From Caecitellus pseudoparvulus (lineage: Eukaryota; Protista; Bigyra: Bicosoecida): a stretch of 64,000 bases of DNA. Below the pieces are notes generated by a model. That model saw nothing but the letters and a program-made list of their open reading frames with translations. It was not told the DNA's origin and did no database searches. Below, in pieces: positions 1 through 64,000 of the stretch. Location: NCBI GenBank assembly GCA_965644315.1, contig CBFFRQ010000067.1:124001-188000 (forward strand), written 5' to 3'. Numbering within the stretch: the first letter of the stretch is position 1; each line of letters begins with the position of its first letter. The position numbers and the translations under genes are program-made.

Positions 1-3000
1 GGTGTGGCAGGGGGCAGCAAGTACATCCTGGGCGGTGTCCTGTTCAAGTTCGCTGTGGATACAGAGGGAATGTACGGGCACAACCACAGCGAGGCTGCCA
101 AAGCAGCCAAGGCTGAGCTACGAGGCATATCCAGCATCACTGCAGCAGCGGTGCCGGGGCTGCGGTATCCCCTGCACTGTGTGGTGGATGTGCTCGGGTA
201 CAGGGTGGTGGCCACATCCCTCCTGCCCATCGGCAGCGACACCCTCTGCTACGGCAGTGCCAACGCAATGGTCACAGTGCACGACGACGAGGAGGCCCTG
301 CGATCTTCCATCGCACAACTGGCGGCGCATCTGAACCTGGCACGACACCCTGTGGGCGACAAGCAGCTGTACTTGGCCGGGGATGTGGAGGGGCACTGCG
401 GGCGGGATGGGCACATGTTCTTGCTGGACACAGCCAGGCTCATGCCTCCGGAGGCGCCTCCACAGTGGCAGGCAGCTACGTGCATTGTGCCTGTACCAGG
501 TGCACATAATGGTGTGCGGCTGTTGCGAGTGCCAGTGGATCAACGGGCAGCCTTTGGGCAGCATGTATGGGCAGCGTTGGTGGGTGCCGCGTTGCCTGAC
601 CGCGTGGTGCCTTGTGAGATGCCTGCGAACCCAGGGACTGTGTTAATCACGAGCGTGTTGCCGTTCGCCAATGTGGTGTGTTGCGCCTTGAATGTGCCTG
701 CACTGCTGCAGCACTTGAGGAGGTGCGGGCTGGAGGCTTCCGCGGTGGAGCATGCCGAGCGGGTCCTCGCCCAACCAACGCGAGTTGCAGCAGGGCTCGC
801 TCGTGATGGGCAACCTGCTCAGCGTGGGCCTCTGTTGATGGTGCCCGTGCGCCCCAAGGCAGCGCACCTGACTCAGCTGCTGCGCCTTGAAGCTGTACAG
901 GCGTCGCCTGTCCCTCTGTCAGCTGATGCCTTCACGGGCTGGGGAAGCACCGACTACCACGTATACAACCCACCTGTTCAGCGTGCCACAGATGCGATGC
1001 TAGAGAGGTCCCTGCCCCAGCTGGCTGCACAGCTCATTCAGCGCGCCACAGGGGGTCGCTTGGCTGTGTGGAAGGCTGGGGACTGTGTGGGCGCCGATGC
1101 TACAGCGGCTGGGCACGTCGTTGACCACGAGAGCTCACCAAGTCGACGTGACGATGCATTCACCTTTCCCGAGTGGACGGTGGAGCGGGGAGAGTTCTCC
1201 ATGAATCGCCTGCTGCGAAAGGAGTTTGGATCAGACAAAGAGGGTGCTGCTGGCCTGGACGCTGAGCCTGGTGATCAAGTCGCTGCTCCCCAGCCGTCAC
1301 TGGAGCATGCCACCGAGGTGCTGGGGGAGTACGCTGCCCAGGGGTATGATACCCGTGCCACTGTAGCGGCACTGCAGGCACACGGACTGGGGGCACTGAA
1401 AGCTGTGCCACTTGCGCGAGGAGCGCCGCCCGTCAGCATCGCTGCCTCCCCACACTTGCCGCTGTTGGTGCCTGCAGTCCCACAAGGGTCCCTGCAAGAT
1501 GACGCGCTAGCACACGCTCTGTCCAGTGTTGACCACGTGTACGTGCGAGAGCTGGACTGGAAGCTGCACTTGCACTCGGCTGGCTGCAACACGCGGCATC
1601 TCGGCCGCCTGGCCCATGTCATTCGAGTGCTGCTGCAGGTGCATGCAGCTGCCGTGAGGTGCCTGCCAGAGTCCGCTGTGGCGGCACTACAGGCCATGCA
1701 GCACAGCATGCTCGCGTACGGCATCGCGCGGTGTTTCTATGCTGAGCTGCGATCGGCGTTGCGGGGCGTGACGGCGCGAGTGGCTGATCGCGGCGAGTCC
1801 AGCGAGTCATCTGAGCAGGTGATGCAGTCCGCTGCACAGTTGGCCCATGACAGCGCCGAGGCGTTGTTCACGTCTCGGCTGCAGTACTCTGGCGTGGGGG
1901 GCAGCAGCTACAGCAGTGATGTGCAGGAGCAGACCCGGCTGCTGGCGTCCTTGCTTGGGAAGTACCCTGGTCTTGTGCCGCCGGAGGAGTGGGCACTGAC
2001 GGGGGCCGGCCTCTGGGCAGGCCTGCCTGAGACATACCGACGACATGCATTCGGCAATGCTCAACGGCTGTGTGGAGCCAGCATGCGGTTTTTCTGTGTG
2101 GACGGCGTGGAGACGTTCGAGTTGTTGCGCCTGCTGCCGCGGCGGCACGCTGCCCAAGCTCAGCGACGGGCGGCGCTGGTGGGACACGTGGCAGCTGCGC
2201 GAGCTGCCAAGCAGCTTGAGCAGCAGGTGGTGCTGGGCTCGCGAGCCGTGCTGTCTCAGGCACTGGGTGCAGCTGTGGCAGATGTGATGCTGAAGCGCCG
2301 TCTGTGTGTGCGGGCGACACCTGGGCTTGCTGTGGCCCACTCCAGGCTGGCGCTGTTGACCATGCTGCAGTCTCCTGAAGACCACGTGTTCGCCCTGAAG
2401 CACCTGTTGCCGTGCGCACTGCAGGCGTGGGGGCAGGCCATTGCCGATGCCTGTTCCGGTGGTGAGCCTGGAACGCTGACGCTGACACCCAGTGCAAGGG
2501 GCAGCATTGAGACTTCCGTCCTGACGCGAGGTTTGAGGAAAATGTGCAAGGTGTTGGAGGGGTGTGTGGAGGAGCGGGGCTTTGCACTGACTGTCGAAGA
2601 TGGGCAGCGCTTGCACGAGTGTGCATGGGCTGTGGAGCTGGTAAGCCAGGCTGCCGCTGCGCTGCTGTCCGTGGCCACACCATGCCAGCAGCAAGGTGCG
2701 CCTGTCCATGCGTTGCGCGTTGGCATGGAGGCTGTGCGTACGAGCATGGTGGTGGCCAGTGAGTTGAAGGAGCTGGTCATGCCGCTCGTGTGGTCCAAGT
2801 GCAGTGCAGCAGTGAAGCGCGCAACGGCGCTTGTCGGCCAGGAAGGAGTGATTGTGACAGGCAGGGCGGCCATGGCGTTGTGGTTGTTGTTGCGCAAGTT
2901 GATGGGGCTGGAGGCGCTGCTGTGCCGCACTGCGTTCTGGGCAGGCTGGCATGATGCCTTGGCGGCGGCACAGCTGCAGCAGCTTCCCCTTGCCAGCCAG

Positions 3001-6000
3001 TTGTCGAACATGTGCAACAGTTTGCTTCAGTGGACCAATGCTGCGAGCGCTGCAACTCTCGAAAGGCGGCAGTCGATGGCACAGCTGGTTCGTGGATGGG
3101 TGGACGCCTGCGCGGGCTCTGGCAGCAGCATTGCCACCGAGTTGCAAGTCAAGTCAGCTGATGGCAACATGCCTGCGTGGTGGTACTTCACGTCTCTGCA
3201 CGGTGAAATGACGCAGGCACTGTGGGGACACTCTGGGGAAACGGACTTCCTGGTCAGCTCCAGCGCGGCCAGTCTGCGTGTGGCTGGAGATGTGGACGAG
3301 CGGTGGCAGGTGGCGTCGGACGGGCACAGCGTGATGCATCGCCAGGGGAAGCAGGCGATGCAGGAAGGCCCGGCGGAGTCAGGGGATCGGACGACTCGTG
3401 ACGTGGGCATGCTTGCGCTGGGGGCGTTGCTGCAGAGCAGTTTGGGGCGGACGATGCAGGGTCACGGCATGACCTTTGAAGCCCGGTCATACTTGGCCGG
3501 CGTACGGGCTTCCCACAACAAAGGCGTGTCCGGTCTGTCATCACTGTCTGTTTACGTCAGTCATGAGTCGGCGAGCTCCATGGTGGCGAGCTCCATGGAG
3601 CACTGGCTGCCAGCAGGGCATGCGCTGTACCCGGTCGAGGTTGCTCTGACAGGAGAGCTGGGAGGCAGCAATGCGGGAAGTGGCACCGGGCAGCAAAGAC
3701 GGGACGTTTTGTTTGGTGTGAATCTTTTGATGATGTGCGGGCTGCCGTGTGTGGATCCCCGCGCTTGCCACCAAGCAGCGCTGTACTGCTCCTCCCCTGC
3801 CCTCATCCCCCTTCATGCCATCCTTCCACGTCGCGGCAGCATCTTTGCCCAGACTGGTTGTGGCATGGCTGGGCAAGTGACACCCCAGGTGGGTCCAGAA
3901 GGGATGGCTCACGGTGCAGGAGCTCTGCGCACAGCTGCGAATCACAGCATCAACAGCCTGAAGTCCATCAAGGCTGTGCTGGCTGCCAGGCACCCCCTGG
4001 CACTGTCCTGCCACACCAACGCAGCGTACTTCCTGCAGCAAACTGGATTGCACCACGGTGCGCTATTGAACACCTGGCGTGCACTGCGCCTTGCCCCCGC
4101 CTCCTGCAGCGGGCGGACCTCTGCGGCTTGGCCAGGCACTGGCTCAGTGCAGGGAGCAGTGCTGCACCTGACAGCGGATGCCTGCCGACGACAGCAGTGG
4201 GATGTAGCAGTAGCCGCCTGCGCAGTCAGCTTGGCATCGTGTGCTGGTCTGCCGCAAGTGGCTGCGTATGAAGAGCTGCTCGCGCTGCACGATGCGCACG
4301 GCCCACAGCTGTGCGACGAGCACCTGCTCAGCGTTGGCAGCAGCTCGGCGCTGGCCAGAGCAGTGACATCTGTGCTGGCTGTGCAGCCTGCGTCTGTGTC
4401 CGTTGTGAGGTGTGCCTCGGCGGTGCCCCTGCTCTTGCGCAGTGCGAGCTTGCTGCTGTGCCACGTGGCTGAGGCAGCCCACCAAGCCGGGCCCTGTGAC
4501 ATTCCAGCAGGCCCCCGGAACGCCAAGGTGACCCTTCTTCCCTACGCTGGCGAGTGGCTGCACTCGGCCTGTGGTTGGAGTCGGGCCCAGGCTGTGCCGG
4601 ATGTCATCGCCGCTCTGTGGGTGTGGGCGCTGCAGGTGGTGTGTCGAGGGGTGCTGGGGAAGCTGCCGCCGCTGCCTGACGACTTGGCTGCGCGGGTGCA
4701 GGAGGTGCAGGGTGCGGCCATGGGTGCAGCCATGGCGTGGTGCCCAGAGTGTCCTCCCGACACACATGCCCAGCAAGTGTCCGCGGATGATGTTGCAACG
4801 ATGGTGGGCGTGAGGCAGGGTCTGGGCGGCCTGCGCGAGCTGGAGCTGCTGCAGGCACAGTCCGCCAATGACGACGACGAAGCCTCCAAGGCGTGGTTGC
4901 TGGAGCACCCGCTGCTTGTGCTGGCCGCAGCTCGGGTGGCAGTCATGGGTGGCTGGTTGACAGCTGCGGAGATGCTGGGCGAGGTGGCTGGGTCGGCCTT
5001 GGCGCAGATGCTGCCCTTGGGACGCGATGTGCCGGAGACGTCTGGGACGCCAGGTGCCGGCAAGACTGCTCTGTCGCAGATGGCGTCAGTGCAAGCTGCG
5101 CGGAACATGGCCCGCGTGAGCAGGGCACTGGAGCCGGCTGTGCAGGAGTTGCTGCAGCTTGGCTTCGCCCGGGAGGAGTGTGTGGCAGGCGTCCTGGCGA
5201 CCAGCTCACTGCAGCTGGCGGCGCCCACTTCCGACTTCTTTGCGCTGAGCCAGGCTGTAATGGACGACCAGGCACACCCCAGCATGGTGTCTCGGCTGCA
5301 AGGCGGCATGGCCGGTGAGCTGGAGCTGGACGTGGCAGCGGCAGCAGAGTGGCTGCTGCAAGACTTGGAGGGCCGTATGCAGGCTGATGTAGCTCACAGC
5401 AGGGCTGAGACGAAGCGTTTGGCGGCTTGGGCTGCGCAGGCAGTGGTGCAGCACGGTGAGATGCCGCCCCAGTGTCTGTTTGACCTTGCCGATGCAGGGG
5501 AGTGGCCGCTGAGCCAACTGAGCTGCATGCGCGCCGATGACGACCATGAGGTGCCGACTGCCTCCCCTGCCACTCGCGAAGCACCACATGACGACGATGC
5601 CACAGGTGGGGAGGTGGGTCAAGCACCAAGTGTGCCTGCTTGGGACCCGCCCCCCGCACAAGTGCAGCTGCAGCATCTGAATGGGCGAGCAGCCATTTCA
5701 CACTTGGTGGGGAGGCTGTACCCGGATCAAACGAACCCGACGGAGTACACAGCGCTGACGAAGTGGTCAATGGGGGGGGCAGACCCGCTGGACTACGTGA
5801 CGGTGTACCGGCACCCTGGCGACCCCGCCCAGGGCATCCCTCCACACTGGCACTACGTGTCCCAGGGACTGTGCAACTTGCTGTCAGACACGGCTGTGCA
5901 CCCGATGCACCCTCCTCGGGTACAGGGCAAGTCGGGCTTCGGCATGGAGTTCACGATGCGCGTTGCGCGGGAGAGCTGGGACACAGAGCTTCCACCCTCC

Positions 6001-7194
6001 TGGCCTGCAACGGTGCTGAATTCTCTCGCGCGTTACACACATCACAGCAAGACGGTGATCGGAGCTTCAGATTTCGTGCAGAGCGGCATGAACACTGGAT
6101 TCCAGGGAGCAGCCCTGTCGCAGAAGGAAGCAGAGGGGGGCTCCCTTGCGCCGTGCAACCTGTCAGCCAGTGTGCGCAACGGCGAGTTGCTGGCAGCCAA
6201 CCTGCCCCACATCGCCACCTGCCCTGACCCCGACCTGCCCACTATCACGTGTGAGACGGGGGAGGTGTCGTTCCACCAAGTGGTGGGCGTGGCAGACCGT
6301 GAGTACGAGATCGCTCGGTCGTGGAGCACTGGTGGGGCGTTGCACCTGCTGCGCCATGCAGTGTTCCGTGATTCGACAGGGAAACCCGTGAATGGTATGA
6401 CACATGGAGCCCTGCGCCCGACTGCCACTGTCGGTGGAGCGTCCGACCCCTGGGCGCAGTGCAGGACACGCAGCGGGGCGTTCCTCCCGGGACCCTACCT
6501 CATCACAGACCCACGCCGCACCTGCGACCTGGCGAGCATCGACCCCACCGTGCAGGCGACCGTGCGAGATCGCATCGCGACGGAAGGCTCATCGCTCGGC
6601 ATCCAGACGGGCTGCCTTGTCTGGCGCCCGCGAGTGGTTGGCATGACGCTGGCGGACTCGCTGGCATTCGTGGCCGTGCCTGGCAGTGCCATGCCAGGCG
6701 TTGAACTGCTCACGACAGCCAGCGTTGCGTCGCTGCTGTCGGTGGCTATGCTGGGGCGTCTACGGCAAGGCATGCCGTTCATCCTGGAGTGCGCCCACCC
6801 CGCCGCACACCAGGCCAAAGACACCAGCAAGGCTCGCGAGGACGCGCAACGACTGGGCGGGTGGGGCCTGTCGCGCCTCGTGGTCATCTTCGTCTCTGAC
6901 GACTGCGACGAGTCCCGCGTGCGGCGCGTCGCAAATGCCGAGGCGCCTTTCGTCGTCACGGAGCCAGGCGTCCTGCAGGTGTACTTGTCACGGGAAGCCA
7001 CGGGGGTGATCGGGGCCTATGCCGCTCAGCCAGAGCATTTCAGGGAGCAGTCCAACATGCCCCTGACGGCGTCGTGGCCCAGCGTAGCACCAGGTTTCAC
7101 GGTGACGGTGGTGCGTGGCGACGAGGACGTCTTCCCGGCGTTTGTGGAGGACTCGCCCGTCCTGCCTCGCAGCATGGTGCAGGACACAGGGTAG
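1..7194 (+). CDS. 5'-partial giant CLU-domain / UBA-like / SUFU (Suppressor of Fused N+C) fusion protein, copy 1
   Basis: Single open frame of about 2396 aa. The N-part has CLU-domain motifs (GGxAGGxKY..LFKFAxD, AAKAAKAELRG, DVLGYRVVA, DVEGH.GRDG..FLLDTARLMPPE, QLLRLEAV, PLSADAF, LHSAGCNTRHLGRL). UBA-like segments lie at ~1320-1390 (QGYDTRATVAALQA) and ~5137-5358 (LLQLGFAREECV...DVAAAAEWLL). From ~5683 it is SUFU-like: LYPDQTNP, WSMGGADPLDYV, HWHYVSQGL, SGFGMEFTMRV, WPATVLNSLARY, FHQVVGV, GPYLITDPRR, EGSSL, MLGRLRQG. Confidence 0.85.
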   Translation, partial: GVAGGSKYILGGVLFKFAVDTEGMYGHNHSEAAKAAKAELRGISSITAAAVPGLRYPLHCVVDVLGYRVVATSLLPIGSDTLCYGSANAMVTVHDDEEALRSSIAQLAAHLNLARHPVGDKQLYLAGDVEGHCGRDGHMFLLDTARLMPPEAPPQWQAATCIVPVPGAHNGVRLLRVPVDQRAAFGQHVWAALVGAALPDRVVPCEMPANPGTVLITSVLPFANVVCCALNVPALLQHLRRCGLEASAVEHAERVLAQPTRVAAGLARDGQPAQRGPLLMVPVRPKAAHLTQLLRLEAVQASPVPLSADAFTGWGSTDYHVYNPPVQRATDAMLERSLPQLAAQLIQRATGGRLAVWKAGDCVGADATAAGHVVDHESSPSRRDDAFTFPEWTVERGEFSMNRLLRKEFGSDKEGAAGLDAEPGDQVAAPQPSLEHATEVLGEYAAQGYDTRATVAALQAHGLGALKAVPLARGAPPVSIAASPHLPLLVPAVPQGSLQDDALAHALSSVDHVYVRELDWKLHLHSAGCNTRHLGRLAHVIRVLLQVHAAAVRCLPESAVAALQAMQHSMLAYGIARCFYAELRSALRGVTARVADRGESSESSEQVMQSAAQLAHDSAEALFTSRLQYSGVGGSSYSSDVQEQTRLLASLLGKYPGLVPPEEWALTGAGLWAGLPETYRRHAFGNAQRLCGASMRFFCVDGVETFELLRLLPRRHAAQAQRRAALVGHVAAARAAKQLEQQVVLGSRAVLSQALGAAVADVMLKRRLCVRATPGLAVAHSRLALLTMLQSPEDHVFALKHLLPCALQAWGQAIADACSGGEPGTLTLTPSARGSIETSVLTRGLRKMCKVLEGCVEERGFALTVEDGQRLHECAWAVELVSQAAAALLSVATPCQQQGAPVHALRVGMEAVRTSMVVASELKELVMPLVWSKCSAAVKRATALVGQEGVIVTGRAAMALWLLLRKLMGLEALLCRTAFWAGWHDALAAAQLQQLPLASQLSNMCNSLLQWTNAASAATLERRQSMAQLVRGWVDACAGSGSSIATELQVKSADGNMPAWWYFTSLHGEMTQALWGHSGETDFLVSSSAASLRVAGDVDERWQVASDGHSVMHRQGKQAMQEGPAESGDRTTRDVGMLALGALLQSSLGRTMQGHGMTFEARSYLAGVRASHNKGVSGLSSLSVYVSHESASSMVASSMEHWLPAGHALYPVEVALTGELGGSNAGSGTGQQRRDVLFGVNLLMMCGLPCVDPRACHQAALYCSSPALIPLHAILPRRGSIFAQTGCGMAGQVTPQVGPEGMAHGAGALRTAANHSINSLKSIKAVLAARHPLALSCHTNAAYFLQQTGLHHGALLNTWRALRLAPASCSGRTSAAWPGTGSVQGAVLHLTADACRRQQWDVAVAACAVSLASCAGLPQVAAYEELLALHDAHGPQLCDEHLLSVGSSSALARAVTSVLAVQPASVSVVRCASAVPLLLRSASLLLCHVAEAAHQAGPCDIPAGPRNAKVTLLPYAGEWLHSACGWSRAQAVPDVIAALWVWALQVVCRGVLGKLPPLPDDLAARVQEVQGAAMGAAMAWCPECPPDTHAQQVSADDVATMVGVRQGLGGLRELELLQAQSANDDDEASKAWLLEHPLLVLAAARVAVMGGWLTAAEMLGEVAGSALAQMLPLGRDVPETSGTPGAGKTALSQMASVQAARNMARVSRALEPAVQELLQLGFAREECVAGVLATSSLQLAAPTSDFFALSQAVMDDQAHPSMVSRLQGGMAGELELDVAAAAEWLLQDLEGRMQADVAHSRAETKRLAAWAAQAVVQHGEMPPQCLFDLADAGEWPLSQLSCMRADDDHEVPTASPATREAPHDDDATGGEVGQAPSVPAWDPPPAQVQLQHLNGRAAISHLVGRLYPDQTNPTEYTALTKWSMGGADPLDYVTVYRHPGDPAQGIPPHWHYVSQGLCNLLSDTAVHPMHPPRVQGKSGFGMEFTMRVARESWDTELPPSWPATVLNSLARYTHHSKTVIGASDFVQSGMNTGFQGAALSQKEAEGGSLAPCNLSASVRNGELLAANLPHIATCPDPDLPTITCETGEVSFHQVVGVADREYEIARSWSTGGALHLLRHAVFRDSTGKPVNGMTHGALRPTATVGGASDPWAQCRTRSGAFLPGPYLITDPRRTCDLASIDPTVQATVRDRIATEGSSLGIQTGCLVWRPRVVGMTLADSLAFVAVPGSAMPGVELLTTASVASLLSVAMLGRLRQGMPFILECAHPAAHQAKDTSKAREDAQRLGGWGLSRLVVIFVSDDCDESRVRRVANAEAPFVVTEPGVLQVYLSREATGVIGAYAAQPEHFREQSNMPLTASWPSVAPGFTVTVVRGDEDVFPAFVEDSPVLPRSMVQDTG

Positions 7195-7436
7195 GGCCCT
7201 GGGCTTCAGTGCAGTGGGCAGACACGTGTCCACTTGAGGTGAAGAGGTGGGATGGTGTGTGAGTTAAGGGGTTTGGCGAGGCGGCACACATTTGAGGCCT
7301 TGTGACAAACCTCGAAGTCCGCACAGCATGCACCCGACGGTGAGGGTGGCCAGGAGTGCTGCACTGACAATGCAGGCTGCAAGGTACTGGTGGGGTGTGC
7401 TGTTGAGTGGGTGTTGTGTGGTGGTCGGGTCGGGTC

Positions 7437-7571
7437 ATGTGCGGAACTCGGCTGGTTGCGTGGATGCGGCAGGGAAGTGACTCGGGTGCACGGGCCGCGC
7501 AGCACACATGCCGCCGCGGTCCAGATGCGGTGAAAACTGAGCGTGTGCAGCTGGCCCTGCCAGGCTCTTCA
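7437..7571 (+). pseudogene. Truncated duplicate of the ASNSD1 5' end
   Basis: MCGTRLVAWMRQGSDSGARAAQHTCRRGPDAVKTERVQLALPGSS matches the N-terminus encoded from 16154. Similarity stops at 7571, and the frame runs into unrelated AT-richer sequence and stops at 7688. Confidence 0.85.
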
Positions 7572-8079
7572 GTGCATGTACGTTTTGTGTCCAGATCACT
7601 GGATACTTGTCTTTTGGAGTTGTTCTGCTCTTCCGTTTCTTCTTCAACGTTTACGGTACCGCGTGTGAAGGTCTCACTTGCTCCTTGAGCATGTCATTAA
7701 CGGAACTCCATAGATGCATAGCAGTTCCTTATGCATACAGAGGTAGATCTGTTTCCTCTCAGGGCGAAGCCGTCCGAAACACCCACTCCTTGCCAAGATC
7801 CAAAGTGTGCCTTTGGTTTGACGAAACGCCGCGGAAACGCACGCTCCTCCCTGCGCTGCAGATGATGTTTATCCTTAGCCAGAACAATAACTACACCTTC
7901 AATCAAAGCAAGATCAACCTGCAGTCAGACATGGTTCCAACGTAACTCTTCCGCTGGTCAATGACTTCTCAACCACATTGTCGCGTTGTTGGTCGGCCAC
8001 GTCTCTCTCATGGGCTCTCTTTGACTCGAAGTCTGGAATCCACCACCACACTGAAGGCCTCAAGGATTCAACCTTCATA

Positions 8080-11000
8080 ATGGACGAACTTGATGATGAC
8101 TTGGTCCAAGCCATTGCTTTGAGCCTGCAAAGTCCAGATTGTCGAGAAGATCGACAACAAGCCCCAGCTTTTCTTCGCATAGCAAACACCACCAGTTGCG
8201 CGATCACACCAGCTCCCGCGTCCACAGGCCCAGCTGATTCTGAGCCTGCTCCCAAACAGCAACAAAGCACTCTCTCGGACGAATCGCCTTTCCCTGGTGC
8301 CTTTGGGACTCACTCAGGAAGCCCTCACACTCAGGCTTCTGGCGCAGCTGCATCTGGGTCACCCCTATGGTCTGAGGCTGAAACAGAGCCTCAAGTTTAT
8401 CGCACACCTGAAGAATTCGCAGCGTATGGTGAAAGACTGGAAGTCATTGGAATAAACCGTTATGGAGGACTTCCTACACCAGATGCGGGAGATCGTGCTC
8501 TTGCCGCTCAAGTGCGCGACTGGACCGCCGAGCTGCATGACATCCTGGACCTCACACCCCTGTCCCTGGAGCAAGCCGCCATGCGAGAGGGCGCCCTCAC
8601 GCGCATCAGCTCAGCCTTCGTCGCGGCCTGTGCGCCCATCGCGGAGATCCTCGTGGCCGAGCTGCCTCTGGCCGATGCCCAGAAAAGTCTGCCGCCCATC
8701 GACATCGGGGGTGTAGCAGGGGGCAGCAAGTACATCCTGGGCGGTGTCCTGTTCAAGTTTGCCATGGATACGGAGTGGATATACGGGAAAAATAACAACC
8801 AGGCAGAAAAGGCCGCCAAGGCTGAGCTACGGGGCATGTCCAGCATCACTGCAGCAGCAGTGCCGGGGCTGCGGTATCCCCTGCACTGTGTGGTGGATGT
8901 GCTCGGGTACAGGGTGGTGGCCACATCCCTCCTGCCCATCGGCAGCGACACCCTCTGCTACGGCAGTGCCAACGCAATGGTCACAGTGCACGACGACGAG
9001 GAGGCCCTGCGATCTTCCATCGCACAACTGGCGGCGCATCTGAACCTGGCACGACACCCTGTGGGCGACAAGCAGCTGTACTTGGCCGGGGATGTGGAGG
9101 GGCACTGCGGGCGGGATGGGCACATGTTCTTGCTGGACACAGCCAGGCTCATGCCTCCGGAGGCGCCTCCGCAGTGGCAGGCAGCCGTGTGCATCGTGCC
9201 TGTACCAGGTGCACATGATGGTGTGCAGCTACGGCATGTACCAGTGGCCAACAAGGCAACCTTTCAGCATCATGCATGGGGGGCGTTGGTGGGTGCCGCG
9301 CTACCCGACCATGTGGCGCCATGCGAGGTGCCTGCGGACCCAGGGACTGCATTGATCACAACTGTGTTGCCGTTCGCCAATGTGGTGTGCTGTGCCTTGA
9401 ATGCGCCTGCAGTCCTGCAGCACTTGAGGAGGTGCGGACTGGAGGCTTCTGTGCTGGAGCACGCCGAGCGGGTGCTCGCCCAACCGACGCGAGCTGCAGC
9501 AGGGCTCGCTCGTGATGGGCAACCTGCTCAGCGTGGACCGCTAGTGGTGGTGTCTGAGCGCCCCAAGGGAGCGTTCCTGACTCAGCTGCTGCGCCTTGAA
9601 GCTGTACAGGCGTCGCCTGTCCCTCTGTCAGCTGATGCCTTCTCGCCCTGGGGAAGCACCGACTACCACGTATACAACCCACCTGTTCAGCGTGCCACAG
9701 ATGCGATGCTAGAGAGGGCCCTGCCCCAGCTGGCTGCGCAGCTCATTGAGCGGGCCACGGGGGGTCGCTTGGCTGTGTGGAAGGCTGCGGACTGTGTGGG
9801 CGCCGATGCTACAGCGGCTGGGCACGTCGTTGACCACGAGAGCTCACCAAGTCGACGTGACGATGCATTCACCTTTCCCGAGTGGACGGTGGAGCGGGGA
9901 GAGTTCTCCATGAATCGCCTGCTGCGAAAGGAGTTTGGATCAGACAAAGAGGGTGCTGCTGGCCTGGACGCTGAGCCTGGTGACCAACTCGCTGCTCCCC
10001 AGCCGTCACTGGAGCATGCCACCGAGGTGTTGGGGGAGTACGCTGCCCAGGGGTATGATACCCGTGCCACTGTAGCGGCACTGCAGGCACACGGACTGGG
10101 GGCACTGAAAGCTGTGCCACTTGCGCGAGGAGCACCGCCCGTCAGCATCGCTGCCTCCCCACACTTGCCGCTGTTGGTGCCTGCAGTCCCACAAGGGTCC
10201 CTGCAAGATGACGCGCTAGCACACGCTCTGTCCAGTGTTGACCACGTGTACGTGCGAGAGCTGGACTGGAAGCTGCACTTGCACTCGGCTGGCTGCAACA
10301 CGCGGCATCTCGGCCGCCTGGCCCATGTCATTCGAGTGCTGCTGCAGGTGCATGCAGCTGCCGTGAGGTGCCTGCCAGAGTCCGCTGTGGCGGCACTGCG
10401 GGCCATGCAGGACAGTATGTTGGCATATGGCATTGCGCGGTGTTTCTACGCTGAGCTGCGTGCGGCGTTGCGGGGCGTGACGGCACGTGTGAGAGATCGG
10501 TCAGGTTCCAGCGAGTCATCTGAGCGGGTGATGCAGTCCGCTGCACAGTTGGCCCATGACAGCGCCGAGGCGTTGTTCACGTCTCGGCTGCAGTACTCTG
10601 GCGTGGGGGGCAGCAGCTACAGCAGTGATGTGCAGGAGCAGACCCGGCTGCTGGCGTCCTTGCTTGGGAAGTACCCTGGTCTTGTGCCGCCGGAGGAGTG
10701 GGCACTGACGGGGGCCGGCCTCTGGGCAGGCCTGCCTGAGACATACCGACGACATGCATTCGGCAATGCTCAACGGCTGTGTGGAGCCAGCATGCGGTTT
10801 TTCTGTGTGGACGGCGTGGAGACGTTCGAGTTGTTGCGCCTGCTGCCGCGGCGGCACGCTGCCCAAGCTCAGCGACGGGCGGCGCTGGTGGGACACGTGG
10901 CAGCTGCGCGAGCTGCCAAGCAGCTTGAGCAGCAGGTGGTGCTGGGCTCGCGAGCCGTGCTGTCTCAGGCACTGGGTGCAGCTGTGGCAGATGTGATGCT

Positions 11001-14000
11001 GAAGCGCCGTCTGTGTGTGCGGGCGACACCTGGGCTTGCTGTGGCCCACTCCAGGCTGGCGCTGTTGACCATGCTGCAGTCTCCTGAAGACCACGTGTTC
11101 GCCCTGAAGCACCTGTTGCCGTGCGCACTGCAGGCGTGGGGGCAGGCCATTGCCGATGCCTGTTCCGGTGGTGAGCCTGGAACGCTGACGCTGACACCTC
11201 AGTGCAAGGGGCAGCATTGAGACTTCCGTCCTGACGCGAGGTTTGAGGAAAATGTGCAAGGTGTTGGAGGGGTGTGTGGAGGAGCGGGGCTTTGCACTGA
11301 CTGTCGAAGATGGGCAGCGCTTGCACGAGTGTGCATGGGCTGTGGAGCTGGTAAGCCAGGCTGCCGCTGCGCTGCTGTCCGTGGCCACACCATGCCAGCA
11401 GCAAGGTGCGCCTGTCCATGCGTTGCGCGTTGGCATGGAGGCTGTGCGTACGAGCATGGTGGTGGCCAGTGAGTTGAAGGAGCTGGTCATGCCGCTCGTG
11501 TGGTCCAAGTGCAGTGCAGCAGTGAAGCGCGCAACAGCACTTGTCGAGTCAGGAAGGAGTGATTGTGACAGGCAGGGCGGCCATGGCGTTGTGGTTGTTG
11601 TTGCGCAAGTTGATGGGGCTGGAGGCGCTGCTGTGCCGTACTGCGTTCTGGGCAGGCTGGCATGCTGCCTTGGCGGCGGTGCAGCTGCAGCAGCTTCCCC
11701 TTGCCAGCCAGTTGTCGAACATGTGCAACAGTTTGCTTCAGTGGACCAATGCTGCGAGCGCTGCAACTCTCGAAAGGCGGCAGTCGATGGCACAGCTGGT
11801 TCGTGGATGGGTGGACGCCTGCGCGGGCTCTGGCAGCAGCATTGCCACCGAGTTGCAAGTCAAGTCAGCTGATGGCAACATGCCTGCGTGGTGGTACTTC
11901 ACGTCTCTGCACGGTGAAATGACGCAGGCACTGTGGGGACACTCTGGGGAAACGGACTTCCTGGTCAGCTCCAGCGCGGCCAGTCTGCGTGTGGCTGGAG
12001 ATGTGGACGAGCGGTGGCAGGTGGCGTCGGACGGGCACAGCGTGATGCATCGCCAGGGGAAGCAGGCGATGCAGGAAGGCCCGGCGGAGTCAGGGGATCG
12101 GACGACTCGTGACGTAGGCATGCTTGCGCTGGGGGCGTTGCTGCAGAGCAGCTTGGGGCGGACGATGCAGGGTCACGGCATGACCTTTGAAGCCCGGTCA
12201 TGCTTGGCCGGCGTACGGGCTTCCCACAACAAAGGCGTGACCGGTCTGTCATCGCTGTCTGTTTACGTCAGCCATGAGTCGGCGAGCTCCATGGTGGCTA
12301 GCTCCATGGAGCACTGGCTGCCAGCAGGGCATGCGCTGTACCCGGTCGAGGTCGCTCAGACAGGAGAGCTGGGAGGCAGCAATGCGGGAAGTGGCACCGG
12401 GCAGCAAAGACGGGACGTTTTGTTTGGTGTGAATCTTTTGATGATGTGCGGGCTGCCGTGTGTGGATCCCCGCGCTTGCCACCAAGCAGCGCTGTACTGC
12501 TCCTCCCCTGCCCTCATCCCCCTTCATGCCATCCTTCCACGTCGCGGCAGCATCTTTGCCCAGACTGGTTGTGGCATGGCTGGGCAAGTGACTCCCCAGG
12601 TGGGTCCAGAAGGGATGGCTCACGGTGCTGGCGTTTTGCGCACAGCTTCAAACCACAGCATCAACAGCCTGAAGTCCATCAAGGCTGTGCTGGCTGCCAG
12701 GCACCCCCTGGCGCTGACGTGCCACACCAACGCAGCGTACTTCCTGCAGCAAACTGGATTGCACCACGGTGCGCTATTGAACACCTGGCGTGCACTGCGC
12801 CTTGCCCCCGCCTCCTGCAGCGGGCGGACCTCTGCGGCTTGGCCAGGCACTGGCTCAGTGCAGGGAGCAGTGCTGCACCTGACAGCGGATGCCTGCCGAC
12901 GACAGCAGTGGGATGTAGCAGTAGCCGCCTGCGCAGTCAGCTTGGCATCGTGTGCTGGTCTGCCGCAAGTGGCTGCGTATGAAGAGCTGCTCGCGCTGCA
13001 CGATGCGCACGGCCCACAGCTGTGCGACGAGCACCTGCTCAGCGTTGGCAGCAGCTCGGCGCTGGCCAGAGCAGTGACATCTGTGCTGGCTGTGCAGCCT
13101 GCGTCTGTGTCCGTTGTGAGGTGTGCCTCGGCGGTGCCCCTGCTCTTGCGCAGTGCGAGCTTGCTGCTGTGCCACGTGGCTGAGGCAGCCCACCAAGCCG
13201 GGCCCTGTGACATTCCAGCAGGCCCCCGGAACGCCAAGGTGACCCTTCTTCCCTACGCTGGCGAGTGGCTGCACTCGGCCTGTGGTTGGAGTCGGGCCCA
13301 GGCTGTGCCGGATGTCATCGCCGCTCTGTGGGTGTGGGCGCTGCAGGTGGTGTGTCGAGGGGTGCTGGGGAAGCTGCCGCCGCTGCCTGACGACTTGGCT
13401 GCGCGGGTGCAGGAGGTGCAGGGTGCGGCCATGGGTGCAGCCATGGCGTGGTGCCCAGAGTGTCCTCCCGACACACATGCCCAGCAAGTGTCCGCGGATG
13501 ATGTTGCAACGATGGTGGGCGTGAGGCAGGGTTTGGGCGGCCTGCGCGAGCTGGAGCTGCTGCAGGCACAGTCCGCCAATGACGACGACGAAGCCTCCAA
13601 GGCGTGGTTGCTGGAGCACCCGCTGCTTGTGCTGGCCGCAGCTCGGGTGGCAGTCATGGGTGGCTGGTTGACAGCTGCGGAGATGCTGGGCGAGGTGGCT
13701 GGCTCGGCCTTGGCGCAGACTCTGCCCTTGGGACGCGATGTGCCGGAGACGTCTGGGACGCCAGGTGCCGGCAAGACTGCTCTGTCGCAGATGGCGTCAG
13801 TGCAAGCTGCGCGGAACATGGCCCGCGTGAGCAGGGCACTGGAGCCGGCTGTGCAGGAGTTGCTGCAGCTTGGCTTCGCCCGGGAGGAGTGTGTGGCAGG
13901 CGTCCTGGCGACCAGCTCACTGCAGCTGGCACCGTCCACTTCCGACTTCTTTGCGCTGAGCCAGGCTGTGATGGACGACCAGGTACACCCCAGCATGGTG

Positions 14001-15911
14001 TCTGGGCTGCAAGGCGGCATGGCCGGTGAGCTGGAGCTGGACGTGGCGGCGGCAGCAGAGTGGCTGCTGCAGGACCTGCAAGGCCGCATGCAGGCCGATG
14101 TAGCTCACAGCAGGGCTGAGACGAAGCGTTTGGCGGCTTGGGCTGCGCAGGCAGTGGTGCAGCACGGTGAGATGCCGCCTCAGTGTCTGTTTGACCTTGC
14201 CGATACAGGGGAGTGGCCGCTGAGCCAGTTGAGTTGCATAGGCACCGATGACGATCATGAGGTGCCCACTGCCTCCCCTGCCACTCGTGAAGCACCACAT
14301 GACGACGATGCCACAGGTGGGGAGGTGGGCCAAGCACCAAGTGTGCCTGCTTGGGACCCGCCCCCCGCACAAGTGCAGCTGCAGCATCTGAACGGGCGAG
14401 CAGCCATTTCACACTTGGTGGGGAGGCTGTACCCTGACCAAACAAACCCAACAGAACATACTCCAATAACGAAGTGGTCGATGGGAGGACCAGACCCGCT
14501 GGACTACGTGACGGTGTACCAGCACCCTGGCGACCCCGCCCAGGGCATTCCTCCACACTGGCACTACGTGTCCCAGGGACTGTGCAACTTGCTGTCAGAC
14601 ACGGCTGTGCACCCGATGCACCCTCCTCGCATGCAGGGCAAGTCGGGCTTTGGCATGGAGTTCACGATGCGCGTTGCCCGGGAGAGCTGGGACACTGCCA
14701 TTCCACCGCTTTGGCCTGTTACAGTGCTCAACTCGCTTGCCAGGAAGGTCCACAGTACTGGAAAGGTATTGGTTACCTCAACATTGTCCCATGGTGGTAT
14801 GCTTATCCGCCCACCTGCCCATGGAGACAAGTTCCATTCGGACGCCATGCTCGGTGGGGCTCTTGCAGCAAGCAACCTGTCAGCCAGTGTGCGCAACGGC
14901 GAGTTGCTCGCAGCCAACCTGCCCCACATCGCCACCTGCCCTGACCCCGACCTGCCCACCATCACGTGTGAGACGGGGGAGGTGTCGTTCCACCAAGTAG
15001 TGGGGGTGGCCGACAGTGAGTACGAGATCGCCCGGTCGTGGAGCACCGGCGGGGCGCTGCACCTGCTGCGCCACGCAGTGTTCCGTGATGCAGCTGGTGA
15101 GCCAGTTTCTGGGCTGTGGCTTAGCAGGCTTCCTACCACCGAAATTGTCGGTGGAGCGTCCGACCCCTGGGCGCAGTGCAGAACACGTAGCGGGGCGTTC
15201 CTCCCGGGACCCTACCTCGTCACTGACCCACGCCGCACCTGTGACCTGGCGAGCATCGACCCCACCGTGCAGGCGACCGTGCGAGATCGCATCGCGACGG
15301 AAGGCTCATCGCTCGGCATCCAGACGGGCTGCCTTGTCTGGCGCCCGCGAGTGGTTGGCATGACGCTGGCGGACTCGCTGGCATTCGTGGCCGTGCCTGG
15401 CAGCGCCATGCCAGGCGTTGAACTGCTCACGACAGCCAGCGTTGCGTCGCTGCTGTCGGTGGCTATGCTGGGGCGTCTACGGCAAGGCATGCCGTTCATC
15501 CTGGAGTGCGCCCACCCCGCCGCACACCAGGCCAAAGACACCAGCAAGGCTCGCGAGGACGCGCAGCGACTGGGTGGGTGGGGCCTGTCGCGCCTTGTGG
15601 TCATCTTCGTCTCTGACGACTGCGACGAGTCCCGCGTGCGGCGCGTCGCAAACGCCGAGGCGCCTTTCGTCGTCACGGAGCCAGGCGTCCTGCAGGTGTA
15701 CTTGTCACGGGAAGCCACGGGGGTGATCGGGGCCTATGCCGCTCAGCCAGAGCATTTCAGGGAGCAGTCCAACATGCCCCTGACGGCGTCGTGGCCCAGC
15801 GTAGCACCAGGTTTCACGGTGACTGTGGTGCGTGGCGACGAGGACGTCTTCCCGGCGTTTGTGGAGGACTCGCCCGTCCTGCCTCGCAGCATGGTGCAGG
15901 ACACAGGGTAG
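8080..15911 (+). pseudogene. UIM-CLU-UBA-SUFU fusion protein, copy 2, interrupted by two +1 frameshifts (pseudogene or assembly error)
   Basis: The ATG at 8080 begins MDELDDDLVQAIALSLQ (UIM consensus). Colinear with copy 1. An extra T at ~11199 (ACACCTCAGT vs ACACCCAGT) and an extra base at ~11547 (TTGTCGAGTCAGG vs TTGTCGGCCAGG) split it into ORFs 7978-11220, 11243-11872 and 11541-15911. Confidence 0.8.
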
Positions 15912-16288
15912 GGCCCTGGGCTTCAGTGCAGTGGGCAGACACGTGTCCACTTGAGGTGAAGAGGTGGGATGGTGGGTGAGTTAAGGGGTTTGGCGAGGCG
16001 GCACACATTTGAGGCCTTGTGACAAACCTCGAAGTCCGCACAGCATGCACCCGACGGTGAGGGTGGCCAGGAGTGCTGCACTGACAATGCAGGCTGCAAG
16101 GTACTGGTGGGGTGTGCTGTTGAGTGGGTGTTGTGTGGGGGCCGGTTCGCATTATGTGCGGAACTCGGTTGGTTGCGTGGGTGCGGCAGGGAAGTGACTC
16201 GGGTGCACGGGCAGCGCAGCACACATGCCGCCGCGGTCCAGATGCGGTGAAAACTGAGCGTGTGCAGCTGGCCCTGCCAGGCTCTTCA
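8710..16288 (+). repeat. Tandem segmental duplication, unit 2 (the portion alignable within the window)
   Basis: Aligns base by base with 1-7571. Confidence 0.95.
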
Positions 16289-18469
16289 TCCGTGGGAGGC
16301 GCCGGTGCAGGAGGTGGCTCCGGGCCAGTGAGCCTGAGCTTGACAGGGGCCGTGTTGGGACTCCGAGGTGGACTGACCCCCCAGCCCGTCCGCTTGACAA
16401 AGCAAGGTATTGATGGTGTGGAGGATACACTTGGTTACTTGTGCTGGAACGGTGAGGTGTTTTGGTCGGATCCTGCCGTGGACAGGGGAACCAATGACAC
16501 TGCGGTAATTGCTTCACGCCTGCAGCCTGCACTGCTCGAAGGCGACCCTGCCGTCGCTCTCCAGAGCGTGCGAAGTGCCTTGCGTGGGATATGGGGACCA
16601 TTTTCATTCGTTCTAGTTGATGTGGTGCGTGCCAGGGTGTTTTTCGGGCGAGATGCCCAAGGCAGGCGCTCGTTGCTGTGGCACAGCTCACAGCGGCAGG
16701 CGAGCATCGGGTCCGTGGCGGAAGTTGGCGATGAGGAGTTGGCGGAGGTGCCCCCCGAGGGGGTCTTCATGCTCTGCTTTGGCTGCGGCGTGCCAGTTGC
16801 AGGCTTCGAGACTTCCCTGCTGCACGTGCTGGCGCTGCAGTCTTCAAAACCCGCAGTTGAGGGTGCACCACAGCAGGACCTCGCGCGTTGCGAAATGAGC
16901 CTGAGCATGGCACCGTGGAGCTGCAAGCCTTCATCCACTGACACGACAGCCACGGATGAGACTGCAACTCGGTGCCCAGCTGAGACGGAAGCGTGGCCTG
17001 TGGTGCAGCTGACGATGGAGCCTGGATCACTGCACCTGGCAACTACCCCGCAAACCAAGGCTGCCTTGCACCTGCTGGCTCGTCTGGCGCTGGCAGTGCA
17101 GCGACGGGTCACAGACTGCGCGGAGTCAGGTGGGGCGTCGCCTCCCCAGCTCCTGCCCCTGCACCCCGGCGAGCCCCCTGCCTGTGGTGTGCCTGTGGCG
17201 TCCAGCATGTTACCCAGCCATGCGGCAGGCGATGTCGCTGGTGCTGCGCGAGTGGGTGTGCTGTTCAGCGGCGGCATCGACTGCATGGTCCTGGCAGCTG
17301 TGGCACACACCATGCTGCCCCCAGGCGAACCGATTGACCTCATCAATGTGACGTTTTCACAGAGCCCAGTGCAGGCCGGGGAGGCCATTTCCGGCCTGAC
17401 ATCCCCTGATCGCACAGCCGCCTTGGCAGGATATCAGGAATTGCTGCATGCTTGCCCTGGGCGGCCGTGGCGTTTCATCGCCGTGGACGAGGATTTGAGC
17501 ACGCTGCAGGCGGTGCAGGAGCGCGTCATGACACTGTGCGCACCCCGCAACTCGACCATGGACTTTTCCATCGCCGCTGCTCTGTGGTGTGCGGCTCGCG
17601 GCATCGGCTGGACAGCCGCCAGTGGGGCGCAGGTGGGCACGCGGACTGAGCACCCTGCAACGGCGGCAGTGCAAGCTGCGTTGGCGTTCTGCGCTGCGAG
17701 CCCGACACATGTTTGGGGCCCGGCGGCCTTACCGCATGACGTGTCCCTGGAGGATGGCAGCGTGCCAGAGCAAGCAGCTGCAGCAGCTGCAGCGGGTCAC
17801 ACTCCTGTGCCGGAGCAGGCTGCCCCTGCCACCGCTGCAGCTGCTCCTGCCCCAGCTGAGCCAAGCACAGCGCCCAGCACCAGCGCTGTGGTTGATGGAG
17901 AAGAGCACACGCTGGTCCGTTCCGCTGCACGGGTGCTACTGTTGGGCATGGGTGCCGACGAGCAGTGTGGCGGGTATGGCAGGCACCACACGGCGTTTGC
18001 GCGAGGGCGGGAAGAAGTCAAAGGCAGTGGGGAGAGAGGGCCGCCCGGCTGGGCTGCGCTGCAAGGGGAGCTGGACATGGACACTGCGCGGATATGGCAG
18101 CGCAATCTTGGCCGCGACGACCGCATCGTCAGTGACCATGGCCGGGAAGCACGCTTTCCCTTCCTGGACGAGGGCGTGACCGGCCTGCTGCGTTGTCTGC
18201 CCTTGCCATGCGTTTCAGAGCCACGCCTGCCTCGAGGAGAGGGGGACAAGCGCATCATTCGCCTAGTGGGGCAGGCTCTGGGCCTGGGTGCGGCGACGGG
18301 GCTAGTCAAGCGGGCCATTCAGTTCGGCTCGCGTGTTGCACGTGTGACCAACAAGGCTGTTGTGGCAGCGCGTGTCGCGGCCGAGCAGGGTGAGGCAGCC
18401 GCACAACAGGTGACAGGGCGGGGGGCCATGAATGCGACGCGTGGGACAGATGCGTTTCAAGGTCTGTGA
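16154..18469 (+). CDS. ASNSD1: Asparagine synthetase domain-containing protein 1
   Basis: N-terminal MCG (Ntn Cys), RRGPD, WNGEVF, FFGRD..GRRSLL, PP-loop VLFSGGIDC, GMGADE, RNLGRDDR, EARFPFLDE, KRAIQFGSR. Confidence 0.9.
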   Translation: MCGTRLVAWVRQGSDSGARAAQHTCRRGPDAVKTERVQLALPGSSSVGGAGAGGGSGPVSLSLTGAVLGLRGGLTPQPVRLTKQGIDGVEDTLGYLCWNGEVFWSDPAVDRGTNDTAVIASRLQPALLEGDPAVALQSVRSALRGIWGPFSFVLVDVVRARVFFGRDAQGRRSLLWHSSQRQASIGSVAEVGDEELAEVPPEGVFMLCFGCGVPVAGFETSLLHVLALQSSKPAVEGAPQQDLARCEMSLSMAPWSCKPSSTDTTATDETATRCPAETEAWPVVQLTMEPGSLHLATTPQTKAALHLLARLALAVQRRVTDCAESGGASPPQLLPLHPGEPPACGVPVASSMLPSHAAGDVAGAARVGVLFSGGIDCMVLAAVAHTMLPPGEPIDLINVTFSQSPVQAGEAISGLTSPDRTAALAGYQELLHACPGRPWRFIAVDEDLSTLQAVQERVMTLCAPRNSTMDFSIAAALWCAARGIGWTAASGAQVGTRTEHPATAAVQAALAFCAASPTHVWGPAALPHDVSLEDGSVPEQAAAAAAAGHTPVPEQAAPATAAAAPAPAEPSTAPSTSAVVDGEEHTLVRSAARVLLLGMGADEQCGGYGRHHTAFARGREEVKGSGERGPPGWAALQGELDMDTARIWQRNLGRDDRIVSDHGREARFPFLDEGVTGLLRCLPLPCVSEPRLPRGEGDKRIIRLVGQALGLGAATGLVKRAIQFGSRVARVTNKAVVAARVAAEQGEAAAQQVTGRGAMNATRGTDAFQGL

Positions 18470-18830
18470 GGCTCTGTAGGGCGGGCTGTGGTTCGTGGGC
18501 TGAGGGCCCCCTGCACACCCCTGGCCAGGTTCCGCAGGGGCAGACTGGCGTTGCCGCATTTCCGGCCAGCACACCACTTCTCGCGCTCCGTGACGCAATG
18601 CAACACAGGGACACTGCACCAGTGCTCCAACACAACATTTTCAAGCACCTCGCACCCCCCTCCCTCCAGCACACCGCTGAGGGGCAGGCCTGGTAATTGG
18701 TCTGCGCTGTGGAACACGCCAAGACACCTTCGCAACCTGTGCGTGGGCTGCACGCTCTTGCCACGTCTTTTCTGGGCACTCGACCGCGTGAAAGTACACC
18801 TTCATTCGTTTCCTCGTGCAGCTGACCAAC

Positions 18831-21378
18831 ATGTCGCGTCCTCGCAAGCAACAGCTGGACTTGTCTGGCATGGCACTCGGTGCCAAAGGACCTTCTCTTC
18901 CCTCTGGCCCTCGCGCAAGGTACGTCGTTGGCAAGACGCTCTCTCGTGCTTCGTAGTTGAACACTGACATTGTGTTCCAGGTGCTTGGTTTATTGCCGTG
19001 ATCAAGCCGGGCAAGGCACGCCAGGCGTGCGTGGCTGTGGCTGACAGCCAGCGTCAGCATGCGGGTTCAAATCCCGCACCCAACGAACACAGTCACAGCA
19101 CACCTCATTCCCCCCTCCTGACTCCACAGGGACCCTGAGGAGGAGGCACGTCGTGGCACTATTGGCCCCCGAGGCCCGGCAGCAGTCGTGGAACCTGAGC
19201 GTGAGCTCAACTGGGGCGCCGCCCGCACTGGCCCGTCAGCTGCTGGTGGCGGCGGCTTCGGCCGTGGCCCCGCAGCTGCCACCGCCCCGGCCGCCCGCTC
19301 CGACGGAGACTGGGGCAACCTGCGCGGCAGTGGGCCCAGTGCTCCTGCGCCCTCCCGTGCCCACGATGCTGACAGCTGGGGCAACCTCCGCGGCGGCGGC
19401 GGCAGCTCGAGTGCCAGCAAGTCTGGCAAGTACGTCCCCCCCTCCCAGCGAGGCGGGGGCATGTCCTCAAGCCCCAGCAGCTTCGGCGGCGGCGGTGTCC
19501 GTGACGCGGGCCGCTTCGCCGGCCTCGGTGGCGGCGGTGGTGGCGGCCTGGGCAGTGCCTTTGGCTCCTCTCGCCGAGACGACAGGGGCAGTGGCCGCTT
19601 GGGAGGCATGGGCGGCGGCATGGGTGGGCGCCGTGACAACCCGGCTTTCGCCAGCGCATTCGGCTCCAGCCGCCGCAGTGACTCGTCCATGGGCGGTGCG
19701 GGCCCCGGCAAGTACAGCCTGGGCGGCGTCACAGACCCGGATGGGCCCCGCAAGATGTCCTCGCATGCTCTGGACAAGGCGCAGAGCGGCGTGCGACAGG
19801 AAGCTGCCACCGCCGCCAAGGCTGGGACTCTCACGGGGGCAGGTGAAGCAGAGGCTCACATCGCCGCTCAGGTGGCCAAGGACGAAGAGTTTGTACTGGT
19901 ACGTGCGCTGTCTCGTTGTGCGCCTCTTGCCCTCAGCCGACGCCTCCCAACAGCCCCCCTCCGCCCCGCTCCATGGGCGGAGGGGGGGCAGTCCTCAGGA
20001 CTGGGGGGGCAACAGCATCGCACAGGCTACTGGGCACGACGGCACCGAATATACCCGTGGGGCCGCCGAATAATAGGAACCTGACATCCCCCCCCCTTAC
20101 CCCCCTCACAGCGCACACTGAAGGCCAAGTGGAAGCAAGCCCTGGAGGACTGGCTGTTGAACATGGCCCCCTCCGCCAACGCCACCACCGTCACGACCCT
20201 GGCCACCTACGGCCTGCCGCTCTTCCACAAGGACGCCATGTCCGTCGTGCTGACACGCGCCTGCCGTGCCCGACGTGATGCGGACAAGGAGCGCTACGTG
20301 TCTCTCGCCAACGCCCTGCGCTGCCCCCGAGAGGGCGGCAAGGGCATCCTGGTCACGCCCTCCTCCGTCTGGCACGCCGCCGCCAAGACCCTGACCATGT
20401 TGGAGGCCAAGCCAGACACCTTCCCTGAGACCTCCGCCGTGCTGGCTGACATCCTCAGCGGCATGCTGGCCTCTGACACGCCCCTGCCGGACGACGAGCT
20501 GGTGGAGGCGGAGGAGGACAGCCCCCTGGCGCCTCTTAAGGTGTGGGCCGAGAGCAAGGGCGTCCTGGCCGCGGGCGGCGCGGCGGCTGCTGCCGAGGCG
20601 GCTGACCCCGCCGAGCTGGCAGCGCAGCTGCTGGCCTCTGGGAAGAAGGGCACCGCCCTCGCCGACGCAGCCAAGGAGGCGTTCACGCCTGTGTCCCGCG
20701 ATGCAGCTGCCACGGCATTCTTCGACGCTGTGCTCAGGGTACGTGCTGCGCGCTGTGCTGCTTGTGCTGACACGACACGGGCGCCTGCCGCATGATTACA
20801 CTTGCACTCTGAAACATTCCACTAGCAAAACCTTGCTGAGAACAAACAATATTCCTATGGGTCTGAAGGCAGTCCGCCCCGTGTCTCGTGCCGCTCGCGT
20901 CCCCCCGCACTGCATGCCCCACACCCTCGCACTGCCCACCCCTTCTCACATTTCACAGGCTGCGGCGACAGAGCAGACCCTCGGCAACGTGCGGTGCCCG
21001 TGGGCAGAGGAAGACGTCTACGGTGCCGCGCTGGAGGCTGTTGTGGACGGCAGCGTGACGGCTGGTGTGGCGGCGCTGTTCGCGGTGCAGACGTTCCTGG
21101 ATGCGGCCGGCTGGCCCAAGGGCGTCATCGAGGGCATCTTCCTGAAGTTCTACCAGGAAGACATCGTGGACGACGAGTCCTTCACGCTGTGGAAGAACGA
21201 CGTGACGACTAAGCTGCCCGGGCGCATGCAGGCCATCATGCAGACCAACAAGTGGTTCGCCTGGTTCGCCGAGCAGAGCGCCGAGTCCGACGACGAGGAG
21301 GAGGAAGAGGAGGAGGAGGAGGATGACGAGGACCTGCCTCAGGGCGGCAAGGTCGTCAACTCCGCCGTCTTGCGATGA
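18831..21378 (+). CDS. Translation-factor-like protein: eIF4B-like RG/DWG-repeat N-terminus and C-terminal W2 (eIF4G/eIF5/eIF2Be) domain; exons 18831-18919, 19130-19898, 20112-20738, 20959-21378
   Basis: Frames join through three GT-AG introns (634 aa). LPSGPR, NWGAAR/DWGNLRG/SWGNLRG, KYVPPSQR. W2 AA-boxes FYQEDIVDDESFTLWK and WFAWFAEQSAESDDEEE. Confidence 0.75.
18945..19102 (+). ncRNA. Candidate intronic structured RNA with a tRNA T-arm (unassigned)
   Basis: Inside 210-nt intron 1. Two three-way-junction domains, including TGCGGG-TTCAAAT-CCCGCA at 19060-19078. Confidence 0.4.
19940..20089 (+). ncRNA. Intronic box H/ACA snoRNA, predicted guide for the LSU rRNA site equivalent to yeast 25S Psi2191 (snR32)
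   Basis: Hairpin 1 at 19942-20010, H box ACAGCA at 20012-20017, hairpin 2 (CAGG/CCTG, CGaCGGC/GCCGcCG), ACA at 20084-20086. Pocket strands ACTGGGCA and AAT pair with the conserved LSU sequence AUU-U*C-UGCCCAGU. The pocket is 15 nt from ACA. Confidence 0.8.
20785..20872 (+). ncRNA. Intronic box C/D snoRNA candidate (target not identified)
   Basis: AT-rich island in 220-nt intron 3. C-like ATGATTA at 20792, D' CTGA at 20809, D CTGA at 20863, terminal stem CTGCC/GGCAG and outer stem GACACGGG/CCCGTGTC. Confidence 0.7.
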
Positions 21379-21510
21379 GTGTGTCCTGGCCTGCCTGTTT
21401 GCTCGAATGCAGCGATTGCCTCACACTGCCGCAGCCTGGTCAGATACCACACGCTACACATTCGAGCCGCTGCGCGTGGGGGAGGGGTACCAGTTTGCTA
21501 GGCTGTCGCC

Positions 21511-23262
21511 ATGGAAGAGCTGGAGACGCATGACTTGTTCGTGGCCCGGCATGTTGCCCGACTGGCCGAGTCGCTGGGCCAGCACAGCGGCATGGTTGCT
21601 GCCGAACTCATGCATCTGCGCACCTTCCTCTCTTGCCTCACGGGGCAAGCCGCGAGCGACACAGCCAGGGCGCTGCTGAAGTACTTGCCCCCCATCATGA
21701 CCAAGCTGCACCCTGACTCCCAGACTCCTGCTGTGTGGGGAGCTCTGGGCGCCTTGCAGGCGGACTGCCACCTCGCCTGCGTTTCACATGAAACGGCCGC
21801 CTCCTCTGCTGAAGGCGCTCAAGCCGCGGGAGGGGAGCGGGGGCATGGGAAGGGCACTTCAATGACTCGCCTTGCATCTGTGCAAGCGATGCAACGTGTG
21901 CGCGCCGAGGTGGGAGTCGGAGTGCCCCTGCCCCTGGCGCCATATGGCAAGTGTGCTGCCGACGCTGTGCTTGACCTGGCTTCCCGCGCAGCCCGCATGC
22001 CACACTGCGACCTGTCCAGCGCCACGTTCAAGGCTCACTTGCAGAGGTCGCCTTTTCTGGCTGCCGTCCCTGCCGCATCCTGGGGAGAGGGCGCAGCTGC
22101 CGCTGCCCTGCACGCTGTGTGGCTCGGCGTGGGCAGCCCGGTGCTGGGGGAAGACGTGCCTCCCCGCTGCCGTGCCCTGGCGTGCCTGGGGCCGCTCGTG
22201 GCGCTGGGCCCACATACCAGCCATGTCCTGCGCAGCGTGGTGCCGATCACTCTCTCAGGACAAGAGATCGCACCGCACGTCGGCGCGTCGCCGCTGCATT
22301 TCCTCAAACACTCACAACGCCCTGCGCGCCTGGCAGACCTGCTGTTCCGACTGAAAGCGGGAAACGTCTTTGCACCAGCACCCCAGCGTGGCCCAGTTCG
22401 TGCCCCCGACCGCCGCAGGCGTGCATTTAGGAGGCAGGCCCGACTCGCCCTCCCAGCGTCCCCTGCCAACGCTGCCCAGCTGCAGGCTGGCGGGCCCAGC
22501 AGTGCAGAGGGCACCGGGAGCGACTCAGACTCATCGGCGCTAGTCATTGTATCTCAGGACACGAAGCACGAGGAAGACGGCGGGCTGGAGGCCACCATGT
22601 GCACGCTGCAGGCAGCGCTCCGGCGCAATCGCCGCCACGACCTGGGCGCCGAGAGCCCAGGTCGGTACCAGCCCTCCCTGGTGCTGGCGGAAGCGTGGCA
22701 GTACCAGGCGTTGGTGTTACAGGCCAAAATGGAAGGGGAGCCTGTGGAGGACAGCTTTGTGGCGCAGTTGCTGAGCTTCATCGAGTCCTGGGATGGTGCG
22801 TTTCAGGACGTCGCCTGGCACCAGGCCGTGCGTGGGCTGGCGGATGCGATGGACATGCTGCGGGGATGGAGCGAGCCGACCCTGGCCAGCATTGCCCATC
22901 GGCCCAAGCGCCTGCGAAGGGAAGAGGCCCCCTCCCTTGCCAGCCGCCCGGCTACTGCTTCAAGTGCCGCTGCTTCAAGTGCCGCTGCTCCAAGTGCTGC
23001 TGGCGTGCCGCCAAGCAAGTTTGCGCGAGGCGGTGCTAAGGCTGGCAGCGTCCCCCGCACACCCTCTCCCAGTGTGGACGAGGATCTGACAGGGCATATC
23101 CTGCGTGTGGGGAACTCCTCTGCGGTGCGGGCGTCGGGGGGTGGCCGCCCGAAGGTGTTGGGCCGCTTCAAAGCCAGCCCCAGCCGCGCAGCCCACCAAG
23201 CCAGCCAGCAAGGCGCCGAGTCCGACTCTTCATTTGAGTTTTGGTTCGAAGACGCAGCCTGA
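21511..23262 (+). CDS. Hypothetical protein (583 aa)
   Basis: Long ATG-initiated ORF with GCCATGG context. No recognisable domain; basic NLS-like RPKRLRR. Confidence 0.6.
   Translation: MEELETHDLFVARHVARLAESLGQHSGMVAAELMHLRTFLSCLTGQAASDTARALLKYLPPIMTKLHPDSQTPAVWGALGALQADCHLACVSHETAASSAEGAQAAGGERGHGKGTSMTRLASVQAMQRVRAEVGVGVPLPLAPYGKCAADAVLDLASRAARMPHCDLSSATFKAHLQRSPFLAAVPAASWGEGAAAAALHAVWLGVGSPVLGEDVPPRCRALACLGPLVALGPHTSHVLRSVVPITLSGQEIAPHVGASPLHFLKHSQRPARLADLLFRLKAGNVFAPAPQRGPVRAPDRRRRAFRRQARLALPASPANAAQLQAGGPSSAEGTGSDSDSSALVIVSQDTKHEEDGGLEATMCTLQAALRRNRRHDLGAESPGRYQPSLVLAEAWQYQALVLQAKMEGEPVEDSFVAQLLSFIESWDGAFQDVAWHQAVRGLADAMDMLRGWSEPTLASIAHRPKRLRREEAPSLASRPATASSAAASSAAAPSAAGVPPSKFARGGAKAGSVPRTPSPSVDEDLTGHILRVGNSSAVRASGGGRPKVLGRFKASPSRAAHQASQQGAESDSSFEFWFEDAA
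22955..23002 (+). repeat. 15-bp in-frame tandem repeat x3 (CTGCTTCAAGTGCCG)
   Basis: Three copies, encoding ASSAA-type repeats. Confidence 0.85.
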
Positions 23263-23280
23263 AGGCGGTGTGCCCTCGTG

Positions 23281-26250
23281 CTACGGCGCTGCCGCCCCTC
23301 CCAGCTGTTCGCGAAGAGCGGAGATTTGGCTGCGCAGGTCAGCCACAGTGACTGAGTCCTGCTGCTTGGCGGCCTTGCCCAGGGCCACAGTGGAGCAGCG
23401 CTGGGCGAAACGCAAGGAGCCGATGCTCTCGGGTGCGTTCCATGCGGTGGGGGAGACGTTCACGATCATGAGCACCTTGCTCCCTCCGCCGAGGGAGTCT
23501 GACAGCAGGTGTGTCAGTTTCGAGTTGCGAAACGGCACGTGCGTGGTGCGGCCGGGAGCAGAGCCGCGGGCACCCAGCGCTGCCACGACATCGCCCAATG
23601 CAGACAAGGACTTGTTGATGTGCTGTGCCTCCTTCAGACGTGCGCCTGTCGCGTCGGTCTTGGCGACACGCTCCGAGCCCGCCAAGTCGATCAAGTGCAA
23701 TTTTGAGGAGGTGCTGCTGCCGTTGGCGTGGCGCACGTGGGCTGCCACGGTCACGACCAGGTGGCTGCGGGAGGAGTGCTCGTTCATGTCGTGGCCGCCC
23801 ACGGCCCGTGCGTCCCCCGCCGCCTGCATGAGGGCCAGCACTTGCGCCGGGCTGTCCACGGCCCGCTGCGTCAGCCCCTCCACCTCCATCTCGCCACCCC
23901 GCCCACGGCGCAGCTGCAGCCCCCCCGCAGGGGCCGCCCCATCCCGCAGCAAGTCCCGAATGTTCTCGTTGTAGATCTCCAGGACGCTGACGGAGATGGT
24001 GGCGTCTTGCAACGTGCCGCTGCCGCGGCGGTGAGCCGCCGACTGGAACAGCGCACGCAGGGAACGCACGTTCACGCCGGGCTCCTCGGCTGTCCCCTGC
24101 ATCGTGTGGGTTTTCCCACTGCCTGTCTGCCCGTATGCGAAAATGCAGACGTTGTACCCGTCTAGAACTGTGTCCACCAGGGGCTGCACCTCTTCAAACA
24201 CGTCTTGCTGGTTGGAGGTGGGGTGAAACACCCGCTGGAACTCAAACGCGTGCTGGCGCCCCCGCCCGTCCACCATGCCCAGGAAACCCCCATTGGCGGG
24301 GTCAAACCGCGTCACTTCCTGCCCTGCACCTGACTCCTCCTCCACCGGCAGCACAGGCCGCACGCGTGCGAGGACACGCACATTGCCGCGCAAGTCGATG
24401 AGCTGCTGCGCCAGCTTGCGCCGTTCGGAGGATTCGCGCTGGTACAGTCCACGGGCAGCATCGCGCTCAGCCCGCAAAGCGGCGATCTCTGCCGTGGCCT
24501 TGTCGCGCTCCAGGGCACGCACTTCCTCCAACTGCTGCGTGGTTGCCTCCCGCTGCGCCTGCAGCCGAGCCTCCCACCGCGCCGCCTCCTCCGCCACCGC
24601 TGCCGCCAAGGCAGAAGCGCCCCCTCGAGCGGCCTCCTCTTGTGCAGCCTGCACTGCAGCTGCAAGCTTGCCCTCCAACGCCTGTACCACTGCAGAGTGC
24701 TTGGCTTCGGCAGAAGTGGCGGCAGCGCTTGCGGCTGCTTCGGTGTCCCGAAGCTTTGCTTTCGCATCCGCGAGCTCCTTGGCTGCTTCTGCCTGCTGCT
24801 CTGCCAGCTGTGCGCGCAGTGCGCTGACTTCACTCGTGTGTGCGTGCCTCTCTGCCTCCAGCGTCTGCCAGACACCCTGCAACTCAGCAGCCGACGCTGC
24901 CGCCGCCTGCTCCGCACCCCCCGCACCTTGCAGGCTCTGCTGCAACGCCTGGATCTGCGCCCGTAACTGTTCGCCTTCTTCGGTTAACTTGGTCACCTGC
25001 TGCTGTGCCGCCTGGTGTGCTGCGGCAAGCTGCTGCGACTCATCTCGCAGACCCGCCACTTCGCTTTCCGCGTCACTTGCCCTTTGGGCAGCTTGCTCTG
25101 CGCTGGCCAACTGCACAGTCAGAGCCTGCACTTGCTCTTGCAAGGCTTGAGTGTCCGCTGCATGGGCATCACGCAGATCCTGCAGCTGTATGGCATGCTG
25201 CTTTTTCGCCTCGGCAAGCTCCGCTGCAGCGCTCGATGCAGCGCTCGCCGCAGCACTTTGCACGGCACTTTCCTGCCCAGCCTGCGCCTCTGCGCGGGCC
25301 TCATCTCGCCCTCGCACGTACTCTTCCAAGGCAGACTTTTGAGCGTCCGACACGCGCTGGATCCACTCCAGTTTCTCTGCCGTGTGCCGTTCCCGCAGAG
25401 CGTCCAGCTCCGTCTGTTTCGCCAGAAAACGGTCTGTCCACTCGGCTATGTTGGCGCGGTGCTCCACCTGCAGGCGTGTAATGGCGTCGGCAAGCGCTGC
25501 AGATTCCTCCAGGGCTGCATCCCGCTCTCGAGCGGGCGTGGCCTGCTCCGCAGCTGCTTCCTCGACAGCAGCCCCTTCCCCTGCGCCGGCTGACGAAGCT
25601 GGGGCCTGAGGGGGCACACGCTGAGGCGCTCCAGCGGAAGGCTGGTCAGACGACTCGACGACTGACTCTGCCCATGCCCGTTTGGGGGTGCTGGGTGCGT
25701 GTCGGGGACTGTCGGGGGTTTGCGGCACGGCAGGCGGCTGCGCTGCAGTCGGCGACAGAGCCCCGGCACTGGCCTGTTGGGCACGCAGGACAGCGGGGTC
25801 TTTCTTCCCCGTGAACGGATGGTGCCACTGGCACTCGTTCGTTTCCGGGTTCCAGTAGTATGGCAGTCCACTGCGACTCTCGCGCTTTACCCAGGTGCTG
25901 TGGCGCGCCTTGCCTCGCCGGCGTGGCGAAGCCACGGCCGGGCTTGAGAAGCTTGCCCCCGAGCTGGGCTCCACGCCGTGGGCCTGCTCCATGATGGCTT
26001 GGGCACTTTGTGCATCCAGCGTGTCGGGGACCTCCCACGAAGACACGCCAGTGTGGTGGTTGTACCTGCAGGGCGTCGAAGAATGGTGCAGCTCACTGGC
26101 AACGGGCGTGCAAGCTCGCTGTGCCACGCACCAGTAGAAGCGCCCTGACGCAGCATCCATGCCGTACGTCCAACCATGCTCTGCATCACCATGCTCCTCC
26201 CATTCCTCTTGTGAACCGTAGCTCTGGTGTGCCTCCTCGCCCCACTGCAT
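23281..26250 (-). CDS. Kinesin-14 (C-terminal motor) with two N-terminal WW domains; in-frame intron 26066-26131
   Basis: GNVRVLARVRP, FAYGQTGSGKTHTM, MNEHSSRSH, LIDLAGSER, HVPFRNSKLT and a coiled-coil stalk. WW motifs GW...SGRFYWYNHHTGVSSWEVP (after splicing) and TWVKRESRSGLPYYWNPETNECQWHHP. Confidence 0.92.
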   Translation of the reverse strand: MQWGEEAHQSYGSQEEWEEHGDAEHGWTYGMDAASGRFYWCVAQRACTPVASELHHSSTPCRYNHHTGVSSWEVPDTLDAQSAQAIMEQAHGVEPSSGASFSSPAVASPRRRGKARHSTWVKRESRSGLPYYWNPETNECQWHHPFTGKKDPAVLRAQQASAGALSPTAAQPPAVPQTPDSPRHAPSTPKRAWAESVVESSDQPSAGAPQRVPPQAPASSAGAGEGAAVEEAAAEQATPARERDAALEESAALADAITRLQVEHRANIAEWTDRFLAKQTELDALRERHTAEKLEWIQRVSDAQKSALEEYVRGRDEARAEAQAGQESAVQSAAASAASSAAAELAEAKKQHAIQLQDLRDAHAADTQALQEQVQALTVQLASAEQAAQRASDAESEVAGLRDESQQLAAAHQAAQQQVTKLTEEGEQLRAQIQALQQSLQGAGGAEQAAAASAAELQGVWQTLEAERHAHTSEVSALRAQLAEQQAEAAKELADAKAKLRDTEAAASAAATSAEAKHSAVVQALEGKLAAAVQAAQEEAARGGASALAAAVAEEAARWEARLQAQREATTQQLEEVRALERDKATAEIAALRAERDAARGLYQRESSERRKLAQQLIDLRGNVRVLARVRPVLPVEEESGAGQEVTRFDPANGGFLGMVDGRGRQHAFEFQRVFHPTSNQQDVFEEVQPLVDTVLDGYNVCIFAYGQTGSGKTHTMQGTAEEPGVNVRSLRALFQSAAHRRGSGTLQDATISVSVLEIYNENIRDLLRDGAAPAGGLQLRRGRGGEMEVEGLTQRAVDSPAQVLALMQAAGDARAVGGHDMNEHSSRSHLVVTVAAHVRHANGSSTSSKLHLIDLAGSERVAKTDATGARLKEAQHINKSLSALGDVVAALGARGSAPGRTTHVPFRNSKLTHLLSDSLGGGSKVLMIVNVSPTAWNAPESIGSLRFAQRCSTVALGKAAKQQDSVTVADLRSQISALREQLGGAAAP

Positions 26251-26270
26251 GGCGACTGTTGTGAGCACCC

Positions 26271-26280
26271 CAATTTCCGC
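26271..26280. promoter_or_regulatory. CAATTTCCGC motif in the divergent kinesin/PEX10 promoter
   Basis: 20 nt upstream of the kinesin ATG at 26250. Confidence 0.5.
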
Positions 26281-26766
26281 ACCAGCAGTGACTTCCTTTG
26301 CGCGTGCAAAGCAAAGCACCTGGCTGAGCGAGCTGAGATGATTACTCTAATAAGAAGGCAATGTGCTGTACGTTCTGAGTTTGATTTACTGCAGCGTGTG
26401 ATGTGTGCCATGCAGCCCGGGCTCGTTTCTGAGCAAGATCTCCGTAGCTTGCACACACTGCGCCTCGCTCAAAATCTCATGTCGCAGAGAAACTCTTGGC
26501 CTGAACAACTGCGTGCAATTGTGAATGACCGTAGCTCGCGCAGTGGACCGGGACCAGCCGCAAGACTGAGAGCGGTCCACTCGCTCAAGCGCCGCAGCGG
26601 AAGCCTTGCCGGGGTGGCGCAGCCCGTGGCGCAGCGCATGCGGGGGCTTTGAAACTGGCTGAATAGATCTTCTCCCGGTGTGCCCTGTCTTGGACAGCCG
26701 AGCCCGTGCTTTTGGCCGCAGGATACCGCGAGGCACCTGCAACACGACACCACACACCAGCCAGCC

Positions 26767-28329
26767 ATGAGGCGTGCGACGCCCATTCAGCAGCAGTTGG
26801 AAGAGGAGCGCGATCACCTGTATGAGTCTGACCTGTTTACTTCCTTGCTTCCACTGTGTGAGCGGATGCTCGGCGGCCGCCTGGCAGGTGCACTGCTGCC
26901 GGAGGTGAGGCAACGAAACACCGGCGAAACGCAACTCCAACTTCGCCCCTCACTCCGCACACATGCCTTTTCACAGATCAAGTTGACCAGCGATTTAATC
27001 TATGGGTCCCAAACACTGCTGCGTGGGGTGCAGACTGTGGGACAGGAGCACGCCGGCACGCTGCTGGCCCACGTGGCTGGGCCTGGTGCTTTGATGGCGG
27101 CCTCGCCCATGACCCGCCTCGCGCTGCTCCTCGAGCGAGCCGGCATGGAGTACCTGGGCAAGCGAGCTGCCCTGGGGTTTGCCCCGCTGTGGCAGGTGCT
27201 CTCTCTCCCGCCACTCCGCTTGACTCGAGGCCTGGAGCCGCTACCGCCCAGCCCGCCACCCGCGTCAGCTAGCACCAGCACAGCCCAGCGAATGCTGGGG
27301 ACAGCGGCGCGGCTGGCATGGAATGCGTCATGCTTGGCTCAGAGACTCTGCATTCAAGGCACGGCCCGTGCGCTGCGTGGCGCTGCTGTGGCGTTGCAGC
27401 TGGCTGGGAGGTTGACTCGCCTCAGCGTGCGAGCGGCAACGCGAGTGCTGGCCATGCTGTGGTGGCTGTGGTGGCAGCTCAGTCGATTCTTGGTGCACCG
27501 CACAGTGCAGGGCCTGCTGGCAGCCTGGGAGGCCGTTCGAGTGCGTCTGCCGCCTGAGCAGCAGCCAGAGCCACTGCCACCCCTGCCACCGCACCAAACG
27601 GCCACCCTGGCCAGCGGAGTGGAATTTGCGTCTGCTGCAGACGAAGCAGCTGGGCGAATCGTGGATATGTTTGGCAGAGTGGTGTGCGGCCGAGGTAGCC
27701 CCCGCTTGATGTTGGCACTGGGCGCAGCTGCGCTGCTGTGGCGGGCGCGTTTCTTCAGCAGCCAACGGCACAGAACGCTGGCGCACGCCCTGGCGAGGGT
27801 GGAGGTCGTCTGCCCCGCCTCCCTCCCCTTGCCGTCCTTGCAGCCCAACTACAGGCTGCTGGGCTGGATGCTGTGGCTGCGTGGCAGCGTTGCGTTGCTG
27901 TCTGCGGCAACGCCACCACCCGTGCGGCAACTGCTCGGCGAGGCGTTGGAGGGAGCCCACGAGCTGCTGGTGGAGCTGTGGGAGGCCATTCTGCACGACC
28001 CTGAAGCTGATGAAGAGGAGGAGGGGCGTGAGGCGCAGGAGCAAGTGCGGGTATCAGCCGTGGCTTTGCCGCAAGCCAACGACACGCCCAGCGACGCTGA
28101 GCTTGAGCAGCAGGCTGCGGAAGATGGTGGGCTCGAGGCACCACAGCCTGCCACCGACGTGGAGCTGCCCTGTGCCATCTGCCTGGACACTGCCTGCCGG
28201 CCATGCTGCCTGCCGTGCGGCCACACGTATTGCTGGGCGTGTGCGGCGAGGTGGGTGGCAACGCAGCAACGCAAGTGCCCGCAGTGCCGCGCGCCCTGTC
28301 AGCCCCAGCAACTCCTGGCCATTGTTTGA
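26767..28329 (+). CDS. PEX10: Peroxisomal RING peroxin, PEX10-like; probable in-frame intron 26905-26976
   Basis: C-terminal C3HC4 RING (CAIC...PCGHTYCWAC...CPQCR). QTVGQEH resembles PEX10 TLGEEY. NYRLLG motif and hydrophobic segments. Confidence 0.6.
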   Translation: MRRATPIQQQLEEERDHLYESDLFTSLLPLCERMLGGRLAGALLPEVRQRNTGETQLQLRPSLRTHAFSQIKLTSDLIYGSQTLLRGVQTVGQEHAGTLLAHVAGPGALMAASPMTRLALLLERAGMEYLGKRAALGFAPLWQVLSLPPLRLTRGLEPLPPSPPPASASTSTAQRMLGTAARLAWNASCLAQRLCIQGTARALRGAAVALQLAGRLTRLSVRAATRVLAMLWWLWWQLSRFLVHRTVQGLLAAWEAVRVRLPPEQQPEPLPPLPPHQTATLASGVEFASAADEAAGRIVDMFGRVVCGRGSPRLMLALGAAALLWRARFFSSQRHRTLAHALARVEVVCPASLPLPSLQPNYRLLGWMLWLRGSVALLSAATPPPVRQLLGEALEGAHELLVELWEAILHDPEADEEEEGREAQEQVRVSAVALPQANDTPSDAELEQQAAEDGGLEAPQPATDVELPCAICLDTACRPCCLPCGHTYCWACAARWVATQQRKCPQCRAPCQPQQLLAIV

Positions 28330-28507
28330 GTATGACTCAAGAGTGTCAGGTTGTGTCATTTCCTAGGTCTCAACCCGTTTTCGGAAGCGTCTGCTCGAAA
28401 TAGTCGCCACGGTACGCATGCAATGCAGCAGCAGTACAAATGCATTCTCGCATGTCGTGGTCTCCAGAGGGGCTACTTCACACAGATCAATCTCCTCCAA
28501 CTTCTGT

Positions 28508-29832
28508 TCACTGCGATTTGCTGTCGCGTGCTTTGCGCTTGGCTGCTTTGGCATCCTGCGCTGCGCGGAAACGGGCGTCGTCCACGTGGCCGTATTTCGC
28601 GACGTGGGCCAGGTATGCCTGGTCTGTGCCGCACAGCGCATCCCAGAAGATGAAGAAGGAGCCGAAACAGCCCTTGTTGTGGCTGTGGTGGTAGTCGTGG
28701 TGCCCGGCAGACCCCGAGAAGGGCAGGATGCGGTAGGGAGACCAAGGCAGGTCGTAGCCGCAGTGGGCATCCAGGGTCTCCCCGATGCGCCACAGGGTCC
28801 ACACCTGCCAGGACACGGCGTGGCCGCCGCACAGCAGCAGGCCGGTGGTGAAGGGCACCAGGTTTGCGACGAAGAACTCGAACGGGTGGGCGAACTCAGA
28901 GGAAAGGGAGATGGTGCAGTCCTGGAACATGTGGTGCTGCTTGTGCACGTACTTGTAGATGGAGGGGTGGTGCAGCGTGCGGTGGCCCCAGTAGAATAGC
29001 GTGTCCTCCACCAGCAGGGCGATGCCCACCTGCAGCAGGATGGTGGGCAGGGTGGGAAAGGCGTCGCCGCCAGCGAACGAGAAGCCCAGTGCCCGTGCAA
29101 AGTCGCCCATGAAGTACGCCGTGGGCAGGGCGATGAGGACTTGATTTACAAACAGCTGTGCCAGGGTCTTGAGCAGCAACAGGTACCACTCGGCTTGACG
29201 CTGCGCAGGGCGTGGTGCGGAAGTGAGCGGAAATTGAAAGGCAGCGACTCACGTCACAACCACGTTGCCAACGCTGGGGCGAGGCGGAGGCGGGGCGGGA
29301 ACGTGCGGCGTACCTTTGCTGAACCCTTCCACGGCCAGGAGTCAGACACGCGGTACGGCTCCATGAAGGCCGGCTCATACTTGTACACGAGGTACATGAC
29401 ACCATTGCCGATCCAAAACACAGCCAGCGACCACACTGCCGCGTTGATGGCTGCGCAGGCAGGGGTGTAGTTGGAGGGGCGTGATTCATCATGCAAGAAA
29501 TACATGTTTTACGACTTTCCATGCGCGCACAGTCCGTTCGAGCGGCGCAGGAGCGGGCTGAGTGCGTGCGGCGTGTGGTGAAGTGCAGCTCACGCACCAA
29601 ACGCAAAGTTGGAGTCAGGGTGCTCGTCGGCGCCGATCAGCGCCAGGTACTGCGGCCAGACCTCCTTCATGGCCATGGGAAAGCCCACCAGCATCAGGCC
29701 CGCCAGAGCGGCAGACACCAGGGTGTACCCGCCTCTCCACCCGTAGTGGTCTAGCTGGCCTGCGAGGCTGAGGCCGCTTGGTGCCGCGGCGCTCTCGCCG
29801 CCTTTGGGCGAGCTGGAGGCGCCCTTGGCCAT
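28508..29832 (-). CDS. Sterol C4-methyl oxidase / fatty acid hydroxylase family (ERG25/MSMO1-like), 2 introns
   Basis: His boxes YWGHRTLHH, VHKQHH, HPFE, DAHCGYDLPW, HHDYHH. GT-AG introns at ~29460-29597 and ~29202-29313. Confidence 0.85.
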
Positions 29833-30092
29833 GGCAGAAGGAAATGGGACGAGAATCGGCACACAGCAGCGCCCCTGGGCACATGCGCGGCTAATTCACG
29901 ACTGTGTGGTGATCTTGTTCAGGGTGATTTGGCTGGAATCGAGCTCTTTTACCCGCCCACCAGCACACCTCTCACATAGTCCACGCCACACACCTCCCCG
30001 GGGCGTAAACCGCCACCCAGCGCCCCATATACTCACAGCGCAGGCCAGTACGCTGCACTCGTACACAGTCTCATGCATTGCAGTCGTTTCCG

Positions 30093-32044
30093 TCAGTTGG
30101 ACCACCAGTACCCTTGCGACAAGCCCAGGCTGTACCAGAACTTGCACACGTCTGCCTTGAAGTCCTGCATGGACGTGGCATTGTGTTGGCCAATGATGCC
30201 TGTGACGAAGCCTCGGGGGGGCTCAAACGCGCCGCCTGAGGCTGTCCGTGGTACACGTGCCCACCCCCCTGCAGAGCTGCCATTCAGAGCGCCGGCGTGC
30301 ATGAGCTGTGTCCAGCCCTGCCGAATGGTGTGCCCAAGAGCCAGGTCGTCTGCCGTGGGCTTGTACAGGGGCAGGTGCAGTGCCGCTGAGAAAATGCCGT
30401 AGTTGTCAAATGCGCTGAGGATGTCGAAGGAGTGAAACGCATACCTGTTCGGGGCGCGCGTGTCAAAGTTCCACACCGGCGCGCTGGGCCAGGCAGAAAT
30501 GACGTAGTGGTACACTGGGGAGGCGAATCCACGCGCAGCAGCTGCGGCAGCGGCGGCATTTGCGCAGAACGCGCCGTAGTCAGCGACGATGCTCGTGTAC
30601 GCGAGGGCTGGAGAAACGGCCGCCTGAGGCGCGTACATGCCCAGTACATCCTCAGCGGCGTGCGCTCCGAAAGGCTGGAAGGCCGTTTTGACCATGTTAT
30701 CCCACTGTGCTGCAGTGAGGTTGCCGACCAAGTCATCAGGCTGTGCGTCGGGCTCCTGCTCCAAACTGCCCAGCACGAACGGCACGTCGATGATGGGCTC
30801 TGCCACCGCCTCCAGGAACGGCTTCGTCACAATGCAGCCATCCACAATGGCAATTCCATCCAGGCCCAGCACGTGGGATCCAGTGGGCGGCGGCGGCAGT
30901 CCCCAAATCAGCTTCAAACTGTCCCAGGTCGGCGGCACGAGCCCTTGCACCGCCCGCGTGCTTTGATTCCGCATGCAAGCCACAGTGCCTGCAGCGGAGG
31001 ACATCCCGGCACACCCCAGCTCCTGCACGATGTGTGCGTTTTGGGCCTCTGCTGTGGGGCGGTCCATGGTCAGGTTCACGCTGCCTGACAGCGACAGCGC
31101 GCGTGAGAACAGGCCCTTGCTGGCTGGCGACGACAGCAGCGCGAAGACACTCGTCCCGCCACTGCTCTGCCCCGACACAGTCACTCGGGCGGCATCCAGC
31201 CCCAGCCCTCCTGCGTTTCGCTGCAGCCAGCGCAGCGCGGACTGCTGGTCTGCGAAGCCAAAGTTGCCGCTGCATCCCGAGCCTGACGTAGTCGACAGCT
31301 CTCGCGTGGCCAGGAACCCGAACAGATTCACACGGTAGTTCACAGAAAGGTACGCAGCGCCAGTCTTGGCGGCAAGGGTGCCCCCTGGGTAGTTGTCCGT
31401 GTACCCGTCCGTTAAGTCGCCGCCGTACAGGTACACCAGCGTGGGCAGCTGGGCTGTGGCTGGGTCGTGGCTAGACCAGTTTGGGATCCACAGATTCAGG
31501 TACAGGCAGTCCTCAGATCCTGTCAGGGGAAGGAGCGGGCCATGCGTGGGTGGGCAAGCGCTGCGGCGGGGTAGTTCGACTGCCCTGGGTTTGGTCTGCC
31601 TTTGCACGCACCAGCATTGCCGATGAACTGGCCCGACTGCACGCAAAATGGCGCAAACGCAGTGCCATCCAGGACACCTTCCCAGCAACCAGTTGTACTG
31701 TCAATGTCCACGGGGTAAGCCCACCGCCTGTCCCCTACCGGCGGCACTGCGCGGGGGAGGTGAGTGCGGAAATTGCTTCGACCAAGTGCAGTGCACCTGT
31801 ACTGAGGCCGCTGTACAGCGCCGCGCATGCACGCACACGCGTAAGGAATGCCCTTGAAGGATGCCACATCTAATTCAGCATCGTAGCTTCCCTTAACTGG
31901 CCCGCAGGAGGTGTGGATCACAGGCGGCGAGGCCGCTTGCACTGGCGCAGCTGCCACCAGCGCGAGCGCCAGCCCTGCAAGCACTCGCTGCAGGCAGAAA
32001 GCCATCTCAAGAGCGGTGCCGAGGCTGGCCAAGCGAGAAGGCAT
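30093..32044 (-). CDS. Secreted type-B carboxylesterase, about 2 introns
   Basis: Signal peptide, FKGIPYA, SEDCLYLNLW, YGG, NYRVNLFGFL, GNFGFADQ, nucleophile motif GQSSGG. Confidence 0.9.
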
Positions 32045-32319
32045 AGGTGGGCTGTGAGGTAAGCCTGGGCAAAGCGCAATATCTGCTCTGCAGTGGGGCG
32101 AAATCTGAAGTATAGTATGGATTGAGAAGACAGTAATCAAGAAGTGCGCACTCTCCGCACCGACTACGCCCGCAAAGCAGCTTGCTCTACAGAGCAGGAG
32201 ACATCCGCGTTGCTCCCGGTCACCACTCTGGAACGCTGAAGGCCCAAGATAACTACTACATTGTCAGAGACTCACTTGTATAACATTGTGACCTTGGTTA
32301 GATTTGCAGGACTTTACCG

Positions 32320-34119
32320 TTAGTATCTGATTTTCCAGTTGGCGTCGGTGTGGGTGAGCCAGTGACCGCTCTTGGGCCCTCCTTTCGGCGGCCTGTGCGT
32401 GACCTGGAAGGCACCGCGGCGTTCGAGGTCCGTGGGGTGGCTGGCGTCGTACGAGCCAGGCCCCAGGCCAGCCTGGTCTGCGGTGGAGGGCGCTCGCCAG
32501 GCGCCCCGCTTGTGGCGGGCCAGTCGCCCCGCCTTGTACGTGTCACCCCTTGCCGAGACTGCCTGCACCATGCCGGGCTTGGAGGGCAGGTCGGCAGTGT
32601 ACTCCCACACGTCTGTGCCGCGGAAGGCGCGGCTGTTGGCGTATGCTGGTCGGCGGGCGCCGCCCGAGGAGCCAGGGGTGATGCGTGGCGGCGTGAAGAC
32701 AGGGTTGCGGGTGTCGAGCTCTGAGGTTGAGAAGGGGCGGTGGCCTTTCTTGAGCCAGGACGAGTCGGGGCGGCGTGACGGGTCTGGCATGTGCGCGACG
32801 AGCTTGTACCGGTTGTGCTTGTCGATGTGCCCAAGGCTGCCTCGTCCGAAGCGATCGTCGGAGCTCCAGGCGGGGGTGGACGTGCTGGGCCGCAAGGGCG
32901 GCAGGGTGTACGTACCGATGCCCGGCGCGGGGGAGAGGAAGGCAACAGAGCCAGGTCCGTGGTACTGCTTGGGCGGCCCGGCGACAGCTTGCCGCTGCTG
33001 CTCCACTTCAGCCCGCCGTGCTGCCTGAGCCCGCCACGACTGCAGCTTGGACTGGATGCTGTTGTAGTCGGCTTGCGAGTACGTGCCGGGCCCGAGGTGT
33101 GTCCGGGATGCCGCGTCTGCCATGGGGCCCAGCAACGTGCTTGTGTCCCGCCGCCCGCTGACGCCAAAGGCCGTGCCCGCCTGCGCCGCTTCCAGGCGCT
33201 TCAGGCGGCGCACCATGTACTTGGGCAGGCTGTCGTAGGCGGACGTGTCCTTGGTGGCGTGAGAGTGCATGGACGTGCGGGTGCGTTTGAGGGACTGCTG
33301 GGCCCTGGCAGCTGCCGCGACGCGCGTCGCCTTCTCCATGCGCTGCGACAGCTGCGCAAGCGTGGCGGTGGAGCGTTGCAGGGACGCCATGCTGTCCGAC
33401 CGCGTGCTGGACAGGTGGGTGACTGAGAGGGGCGCAGTGTGACACCGTCGCGCTGTGCGCGCTGGGGAGGCGCACCGGCTGCCAGCTGCGCTCAGCCCAG
33501 CGCCAGCTTCTGCGTGTGCGCCAGCGGGCGTTGCGGCGAGGAGGAAGCCCATGTCTTCGTACGTCTCATCACGGCCAAAGTACGGCTTCGAATCCGCAGT
33601 GTAGTAGCGCGTGGTGCCACCCCGTCGCTCTCCAAAGCGCGCACTGGAGGTGCCGAAGGGCGACTCTGGGCGGGATTTGGGCCGGGCCAGCACCATGCTC
33701 GCCATGTCCGCGTTTGGGCCAGTGGTCATGTCGTAGGAGAGCCCCGTCAAGCAGGTGGCAGGGGCTGAGCGCTCCACGACGACGGGAGAAAAGACGCCCC
33801 CTGTCAGCCTGCTGGAGACGCTGTCGTTGGGCACAAAGTCCACCTCTGCCGTGCTGGAGCTTGCACCCCTTCGCGCATCAACCTTGTGACTCCGCGTGCT
33901 CTGGCTGCAGTGCGCCGGCTGCTCGTCTTCTAGGCTTCGCACATTCAGAGCCTGGGCTCCATGACGTTGAATGATGCCTTTGCGGGAGAAGGGGCGTCGG
34001 GGAACGCTCCTTCCCCCCTTCAAACGGACCATGTCCGGCGAAGTCGGTGCAGTGGCCGATTTCCGCACCTCCGAGGACCAGGCGTTCCTGAAGGTGCCTG
34101 CGAGGGAGGACAGCAGCAT
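32320..34119 (-). CDS. SHIPPO/ODF3-like PG-rich-repeat ciliary protein (true start may be Met at 34032)
   Basis: Repeated motifs LGPGTY, APGIGTY and LGPGSY with F-G/S-x-x-x-R-F elements in a basic, low-complexity protein. Confidence 0.55.
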   Translation of the reverse strand: MLLSSLAGTFRNAWSSEVRKSATAPTSPDMVRLKGGRSVPRRPFSRKGIIQRHGAQALNVRSLEDEQPAHCSQSTRSHKVDARRGASSSTAEVDFVPNDSVSSRLTGGVFSPVVVERSAPATCLTGLSYDMTTGPNADMASMVLARPKSRPESPFGTSSARFGERRGGTTRYYTADSKPYFGRDETYEDMGFLLAATPAGAHAEAGAGLSAAGSRCASPARTARRCHTAPLSVTHLSSTRSDSMASLQRSTATLAQLSQRMEKATRVAAAARAQQSLKRTRTSMHSHATKDTSAYDSLPKYMVRRLKRLEAAQAGTAFGVSGRRDTSTLLGPMADAASRTHLGPGTYSQADYNSIQSKLQSWRAQAARRAEVEQQRQAVAGPPKQYHGPGSVAFLSPAPGIGTYTLPPLRPSTSTPAWSSDDRFGRGSLGHIDKHNRYKLVAHMPDPSRRPDSSWLKKGHRPFSTSELDTRNPVFTPPRITPGSSGGARRPAYANSRAFRGTDVWEYTADLPSKPGMVQAVSARGDTYKAGRLARHKRGAWRAPSTADQAGLGPGSYDASHPTDLERRGAFQVTHRPPKGGPKSGHWLTHTDANWKIRY

Positions 34120-34175
34120 TGATGCAGCAGTACTGTTCGAGCTAGAATACGTTCAATGCATGCAGCTTTGAATTG

Positions 34176-35853
34176 TTATGCCAGCGCGTCTGCGTGGCAC
34201 ACCTCCTCCCACGTGCCATGTGGGCCCAGCAAGCTGTCAACGTGCTGCTGGAAGGTGGACAGCGGGCACGCCGGCATGCCTGTGCTGGCACACGCCTGAA
34301 TGCGGTGTGTCACGTCCTTGCCCTGGTACAGCACCCGGATGAAGCGCTGGGAAGGCAGGTTGGCGTAGCGCACCAGCTCCAGCAGCAAGCGGGAGGCATA
34401 GCCTGGCCAGCGCAAGTCGTGGCCTTGCTGGGGATGCTCCACCACGCCCAATGCAGCAGCGAGGGGGTATACGACGACGTCGTGTGCGAAGCGCAGGGCA
34501 ACCTTGGCACCGCTCCACCCACCACCTTGCATGTCCAGGAGCGTCGTGAGCAGGTGCTGCGCCAGGGGCCACATGAGCACCTCGTTGGTGCGCCCACTGT
34601 ACCACCGCACATAGTCAGCATCGGCCTGGTGCACGAGCTTCAACACGACGTCGTCGGACATGCAGGCTCCGCCCTCACCTGCCGTGCACGGAGCAGGCTG
34701 CTCGTGACACAGGCGTGTCAACGCCACATCGGCCAGGCCAGTGGCGTCATGCTGCAGCAGAGGGCAGTCGGCGCGAGTCACCGGTTCCGCTGTGTCAGTG
34801 GACCAGTGCGTTGGCGGGTCCGTCCGAAACGTTTCGCCGGCCCACGGCTCGTTGCACCCCGCCACCTGCCACAGGTCGCCGGTGAGGTGGGCCTGGTAGT
34901 TTTCAAACGCACGAAGGTGGGCACGGTTAGCAGCATGCCAGGCGTGCACGGCAGGGCACATGCTGGGCCGCTTGGCCAGCAGCGTGATGTCGGTCGCCTT
35001 GTGCGACGTGCCGACGCTGCGTTGCCCCTGCGCAGGGCCACTGAAGCCGTGCCAGAAGGCGATGCCAGAGAGGGCAGTGCGGGAGAAGTTTGTCGATGTC
35101 ACGGTGATGCCGCCCCGGTCCAGGGCCAGTGCGGCGGTGTGTGCCTGGTACTTGCGCCCGAGACTGCGCCCTAAATCCGCAAGCATCAGGGCTCCCTTCC
35201 GCGTCAGAGTGCCCAGTCCACAGGCTAGGCTGGCATTCACCCTGCCTGCCACAAGGGCATGGGCCGCCCCACGCGTTGACTGGCCCACACGCCCTGTCTG
35301 TGCGCTGTCGGTCGTGTTGGGCTTGGCGGCTTGCATGTTCACGAACGGACGCAGAGTGGGCGTTTCTGTGACGCTGTACCGTGAGATGTTGGGCAGGCGA
35401 GGCGCATGCTCCGCCCCCCCCCCTTCCTCTGCCGCCTGCACGTCTTCCACCTGCCAGGCGCAGTCCCAGTGCATGTCGTCCACCTTCAACGCAGCAGCCG
35501 GGACCAGCGCGGTGCGGTCACCGTGACGGATGATGCCAGTGACTCCCAACACGCTCGCCTCACCCCAGGCGTCACCAGCATGCTGCCCGCAGTCGGCGAC
35601 ACACCCCTCTGCTCCATGCAGCGGTGGCGTGCAGTAGTCCGCCAGACGGGCCTCCAAACTGGGCGCGTGGCTCATGCGCTGCACCAGATCTCCTCGGCAG
35701 GCACTTCCCCCGATCACTGTGACGGGTGCACGCGGAGCAGGCAGAGGTCTCTGGAAGGAAACGATATGTATGAAAGTGTGCAAGATGCTACGCACGTGCT
35801 AGCAGCGTGAGGGCTGCCACATGGGGCCTGGCCCTCGCTCGTAGACCTGCCAT
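34176..35853 (-). CDS. Histidine acid phosphatase (branch 2) with N-terminal signal/anchor; one intron at ~35717-35795
   Basis: IIRHGDR, LTRKG, RTALS, FAHD, RLLLEL, FIRVLYQG, CPLSTF. Confidence 0.85.
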
Positions 35854-35858
35854 GTGAC

Positions 35859-35868
35859 GCGGAAATTG
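35859..35868. promoter_or_regulatory. GCGGAAATTG motif in the divergent phosphatase/NAA30 promoter
   Basis: One of 7 exact copies seen in the window; 5 nt from the phosphatase ATG. Confidence 0.5.
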
Positions 35869-36174
35869 CAGCACAGACAGGCCCTTCGTAGCGTTGCTGC
35901 TCAAGCACAGGGCAGTAAAGGGCCATATGATGGGGTGAATTTGAGCCACCACAACGAATTGCCTAGCTGGCGCTGAATATTTTGCCGCTCGTGCACGAAT
36001 GACACTGCCTGGACACGATTCGAAGAATTGGTCCTCGCAATGCGCCGCAGAATCTGGACCGGAGCACAATCCGACACCCAGCAGCCTGGAGCCTCAGCCG
36101 CGACGCGTTTACGTCAGCCCAGCTGTTTCCCGTGCGTTCACCAGCCCCCCCTGCTCCCCTGTGCCACTCGCGCC

Positions 36175-36915
36175 ATGGCGGCTGTGGCGGCTGGCGAGAC
36201 GCCAGCACCAGCAGCTGCGTCTGACGCTGCAGCAGCAGTGGACGTGCAGTACGAGCAGTACAAGGACGAGTCACAGCTGGAGGAAATCGTGGAGCTGGTC
36301 AGCAAGGACCTCTCTGAGCCATACAGTATCTTCACATACCGCTACTTCATCAACAACTGGCCACAGCTGTGTCTGCGGGTGGGTTGCCTGCGGAAATTGA
36401 GCCTCCACGCAATTCGCACTGCACGTGCTCGACGCTGCCCTCCGCCATGCAGGCCACCGTGGACGACAAGCTTGTGGGCGTCATTGTCTGCCGCATGGAG
36501 GAGCACCGTGGCTACATGCGTGGGTACATCGCTATGGTGGCGGTGGACAAGGCATTCCGCAAGCAGGGCATCGGTGAGCTGCTTCGTCAGTGCGTGGGTG
36601 CGGACGCCACCCCCGGGCACGCCCTGCTCCCCGCCCCACAGGCTCTGAGCTGGCGCAGCGAGTCATCAAGCACATGCAGACCTGCTGCGACGAGGTGCGT
36701 TGCATTGGGCGCGCGGAGCCAGCAGGCGTACGCAGTCAAGCTCATCCCGAGCACTCGGACCCCCACTGTCCCCCACACAGGTGGTTCTAGAGGCTGAGAC
36801 GACCAATGCCTCCGCCTTGCGCATGTACCAGCGTCTGGGCTTCCTGCGCACGAAGCGCCTGCCCAAGTACTACATGTCAGGGTCTGATGCGTTTCGTCTG
36901 AAGCTGACGTTTTAG
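36175..36915 (+). CDS. NAA30: N-alpha-acetyltransferase 30 (NatC catalytic subunit), 3 introns
   Basis: [66 protein letters not shown]. Confidence 0.93.
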
Positions 36916-36986
36916 GCGCCCAACAGATGCACCACCCGTCACAACTGCGCCTGGCCGCTAGGCGCGAACGAAGACCCCTCACCGCC

Positions 36987-38198
36987 CTAGTCAATGACGA
37001 TGACTTCCCCCCTGTCCTTGGCTTTGAGCTGTGCTGCCACGGCTGCAGCGTGAAACGGGTTGGCCGCTTTGAATGCACGTCGGAACTTGGCAGGTGCAGG
37101 AGCCCGAGTCACAGCGTTCTTGCTGCGGCAAGCTGAGCACACCCCCCCGTCCACTGCAGGGCGGCGCCTGACGCCACCACACTTCTTGCATGACGCCGTG
37201 CTTGCCCGTTTGCTGGGGTGGCGAGCCTGCTTTGCTCGGCGGTTGCAACTTTCGCGTTCCGCGTTTGTGTGCCGTGGTGCCAGCGGTCGCTTGGCGCCAC
37301 CTACCGTGGCAGGGACAGTCTGAGCGGTGTCAGGGGCACCCCCATGCAGCACCTTCTCACGTCGGCGCATCTGTTGCCTGTGTCGGCTGCGCACAACACG
37401 CCTGCGCAGGGATGCCAGCTCCTCCGGCCCCAGCCATCCTTCGGCGCCCTGCAGCAGTGCAGCGGCCGCCCGCCAGTCACCCAGACTCAGCAGGAGGTGC
37501 AGCGTCTTCCGAGTCTGGTCGTGTTCCGCGGCTTCCGCACTGGCACGTGCCCGTGCGACTTGTTCCCGGTACTCAGCGCCCACCTCACCCGGCTGTGATA
37601 CGCGCACCGTTGTCAGCGTGTCGGGCGCCGGCGCAGCACTGGACGCGAACACAGACGCCACAGTGGCGACGTCATCCGCCTGCACTGGATAGTGCAGGTC
37701 TGGCAGGCAGGGAAGGCAGGCGCTTCCTACGTTGGGCGGGCCTGTCCCGGCGTCTGCCGTTGACGCCAGGCCAGCAGCTTGCTGCACGCTCGCCAACTCA
37801 GCGGCCACCTGGTCAGGCGACCAGCCTTTGCACGCCTGCACGGCAGCAGGACACTGTAGCAAGATGTTCACCCACAGGGGCACGTTCAGCCGGCTGCGCA
37901 GGCCGCCCTTCAAGCCTGGGTGGAGGGAGAAGGGCGCGGGGGTGGGTGCGGAATTTGAAAGCCTCTCCTGGCCCAACGCCAACTCACGCCGGGGCAGGCG
38001 CTGGTGGCAGAACACGCAGCTGCACCCATACGTATCGAACCACTTCTGCATGCAGCCTTCACAGACGCGGCAGCCATCTGCTACAAATCGACACTGAGTC
38101 GTGGTGCCGCAGGGGCAGTCCCACAGCAGCGGCCAGATGCTCACATCGGCACAGACCGGGCACGTCGCACAGTCAGGCAGGGGCTGCTGGGAGGACAT
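36987..38198 (-). CDS. RING-finger protein, RNF168-like N-terminal module
   Basis: CPVC...C..C...CVFC RING, then NVPLWVNILLQCP and SQPGEVGAEYREQV...EHDQTRKTLHLLL. Basic C-terminus with a CxxC...CxxC motif. Confidence 0.55.
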   Translation of the reverse strand: MSSQQPLPDCATCPVCADVSIWPLLWDCPCGTTTQCRFVADGCRVCEGCMQKWFDTYGCSCVFCHQRLPRRELALGQERLSNSAPTPAPFSLHPGLKGGLRSRLNVPLWVNILLQCPAAVQACKGWSPDQVAAELASVQQAAGLASTADAGTGPPNVGSACLPCLPDLHYPVQADDVATVASVFASSAAPAPDTLTTVRVSQPGEVGAEYREQVARARASAEAAEHDQTRKTLHLLLSLGDWRAAAALLQGAEGWLGPEELASLRRRVVRSRHRQQMRRREKVLHGGAPDTAQTVPATVGGAKRPLAPRHTNAERESCNRRAKQARHPSKRASTASCKKCGGVRRRPAVDGGVCSACRSKNAVTRAPAPAKFRRAFKAANPFHAAAVAAQLKAKDRGEVIVID

Positions 38199-38581
38199 GG
38201 CAGCGTTAAGGAGGGTGGAAAGCCCACGCTGAGGATCTTCACGGTGTCATGCAGTGTTGCGTCTGCGTGGCAATGTGGACCAGGGTTCAGCACGCTTCCT
38301 TGGGCACGAAACGCTCTCGCTCCACTCACCGTCTCGCGGCCAGCAAAACGTCTCGCACTGCAAAGCCCTGATGACACCAAGCTGCCCGCGCGCACATCAC
38401 GCTGCATTAAACCCCCTTCACGGGGCTGACGTGCGCCAAGCGGCCCAGGGTGGAGGCACGCCTCTTCGCAGTGTGACGAGGCACCCAACGAGCCCTGCGC
38501 AAGGCTCCTTCGCTCCGCTGTGGAGCGCGCGGCGACGCACGCACAGCGCACACACCTGCACCACGACAGCATTCCTTGCCC

Positions 38582-41485
38582 ATGCAAGGCCATGGCGTGT
38601 CGGCTGTGCGGGCGCACAGCCCACAGGCCCCTCCAGGGCGCCTGCTAGCCCCCCTGCCGCTGCGTGCGACACCAGCCGCCCTCGGCAGCGAAGAGGCCTC
38701 GCCTGCTCACAAGCCCAGCGCAGAGGGCGCGGCGAGGGAGGAGTGGGCAGGCCCCGGCGCGGCACACAGCAGGTCTTTTTCGCCTTTCCAGCCTTCCGCC
38801 TCGCCAGCTAGCTCGCTGTCTCTTGCGGCGCCCGCCTTGCAGCGGGCAAAGCTGGCGGCTCCAGAAGCTAAGGCAGAGGGGGAGGGAAGCGCCCCCCCTC
38901 CCGGCGCCCAGAGCCCCGTGCAGGCCAGCGGCAGTGGGCAGCGCTTTATCATCGGCAACGACCCGTCTGAGTTGCTGACAGCGACGCTGTGCGTGTGCGG
39001 CGCTGCCAGAGGCGGCTGCCTGCCGAGTTGCCTTGCACCTGCATTTTTCCGCACGCGCTCCCGCCGCCCCCTCGCAGACGCCACGCCATGCACTTGAAGT
39101 GGCTGTCACTGTGGCTGGGCTTGCTGGCCGTGGCAGGTGTGGCACTGGACTACGCGTACTCCGTGACCTGGTGGCGTTTCAGCGTTTCCGTCGGTGCCAC
39201 CGTGTCCCACAACGTCACCTTCGACCGGCAGGAAGCCTTCTCAGCAGCCGATTGGGCACCATGGCCACAGGTGCGTACCCACACGGGCACGTGCTGCCAG
39301 CAGGGCACTCGCCCGTCTGCAGCACCCACCTTCCTGCCTGTGTCTCGTTGTGACCCCTGCGCAGTCTTTCATGTTTTGGTACGCCGCTCTGCACCACGGG
39401 TGGGGCGGCGCTGTGGCGTCCTTTGCCGCTGGGCCACTGCTGTGGCTGCACTTTTCAGGCGGGCGTTGGGTGCGCTGGGACCGTGCCGTGGCCATGCTGA
39501 CGTGTGGGGGAGTCACAGGCACCCTCGTCTTCGGCGGTTTCCTCGCGTACTTCTCCACGCTGCCTCGCGGGGCCATCACGCCCGCCCTCCGAGCGGCGTA
39601 CTTGGGCCTGGCATTTTTCTCCCAGGCACTGCCGTCCCTCGTCTCAGCCCTCATCAGCAAGCCCCTGCTGCAGGGCACTATGCGGTTCCCCATCGCCTTC
39701 AGCGTCGGCACCACCCTGATTTCAATCATCTGCGGCTACGTCCTCCTCGTCGTCGTCATCCCAGCCTTCGCAGTGGCAGGGGAGGTGGGCCGCATCACCT
39801 TGCGCATCCTCGCTCTGCCCCTGCTCAACGAAGTGTGCTCAGGAGCCATCCGCGTGTTAGGGTACACCTGGTTGTCCCCATCCCTGCCCGCGGACTGGGT
39901 GCTTGTGCCCAGCAGCACCCTGGTGCTGTTCATGGCCATGGCAGGGCGCTTCCTGTCCACCAACATGCACACCGTCAGCGGCACCATCGCCGTGTCCCTG
40001 CTGCTGGCTGTGGTGGAGCTGGGCATGCGAGGAACCATGCCTTGGCGTGACGCCGCCTACACGCGACTCCTGTGCCATCCGGGCTGCTGCAGGCCCCCCG
40101 CCGCCACCCACCGTGCCCGCCGCGCCCACCTCAAGGCGTGGACAGGCTTCATGCAGCTGGAGACGGTGGCAGAGGACGTGGGCATTCTCTTCTCCCTCGC
40201 CATTGCCCTATTGCTGCGCATTCCCCCCACACCGGGTGCCGCCCCGCTCACCGTGTCGGAGGTCGCACTGCGGGTGGCCGTGCAGTACGCCATCGAGCTG
40301 CTGACGGACATTGGCTTCGCACTGGCACACTACACACTGGTCACGTGCTGTGGTGTGCGGTATGGGAGGGTGACTGCTCCTCAACTCCAGGCCGCGCTGG
40401 CCCCGCGCCCGCCCAAGAAACGGGTGGGTGCCCTGGTTCCCAAGCTGGTTGCTGGGCCAGTGCTGCACTCACCCCCGCCACGACAGGCGACACTGCGATC
40501 CGCAAGCGACAGCATCGACGCACCTCCACTTCTGGATGATTCTGCGGCGCAATTGACGTCTGAGCCAAGCGTGTCGCATTCGGCCGTGGCTGTGCGACCC
40601 GACCGCGCCCCAACACTGTCCACGACCCCTCTGCCGCCCATCTGGCGAGGCCGCATGCGCGCAGGCAGCTCCTTCTCAGCGTACTCGCCCTCCCCCACAC
40701 CACCACTGGGCTCGCCACTCTCCGAGCCATGCGCGCTCAAACCCTCCCCCTCACCAGGCGGCAAAGGAAGCAGCGGGGGTGCGCACACTCCCCGTGATGT
40801 GGAGCACGACGCACCATCCACCCAACCCCCCCCTACGCCAGAAACCCCCGAGCCAGAGCCGTGCTGTGGGTCCTGGGCAGGTTTCTGGTCCTGCCCCGCG
40901 GTTCCGTGCGTGTTCTCGCCGGACAGTCCGGAAGTGCAAGCTGCGCGGCGCCGCATCGCCGCCCTGGCCCATGCGGAGATGCAGCAGGAAATGGAGGCAG
41001 TGTGGGAGCCCGTGTCCTTCTCGGAGCTGCTAGCACTGTCCAAGGCACGCAACTCCACGGCGGCACCCTCCTCAAGCCGCAGACCTGAGCAGCCGCGCGA
41101 GGTGTCTCCCCCCCCCCTCGCACCCCAGCATGCGACTGCACTGCCCGTCCCCGGACGACACATGCCAGACGGCAGGTACCTGGTTGCGCCCACTGCCGTG
41201 CGTGGCAGGCGGCAGGTGGTGGCGCCATCAGACCCCTTCTCTCGCCCACCCTCGCAGCCGTTTGACAGGGCGCTGCTCGTGCTGGCTGTACACGCTGAGC
41301 TCATGGCTGTGCGGATTCTGAGGGCGTGGGAGACACGGCACTTCTTCTGGCTGCCAGTCATCGCCGTGGCAGCGCTGGGGGGCGGCCTCTTCATCAGTCG
41401 GGCGTACCTGGGCACCAACCAGTGTGTCTTCGGCGACCCGCACGACGCCTCCACATGGATGTACGACGTCTGCACGCCCCAGTGA
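38582..41485 (+). CDS. Multi-pass membrane protein of unknown function, 2 introns (~38989-39077, ~39271-39364)
   Basis: About 9-10 hydrophobic segments and a large Pro/Ser-rich loop before the last TM segment. Frames join through GT-AG introns. Confidence 0.65.
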
Positions 41486-41833
41486 GCGCCACATCAGCCA
41501 GTGTGGTCCATGCGGACAATTTATTTGCTTGCTTTGGGCCGGCACACTGGCCGCGTCGCCGTGCTCTCGCGTCACCACTGCAGTCTATGCTGCCGCGCCA
41601 CAGATGGGCAGCGCCAGTGCTGCGCTTCATATTTGAGGTGTCTGCTCCGAAGGCTCCCCGCGTCCCACTTGCATTTCCGGCCAGAATTCAATCCATCGCA
41701 GCAAATTTCCTGCACGTTCTTCCATGGTGCTTGGGCACCAAGGGGACCAGCGGAAGTTGCGCCCACGTCAAGCGAGGCTGCAATGCTGGGGTCACAGTGG
41801 CCTCAAATTCCGCAGCGGGGAAAAGTCCCCGGC

Positions 41834-44800
41834 ATGGGGCGCACCATGAGGGCAGCCCTGCTTGCCGCTTTGGCCTGCGCGTCCCTCACGCACGCCACGC
41901 CCGCAACCAGCGTCGAGCTGAGCAAAACCGTCATTTCCCCCGTGGAGGGCGGCGAGCCTGTGACACTCACCGTCACGATTCGAGACGTGGACTTCGTGGC
42001 TGGCGCGGCATACAACGCGAGCGATGTGCTGTTCATGACCTTGCTCAGCAACGCGTACCGCCTCAACGTCGGCCAGCTCATGGGCAACGCCGTGGACGCT
42101 GCACGGTTCCCCCTGTACGTCACCAGCATCGTGGCCAGCGCGGGCGTGGCCGTCGTGAATGTCGTGTTCAACTCCACCATTGCGGACATGGAGGGGATCC
42201 ACGAGGAGACAGACATAGCGGGGTCCCGCCTGTGGTCCCCCAACAAGTACCGCGTGAACGTATGGGGCGGCTCAGACGCCGCCTCCCACATCCGCGCTGA
42301 CAACCCGACGCGGTCCCTGGACATTGAACTGTGGGACGCGCCAGAGTGCGTGCCGTGCAGTGCACCACGCCAGCACCCGCCCTGCCTGACACGTCGCTTT
42401 TCGTGCTCCTCGCAGTCCCTTCATCGGCGGTGCTTGGGGCATGCGACCCAACAGCTTCGTCTTCGAGCGCGCGTCGCTGGGCATTGCCGACATCATGGCG
42501 TATGACCAGGACTATCAGTCAGGCGCCAATCTGGGCCATGTGAACGGTCCCCCCACCAGCCGGGTGCGGACTGTCAGTGGGCTGTTGGCAGAGCCAGCGG
42601 AGCCGGGAGGTGAAGCCCTGATCCGCTTTGGAGTGACCCCCCTCGTCATCGTCAAGAGCCAGTCGGCGCAGGCCAGCTGCTACGTGCACGCACCCAGTGT
42701 CGCAGAGTTGCTGGAGCGCGACCCTTCTCTCTACTGCTTGGCGGGCGACGGGGGCAACTGCACCTGCCTGCTGCACGGAAACACCTTGTGTACGGGGCAG
42801 CCCCGCCCAGGCGTCGAGGTGAGCTTCATCGTCGACTTCATCAACCCAGACGGGGAGGTGGGCAGCTTCGGACCCCACAACTTCACAGTCGTCGGCATTG
42901 AATCGTGCGTATCGTGTGCGCCACTGCGGCCCCCTGCTGTGGAACAACGGGTGCAGTCGCACCCTCTCAACAACGCACACCCCCCCGCCCCACAGCAAGG
43001 TGACTGGGAGCCGAGTCGTTGCTCCATTTCCGCCGGTCGTGGGCAGGAACTCGTCAGCGCCCACTGCTGTCGTGCGCTGGGATGATGGACGAGTCGTTGG
43101 TGCGGAGCAGCCAGGCTTGCCCCGTGTGCGGGCGCTGGGCAGTGCTGCGGTGCTGAACGGGCATGCCCACCGTCTGAATGCCAGCTTGCTGAACATCTCC
43201 GTGCTCCAGACGCACATTGGCTTCCGGTACTCGGAGCACACCTTGCGCGTGCAGAGCCTGGACTACAACCACACAGCTGCTCTGGTGAATGGGACTGCTC
43301 AGGAGTCACAAGAGGCAGTCACCATTCCCTTGGCTGTGGAGTACGATGGCGGCTCCTCGTCATGGCACCTTTTCCCCCTGTACCTGGACTTGGTCATCGT
43401 GCCAGACACGTTCAGCCTTCTTGCAGAAGGGGCGGGTGCCGAGGGCGGAGCTGGCTCGAACAGCTCAACTGGCGCAGGGGGCGGGGGCGGTGGCACGCCG
43501 GGAACTGTGACAAACAGCACGGGAGGGGGTGGACCAGCGATGGGAAACGACACTGCAGGTAGTGCAGCTGGGACTGGCGCGCCGTCGTTGGGGTGAGTCA
43601 GCACAATTCGCGCCCAGGCGCCGAGTCAAGCGCGGTCACCGAACCACCCCTTCTGCCTCGCAGGTCGGCGTACGAGCTGGATCTGGGTTCTTTTGGCGTA
43701 GTACCAGTGCTGGAGGGACAAACTTTGCCACCAGCGATGTTCACCTTGACGCATGCATCCTTGAACAGCTCGTCTGCAGTGTCCATCCAGCTTCGGGCAG
43801 TAGACGCCAGCGCAGTTCTGAACTCCCACCTGACCCCCTCCGGGTCGGACACCTTGCTGCCCATCACGGTGCAGCTGGCCCATCGGGGGGAGGGGTGGGC
43901 AAACTTCACGGCTGAAGTTGGAAGCATGGACTTCGAGGCAGTGACATCGGTACTGGGGTGGACGACCCGGCGCAGTAACTCCGTGCGCCTGCACCTTCAA
44001 GTTGAAGCTCTGCAGGACGCAGCTGAAGTGGCCACGGCGCTGTGGATTGTAGACCTCCAAGATGTGGATGAGTGCGTGCTGTTCCAGCTCGTGCGTGCAG
44101 CAAACTTCGAACAGCAGCCATCCTCTGCCGCGTTTCGCAGGCCGGTGCAGGACGCTCGTTGGGTGGAGCCTTGTGAACTCGCGGTGACAGAGGGTGCCGA
44201 GTCTCAGGCATGCCTGGCTCAGTTCTTCGACGATGATGTGTGGGACGCACAGCCAGAGACAGCTCCTTCTCTTCTTGTCGGCGCAAACACGTCCATGGCG
44301 ATCCTCAACGCTCCGCCAGGCAGAAGCCTGGACCCGGCTCTGGTCAACACTTCCACTCGCCTGGTGGCTGCCTTCCCCCGTGCAGCGGTGTACAGCATAC
44401 GCGTACACGAATTTAACTTCCGTGTGGTGTCTATGTTGCTTGGGCAGCCGTCTGGGCGTCGGGAGGTGACTGTGCAGCTCCAAGTGGGCGCAGCGGACCC
44501 GACGCGCAACGAAACGCAACTCTGGTTGCCATTCACCGCAGTTCTGCGAGCAGGGCCCAACACGACTCTCGAAAGGTGAGTGACATTGCGCCCTTTATCG
44601 TACTTCAGGGCAAGGGCTCACTGCGCACGTTATTCGATGCACCTTTTTCGCAGCGAGTTGGATGGTCCCACTGCGTCGCCGAGCCCGCAGCCTGACCCGC
44701 CAGGAGAGGACAAGCCTCCCTTCCTCAGCATTGCATTCATCATCCTCGCCATATGCCTGGGTGGGGTCATCCTCCTGTGGCTAGGAAGTGACTCGTGCTC

Positions 44801-45068
44801 TCACTCGCAGGAGGGTAGCGCCGCACAAGCTGACCTGGGCGGCCCGAGTGACGCGAGCGTAGAATCCATGCCCGGCATGTGGAGCAACCCCATGCAGGCT
44901 CCAGGGCCGGCCAGTCCCGGGACAGTGAGGATCATTGTGGACGACGTGCCCACTTCCCCTTCACAGGGGGGCGCGGCAGCGGCGGGGGGTGCCGCGCACG
45001 GCGAGGCAAAAGCGATTGCGACTGCCTCAGCTGCAAGTCCTCCCCCCCGTCAACCATCGTCAGCTTGA
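41834..45068 (+). CDS. Large type-I surface glycoprotein of unknown function, about 4 introns
   Basis: Signal peptide MRAALLAALACASLTHA, beta-rich ectodomain with many NxS/T sequons, TM segment IAFIILAICLGGVILLWL. The ORF pieces are joined by GT-AG introns. Confidence 0.65.
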
Positions 45069-46317
45069 TCTGCGCCGCTGGGGGACACAGCAAGCGTATC
45101 AGGCAGCCACGATTCCAGCCAGGGGTGCATGGCAGGTCGAGCAGCGGCTGTTGTGTACACGTGTGCGGTCGCACCAGACGACCTGCACTGCACGCCATTG
45201 TCGGTGCTGCGAACTGGCGTGTCCACTGCGCCTTTGTCGGCCACCCAGTTCACAATGCGGCCACCAGGCGGGCCAGAGCCCTGCCCCAGTGCCCACTCCT
45301 TCACACCTGCTGGGAGCTGCCGAGCCATGGAGTTGGCGTCTGTCAGCGCCACTGCGCGCAAATTCCGCAGCAGAGCCGGCCCTCGGTGTTCCAGCAGGGC
45401 ACGCGTGCAATGGCCGCCGTTGGAGTGGGCCAGGATGAGCAGTGGGCAGGTCAAGTGCGCCAAGTACGTGTCCCAGACGAGCAGGGTGTGGTCCTGTCAA
45501 ATGGCAGGAAAGGGGGCGTGAGAGGGGGATGCATGCTGCGCTGCCAATGCAAGAGTCACGCACAGCGTAGGAGGCCGCTGAAGGGATGGCGGTGCCGACG
45601 GGATGCAAATCGTGCCTGTAGCCATCGCCCTCCTCCACGTGCCGCTGATTGGGGTTGAACACCACCACCCCCAGGCCCCGCTGCCTGTGTGTAAAGGATG
45701 CACATCTCAATTGTGGGAGCAGTGGCCCGCTGCACATGCCTGCACGACATACAGTGCCCAGTCAATATCTGGCAGCATGCTGCCTGCGTTGATGTTGTCA
45801 TTCACAGCCACGGAGCGAGCCCACATGCCTGGTCTGTGGGGCAGTGGCTGGGCGCCTGCGGCAACGCGGTGAGGCATGCGGCAGGCGGCACGCACCGAAC
45901 AGCGCCGAGGCCCTGAATGAGCAGCAGAACCGCGGGCGAAGAGGAGAGGTCTGGCGTGGCAAATATCGTGGAGTAGGGCTCCTTGGACCCCTTGGCGCCT
46001 AGCACTGGCAGCCGGCACAGCCCGCGCTGCAACATGGCGTGTTGGACCCAGCCCGTCACAGCGCCAGCAACGCCAGCGAAGTGGCTGTCTCCCTGGAACT
46101 TGAAGGGCTTGCCGTCAGGAACATGCTCCAGGGCCGTTGTGTCAGCGTTTACTACGTAGGAATGCTCGCGCTCAAGGCGGTCTTTGCCGTCCACGATCCA
46201 CAGCGCGTCCTCTTGAATGAGGGGATCGGGGGCGATTTCCGCACCTGCCGCGGAGCTCTTGGCCTCTGCTGCCGCCATGAGAGCAGCCAGGCACCAGAGA
46301 TAGCGCAGGCAGCTCAT
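45050..46317 (-). CDS. FAM172A: FAM172A/ARB2A-like Arb2-domain alpha/beta-hydrolase-fold protein, 3 introns
   Basis: IFATPD..LLLIQGLGAVRPGMWAR...GSMLP, GVVVFNPN, VWD, LAHSNGG, AVALTDA, NWV, SSG..H. Confidence 0.8.
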
Positions 46318-46705
46318 GCACGGAAGAGTTTGAATTTAGTATACGAGTTCTTTGAGTAGCAAGTTGTTTGTATCTCAGTTTTGCGTTGGCGTCCACGACT
46401 GCGTCTGAATTTGCCTCCTGCGGTGTAGACAGGGAAACCGTCTGCGAGAGGAGCGCATTCCTACACCGCACGAAATCCACTCCATATCCAGCTCAAACCG
46501 AACGTGCGCGCATCCCTGAGGCACGCTTGTTTGCCCTCGAGCTCGTTGCTGAGGTGCAACGTGCACTAATCGCCCTATCCGACCCAGGTAGCCTTCGTGG
46601 CAGGCAGCCGCACGCCGAGGTGAGCACAGTGCAACGAGCCACACAGGGACCAGGGGGTATGGAGATGGCGTCACACGTGCCTTCCCTTCACCTCAATAAC
46701 CATGC

Positions 46706-48752
46706 TCAGACTGATCCCCCTTCCGCCGCTGCGGCACTGCCTGCCCCAGCCAACGCTGACGCAGCGGCCGCTGCCCCGCCCAGCATCACAGCAATGGCCA
46801 CTGCACCCGGATCCCGGGTCTGCCTCACAGCCTCTGCGCCGCCCTCAGTGGCGTACACTCCTCGCCCCAGCTGCACGGCCATGGCCCCCGTCCCTTCCGC
46901 CCCAGCCGCTGCCGCATCCGCCGCAGCCTGCAGCACAGCAGGCAAGTCCAGCGCGTGAGCCCCCTTCGTCCCCTGCACCGCTCCTTGCGCAGCAGCTGCA
47001 GCAGGGTGCAGTGCGTCTACGAGCGTGCACATTCCCGGCTGGGCCCCACCGTGCACCTGCACTGCACTGCACATGGCAGTCAGTGCATCGGGGAGACCAC
47101 CGCCCTGCAGCACAGCAGTGCCAGCGGCAGCCACGCCCAGGGCCAGTAAGATGCCGAGTGTTCCGCCCATGAAACGAGAACACACTGTGCTCAGTGCCGC
47201 CAGCACCTGGCCGGGCCCGGCCTTTGCCCGGCTGGCGAGAGGCCCAGAGCAGAAATGCAAGGAGGCTTCAGGCAGCTCAGACGTGACGTCAGGCGGGGCC
47301 TTTCCGGTCACAGCAGAGAGGAGGGCCAGTGCTGCGAGGGCTCCCTTCCGCAGGGTGGACCCCGTGTCCCCGTCTGCCAGCACTGCATCCAGCGCGTTCA
47401 GCGAGGCAGCACTGTCGGCAGCGGCCATCAGCGCCCCCTGCAGCACACTGCACATGGTGCGCATGGTGGCGGACAACGGAATAGTTGCTGACTCACCACC
47501 CTCGACGGTCTCGGCCGCCTCTCCTGAGCTACTGAGAGTCAGGGATGGCGGAAGGGCGGTTCGGGCGGGTTGAGCGAGGGGTGTGTGGGCTCCGGGCCAC
47601 GCCGCGCACTGTGTCTCGGCGTCCAGGGCAGCCAAAGTACTCTCATCAGCAGGCATGAGGGTGACGCTGACGCCGCGCATGTCCAGCGCAGTCATGAGGG
47701 GCCCCTGCACCCACCGCACCACGCGCCAGCCAGCTCGGGCAATTTCCGCAGCCACGTCCTTGGCCAAAGCTGACACGTGAAGGGCCGCGACGCCGCCCAG
47801 GTTGTTCAGCAGCACCACCAGCCCATGCTCTGCCGCAGCTGCAGCCCATGCAGGCGAGTCCTCAGCCTTGCGTTGACGGATGCCGTCGACACAGGTGGCC
47901 GCCACATCCCGCGCGGTCATGCCGGTGACTTGGGCCTTGCCAGGCTCGCCGTGAATGCCCAGACCCACCTCAAAGGTGCCCACTGCATCCAGGCGTGGAT
48001 CATGGGACCGTCCGGGCACGGAGCAAGTGGAGGTGGCGACGCCCAGTGTGGCCACTGCAGCAGCGGCACGTTCTGCAGCCGCAGCCACCTCCTCCAGCGA
48101 CCCGCCCGCCTCGGCCACAGCCCCGGCCACTTTGTGCACCAGGACCGTGCCAGCGACACCCCTGCGCCCTGTGGCCCCTGCACCTTTCAGGGCACAGTCG
48201 TCTGCCACCACCACTGTGCGTGTGGGGATGCCTGCGGCACGTGCTCGCTCCGCTGCCAGCCCGAAGTTCAACCTGTCCCCGCCGTAGTTCTTGATGATGA
48301 GGCAGACGCCAGGGTGCCCTGGCGCACTGCCTGCCGGCGCCGGGGCGGTGGCTGCACCATCTGCATCTGGTCCCTGGCCTGGCCCGGCCACTGCGTGGAT
48401 GGCAGCGGTCACAGCGTCCACAGACGGCGATGCGAAGACGTCGCCGCATACTGCCGCCGTGAGCATGCCCCGCCCCACCCAGCCTGCGTGAGAGGGCTCG
48501 TGCCCAGACCCTCCCCCGGAAATGAGGGCCACCTTCCCACAGGCAGGGCCCCAATCCTTGCGCAGGACGACCTTGATGTCCTGTGGATGGCGGGCGCGGC
48601 GGTGTCGTGTGGCGGCCAGGCACGTCTAGCTGACCCTCGCAGCGCACCTGCTCCAGAGCATCCAGCAATGCCAGCTCAGGGTGCATCATGACAAAGCCTT
48701 CTAGAGCATCGTGCACGATGCTGGTGGCGTCATTCATAATCAGGGTCGCCAT
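46706..48752 (-). CDS. TKFC: Dihydroxyacetone kinase / triokinase-FMN cyclase (DAK1+DAK2 domains), 1 intron
   Basis: LISGGGSGHEP, GDVFASPS, KNYGGDRLNFG, GRRGVAG, GLGIHGEPG, DGDTG, MGGTLG, TLVDAL, DPGA. Confidence 0.93.
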
Positions 48753-48783
48753 GGCCGATGCGAGGGTGGGCGAAAGGCGCTGT

Positions 48784-48793
48784 GCGGAAATTG
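48784..48793. promoter_or_regulatory. GCGGAAATTG motif upstream of DAK/TKFC
   Basis: About 30 nt upstream of the ATG at 48752. Confidence 0.5.
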
Positions 48794-48940
48794 CAACTCC
48801 ACTCGGCCTGGCCTACTGCGCCGGCCTGGACGGCAAGGTAGGGAGCGGGAAGACACGCAACTGAAGCAAGTGGACGTGCCATTTAAGTCACCATGACTAG
48901 ATTGGATTGTCACAAGAGTTCTCCTGCTGCAACCCACTGC

Positions 48941-51900
48941 CTACAAGGCGAAGCCCTGCAAGTTCCCTCGAGGGGAGCGGGCTGGACTGGGCAGGCTCGG
49001 GTCGTCACGTGCGACGGGGTCGTTCGCCAGACTGGCCTCGGCCGACCGCTGGCCTGCCTCCCGTGCAGACATTGCGGCGCCCTGCCACTGCAACGCAGCA
49101 CCCGCTGTGCTCTTGCCAGACGGCGGAGTCAACAGGTCCAGCCGCACACCTGCCGCCGCCTCGTCTGCCGCCAAGTTCCGGCGCCGCTCGCTGGGGCGCA
49201 GGGCCTGCACCTGGCTTAGCAGCGTGCTGTCTTCCAGGTCGTCCACCCCGCCGTCGTAATACGTACTGGCATGCGGCGTGGAGTGACCCCACCCGTCACC
49301 CTCCTTCAACACTTTCATGAGGTGCGTTGTCGGTGTGCTGTACGCTCGCGTCCCAAGACGTGGTGAGAGAGCAGCAGCAGCAGGGGTGGCACCCGGCGAG
49401 GGTGGGCCCATACCTGCCGGCACTGTGTCATGTCCCACGTGCAGAGGTTTGAACGGCAGTGGAACTGCCAACTCAGGCGCGGCGTTTCCCGTGTAACGCT
49501 GGAAGTCCCCAGTGCCCTCCCAGTCCTGGCGCCAGCGAGGGTACCACGCCTCCTTCTGGATGGTGGGTGCAGAGCCCAGCGGCACGCCTTCAGCCTGGGC
49601 TTTGGTTGCCGACCCCGCCCCACCACCCCCTGCCATGCCGAACACCCCCCGAATGCCCCCCCACAGTGACTTGCTCTTGGGGGCCGGTGCAGGGGAGGCG
49701 GCGGCCGCAGGTGGCGGAGTCGCAGGCTTGGGGGGGGCTGCCGCGTCACTGGCTGGCTTGCGCCCGAACCAAGCTGCCACACGGGCTGCAACGCCAGGCT
49801 TGTGAGGGGTTGCCTGTGACGCCGAGGAGGTGTCAGCCCCCCCTGCGGCAGGCACAGGTGCAGGGACATGCGCAGTTGGTGTTTCTGCTTGCATCGCCGA
49901 GGCTGGCGGTGATGCGTCAGCGGGCGGCGTGTCCTCTGTGATGGGCGGCGTTTCAGCCCACCGCACGCTCGTCTTGCGTTTCGCACCGTCGGCGGACGCT
50001 TTGGGAGTCTGCACAGGGCCCATAATGACGCCGTCAGGGCCCAGCCAGTCATGGTCCAGCTGTTCCTGAGTCAAGTTTGACACTGTCCTCCCTCGGGTCC
50101 GGGGGCTGCCCAGCCCGCTACCGCTGCCGTCGCTCACGCCACGCATTGGCGGAGTGAAGGCATCGCTCTCCTCACTCACCTCTCGCCCAGGGGACAGGGT
50201 GTACCAGGGTTTCGCAGGCGCCACTTGTGTTTCTGTGCCAGTTCTTGGGTCATCCTGGGGGGTCGTCTCTGGCACAGGTGGCATGGCTCGCTGCGTTGCA
50301 GTGGGTTCAGCGGCCAAGATCGGGCTAGGCGCGACCTGCTCGGACTGAGGCAGCGGAACTTGGGAAGGCAGGGGTGGTGGTGCAGGCAGTGGCTGTGCCA
50401 GGCCGGCTGCTCCTGCTTCAATGTGCTGTGCGTGGCGTGCAGCGCCAGCGGCTGACTGGCTGTCCTTGCCCGCGTTGTAATTCCGCAGGGCAGGTGGTGG
50501 AGCCCCTTTGGCAGAAGCCGCTGCAGTGGCCAGGGCCAGTCCACGCAGGCTTGAAGAGTGCAGTGTCTGGCATCGTTCATCGTGCTTTGCCTGTTGGTAC
50601 TTGGGCAGGTTGAAGGCGGGGCGGAAGACTTGTTGCAGGGCTGCTTTCTGCGACGTGCTCCGCTGCAGTGGAAGTGAGCTGTGCTGTCGCTCAGGCGTAG
50701 GCGGTGCAGCCTGTACGTGCGGTGCCGCGGCAGACAAGCTGGGCTCTGCACTGGTGTCTGGGCCTTGTGAGGGGGCGCCTTCCCTTGTTTGGGGTGGTGT
50801 TTGCTCCTGCACGGGTGACTCCTGCAGTGTCCTCAGCCGCAGGAGCGTGTTTGCAACCGCTGGGAAACCCGCACCACTGCCGTGCAGTGCAGGCAGCACT
50901 GGGGCAGGCGATGGCTTGGGCTGGCGCTGGTGGGGTGGTAGTCGGTGGGCAGCACTTCGACTTGACAGCTGATGCGCAGGTGATGTGTGCTGCCTGCCGG
51001 GAGAGTGCGGTTCAGGTGGCGGCACCCAGTCGCCCTCCTCTGAGCTGCCGTCGTCCGAGTCAACGTCCAAGCCAGGAGTCGTTGCGCGGAAGTGGGATGT
51101 GTCCCGTTCGTCTCCATGGAACGCCATGCGTCTGCGCGCTGCGTCGCCCACGGACTGCAACGCACGAAGGCGCGCCGTGACGTGTCGCGTGTACTCCTTC
51201 AAATCCTGCTGCGCCTGCCGCAGCTGCACCCGTGTGGGGCGCCGCGGCAGCAGCACTGTGATGACAGGCTCCCCTGTCTGTGCGTGAAACGCACGAGCTG
51301 CCGCTGCGCTGTTGGGCTCTGCCTCCTCCACCTCCACTTCCTCTGGGGTGCTTGAGAGTGTGCGGTTTTCACCAGACCGCGTGGGCACTGCTCCTGCAGG
51401 CTTGTGGGGGCGAGGCCTGGTGCGGTCTGCGCTCTCGCTGACTTCAATGTCACCGTCGGGCGTGGAGACGACGGTGCCGCCCCCTGAGCCAGCCCGTCGG
51501 GGGGGTGACCGCAGCCGAGCCACCAAGGCCCCCACGAACCCAGCATGGTCTGCTGCGACCTGTGGAGTGTTGGCACTGCCCGACGGGGGGCGGTGAGGGG
51601 GGCCCACCTGCCCTCCAAGCAGCTCAAGCAGGGCGCTGGCGTTGTCCCGTGCTGCCCGCGCCAGGGAGTGACTCGCGGCGAAGTCGCCTGTGCGGTGGGC
51701 CATAGGCGGCTGGCCCGGTGATCTGCCGGGGCGTGGCTGCAGGAGCTGGCTGGACGCCTCTGCCAAGCGGTGCACGAGCATTTTCCGCAGCGAGTCCACG
51801 TGGCGTTGCTGCAGCTGCACCTCTGCCAGCGCTGCTTCGGCTGCCACGCGGTCAGCGCTGGCTTGGCGGGCGGCGCGTTGGCCAGCAGACCGCTCGCGAA

Positions 51901-52123
51901 ACGCTGCAGCTGCCTCGTCTTCCGAGCGCGTCAGGAGCACAGCAGCAGCTTCATGGACTGCTCGTTGCAGGCTGTGTGCTGCGCTGATGAGCTCCACTTC
52001 CTCACTGCTGGGTGAGGGGCTGCTCCGTCGAGGGGGGGTTGCAGCAGGTGAAACGCGCGTTTCAGCGCTCCACCGACCAGCACCAGGGCCGGCCTGGCCA
52101 GGCGCAGGAGGAGGTGTCTGCAT
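48941..52123 (-). CDS. Hypothetical Pro/Ala/Ser-rich protein with short coiled coils
   Basis: Uninterrupted ORF of more than 1000 codons; no recognisable domain. Confidence 0.65.
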   Translation of the reverse strand: MQTPPPAPGQAGPGAGRWSAETRVSPAATPPRRSSPSPSSEEVELISAAHSLQRAVHEAAAVLLTRSEDEAAAAFRERSAGQRAARQASADRVAAEAALAEVQLQQRHVDSLRKMLVHRLAEASSQLLQPRPGRSPGQPPMAHRTGDFAASHSLARAARDNASALLELLGGQVGPPHRPPSGSANTPQVAADHAGFVGALVARLRSPPRRAGSGGGTVVSTPDGDIEVSESADRTRPRPHKPAGAVPTRSGENRTLSSTPEEVEVEEAEPNSAAAARAFHAQTGEPVITVLLPRRPTRVQLRQAQQDLKEYTRHVTARLRALQSVGDAARRRMAFHGDERDTSHFRATTPGLDVDSDDGSSEEGDWVPPPEPHSPGRQHTSPAHQLSSRSAAHRLPPHQRQPKPSPAPVLPALHGSGAGFPAVANTLLRLRTLQESPVQEQTPPQTREGAPSQGPDTSAEPSLSAAAPHVQAAPPTPERQHSSLPLQRSTSQKAALQQVFRPAFNLPKYQQAKHDERCQTLHSSSLRGLALATAAASAKGAPPPALRNYNAGKDSQSAAGAARHAQHIEAGAAGLAQPLPAPPPLPSQVPLPQSEQVAPSPILAAEPTATQRAMPPVPETTPQDDPRTGTETQVAPAKPWYTLSPGREVSEESDAFTPPMRGVSDGSGSGLGSPRTRGRTVSNLTQEQLDHDWLGPDGVIMGPVQTPKASADGAKRKTSVRWAETPPITEDTPPADASPPASAMQAETPTAHVPAPVPAAGGADTSSASQATPHKPGVAARVAAWFGRKPASDAAAPPKPATPPPAAAASPAPAPKSKSLWGGIRGVFGMAGGGGAGSATKAQAEGVPLGSAPTIQKEAWYPRWRQDWEGTGDFQRYTGNAAPELAVPLPFKPLHVGHDTVPAGMGPPSPGATPAAAALSPRLGTRAYSTPTTHLMKVLKEGDGWGHSTPHASTYYDGGVDDLEDSTLLSQVQALRPSERRRNLAADEAAAGVRLDLLTPPSGKSTAGAALQWQGAAMSAREAGQRSAEASLANDPVARDDPSLPSPARSPRGNLQGFAL

Positions 52124-52375
52124 GGTACACTTCACTGAAGCTGAGAATTTGCTCTGCGGGGCCCCTTTAGTCTCCCGCCACTCCAGTGGCGGGCGCCTCT
52201 CGATACGTATCGCTGGTGTGGTGGGTCGCTCCTCCCTCCTTGGCGCAGCAGCCACCTGCAGGCTGCCAAGCTTGCACACGGCATGGTGGCTCGTGCTGCA
52301 TTGGACTATGTTGGAGTGTTATGTTTGGTACGGAGGGCGAGCTGCGCCTGCACTGCCTGCCTTGGTTGATTCGCC

Positions 52376-54391
52376 TTACCCGTACCGCCTCCGGGCACGC
52401 AGCAGCAGTGCGTCGCGCCGTGAGCCCCATTCTGAGTCTGCCTTGAGGCGCTTCAGTATTGGGTACTTGGGTAACAAGCTGCTCATATCAGCGGGTGTGA
52501 AGTAGCGGCGCCAGCGTGGCTTGAGCAGCTCACGCAGCACTTCATCCCACAATTCCACACACGCGAAACGCAGCGAGTCAACGGCCGTTGTCGTGCCGAA
52601 GCCGAATAGCGGCTCAAGGTCTTCATGGGGCATGTGCAGGATCATGGAGACAATGTCGGTGTGGCCGAACCTGCAGGCGTTCCTGAAACACTGCCCTTCC
52701 CGTAGCCACAAGCGAGGCCTGCGGGGCCCGTCCAGACTCAGCAGCAAACGCACGACCTCTGTACGACCTTCTGTACATGCGATACGCAAGGCTTCGTCCT
52801 CCCGTGCGTGCACGTCGACTGTCTGGGCGCCGGTGAGGCTGAGCAATTCCCGAACCACCTCCACGTGTCCATTCGTACAAGCACGTCGGAGAGCCACGTT
52901 GAACTTGACACCTACATCCACAGCCCGGTCGCCTGTGAGGGCCAGCAGCCGGCGCACAACATCAATGTGGCCGTACTCACAAGCACGCTTGAGGGCTTCT
53001 TCGTGGCATGCGTGCACATCCACACGTTGCGCACCCTGTAGAGCCAGAAGTGTGTCCACCACTGCCAAGTGCCCGCCGCTACACGCCTGTCGGAAGTTGT
53101 AGTCGCGATTGCTACGCACTTTGGGCATGCGGTGCGCTGGTAGGTGCAGCATCTCCTGCACGACGCGGGTCGCGCCATGCGCACACGCGATTTGAAATCC
53201 CAAGTCCACGACGGGCCTTGCCAAGGCACACTCCCCCGCCAGAGCCAAAAACTCATGTACGATGTGAATGTGGTCCCTACCACATGCAATCGTGAAGGCT
53301 GGCTGCTTGTCGATGTGGTGTGTGACACCCTGCCCATCAGCAGCTCGCAGCAACTCCTGCACTAGCGGCAGGTTCCCGGCTGCACTTGCCTTGTACAGTG
53401 CGTCTCCACCCAGCTTCAGCATGTCAATCGGGCATGCTGTTGGGTGTGCGAGCAGCAGTCGCACGACTTCAGTGTGGCTGCCTGCCACAGCGGCGCGAAA
53501 CGCAGCATCGCGCGCGGCGTGGATGTCTGGGCAGCGGGTAGCATCCAGGGTCAGCAGCATGCGCACGATGCCATGCTGGCCAGCCCGAGCAGCGTACCGC
53601 AGAGCCGCCTCGCGACCAGCGTGCACTGCTACGCCACAGGGGTCTGGTAGTTGCAAAAGCATTTCCGCCGTGGGTATGTGGCCGTTCTGGCAAGTGTAGA
53701 TGAAGGCACGGGAGGGGTTGGGCCAGCACGCCCACTTGAAGCATGGCGCGGGCTGCAGTATGCGCCTCGCCACATCGCGCCATCCCCGCTTGCATGCCCG
53801 CACCAGTGCATCTTCTCGAGCTCCAGTGCTCACCATTCCTCGATCCTCAGGTAGTGAAAGCAGCAACTGCACGACGTCAGCATGCCCAGCCTGTGCCGCC
53901 ATGCGCAAGGCAAAGGAGTCTTGGGCCTGCACACCAACCGTCCGTGCCCCCTCCAAACCCAGCAACACGTGAATAACGGCTGTATGCCCGTAACTGCACG
54001 CTTGTCGAAAGGCCCACTCGTCATGCCCGTGGACGTCGACTTGGTCGGCGCCCGGCAAAGACAGCAGGAAACGCACCACATCGACATGTCCAAAGGCACA
54101 CGCTCGACGAAAGGCCAGTGCTGCGTTGGCGTTGGCGTCAGGCTGCCTGCTGTGTGGTTGACCCATCAGCGCTCGCACAACCTCCACGTGACCCGCACGG
54201 CACGACATGACTAGGGCTGCATCGTCACCCACATGTGAGCCAGGCAGCGCCTGGCGCTCATAGGCAAGCATGGCCTCCACGAGCTCTGCGCAGTTGAGTC
54301 TGCACGCCGCCTTGAACGCTTGCGCGAAAGTGTCCAGATCAGGAGCTGCGCCACTGTCCAGGACACAGTTCAGCTGCCGCAGATTCTCCAC
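52376..54391 (-). CDS. Ankyrin-repeat protein (start uncertain; first in-frame ATG at ~54271)
   Basis: About 15 tandem ~36-37 aa repeats of the form DVHA.DE.AFR.AC..GH..VVR.LL.L. Confidence 0.85.
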   Translation of the reverse strand: MENLRQLNCVLDSGAAPDLDTFAQAFKAACRLNCAELVEAMLAYERQALPGSHVGDDAALVMSCRAGHVEVVRALMGQPHSRQPDANANAALAFRRACAFGHVDVVRFLLSLPGADQVDVHGHDEWAFRQACSYGHTAVIHVLLGLEGARTVGVQAQDSFALRMAAQAGHADVVQLLLSLPEDRGMVSTGAREDALVRACKRGWRDVARRILQPAPCFKWACWPNPSRAFIYTCQNGHIPTAEMLLQLPDPCGVAVHAGREAALRYAARAGQHGIVRMLLTLDATRCPDIHAARDAAFRAAVAGSHTEVVRLLLAHPTACPIDMLKLGGDALYKASAAGNLPLVQELLRAADGQGVTHHIDKQPAFTIACGRDHIHIVHEFLALAGECALARPVVDLGFQIACAHGATRVVQEMLHLPAHRMPKVRSNRDYNFRQACSGGHLAVVDTLLALQGAQRVDVHACHEEALKRACEYGHIDVVRRLLALTGDRAVDVGVKFNVALRRACTNGHVEVVRELLSLTGAQTVDVHAREDEALRIACTEGRTEVVRLLLSLDGPRRPRLWLREGQCFRNACRFGHTDIVSMILHMPHEDLEPLFGFGTTTAVDSLRFACVELWDEVLRELLKPRWRRYFTPADMSSLLPKYPILKRLKADSEWGSRRDALLLRARRRYG

Positions 54392-55145
54392 CCCGGAGGC
54401 TACACCGGCAGCCTTCCTCGGATGGATCAGATCGGACGTGTCTTGTAAGGAAGATAGGGCAGCGCTGAGGGGCTGCCTGAGAGCTTCCCGGGCCTCGCAT
54501 GCTTCCCGATCTTCTGCGGAATTTGTGCCAAGGCCTGCGATTTCCGCAACAAAGCAGGGCGTGGCTTGCGAGGAAAGTTGGAGGACGGACTACCGGGGCA
54601 TGAGCATCACGCAATGCATACGCACACACAACATGTTTCACTTGGGAATCCCTTGCAGCTCCCTCCATGCCGCAGTAGTGGGGCTTGGAACTGCTGGACA
54701 AATGTCTACCACGCCAATGCTGTCCCAGCAGTGGATGGAGCGCAGAAAAGGAAGCTTACAACACGAGGGTCGCAATCGCTCTGATAAAGTTTGGATGTGA
54801 AAGGCCTCCAGCATGTCTTGCCGGGGTTTGGCAGCCCTGTGCTTGCGATTTGTGACCTTGAGAATGGTGCCCACGATCTCATTCTATCGTTTTCGTGTCT
54901 CCCTGCACACCAAGCAAGGCAGTGAAGAATGATGTACACGCTCATCTCCCAAGAGCCTTGCCTGCTTCCCCTCCACCATCCCTCGGCCCCGGCTCGGTCC
55001 ACATTCGTCGGCTCACCCTTGGCGCCACAAACCAATGTAGGCAAAGCAACCACCAGTGCCACACTTCAATTGGCCACCCCACACCAAGCCCACCTGTAGC
55101 GAATGCTCATTCCTCCATTCCCCATCTCCACAGGACCAAGGCACC

Positions 55146-56871
55146 ATGGCTGCCGCTGCCGCGGAAGGTGAGTTTGCAGCTCGGCGCTGCTGCACTGCAC
55201 CACGACACTCCACCACGCCGGGGCTCATTCACAGGAAGCTCCCAGGGCTCGGGGGATGACTACGCCGTGCTGCTTTGTCGGGGAGAGTACATTTACATTT
55301 ACCGTAACCTCGAGCAAGGCTTGCCAGTGGCCGTGCACGTTGGGGGAACGGCGTGGGACGTCGCACCTATGCCTGGTGTGGGCTTGGCCGCCTTCGTGGC
55401 CAGCTCCAAGGTGGGCGTCATCGACGTCGTGCAGGGCACTGTGCAGTACTCCACCGACTCCAGCGTCACTTCTGTTCGCGGTGTGGCCGCCCTGCCCAAC
55501 GGCCGTGTCGTCGCCGGTGGCTCTGGGAAGCTGTTTGTCACCAGCGGAGCTGGGCAGGGCGAATCGGTCGACCTGCCGCATAGCAGCAGCGTGAACGGCA
55601 TGTGCAGCCTGCCAGATGGCCGCTTTGTCGTGGCGCAGGATGGTTCATACTTGAGCATTTGGCGTGCCGCTGGCGGTTCAGTCGAGCTGGACTGCGAAGT
55701 GACGGGGCACTCGTCAGACGTGGAGTGCGTGAAGCCCGGGCCAGGGGCAGATGAGTTCACCTCCAGCGCACGCGATGATACCTGTCGAGTGTGGAGCTGC
55801 CAAGACGGCAAGATGGCGCATAACTTCACCTCCAGCTCCAACTCCGTGTACGGCTGCAGTCCGATTGAGGACGGGCGAGTCTGGTACGCTGGCGCCTCCG
55901 CGACGCTGTACTGCTCCAGCACCAACGCGAACCACCCTGAGTGGTCTGTGCGCACGCGGGGCTCCTCCACCATTCGGTCAGTGCTGGCTCTGCCTGACCG
56001 CGACATGGTGCTGATGGCCTGTGACGGCGACAAGCTGCTGGCAGTGGGCATGTCGGGCGACCACCCCGTGCGGGAGCTGACCGTGCCACCTGGCAGCTCT
56101 GGCTCCATGCGAGGGCTGTACAAGATCCCCTTAAAGGCCCCACGAACTCGGAAGCTGGTGCCTCAGCCCGACGCACCTGCAGAGCGCCCCGAGCCCACTG
56201 CCGCTCAGAGAGAAGCCTACACGGCGCACATGCAGGGGGGCTTCGCGGCACTGAAGGAAAAGTGGGCGACTGTGAAGAGCGATGCTGAGCAGTATGAAGC
56301 TCTTCGGAGTGTCATGGCGTATGACTGGCATGTGCCGGCCGACGCTGCCGAGGCAGCGGTGCAGCTGCCTGACAGCGCGTTCGGGGGCGAGGACACCGTG
56401 CAGATGACCTTTGAGCACGTGGCTGCACTGCACCTGAGTGCTGCCACACTGCCAGAGGTACAGGCTGAACTCGCTGAGCATGTGCCTGTGGATGAGTGGC
56501 CCACCGAGCTGCAGACTGCCTGGGCTGACGCGAAGGGCTGCATCGTGCACGGGGAAACTGCACCGAATGGTCTCACATCTGTGACGGCTGCTGCCGCGGC
56601 GGGCTCGAGCGATGGTGGCGCAGCCCACCGCCTGCTGACGCAGGGGCGTCTGCTGTGGGCACTCGTGGATGCTGCAGACACCGTCACGGGCAACTTCAGC
56701 TCGCCCTGCCTGCTGTGTGACGGACAGGAGGCGTTCGCCGAAACGCTGCGCGCCGTGCTGAAGGTGGTGCCCCCCGCTGCCTGTGCCCTGCAAGACGCAA
56801 GTGGCAACACGCTGGCGTCTAAAGCCCGTGCCTGCAGCTTCCCCATCCCCATCCCGGGTGATAGTGCGTAG
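55146..56871 (+). CDS. WD40 beta-propeller protein; intron 55168-55233
   Basis: GHSSDVECV...SSARDDTCRVW, repeated LPNGR/LPDGR blades, helical C-terminal domain. Confidence 0.75.
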
Positions 56872-57472
56872 GGTGGCATAGGTGACGCGCTGTCCCACTG
56901 CAGGGTCCACGTGCGAGCACCAGACATTACAGTGCAGGCAGGCATGGCAGCAGCAGAGGGGCATGTCCATGGCTGCGTCTGGCTGCATCGAGCATGCTGC
57001 TGCCCCTCCTTTCTTTTCAAATGCACCTGCTGCAAGCTGTGCTTCCCATTCCTTGGCAGCAGCGGCTCACAAGAAGGCAGCTCTCCCCCGACGCGGCGGG
57101 CAAGGGACCCGGAATCTATCGGCGTGGGGTGGACTGCCCTTAACGCTCTCACTTCTTGGGTGGAGCAGTCACTGGTGGGGCTTGCCTGCTCTGTCCAGAC
57201 ACCCCAGCAACCGCCGCCAGGAATGCAGCCGTCATGCCCCTCCAACCCCCTCGCACCGACATACATGCTTCAGCCACTCCGGTCCTTCAACTCAAACTAG
57301 AACCACACCATACAGTCCACTGCGTGCAGTGTCGTGCTCTGCGCCTGCTTGTGCTTTCCTTCCGCGCCAGCACGCGCTATCCAGCAGCCTGTGCTCTTTG
57401 CAGCGCTTGACAGCTTCAAGCTGAACACAGCTTCGCTCGTGCCGTGCCCCAGCCCAGCGCCCCCGTGCTGCC

Positions 57473-59685
57473 ATGGCTGCTGAAGCCACTGCAAGCAGCA
57501 GCAGCGTGCTTGACTCGCTGGATGCCAACAAGCGCATCAACCTGGAGGATTACTACGCCATCGAAGGGCAGCTCGGAAGTGCGTGAGCCAAGCTCCGCTC
57601 ACTGCTCGACGTGGCATTCATGCACTTGCTCTGCTGTGGGGCGCAGAGGGCGGCCAGGGGACAGTGTACCTTGCCAAAGTGAAGGACACGTCGGAGTTCG
57701 TGGCACTGAAGAAGTTGGAGCACGCACGCATGTCACGTAGGGTGGGTTCCAGCGCCAAAGCGCCGCACCTGCTGCCCACCACGCCAAGGGATGCTGCAGC
57801 TTGCCGTTGCATTGCACCCGCTTGTAGGCGCAAGCTCAGCATGCATCTAGTTTTTTGCTGCCGATGTTCGTCCCCATGCGCCCCAGGCTTGGCTGTGCCT
57901 GCAGTTTGGCTGCGGTGTGGCTCAGCAACCGCCTGTCGAAGAGGGCACCTGATGGCATCATGCAGCCCACGTCAAGGCACCCAGCAGTGCTTCAGAACTG
58001 CCCACCCTCCACCCTGATGTGCAGGCATTTCGTCAACTTCGCGCGGAAGTGGCTGCGATGGAGGCTGTGAGTGCACGTCAGCGAGCAGCGCGTGTGGTGC
58101 AGGCTCGGCTCAAGTTCCGCGCCCCTGCTCGCCTTTCCAGCTCAAGTCTGTGCCCAACATCATCAAGATCAAGTATGTGCATTGGCGGGCCAGCCAGCAG
58201 AAGGCCTCTGGGCGGATACCCGTGTCCCTCATCGCTTCTGAGGTGCGTTCTGCGGCCCGGCCGCGCTGCATGGCTTGGCCCTGCTTCAGCCGACGTGGCC
58301 TGGCGTTGCGCAGGTGGCGCGTGGACACCTCATGAACTACATGCGGCAGATGGGGCCCTTCGACGAGGAGATCACCCGGCACTTTGCGCGGCAGCTGCTG
58401 ACTGGCCTGCAGGCCTGCCACACTCAGGGCATTTACCACCGGGACCTCAAGCCTGAGGTGCGTTGTGGTGGATGCTGGGCGGTTTCTGCAGGCGTCCAGA
58501 CGCACTAGCCTGCTTCACGCGCCACCTTGCTCACCACACGCCCATTCACAGAACCTGCTATTGTCCTCTGAATTTGACCTGCTCATCACAGACTTCGGCC
58601 TTGCCGCCATGATGGCACCAGAGTCTGCCCACCTGTGTGTCACTCCGTGCGGCACACGTGCGTACAAAGCACCCGAAATCCGTTACGCCGAGACGGCGCC
58701 ACGCGACGGCTCTGCGGCATACGACCCTGAAAAGTACGACGTGTGGTCTGCCATGGTGGTCATCTTCACCATGTTTGCAGGGTTCGCGCCCATGAAGGAG
58801 GCGTGCGCCACAGGGCCGCGGCCTGACTGGTGGTTCCTGCGGCTCAAGGAGCGCAACTACGCGAAGTTCTGGGAAGCGCACTGCCAGTTCGTGCCTGGAC
58901 ACTCCTTCCCCTCGGACTTCATGGAGTTTGTGGAGGCGGGGCTGGAGGTGGACCCCGCCAAGCGCGCCGGCATTGCCGATTTGCTGGACTCGGCGTGGCT
59001 GCAGGGAACCACTGCAGAGCTCAAGGTGGTGCAGGCGGACATGCGCCGCCGATACGACGCCTTCACGAAGCCCCTGGTCAAGGACGTCGCGCTGTCTTCC
59101 AACCCTGGCGAGATCGACCTCCTGGGTGGTGGCGTCACACGTGGTGCAGGCGTGCAGGCACCTGCCTTGCCAGCAGGTGTCGGCGGCGTCTCGTGGCTGG
59201 CACTGAACACGGGCTGGTGCTTCGTGGCAGGCGAGGTGCAGGATTTGGTGGGTGACATTGCCAACGCCTGCGCAAAGTGGCCGGGTGGTGCGGACTTTGT
59301 CGTTGACTCCGATGCCAGCGGCACCTTCACAACGCACAAGGGAGACTATGCCGTGAAGGTGCAGCTGTACTCCCAGCCTGAACAGCCCGGCGTGCTGGTG
59401 CTGCACGCTTCACCCGCAGATGATGCCACTTCCCTGGCCACACCTGCATTTGATGTGGATGCTGAGCTGGAAGGCAAGGAAGCTGACGATGCCACCGGCG
59501 GCGCGAGTGGTGCGGAAGTTGACGAGGCAGCTGACTTGTCAGGCCTGGCGGAGGAGGTGGCGGTGTTCTTGCAGGGGCAGTTAGCTGCGCCAGAAGCCAG
59601 CCCTGAGTCTGCTGCAGGCGCCCTGGCGGCCTTGCCTCAGGCTGGGGCGTACCTGGCAGTGCCGCCGTGTCCCGACAGCGAGTAG
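57473..59685 (+). CDS. Ser/Thr protein kinase (CAMK-like), 5 introns
   Basis: LGKGGQGTVY, VALK, YHRDLKPENLLL, TDFGLA, TPCGTRAYKAPE, DVWS after splicing GT-AG introns. Confidence 0.9.
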
Positions 59686-59801
59686 AGCCAGTGCAGAGCT
59701 GACGCCAAATCACTCCATGCACAACTCCACTTCACCCATATGAATGCAGTCACGCCTGTGCAGCTCGGTGTTGCACGTGCAGCCCACACACCCTCGGCGC
59801 C

Positions 59802-61286
59802 ATGGCAGCGATGGCATCTGGGAGCCTGACGCGGCAAGGCGAGCAAGCCGTGGCAGAGGTGAGGCGCTCGCTGAGGCGTTGCGCAGGGCTGACACCCCAT
59901 GCCGCACCTGGCCACCACGCCCCCTGCAGGCTGAAAAGGAGCTGGCCAAGTGGTCCCTGTTTAGTTCCACTGAGAAGAACGAGAAGGCCGCCGACCTGTA
60001 CCAGAGAGCAGGGAATGCCTTCAAGGGAGCGCGGGACTGTGCGTTGCGCGGGTTGGCATGGCAGTGGCTGGGTCTGAGTGCTGGCACAGCATGCTTGTGT
60101 ACTGTATTTGGACGCCTTGCTATCGCAGGGGAGCGCGCCGCCAGTGCCTACGAGAAGGCAGGCGATTTGCAGGTAAGCAGCCTCGCGTTTCCCTGCCATG
60201 CACGGCACAGCACGCCCTGCGTGGACCTGCCGCCCCTCAGCGAAAGCTCGGGAACGAGTTGGACAGTGTGAACCTCATTCAGAACCAGGCCGAGTGCATG
60301 CGCAACTACGACCCAGTCCGTGCGTGCACGCTCTGTTGCCACGTGCACGGCTTGCGCTGGCGTTTCGGTGGTGAAACGCGGGCGCCACTCGTCGCTCCCG
60401 CCACGTCCAACTGCGCAGAGGCAGCCAGTCTGCTGGAGGATGTGGTGGTTGCGAGCATGGCCACAGCTGGGCGGTTCTCTCAGGCTGCACGCCTGTTGGA
60501 GAAGACTGCCGAGTCTCTGGAGAAGGCCGGCAAGCAAGTGAAGGCGATGGAGCTGTACGCTCAGGCCGCAGAGTACCACTTTGGCGAGTCAGCATCGGCT
60601 GCTGGCAACCGCTGCCGCAACAACTCCGCCATGATCAAGGCCAAGATTGCGCTGGGCACTGAGGATGAGGGCGAGCGCGCCACTCTGTGCGTCTGCCGGC
60701 TGCGCCAGCAACTGTGTCTCCATCTGCACCACCGCCCATGACACGCCCTGCCCTGCACAGGCTGAACGAAGCCATTGACTCCCTGGTGGAGGTGGGCACG
60801 GCGTGCCTGGACTCGAGCCTGACCAAGTTCTCCGCCAAGGGGCACTTCCTCAACGCGGGCCTGCTCATTCTGGCCACCGATGACGCCGTGCGTGCCGAGA
60901 GGTGTGTGGACACCTTCAACGACCTGGACTACACGTTTGCTGCGAGCAGCGAGGGCAAGTTCCTGGCAGCCTTGACGGAGGCTGTGTCGGCGCACAATGT
61001 GCAGGTGTTCACGAACACAGTGTTCCAGTACGACCAGATCAAGAAGCTGGACCCTTGGAAGACGACGGTGCTGCTGACTGTGAAGCGCAGCATGGGTGAG
61101 GGTGGGACACCCCCCCCCTCCACGGCCCAAAGCGCCACTGCAGCGTCCACTGACCCGTCCTCGACGGGTGCCGACGAGTCAGCGCCTGTGGAGGTGACCG
61201 TCAAGACGGCTGAAGCGGAGCCGGTGACGCAGGATAAGGCGGAGAGCGGGGACGAAGGGGACGACGGCCTGGGCGGCCTGCTGTGA
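59802..61286 (+). CDS. NAPA: Alpha-soluble NSF attachment protein (alpha-SNAP/Sec17), 5 introns
   Basis: AEK.L..WSLF..EKAADLYQRAGNAFK, GRFSQAA, TKFSAKGHFLNAGL, FAASSEGKFL, YDQIKKLDPWKTTVLL.VK. Confidence 0.92.
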
Positions 61287-61528
61287 GCGACGCAGGGTGG
61301 CCACGGCAGGGAATGCATTTCGCACACGAGCGGGGCACCCTGGCGCCGGGGTGGGCGTCTGGGCGAAAGAGAAACACAGCGACGATTGTACAGACGGGTT
61401 GGCGGCGGCGCGACCAGTGAGAAGGGAACACACGATGAAAGGTCGCGACCGCCGCCGAGGAAGCAGCTGACAAGCCAGGCAATGCAGGTAACAGGGGGAC
61501 AGCAGCAGCAGGAAGGGGGGGGGGGTGA

Positions 61529-64000
61529 TCACTCCTCCCCGGATTCAGGCAGGGTGCCCAGGCCAGAGAAAGCGGCTGACGGGTCGTATCCTGGAGTGGC
61601 CAGGAGTGACCCGAGGCCGAAGGAGTTGCCCCCCTCGCCCCACAGCCCCACGCCACCCCCCATCCCGATGCCCAGGTCGAAGGACCCCAACTGGGAGGAG
61701 AAGGAGGGGGGTGGCGCGCCACCCGCCACACTGTGGCGGGCCTGCCCCGCACCTCGAGCGGACGCCGCCCCCTGACGAGGGGAGGGCGCCGTGCCTGCGA
61801 CACTGTGGCGCGTGGAGCCTTGGCGGGCGGAGGGCGTGGAGGAAGACTGGGGATTGTGGCCGGTGGAGGGGGGGTCACCGCCCGAAGGGGGGGCTTCTCC
61901 CCACCCCCGCTCATCGTCCCCGCCTTGGGCTGTGTGGGAGCCGAGGGAGGACAGGGTGCCCCCTGTGGAGGTGGACACGGAGGAGGAACGCGTGTTCCGA
62001 CCAGTGGGCGGGTGGCTCGGCCAGGCGCCGGCGTGTGGCGGCGGGGCACTGCCTGCACTTGGGCTTGGCGGGGCGTTGCCTGTTTTGGCGTGGCCCGGAG
62101 GAGGGCACCGCGTGGGTGGAGGGGGGGGTGCTGATCCCAGCAGTCCAGACCCCCCCGAGCGAGAGCTGGACACACTGCTGCCTCGCTCCCTCTCACTGCC
62201 TTCTTCAGGCACTTGGTCCAGCAACCCCCCTCCCAGCATCGCCGGGGGGGGCCGAGGTTGGGCAGGTCGAGGGGTGGGCCAGACCCCCCCACTGGGGGCC
62301 GCCCCCTGCCCACTGGACATGGGCGCTGGGTGTGACGGCGCCATGGCCCCTGCCAGCCCCGTGGCAGGCGGCGCCCCTTTCACCAGGGCATTGCCCAGTG
62401 TCGTAGGGGGTGCTGAAGCTCGTGCCGAGCGGGGATGGGGTGCCGCCTGCGCCTCTGGCCGCCGCCGCAGCATGGGGCCTGACGAGTCCAGGGCGATGCT
62501 GCCTCGCATCGGGGGCCGCCCACCACCACCACCACCGCCGCCGCCTTGTCCCCGCAGTCGGATAGCGCTGGCCAAGGACTGCCCCGCAGCAGCCACCGCC
62601 GCGCCCAAGTTAGTGCCGTGCTGCAAGCTGTGCATGGACTGGGGCTGGGCGGAGTGGCGGCGGGGGGGCGCCTGGTTGCCGCCCTGCACATCCACCTCCA
62701 CAGCGGAGGACAGGCGCCGGTGGTGGGAGGGCTGCAGGGGCACTGATGCGCTGGTGATGGAGTCACGCCCAGCACCCCCCCCTGCCACACGCATAGAGTG
62801 GGCGCGAGCTGCAGCGCCAGAACGCAGCAGCTCAGCCATGGATGACGTGGGTGGTGGGGGGTGTGCCCCGCTGGGCGGGGGCGTGGGCTGGCCCCACGAG
62901 CCAAGGCTGCGGTCTTGCCAAGCGTGCACACCTCCTGGCGGGCCAGCGTGCCACTCACGGGGAGGGTGCTCAGCGGGCAGCTGGCCTGCCGTCCACATGG
63001 CACTGCCACGGCGCTGGTCCATGGTGGAGTCCACTGAGAAGGCGTAGCTGCCACGCCGTGGGCCCATACCTCCGCCGATCAAGTCAGGGTGCTGTGGAAC
63101 GGGCGGAGTTCGTGGTGGGTTGTGCAGGTGCAAGGCACAGCGTGCACAGGAAGCCAGGGCGCGCTGCCAGCTCAGCTGGCGAGGACAGTACAGTGGCTCA
63201 GTTTGGAAGTTGAGTTCACGCCCCCTTGCGAGGGGTCACACTCGAAAGATGGTTGAAAAAGATCGTCACAGCCGAAACAAGCAGGCAAGGCAGAGAGCAG
63301 CGCAGGTCGGGCAGACGGCAGCGCTCGGTCAGGAAGTTGAGTTCACGCCCCCTTGCGAGGGGTCACACTCGAAAGATGGTTAGGTATGATCTTCATGGCG
63401 CAGGTGCCGCCGAGGCAACACGGGGGGCAACCGCAACGGCCACAGACACAAGTGCAACGGGCAGCTTCGTGGCAGGCCAACGTACTTGAGGTGGGGAATC
63501 TGCCCCGTGGGCAGGCCAACCCTGCTGCACCGTCGGCAGCAGGGAACAAGAGGTGCCCACCTGGACCAGAGCCCCTGTCACGGCATCCAGTGCAAGCAGG
63601 CAGTGCTGCACGTCGGCTTCACGCCGGTCCTGAGGCGGTGCGGAAGTTGGGCGCGCACATTCAGTGCCAGGCGTTGAGGGAGGATGGATGGGCGCGACCA
63701 GGCTCACCTGTACGAGGTTCAGGAGGCTTCGCACTTCCACAGAGTAGTCCAGGGCCCCTTGCAGTTCCTGGGAGCGCGGGGAGGGAGGGAGGTGTGCCGG
63801 GCGCGTGAACTTCAGCCTTGGCTTGAGGCAGTCGGCGCACGCCGCCTTTGCAAGCGTCGAGTGCCGTGGGACGCGACCAGCTCACTCACAGCTGACGCTG
63901 TGGGGGTACTGTTGGACACTGCAGACCATGCCTTGACGACAATGGAGTGGCACTGCTGCAGGGCCTGCACGGCGTGGGAGATCACCGCTGCGCCCTGTGT
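61529..64000 (-). CDS. 5'-partial Pro/Gly/Ser-rich protein; host of two snoRNAs in intron 63092-63485
   Basis: The last exon (61529-63091) joins in phase 0 to an upstream exon ending ...SPPQ|GTACG. Upstream exon structure is unresolved. Confidence 0.55.
63195..63273 (-). ncRNA. Box C/D snoRNA, SNORD2/snR39B-like (LSU Gm805 equivalent), copy B
   Basis: Minus strand reads GGCT-GTGACGA(C)...ACCATCTTTCGAGT-GTGA(D')...GTGAACT(C')...CTGA(D)-GCC. The guide is antisense to the conserved LSU sequence CGAAAGAUGGU. Confidence 0.8.
63325..63401 (-). ncRNA. Box C/D snoRNA, SNORD2/snR39B-like, copy A
   Basis: Minus strand has C box ATGAAGA (63390-63396), a 50-nt core identical to copy B, and D box CTGA (63329-63332). 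Confidence 0.75.

Follow-up and report, generated by a model that had tools for sequence, protein, structure and literature searches.

Two old tandem paralogs in a protist genome, each joining a CLU domain to a two-lobed Suppressor of Fused (SUFU) module, are nearly identical over most of their length but differ sharply in short islands, the strongest of which lies on the wall of the SUFU clamp that holds Gli in animals. Patterns of divergence islands are already known; that an ancient island sits at the binding wall here is real and well supported. We consider it an even bet that gene conversion has homogenized these paralogs while selection kept the islands, leaving copy 2 with a remodelled surface and a different partner.

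A tandem repeat with islands of divergence

The window, the whole 64-kb stretch of DNA analysed here, contains a direct tandem repeat with a unit of ~8.7 kb, in which positions 1-7571 match 8710-16288 at 95% identity; the repeat's left end lies 197 bases 5' of the window start. Each unit encodes CLU near the protein start and SUFU at the end, with weak UIM and UBA matches. The main features, all on the forward strand, are as follows.

1..7194, forward: gene copy 1, intronless, UIM - CLU - UBA-like - two-lobed SUFU, 2641 aa; its start lies 731 bases 5' of the window
10..456, forward: CLU domain of copy 1, part within the window (PF13236; K..E..D..D pattern)
5137..5220, forward: UBA-like helices, weak (PF00627 E 0.0055, below the Pfam cut-off)
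5680..7191, forward: SUFU module of copy 1 (N and C lobes), type 1 (PF05076 E 1.6e-23; human SUFU E 1.9e-42; model TM 0.80 versus 4km9)
6433..7571, forward: homogenized 3' block (C-lobe, 3' flank, next-gene stub), grouping by haplotype or sample and not by paralog type
7437..7571, forward: duplicated 5' stub of the downstream asparagine-synthetase-domain gene, marking the repeat's right end (full gene from 16154)
7572..8511, forward: copy-2-specific upstream region and N-terminus, with a UIM-like motif at 8092-8130 (GC 51%, GC3 0.35)
8080..15911, forward: gene copy 2, architecture as in copy 1, with +1 insertions at 11201 and 11545
8518..9165, forward: CLU domain of copy 2, by profile match
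14391..15908, forward: SUFU module of copy 2 (N and C lobes), type 2 (model TM 0.81 versus 4km9)

The N-lobe domain (PF05076) is present in both copies. The C-lobe profile is weak (PF12470, E 0.08), and this lobe was assigned through models matching full-length human SUFU. Both modules were predicted as two-lobed SUFU (TM 0.76-0.81 across structure targets), a fold match that is partly circular because the models were built on animal alignments. Overall, the two modules are 89% identical. Genes identified nearby encode abhydrolase, VPS9, asparagine-synthetase-domain, W2 and kinesin proteins, and a short direct repeat of 59 bases (95% identity, spacing 127) lies at 63196-63381. The host genome (30.6 Mb) has three SUFU matches, namely the two window copies and contig C59. 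Its 18S gene is short (1697 nt) and its mitochondrial genome of 41.7 kb reads TGA as Trp (code 4), two features that would suit a bicosoecid-like stramenopile. The window stretch is also present in marine metagenomes.

The first-pass annotation had described near-identical flanks around an abrupt break at ~5985-6160, and we recovered exactly this: the copies are 95-98% identical at the DNA level on both sides of the 5985-6155 patch (190/197 over 5788-5984; 203/214 over 6156-6369) and drop to ~50% within it (57/115 over 5985-6099). The peptides it gave are exact translations of 6025-6141 (copy 1) and 14736-14858 (copy 2), and its in-frame, stop-free gain of 6 nt is a single 6-nt indel near 6100/14812-14817. 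Its further patches at ~5740-5785 and ~6373-6430 correspond to islands A (37/51, 73%) and C (32/63). Calling the main patch barely alignable was too strong, as the strand can be aligned gap-free, with R, H, V, S, G and M still in register.

5737..5787, forward: island A, copy 1; strand beta1 and the next loop (human ~52-65), with 4 amino-acid changes and pS 0.77
14448..14498, forward: island A, copy 2; run X1 shows it as a loose end at 5758
5985..6155, forward: island B, copy 1; helix alpha3 (5986-6030), strand beta5 region (6031-6084) and a lineage-specific insertion loop (6085-6155)
6034 and 6070, forward: equivalents of Tyr147 and Asp159 in island B, copy 1, by alignment to human SUFU
14696..14872, forward: island B, copy 2; Lys (14745) and Thr (14781) in place of Tyr and Asp, with a loop 2 residues longer
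6370..6432, forward: island C, copy 1; within a ~40-residue insertion absent from animal SUFU, pLDDT <50
15087..15149, forward: island C, copy 2; from paralog alignment and sample comparison
6595..6615, forward: beta9 wall (human Val269/Ala271 region), with identical residues in copy 2 at 15312-15332

Amino-acid change is concentrated in island B, where 35 of 62 codons differ in the encoded residue (128/2459 across the gene); 5000 random placements of a 62-codon window never captured more than 14 differences. Island C differs at 13 of 21 residues (pS 0.79), and the 253 codons after it differ by one residue only (748/759 bases identical over 6433-7191). The annotation's view that divergence concentrates at the SUFU binding strand was partly right: the highest peak of the alignable gene is there, and others lie in the N-terminus (145-180 codons) and in patches of the CLU region. 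Within the divergent N-terminus, the UIM-like motif alone aligns well. Further islands between the copies cover window positions 1-160, 455-900, 1655-1805 and 5250-5560, the first of which directly follows the Lys presumed to be catalytic in CLU.

Read by eye, the K..E..D..D pattern in the CLU domain of copy 1 is suggestive of a kinase-type active site. The pattern is kept in both window CLU domains, in the outgroup ortholog P0039 and at loci L044 and L048, all of which may possibly be active atypical kinases. A search of the CLU domain against PDB sequences returned no match. A canonical CLUH (CLU_N, GSKIP, CLU, eIF3_p135, TPR) sits at a separate locus of the same genome, and the window gene does not have this ortholog architecture. 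At least eight further CLU-domain genes (L043-L050) include the canonical CLUH and one gene with PUB and TPR domains; the CLU family of this genome is thus expanded, with links to the ubiquitin system.

Position of the islands on the SUFU clamp

In human SUFU, Tyr147 and Asp159 hydrogen-bond a Gli histidine, and His164 latches Glu376 without contacting Gli (PMC3852661); Gli binds between beta5, which bears Asp159, and beta9 (bioRxiv 10.64898/2026.01.06.698042). Islands were mapped by alignment to human SUFU numbering, and the sequence search pairs the Tyr and Asp of copy 1 with human Tyr147 and Asp159. The chain offset to human numbering, which we take to be 20, agrees with the 12-residue spacing between Tyr and Asp. 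Together with the published beta5/beta9 site, this pairing places island B on alpha3 and the beta5 wall of the clamp. The loop that follows beta5 in island B is an insertion without an animal counterpart. Island A corresponds to beta1, a binding site for Fused and, by prediction, for the GLI C-terminal domain (GLI-SIC site).

The histidine pocket formed by Tyr147 and Asp159 is kept in copy 1 and replaced by Lys and Thr in copy 2, just as the first-pass annotation had read it. It had also listed His164 as a Gli contact. Tyr147 and Asp159 stand as contacts; His164 is the latch residue, and the His164-Glu376 latch is missing from both copies, which have Gly and Ser at the aligned positions.

Across the beta5 region, 14 of 18 residues differ between the copies, versus 15/363 at other core positions (P ~2e-14). 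The adjoining insertion loop changes at 17 of 24 residues, and insertions without an animal counterpart hold 27 of the 56 differences, a significant 3.4-fold loop enrichment. The opposite (beta9) wall and the C-lobe do not co-vary with island B. By alignment, the variable residues peak on the beta5 wall, with about half of all differences in insertions and beta9 unchanged. Model confidence over the strand is lower in copy 2 (38 versus 59 in copy 1). We infer with fair confidence, from these aligned residues, that the binding surface of copy 2 has changed.

To polarize the change we used a related organism, whose single-copy syntenic CLU-SUFU ortholog, P0039, shares 38% identity in the module; animal SUFU and this fused ortholog were found by region searches. 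Where the copies differ in islands A and B, the outgroup agrees with copy 1 at 12 sites and with copy 2 at two (P=0.013), and the terminal branch of copy 2 is 0.12 versus 0.012. Tyr occupies the 147 position in 15/15 animal SUFUs, 29/30 bacterial SUFUs, the outgroup and copy 1; copy 2 has Lys. These outgroup matches and the conservation of Tyr elsewhere identify copy 2, on sequence grounds, as the derived form. The outgroup has Tyr and Glu at the Tyr147 and Asp159 positions, and the sampled bacterial homologs mostly have His at 159. Within beta5, copy 1 and the outgroup are identical at 8/18 positions only. The N-lobe groups with animal SUFU against bacterial homologs (support 100/99). Animals are not alone in having the two-lobed form: numerous bacteria (Stenotrophomonas, Actinomadura, Nocardia, Comamonas) possess SUFU proteins of 330-360 aa that can be aligned across both lobes. 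Between the outgroup locus (L041) and the window, synteny of the downstream W2 and WW-kinesin genes is kept, and the abhydrolase-VPS9 pair has switched from the downstream to the upstream side and is inverted.

Age of the islands and what may have maintained them

Synonymous divergence shows that the islands are far older than their surroundings appear: pS is 0.72-0.89 inside them and 0.05-0.20 in flanks 50-200 bases away. Synonymous sites are saturated in all three islands (in island B, pS 0.72, pN 0.40 and dN/dS ~0.2), and pN is below pS in islands B (P=2e-4), A and C. Saturated pS with low pN marks the islands as ancient and constrained rather than recently hypervariable, and the intact frame together with pN below pS indicates that copy 2 evolved as a working gene. 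Positive selection was not supported by dN/dS, which is below 1; with dS saturated, an old burst is possible. A dN/dS of ~0.2 is an outcome that the first-pass annotation had itself named as refuting, and it counts against diversifying selection; it does not address divergence held by selection against conversion. We also considered a cassette copied from elsewhere and rejected it, as the patch is homologous between copies and the genome has no second source; a viral scan revealed no viral donor of island sequence.

Only two types were seen across one genome, four sequencing runs and three scaffolds, a small sampling, with 0-2 amino-acid changes per patch within each type. Runs X1, X5 and X9 carry both types and X10 carries type 1. 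Type 2 appears in X1 as loose ends at islands A, B and C, in X9 as a loose end beside a type 1 contig spanning the patch, and in X5 with a joint skipping 5984-6155. Read depth in metagenome X5 is 14.8 over the spacer, 14.4 over type 1, 11.4 over the type 2 joint and 26.6 over the flanks, so the spacer and each type are at about half of flank depth. In X10, a type 1 contig covers 5135-6518, coverage is absent over 7622-8400, depth is flat and the downstream gene follows directly without the spacer, indicating that copy 2 is missing in some strains. In metagenome scaffolds L021 and L034, an N gap begins exactly at 5984, and L033 is type 1. A database protein from L033 (P0037) joins an M16 peptidase start to this SUFU; the scaffold is probably chimeric at this join, and we ignored the front part.

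While the islands sort by type, the C-lobe sorts by haplotype: 12 sites over 6433-7191 unite copies 1 and 2 to the exclusion of three other sequences, with no site dividing them by type (12:0). In X5, which appears to be two-copy, both copies share letters unlike both window copies. These site patterns show concerted evolution of the flanks, although the assemblies may be collapsed or co-polished; part of the identity between the copies may stem from co-polishing.

In the explanation we prefer, two old tandem paralogs swap sequence through gene conversion and unequal crossing-over, which keeps most of the gene as similar as alleles, and short islands would escape because selection removes conversions that overwrite them. 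In the SUFU N-lobe these islands are beta1, the alpha3-beta5 clamp wall plus the loop beside it, and a second insertion at the surface. Copy 1 retains the ancestral Tyr/acid pocket, which in animals holds the Gli histidine, and the rebuilt pocket of copy 2 would probably take a different peptide partner. At the protein level, the SUFU module may clamp a client peptide as an added beta-strand, the UIM and UBA may read ubiquitin, and the kinase-fold CLU may act on, or hold, the client delivered by the clamp, as a ubiquitin-aware enzyme or scaffold. A single crossover within the 3' block, where the copies are 99% identical, would remove copy 2, and sample X10 does lack it; that the copy 2 type lasted to dS saturation despite this supports selection. 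Against selection, copy 2 is dispensable, given its absence from X10, and its assembly has two frameshifts; the C-lobe and beta9 wall are unchanged, islands also occur in the N-terminus and CLU region, beta5 varies between copy 1 and the outgroup too, and the differences in low-confidence insertion loops lie where indels could neutrally block conversion.

This last point underlies the alternative that survives best, although we regard it as unlikely: that fast insertion loops and the 6-nt indel broke pairing and divergence spread from them into the strand with no selected change. Indels and substitutions are known conversion terminators, lineage-specific insertions of pLDDT <50 lie in or next to islands B and C, and dN/dS is below 1. 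Lower GC3 in the copy 2 islands (32:17, P=0.044) likewise fits a long absence of GC-biased conversion. However, island A is free of indels and only 51 bases long and is still saturated, and the densest change falls in the conserved strand, not the loop, with loss of a near-invariant Tyr. The change is also asymmetric (12:2), and conversion tracts of several hundred bases should eventually overwrite islands of 50-170 bases.

Base composition bears on a further, quite unlikely origin, in which copy 2 is an orthologous allele of a diverged relative, integrated in tandem and then overwritten by conversion save for the islands. GC3 in the copy 2 N-terminal 144 codons (8080-8511) is 0.35 versus 0.62 in copy 1 (genome ~0.66-0.80), and copy-2-specific upstream DNA is 51% GC versus 60%; this AT shift is compatible with a prolonged absence of pairing and with a foreign origin alike. 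The outgroup and X10 both have a single type 1 copy beside the same downstream gene, as such introgression would lead one to expect. Yet no donor appeared in metagenome, viral or bacterial scans, the region upstream of copy 2 has no trace of the genes flanking copy 1, and an ordinary ortholog would be expected to retain the Tyr.

Selection on the islands might also reflect conflict. In this distinctly improbable extension, the SUFU clamp would serve as the sensor of an intracellular conflict or immune receptor, coupled to kinase-fold CLU and ubiquitin-binding motifs, the paralogs recognizing different foreign peptides (from prey bacteria or giant viruses) in a long-term balance; if true, it would join the bacterial antitoxin role of SUFU to the Gli-clamp role in animals.

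Different specificity and lost binding would look alike in the sequence of copy 2. We find it highly doubtful that the clamp is simply dead, with copy 2 kept for other reasons (a separate promoter and N-terminus, which it does have, a decoy role or a ligand-independent form) while the strand drifted. Mutations of Tyr147 and Asp159 abolish GLI binding by human SUFU, and copy 2 has lost both residues; the lower model confidence over the copy 2 strand points the same way. But the strand itself is constrained (pN 0.55 versus pS 0.89, P=0.02), type 2 is conserved among samples, and a dead clamp has no reason to resist back-conversion unless the loss itself was favoured.

The polymorphic receptor family suggested by the first-pass annotation, with diversifying selection on a variable or exchangeable binding cassette over a constant scaffold, proved very improbable. 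Copy number does vary, the divergence peak is on the binding strand, and bacterial SuFu domains have been proposed as immunity proteins with versatile interfaces (PMC3113570, PMC3482391); against this stand the existence of two types only, their near-invariance within type, dN/dS ~0.2 and the lack of donor cassettes in the genome.

Assembly here is imperfect. The +1 insertions of copy 2 coincide with switches between copy-1-like and C59-like (haplotype-like) letters, suggesting that both are probably polishing errors. Contig C59 (locus L004, 8707 bases) is exactly one repeat unit, copy-2-like in the CLU-region islands and copy-1-like in the SUFU islands; it may be a third copy from unequal crossing-over or a collapsed second haplotype, the latter suggested by its letters making up about half of the depth in X1 (rough figures). 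An assembly chimera or error as the source of island B can nonetheless be dismissed, with type 2 sequence recovered independently in X1, X5, X9 and L021 and type 1 in X9, X10 and L033.

Comparison with known systems

The preferred reading, of paralogs homogenized by conversion around selected islands, touches several known systems. The window gene shares the CLU domain (PF13236) with CLUH/Clueless, and human CLUH has a kinase-like CLU topology with its catalytic residues reported lost (PMC10041065). The window paralog differs in carrying UIM, UBA-like and SUFU parts and in apparently retaining kinase-type catalytic residues. No host protein combining UIM, kinase-fold CLU, UBA and two-lobed SUFU turned up in the published literature searched; nor, within the incomplete coverage of that search, did any non-animal case of a two-lobed SUFU that is joined to CLU, duplicated and altered at its surface.

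With human and Drosophila Suppressor of Fused (PDB 4KM9, 4KMD, 4BLB, 6LPH), the module shares the two-lobed fold and, in copy 1, the Tyr147/Asp159 equivalents. It differs in forming the C-terminus of a 2600-residue CLU fusion, in lacking the His164/Glu376 latch in both copies and the long disordered region, in having two added insertions, and in being duplicated with beta5 rebuilt in copy 2. No PF01085 or PF18366 match to Gli/Hedgehog homologs was detected in the genome, a weak negative in a search where no positive control matched. One weak Frizzled/Smoothened-family match lies at G000:C29:212886-213428 (E 6.5e-6). The protist module would work much as animal SUFU does; on present evidence, which consists of weak negatives, it is not a Hedgehog component.

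The bacterial SuFu superfamily has the same fold and includes two-lobed forms of 340-350 aa, and bacterial Imm-SuFu proteins are proposed to use a variable interface to bind a range of partners (PMC3113570, PMC3482391). The protist gene differs from these in that its module is closer to animal SUFU and that no polymorphic toxin, the linkage that characterizes Imm-SuFu, is found among the identified neighbour genes.

To our knowledge, work on the SUFU clamp has dealt almost solely with Gli, and the animals sampled show no variation at its key residues. The window offers a natural pair of modules whose differences fall mainly on one wall of the clamp and the loops close to it, in a genome with no detectable Hedgehog or Gli. 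Comparing the partners of both modules would reveal what a two-lobed eukaryotic SUFU binds outside Hedgehog and whether its clamp can be re-aimed.

The closest precedents for the pattern itself are exon 5 of the red/green opsins and RHD/RHCE, in which divergence peaks at a functional site inside conversion-homogenized sequence (PMC3924837). The protist islands show the same local-peak signature. They differ from these cases in that synonymous divergence is saturated, three islands lie in one lobe, one paralog is present or absent among samples and the functional difference is putative. The SUFU islands thus provide a clean, very old case of divergence islands outlasting conversion in a protist.
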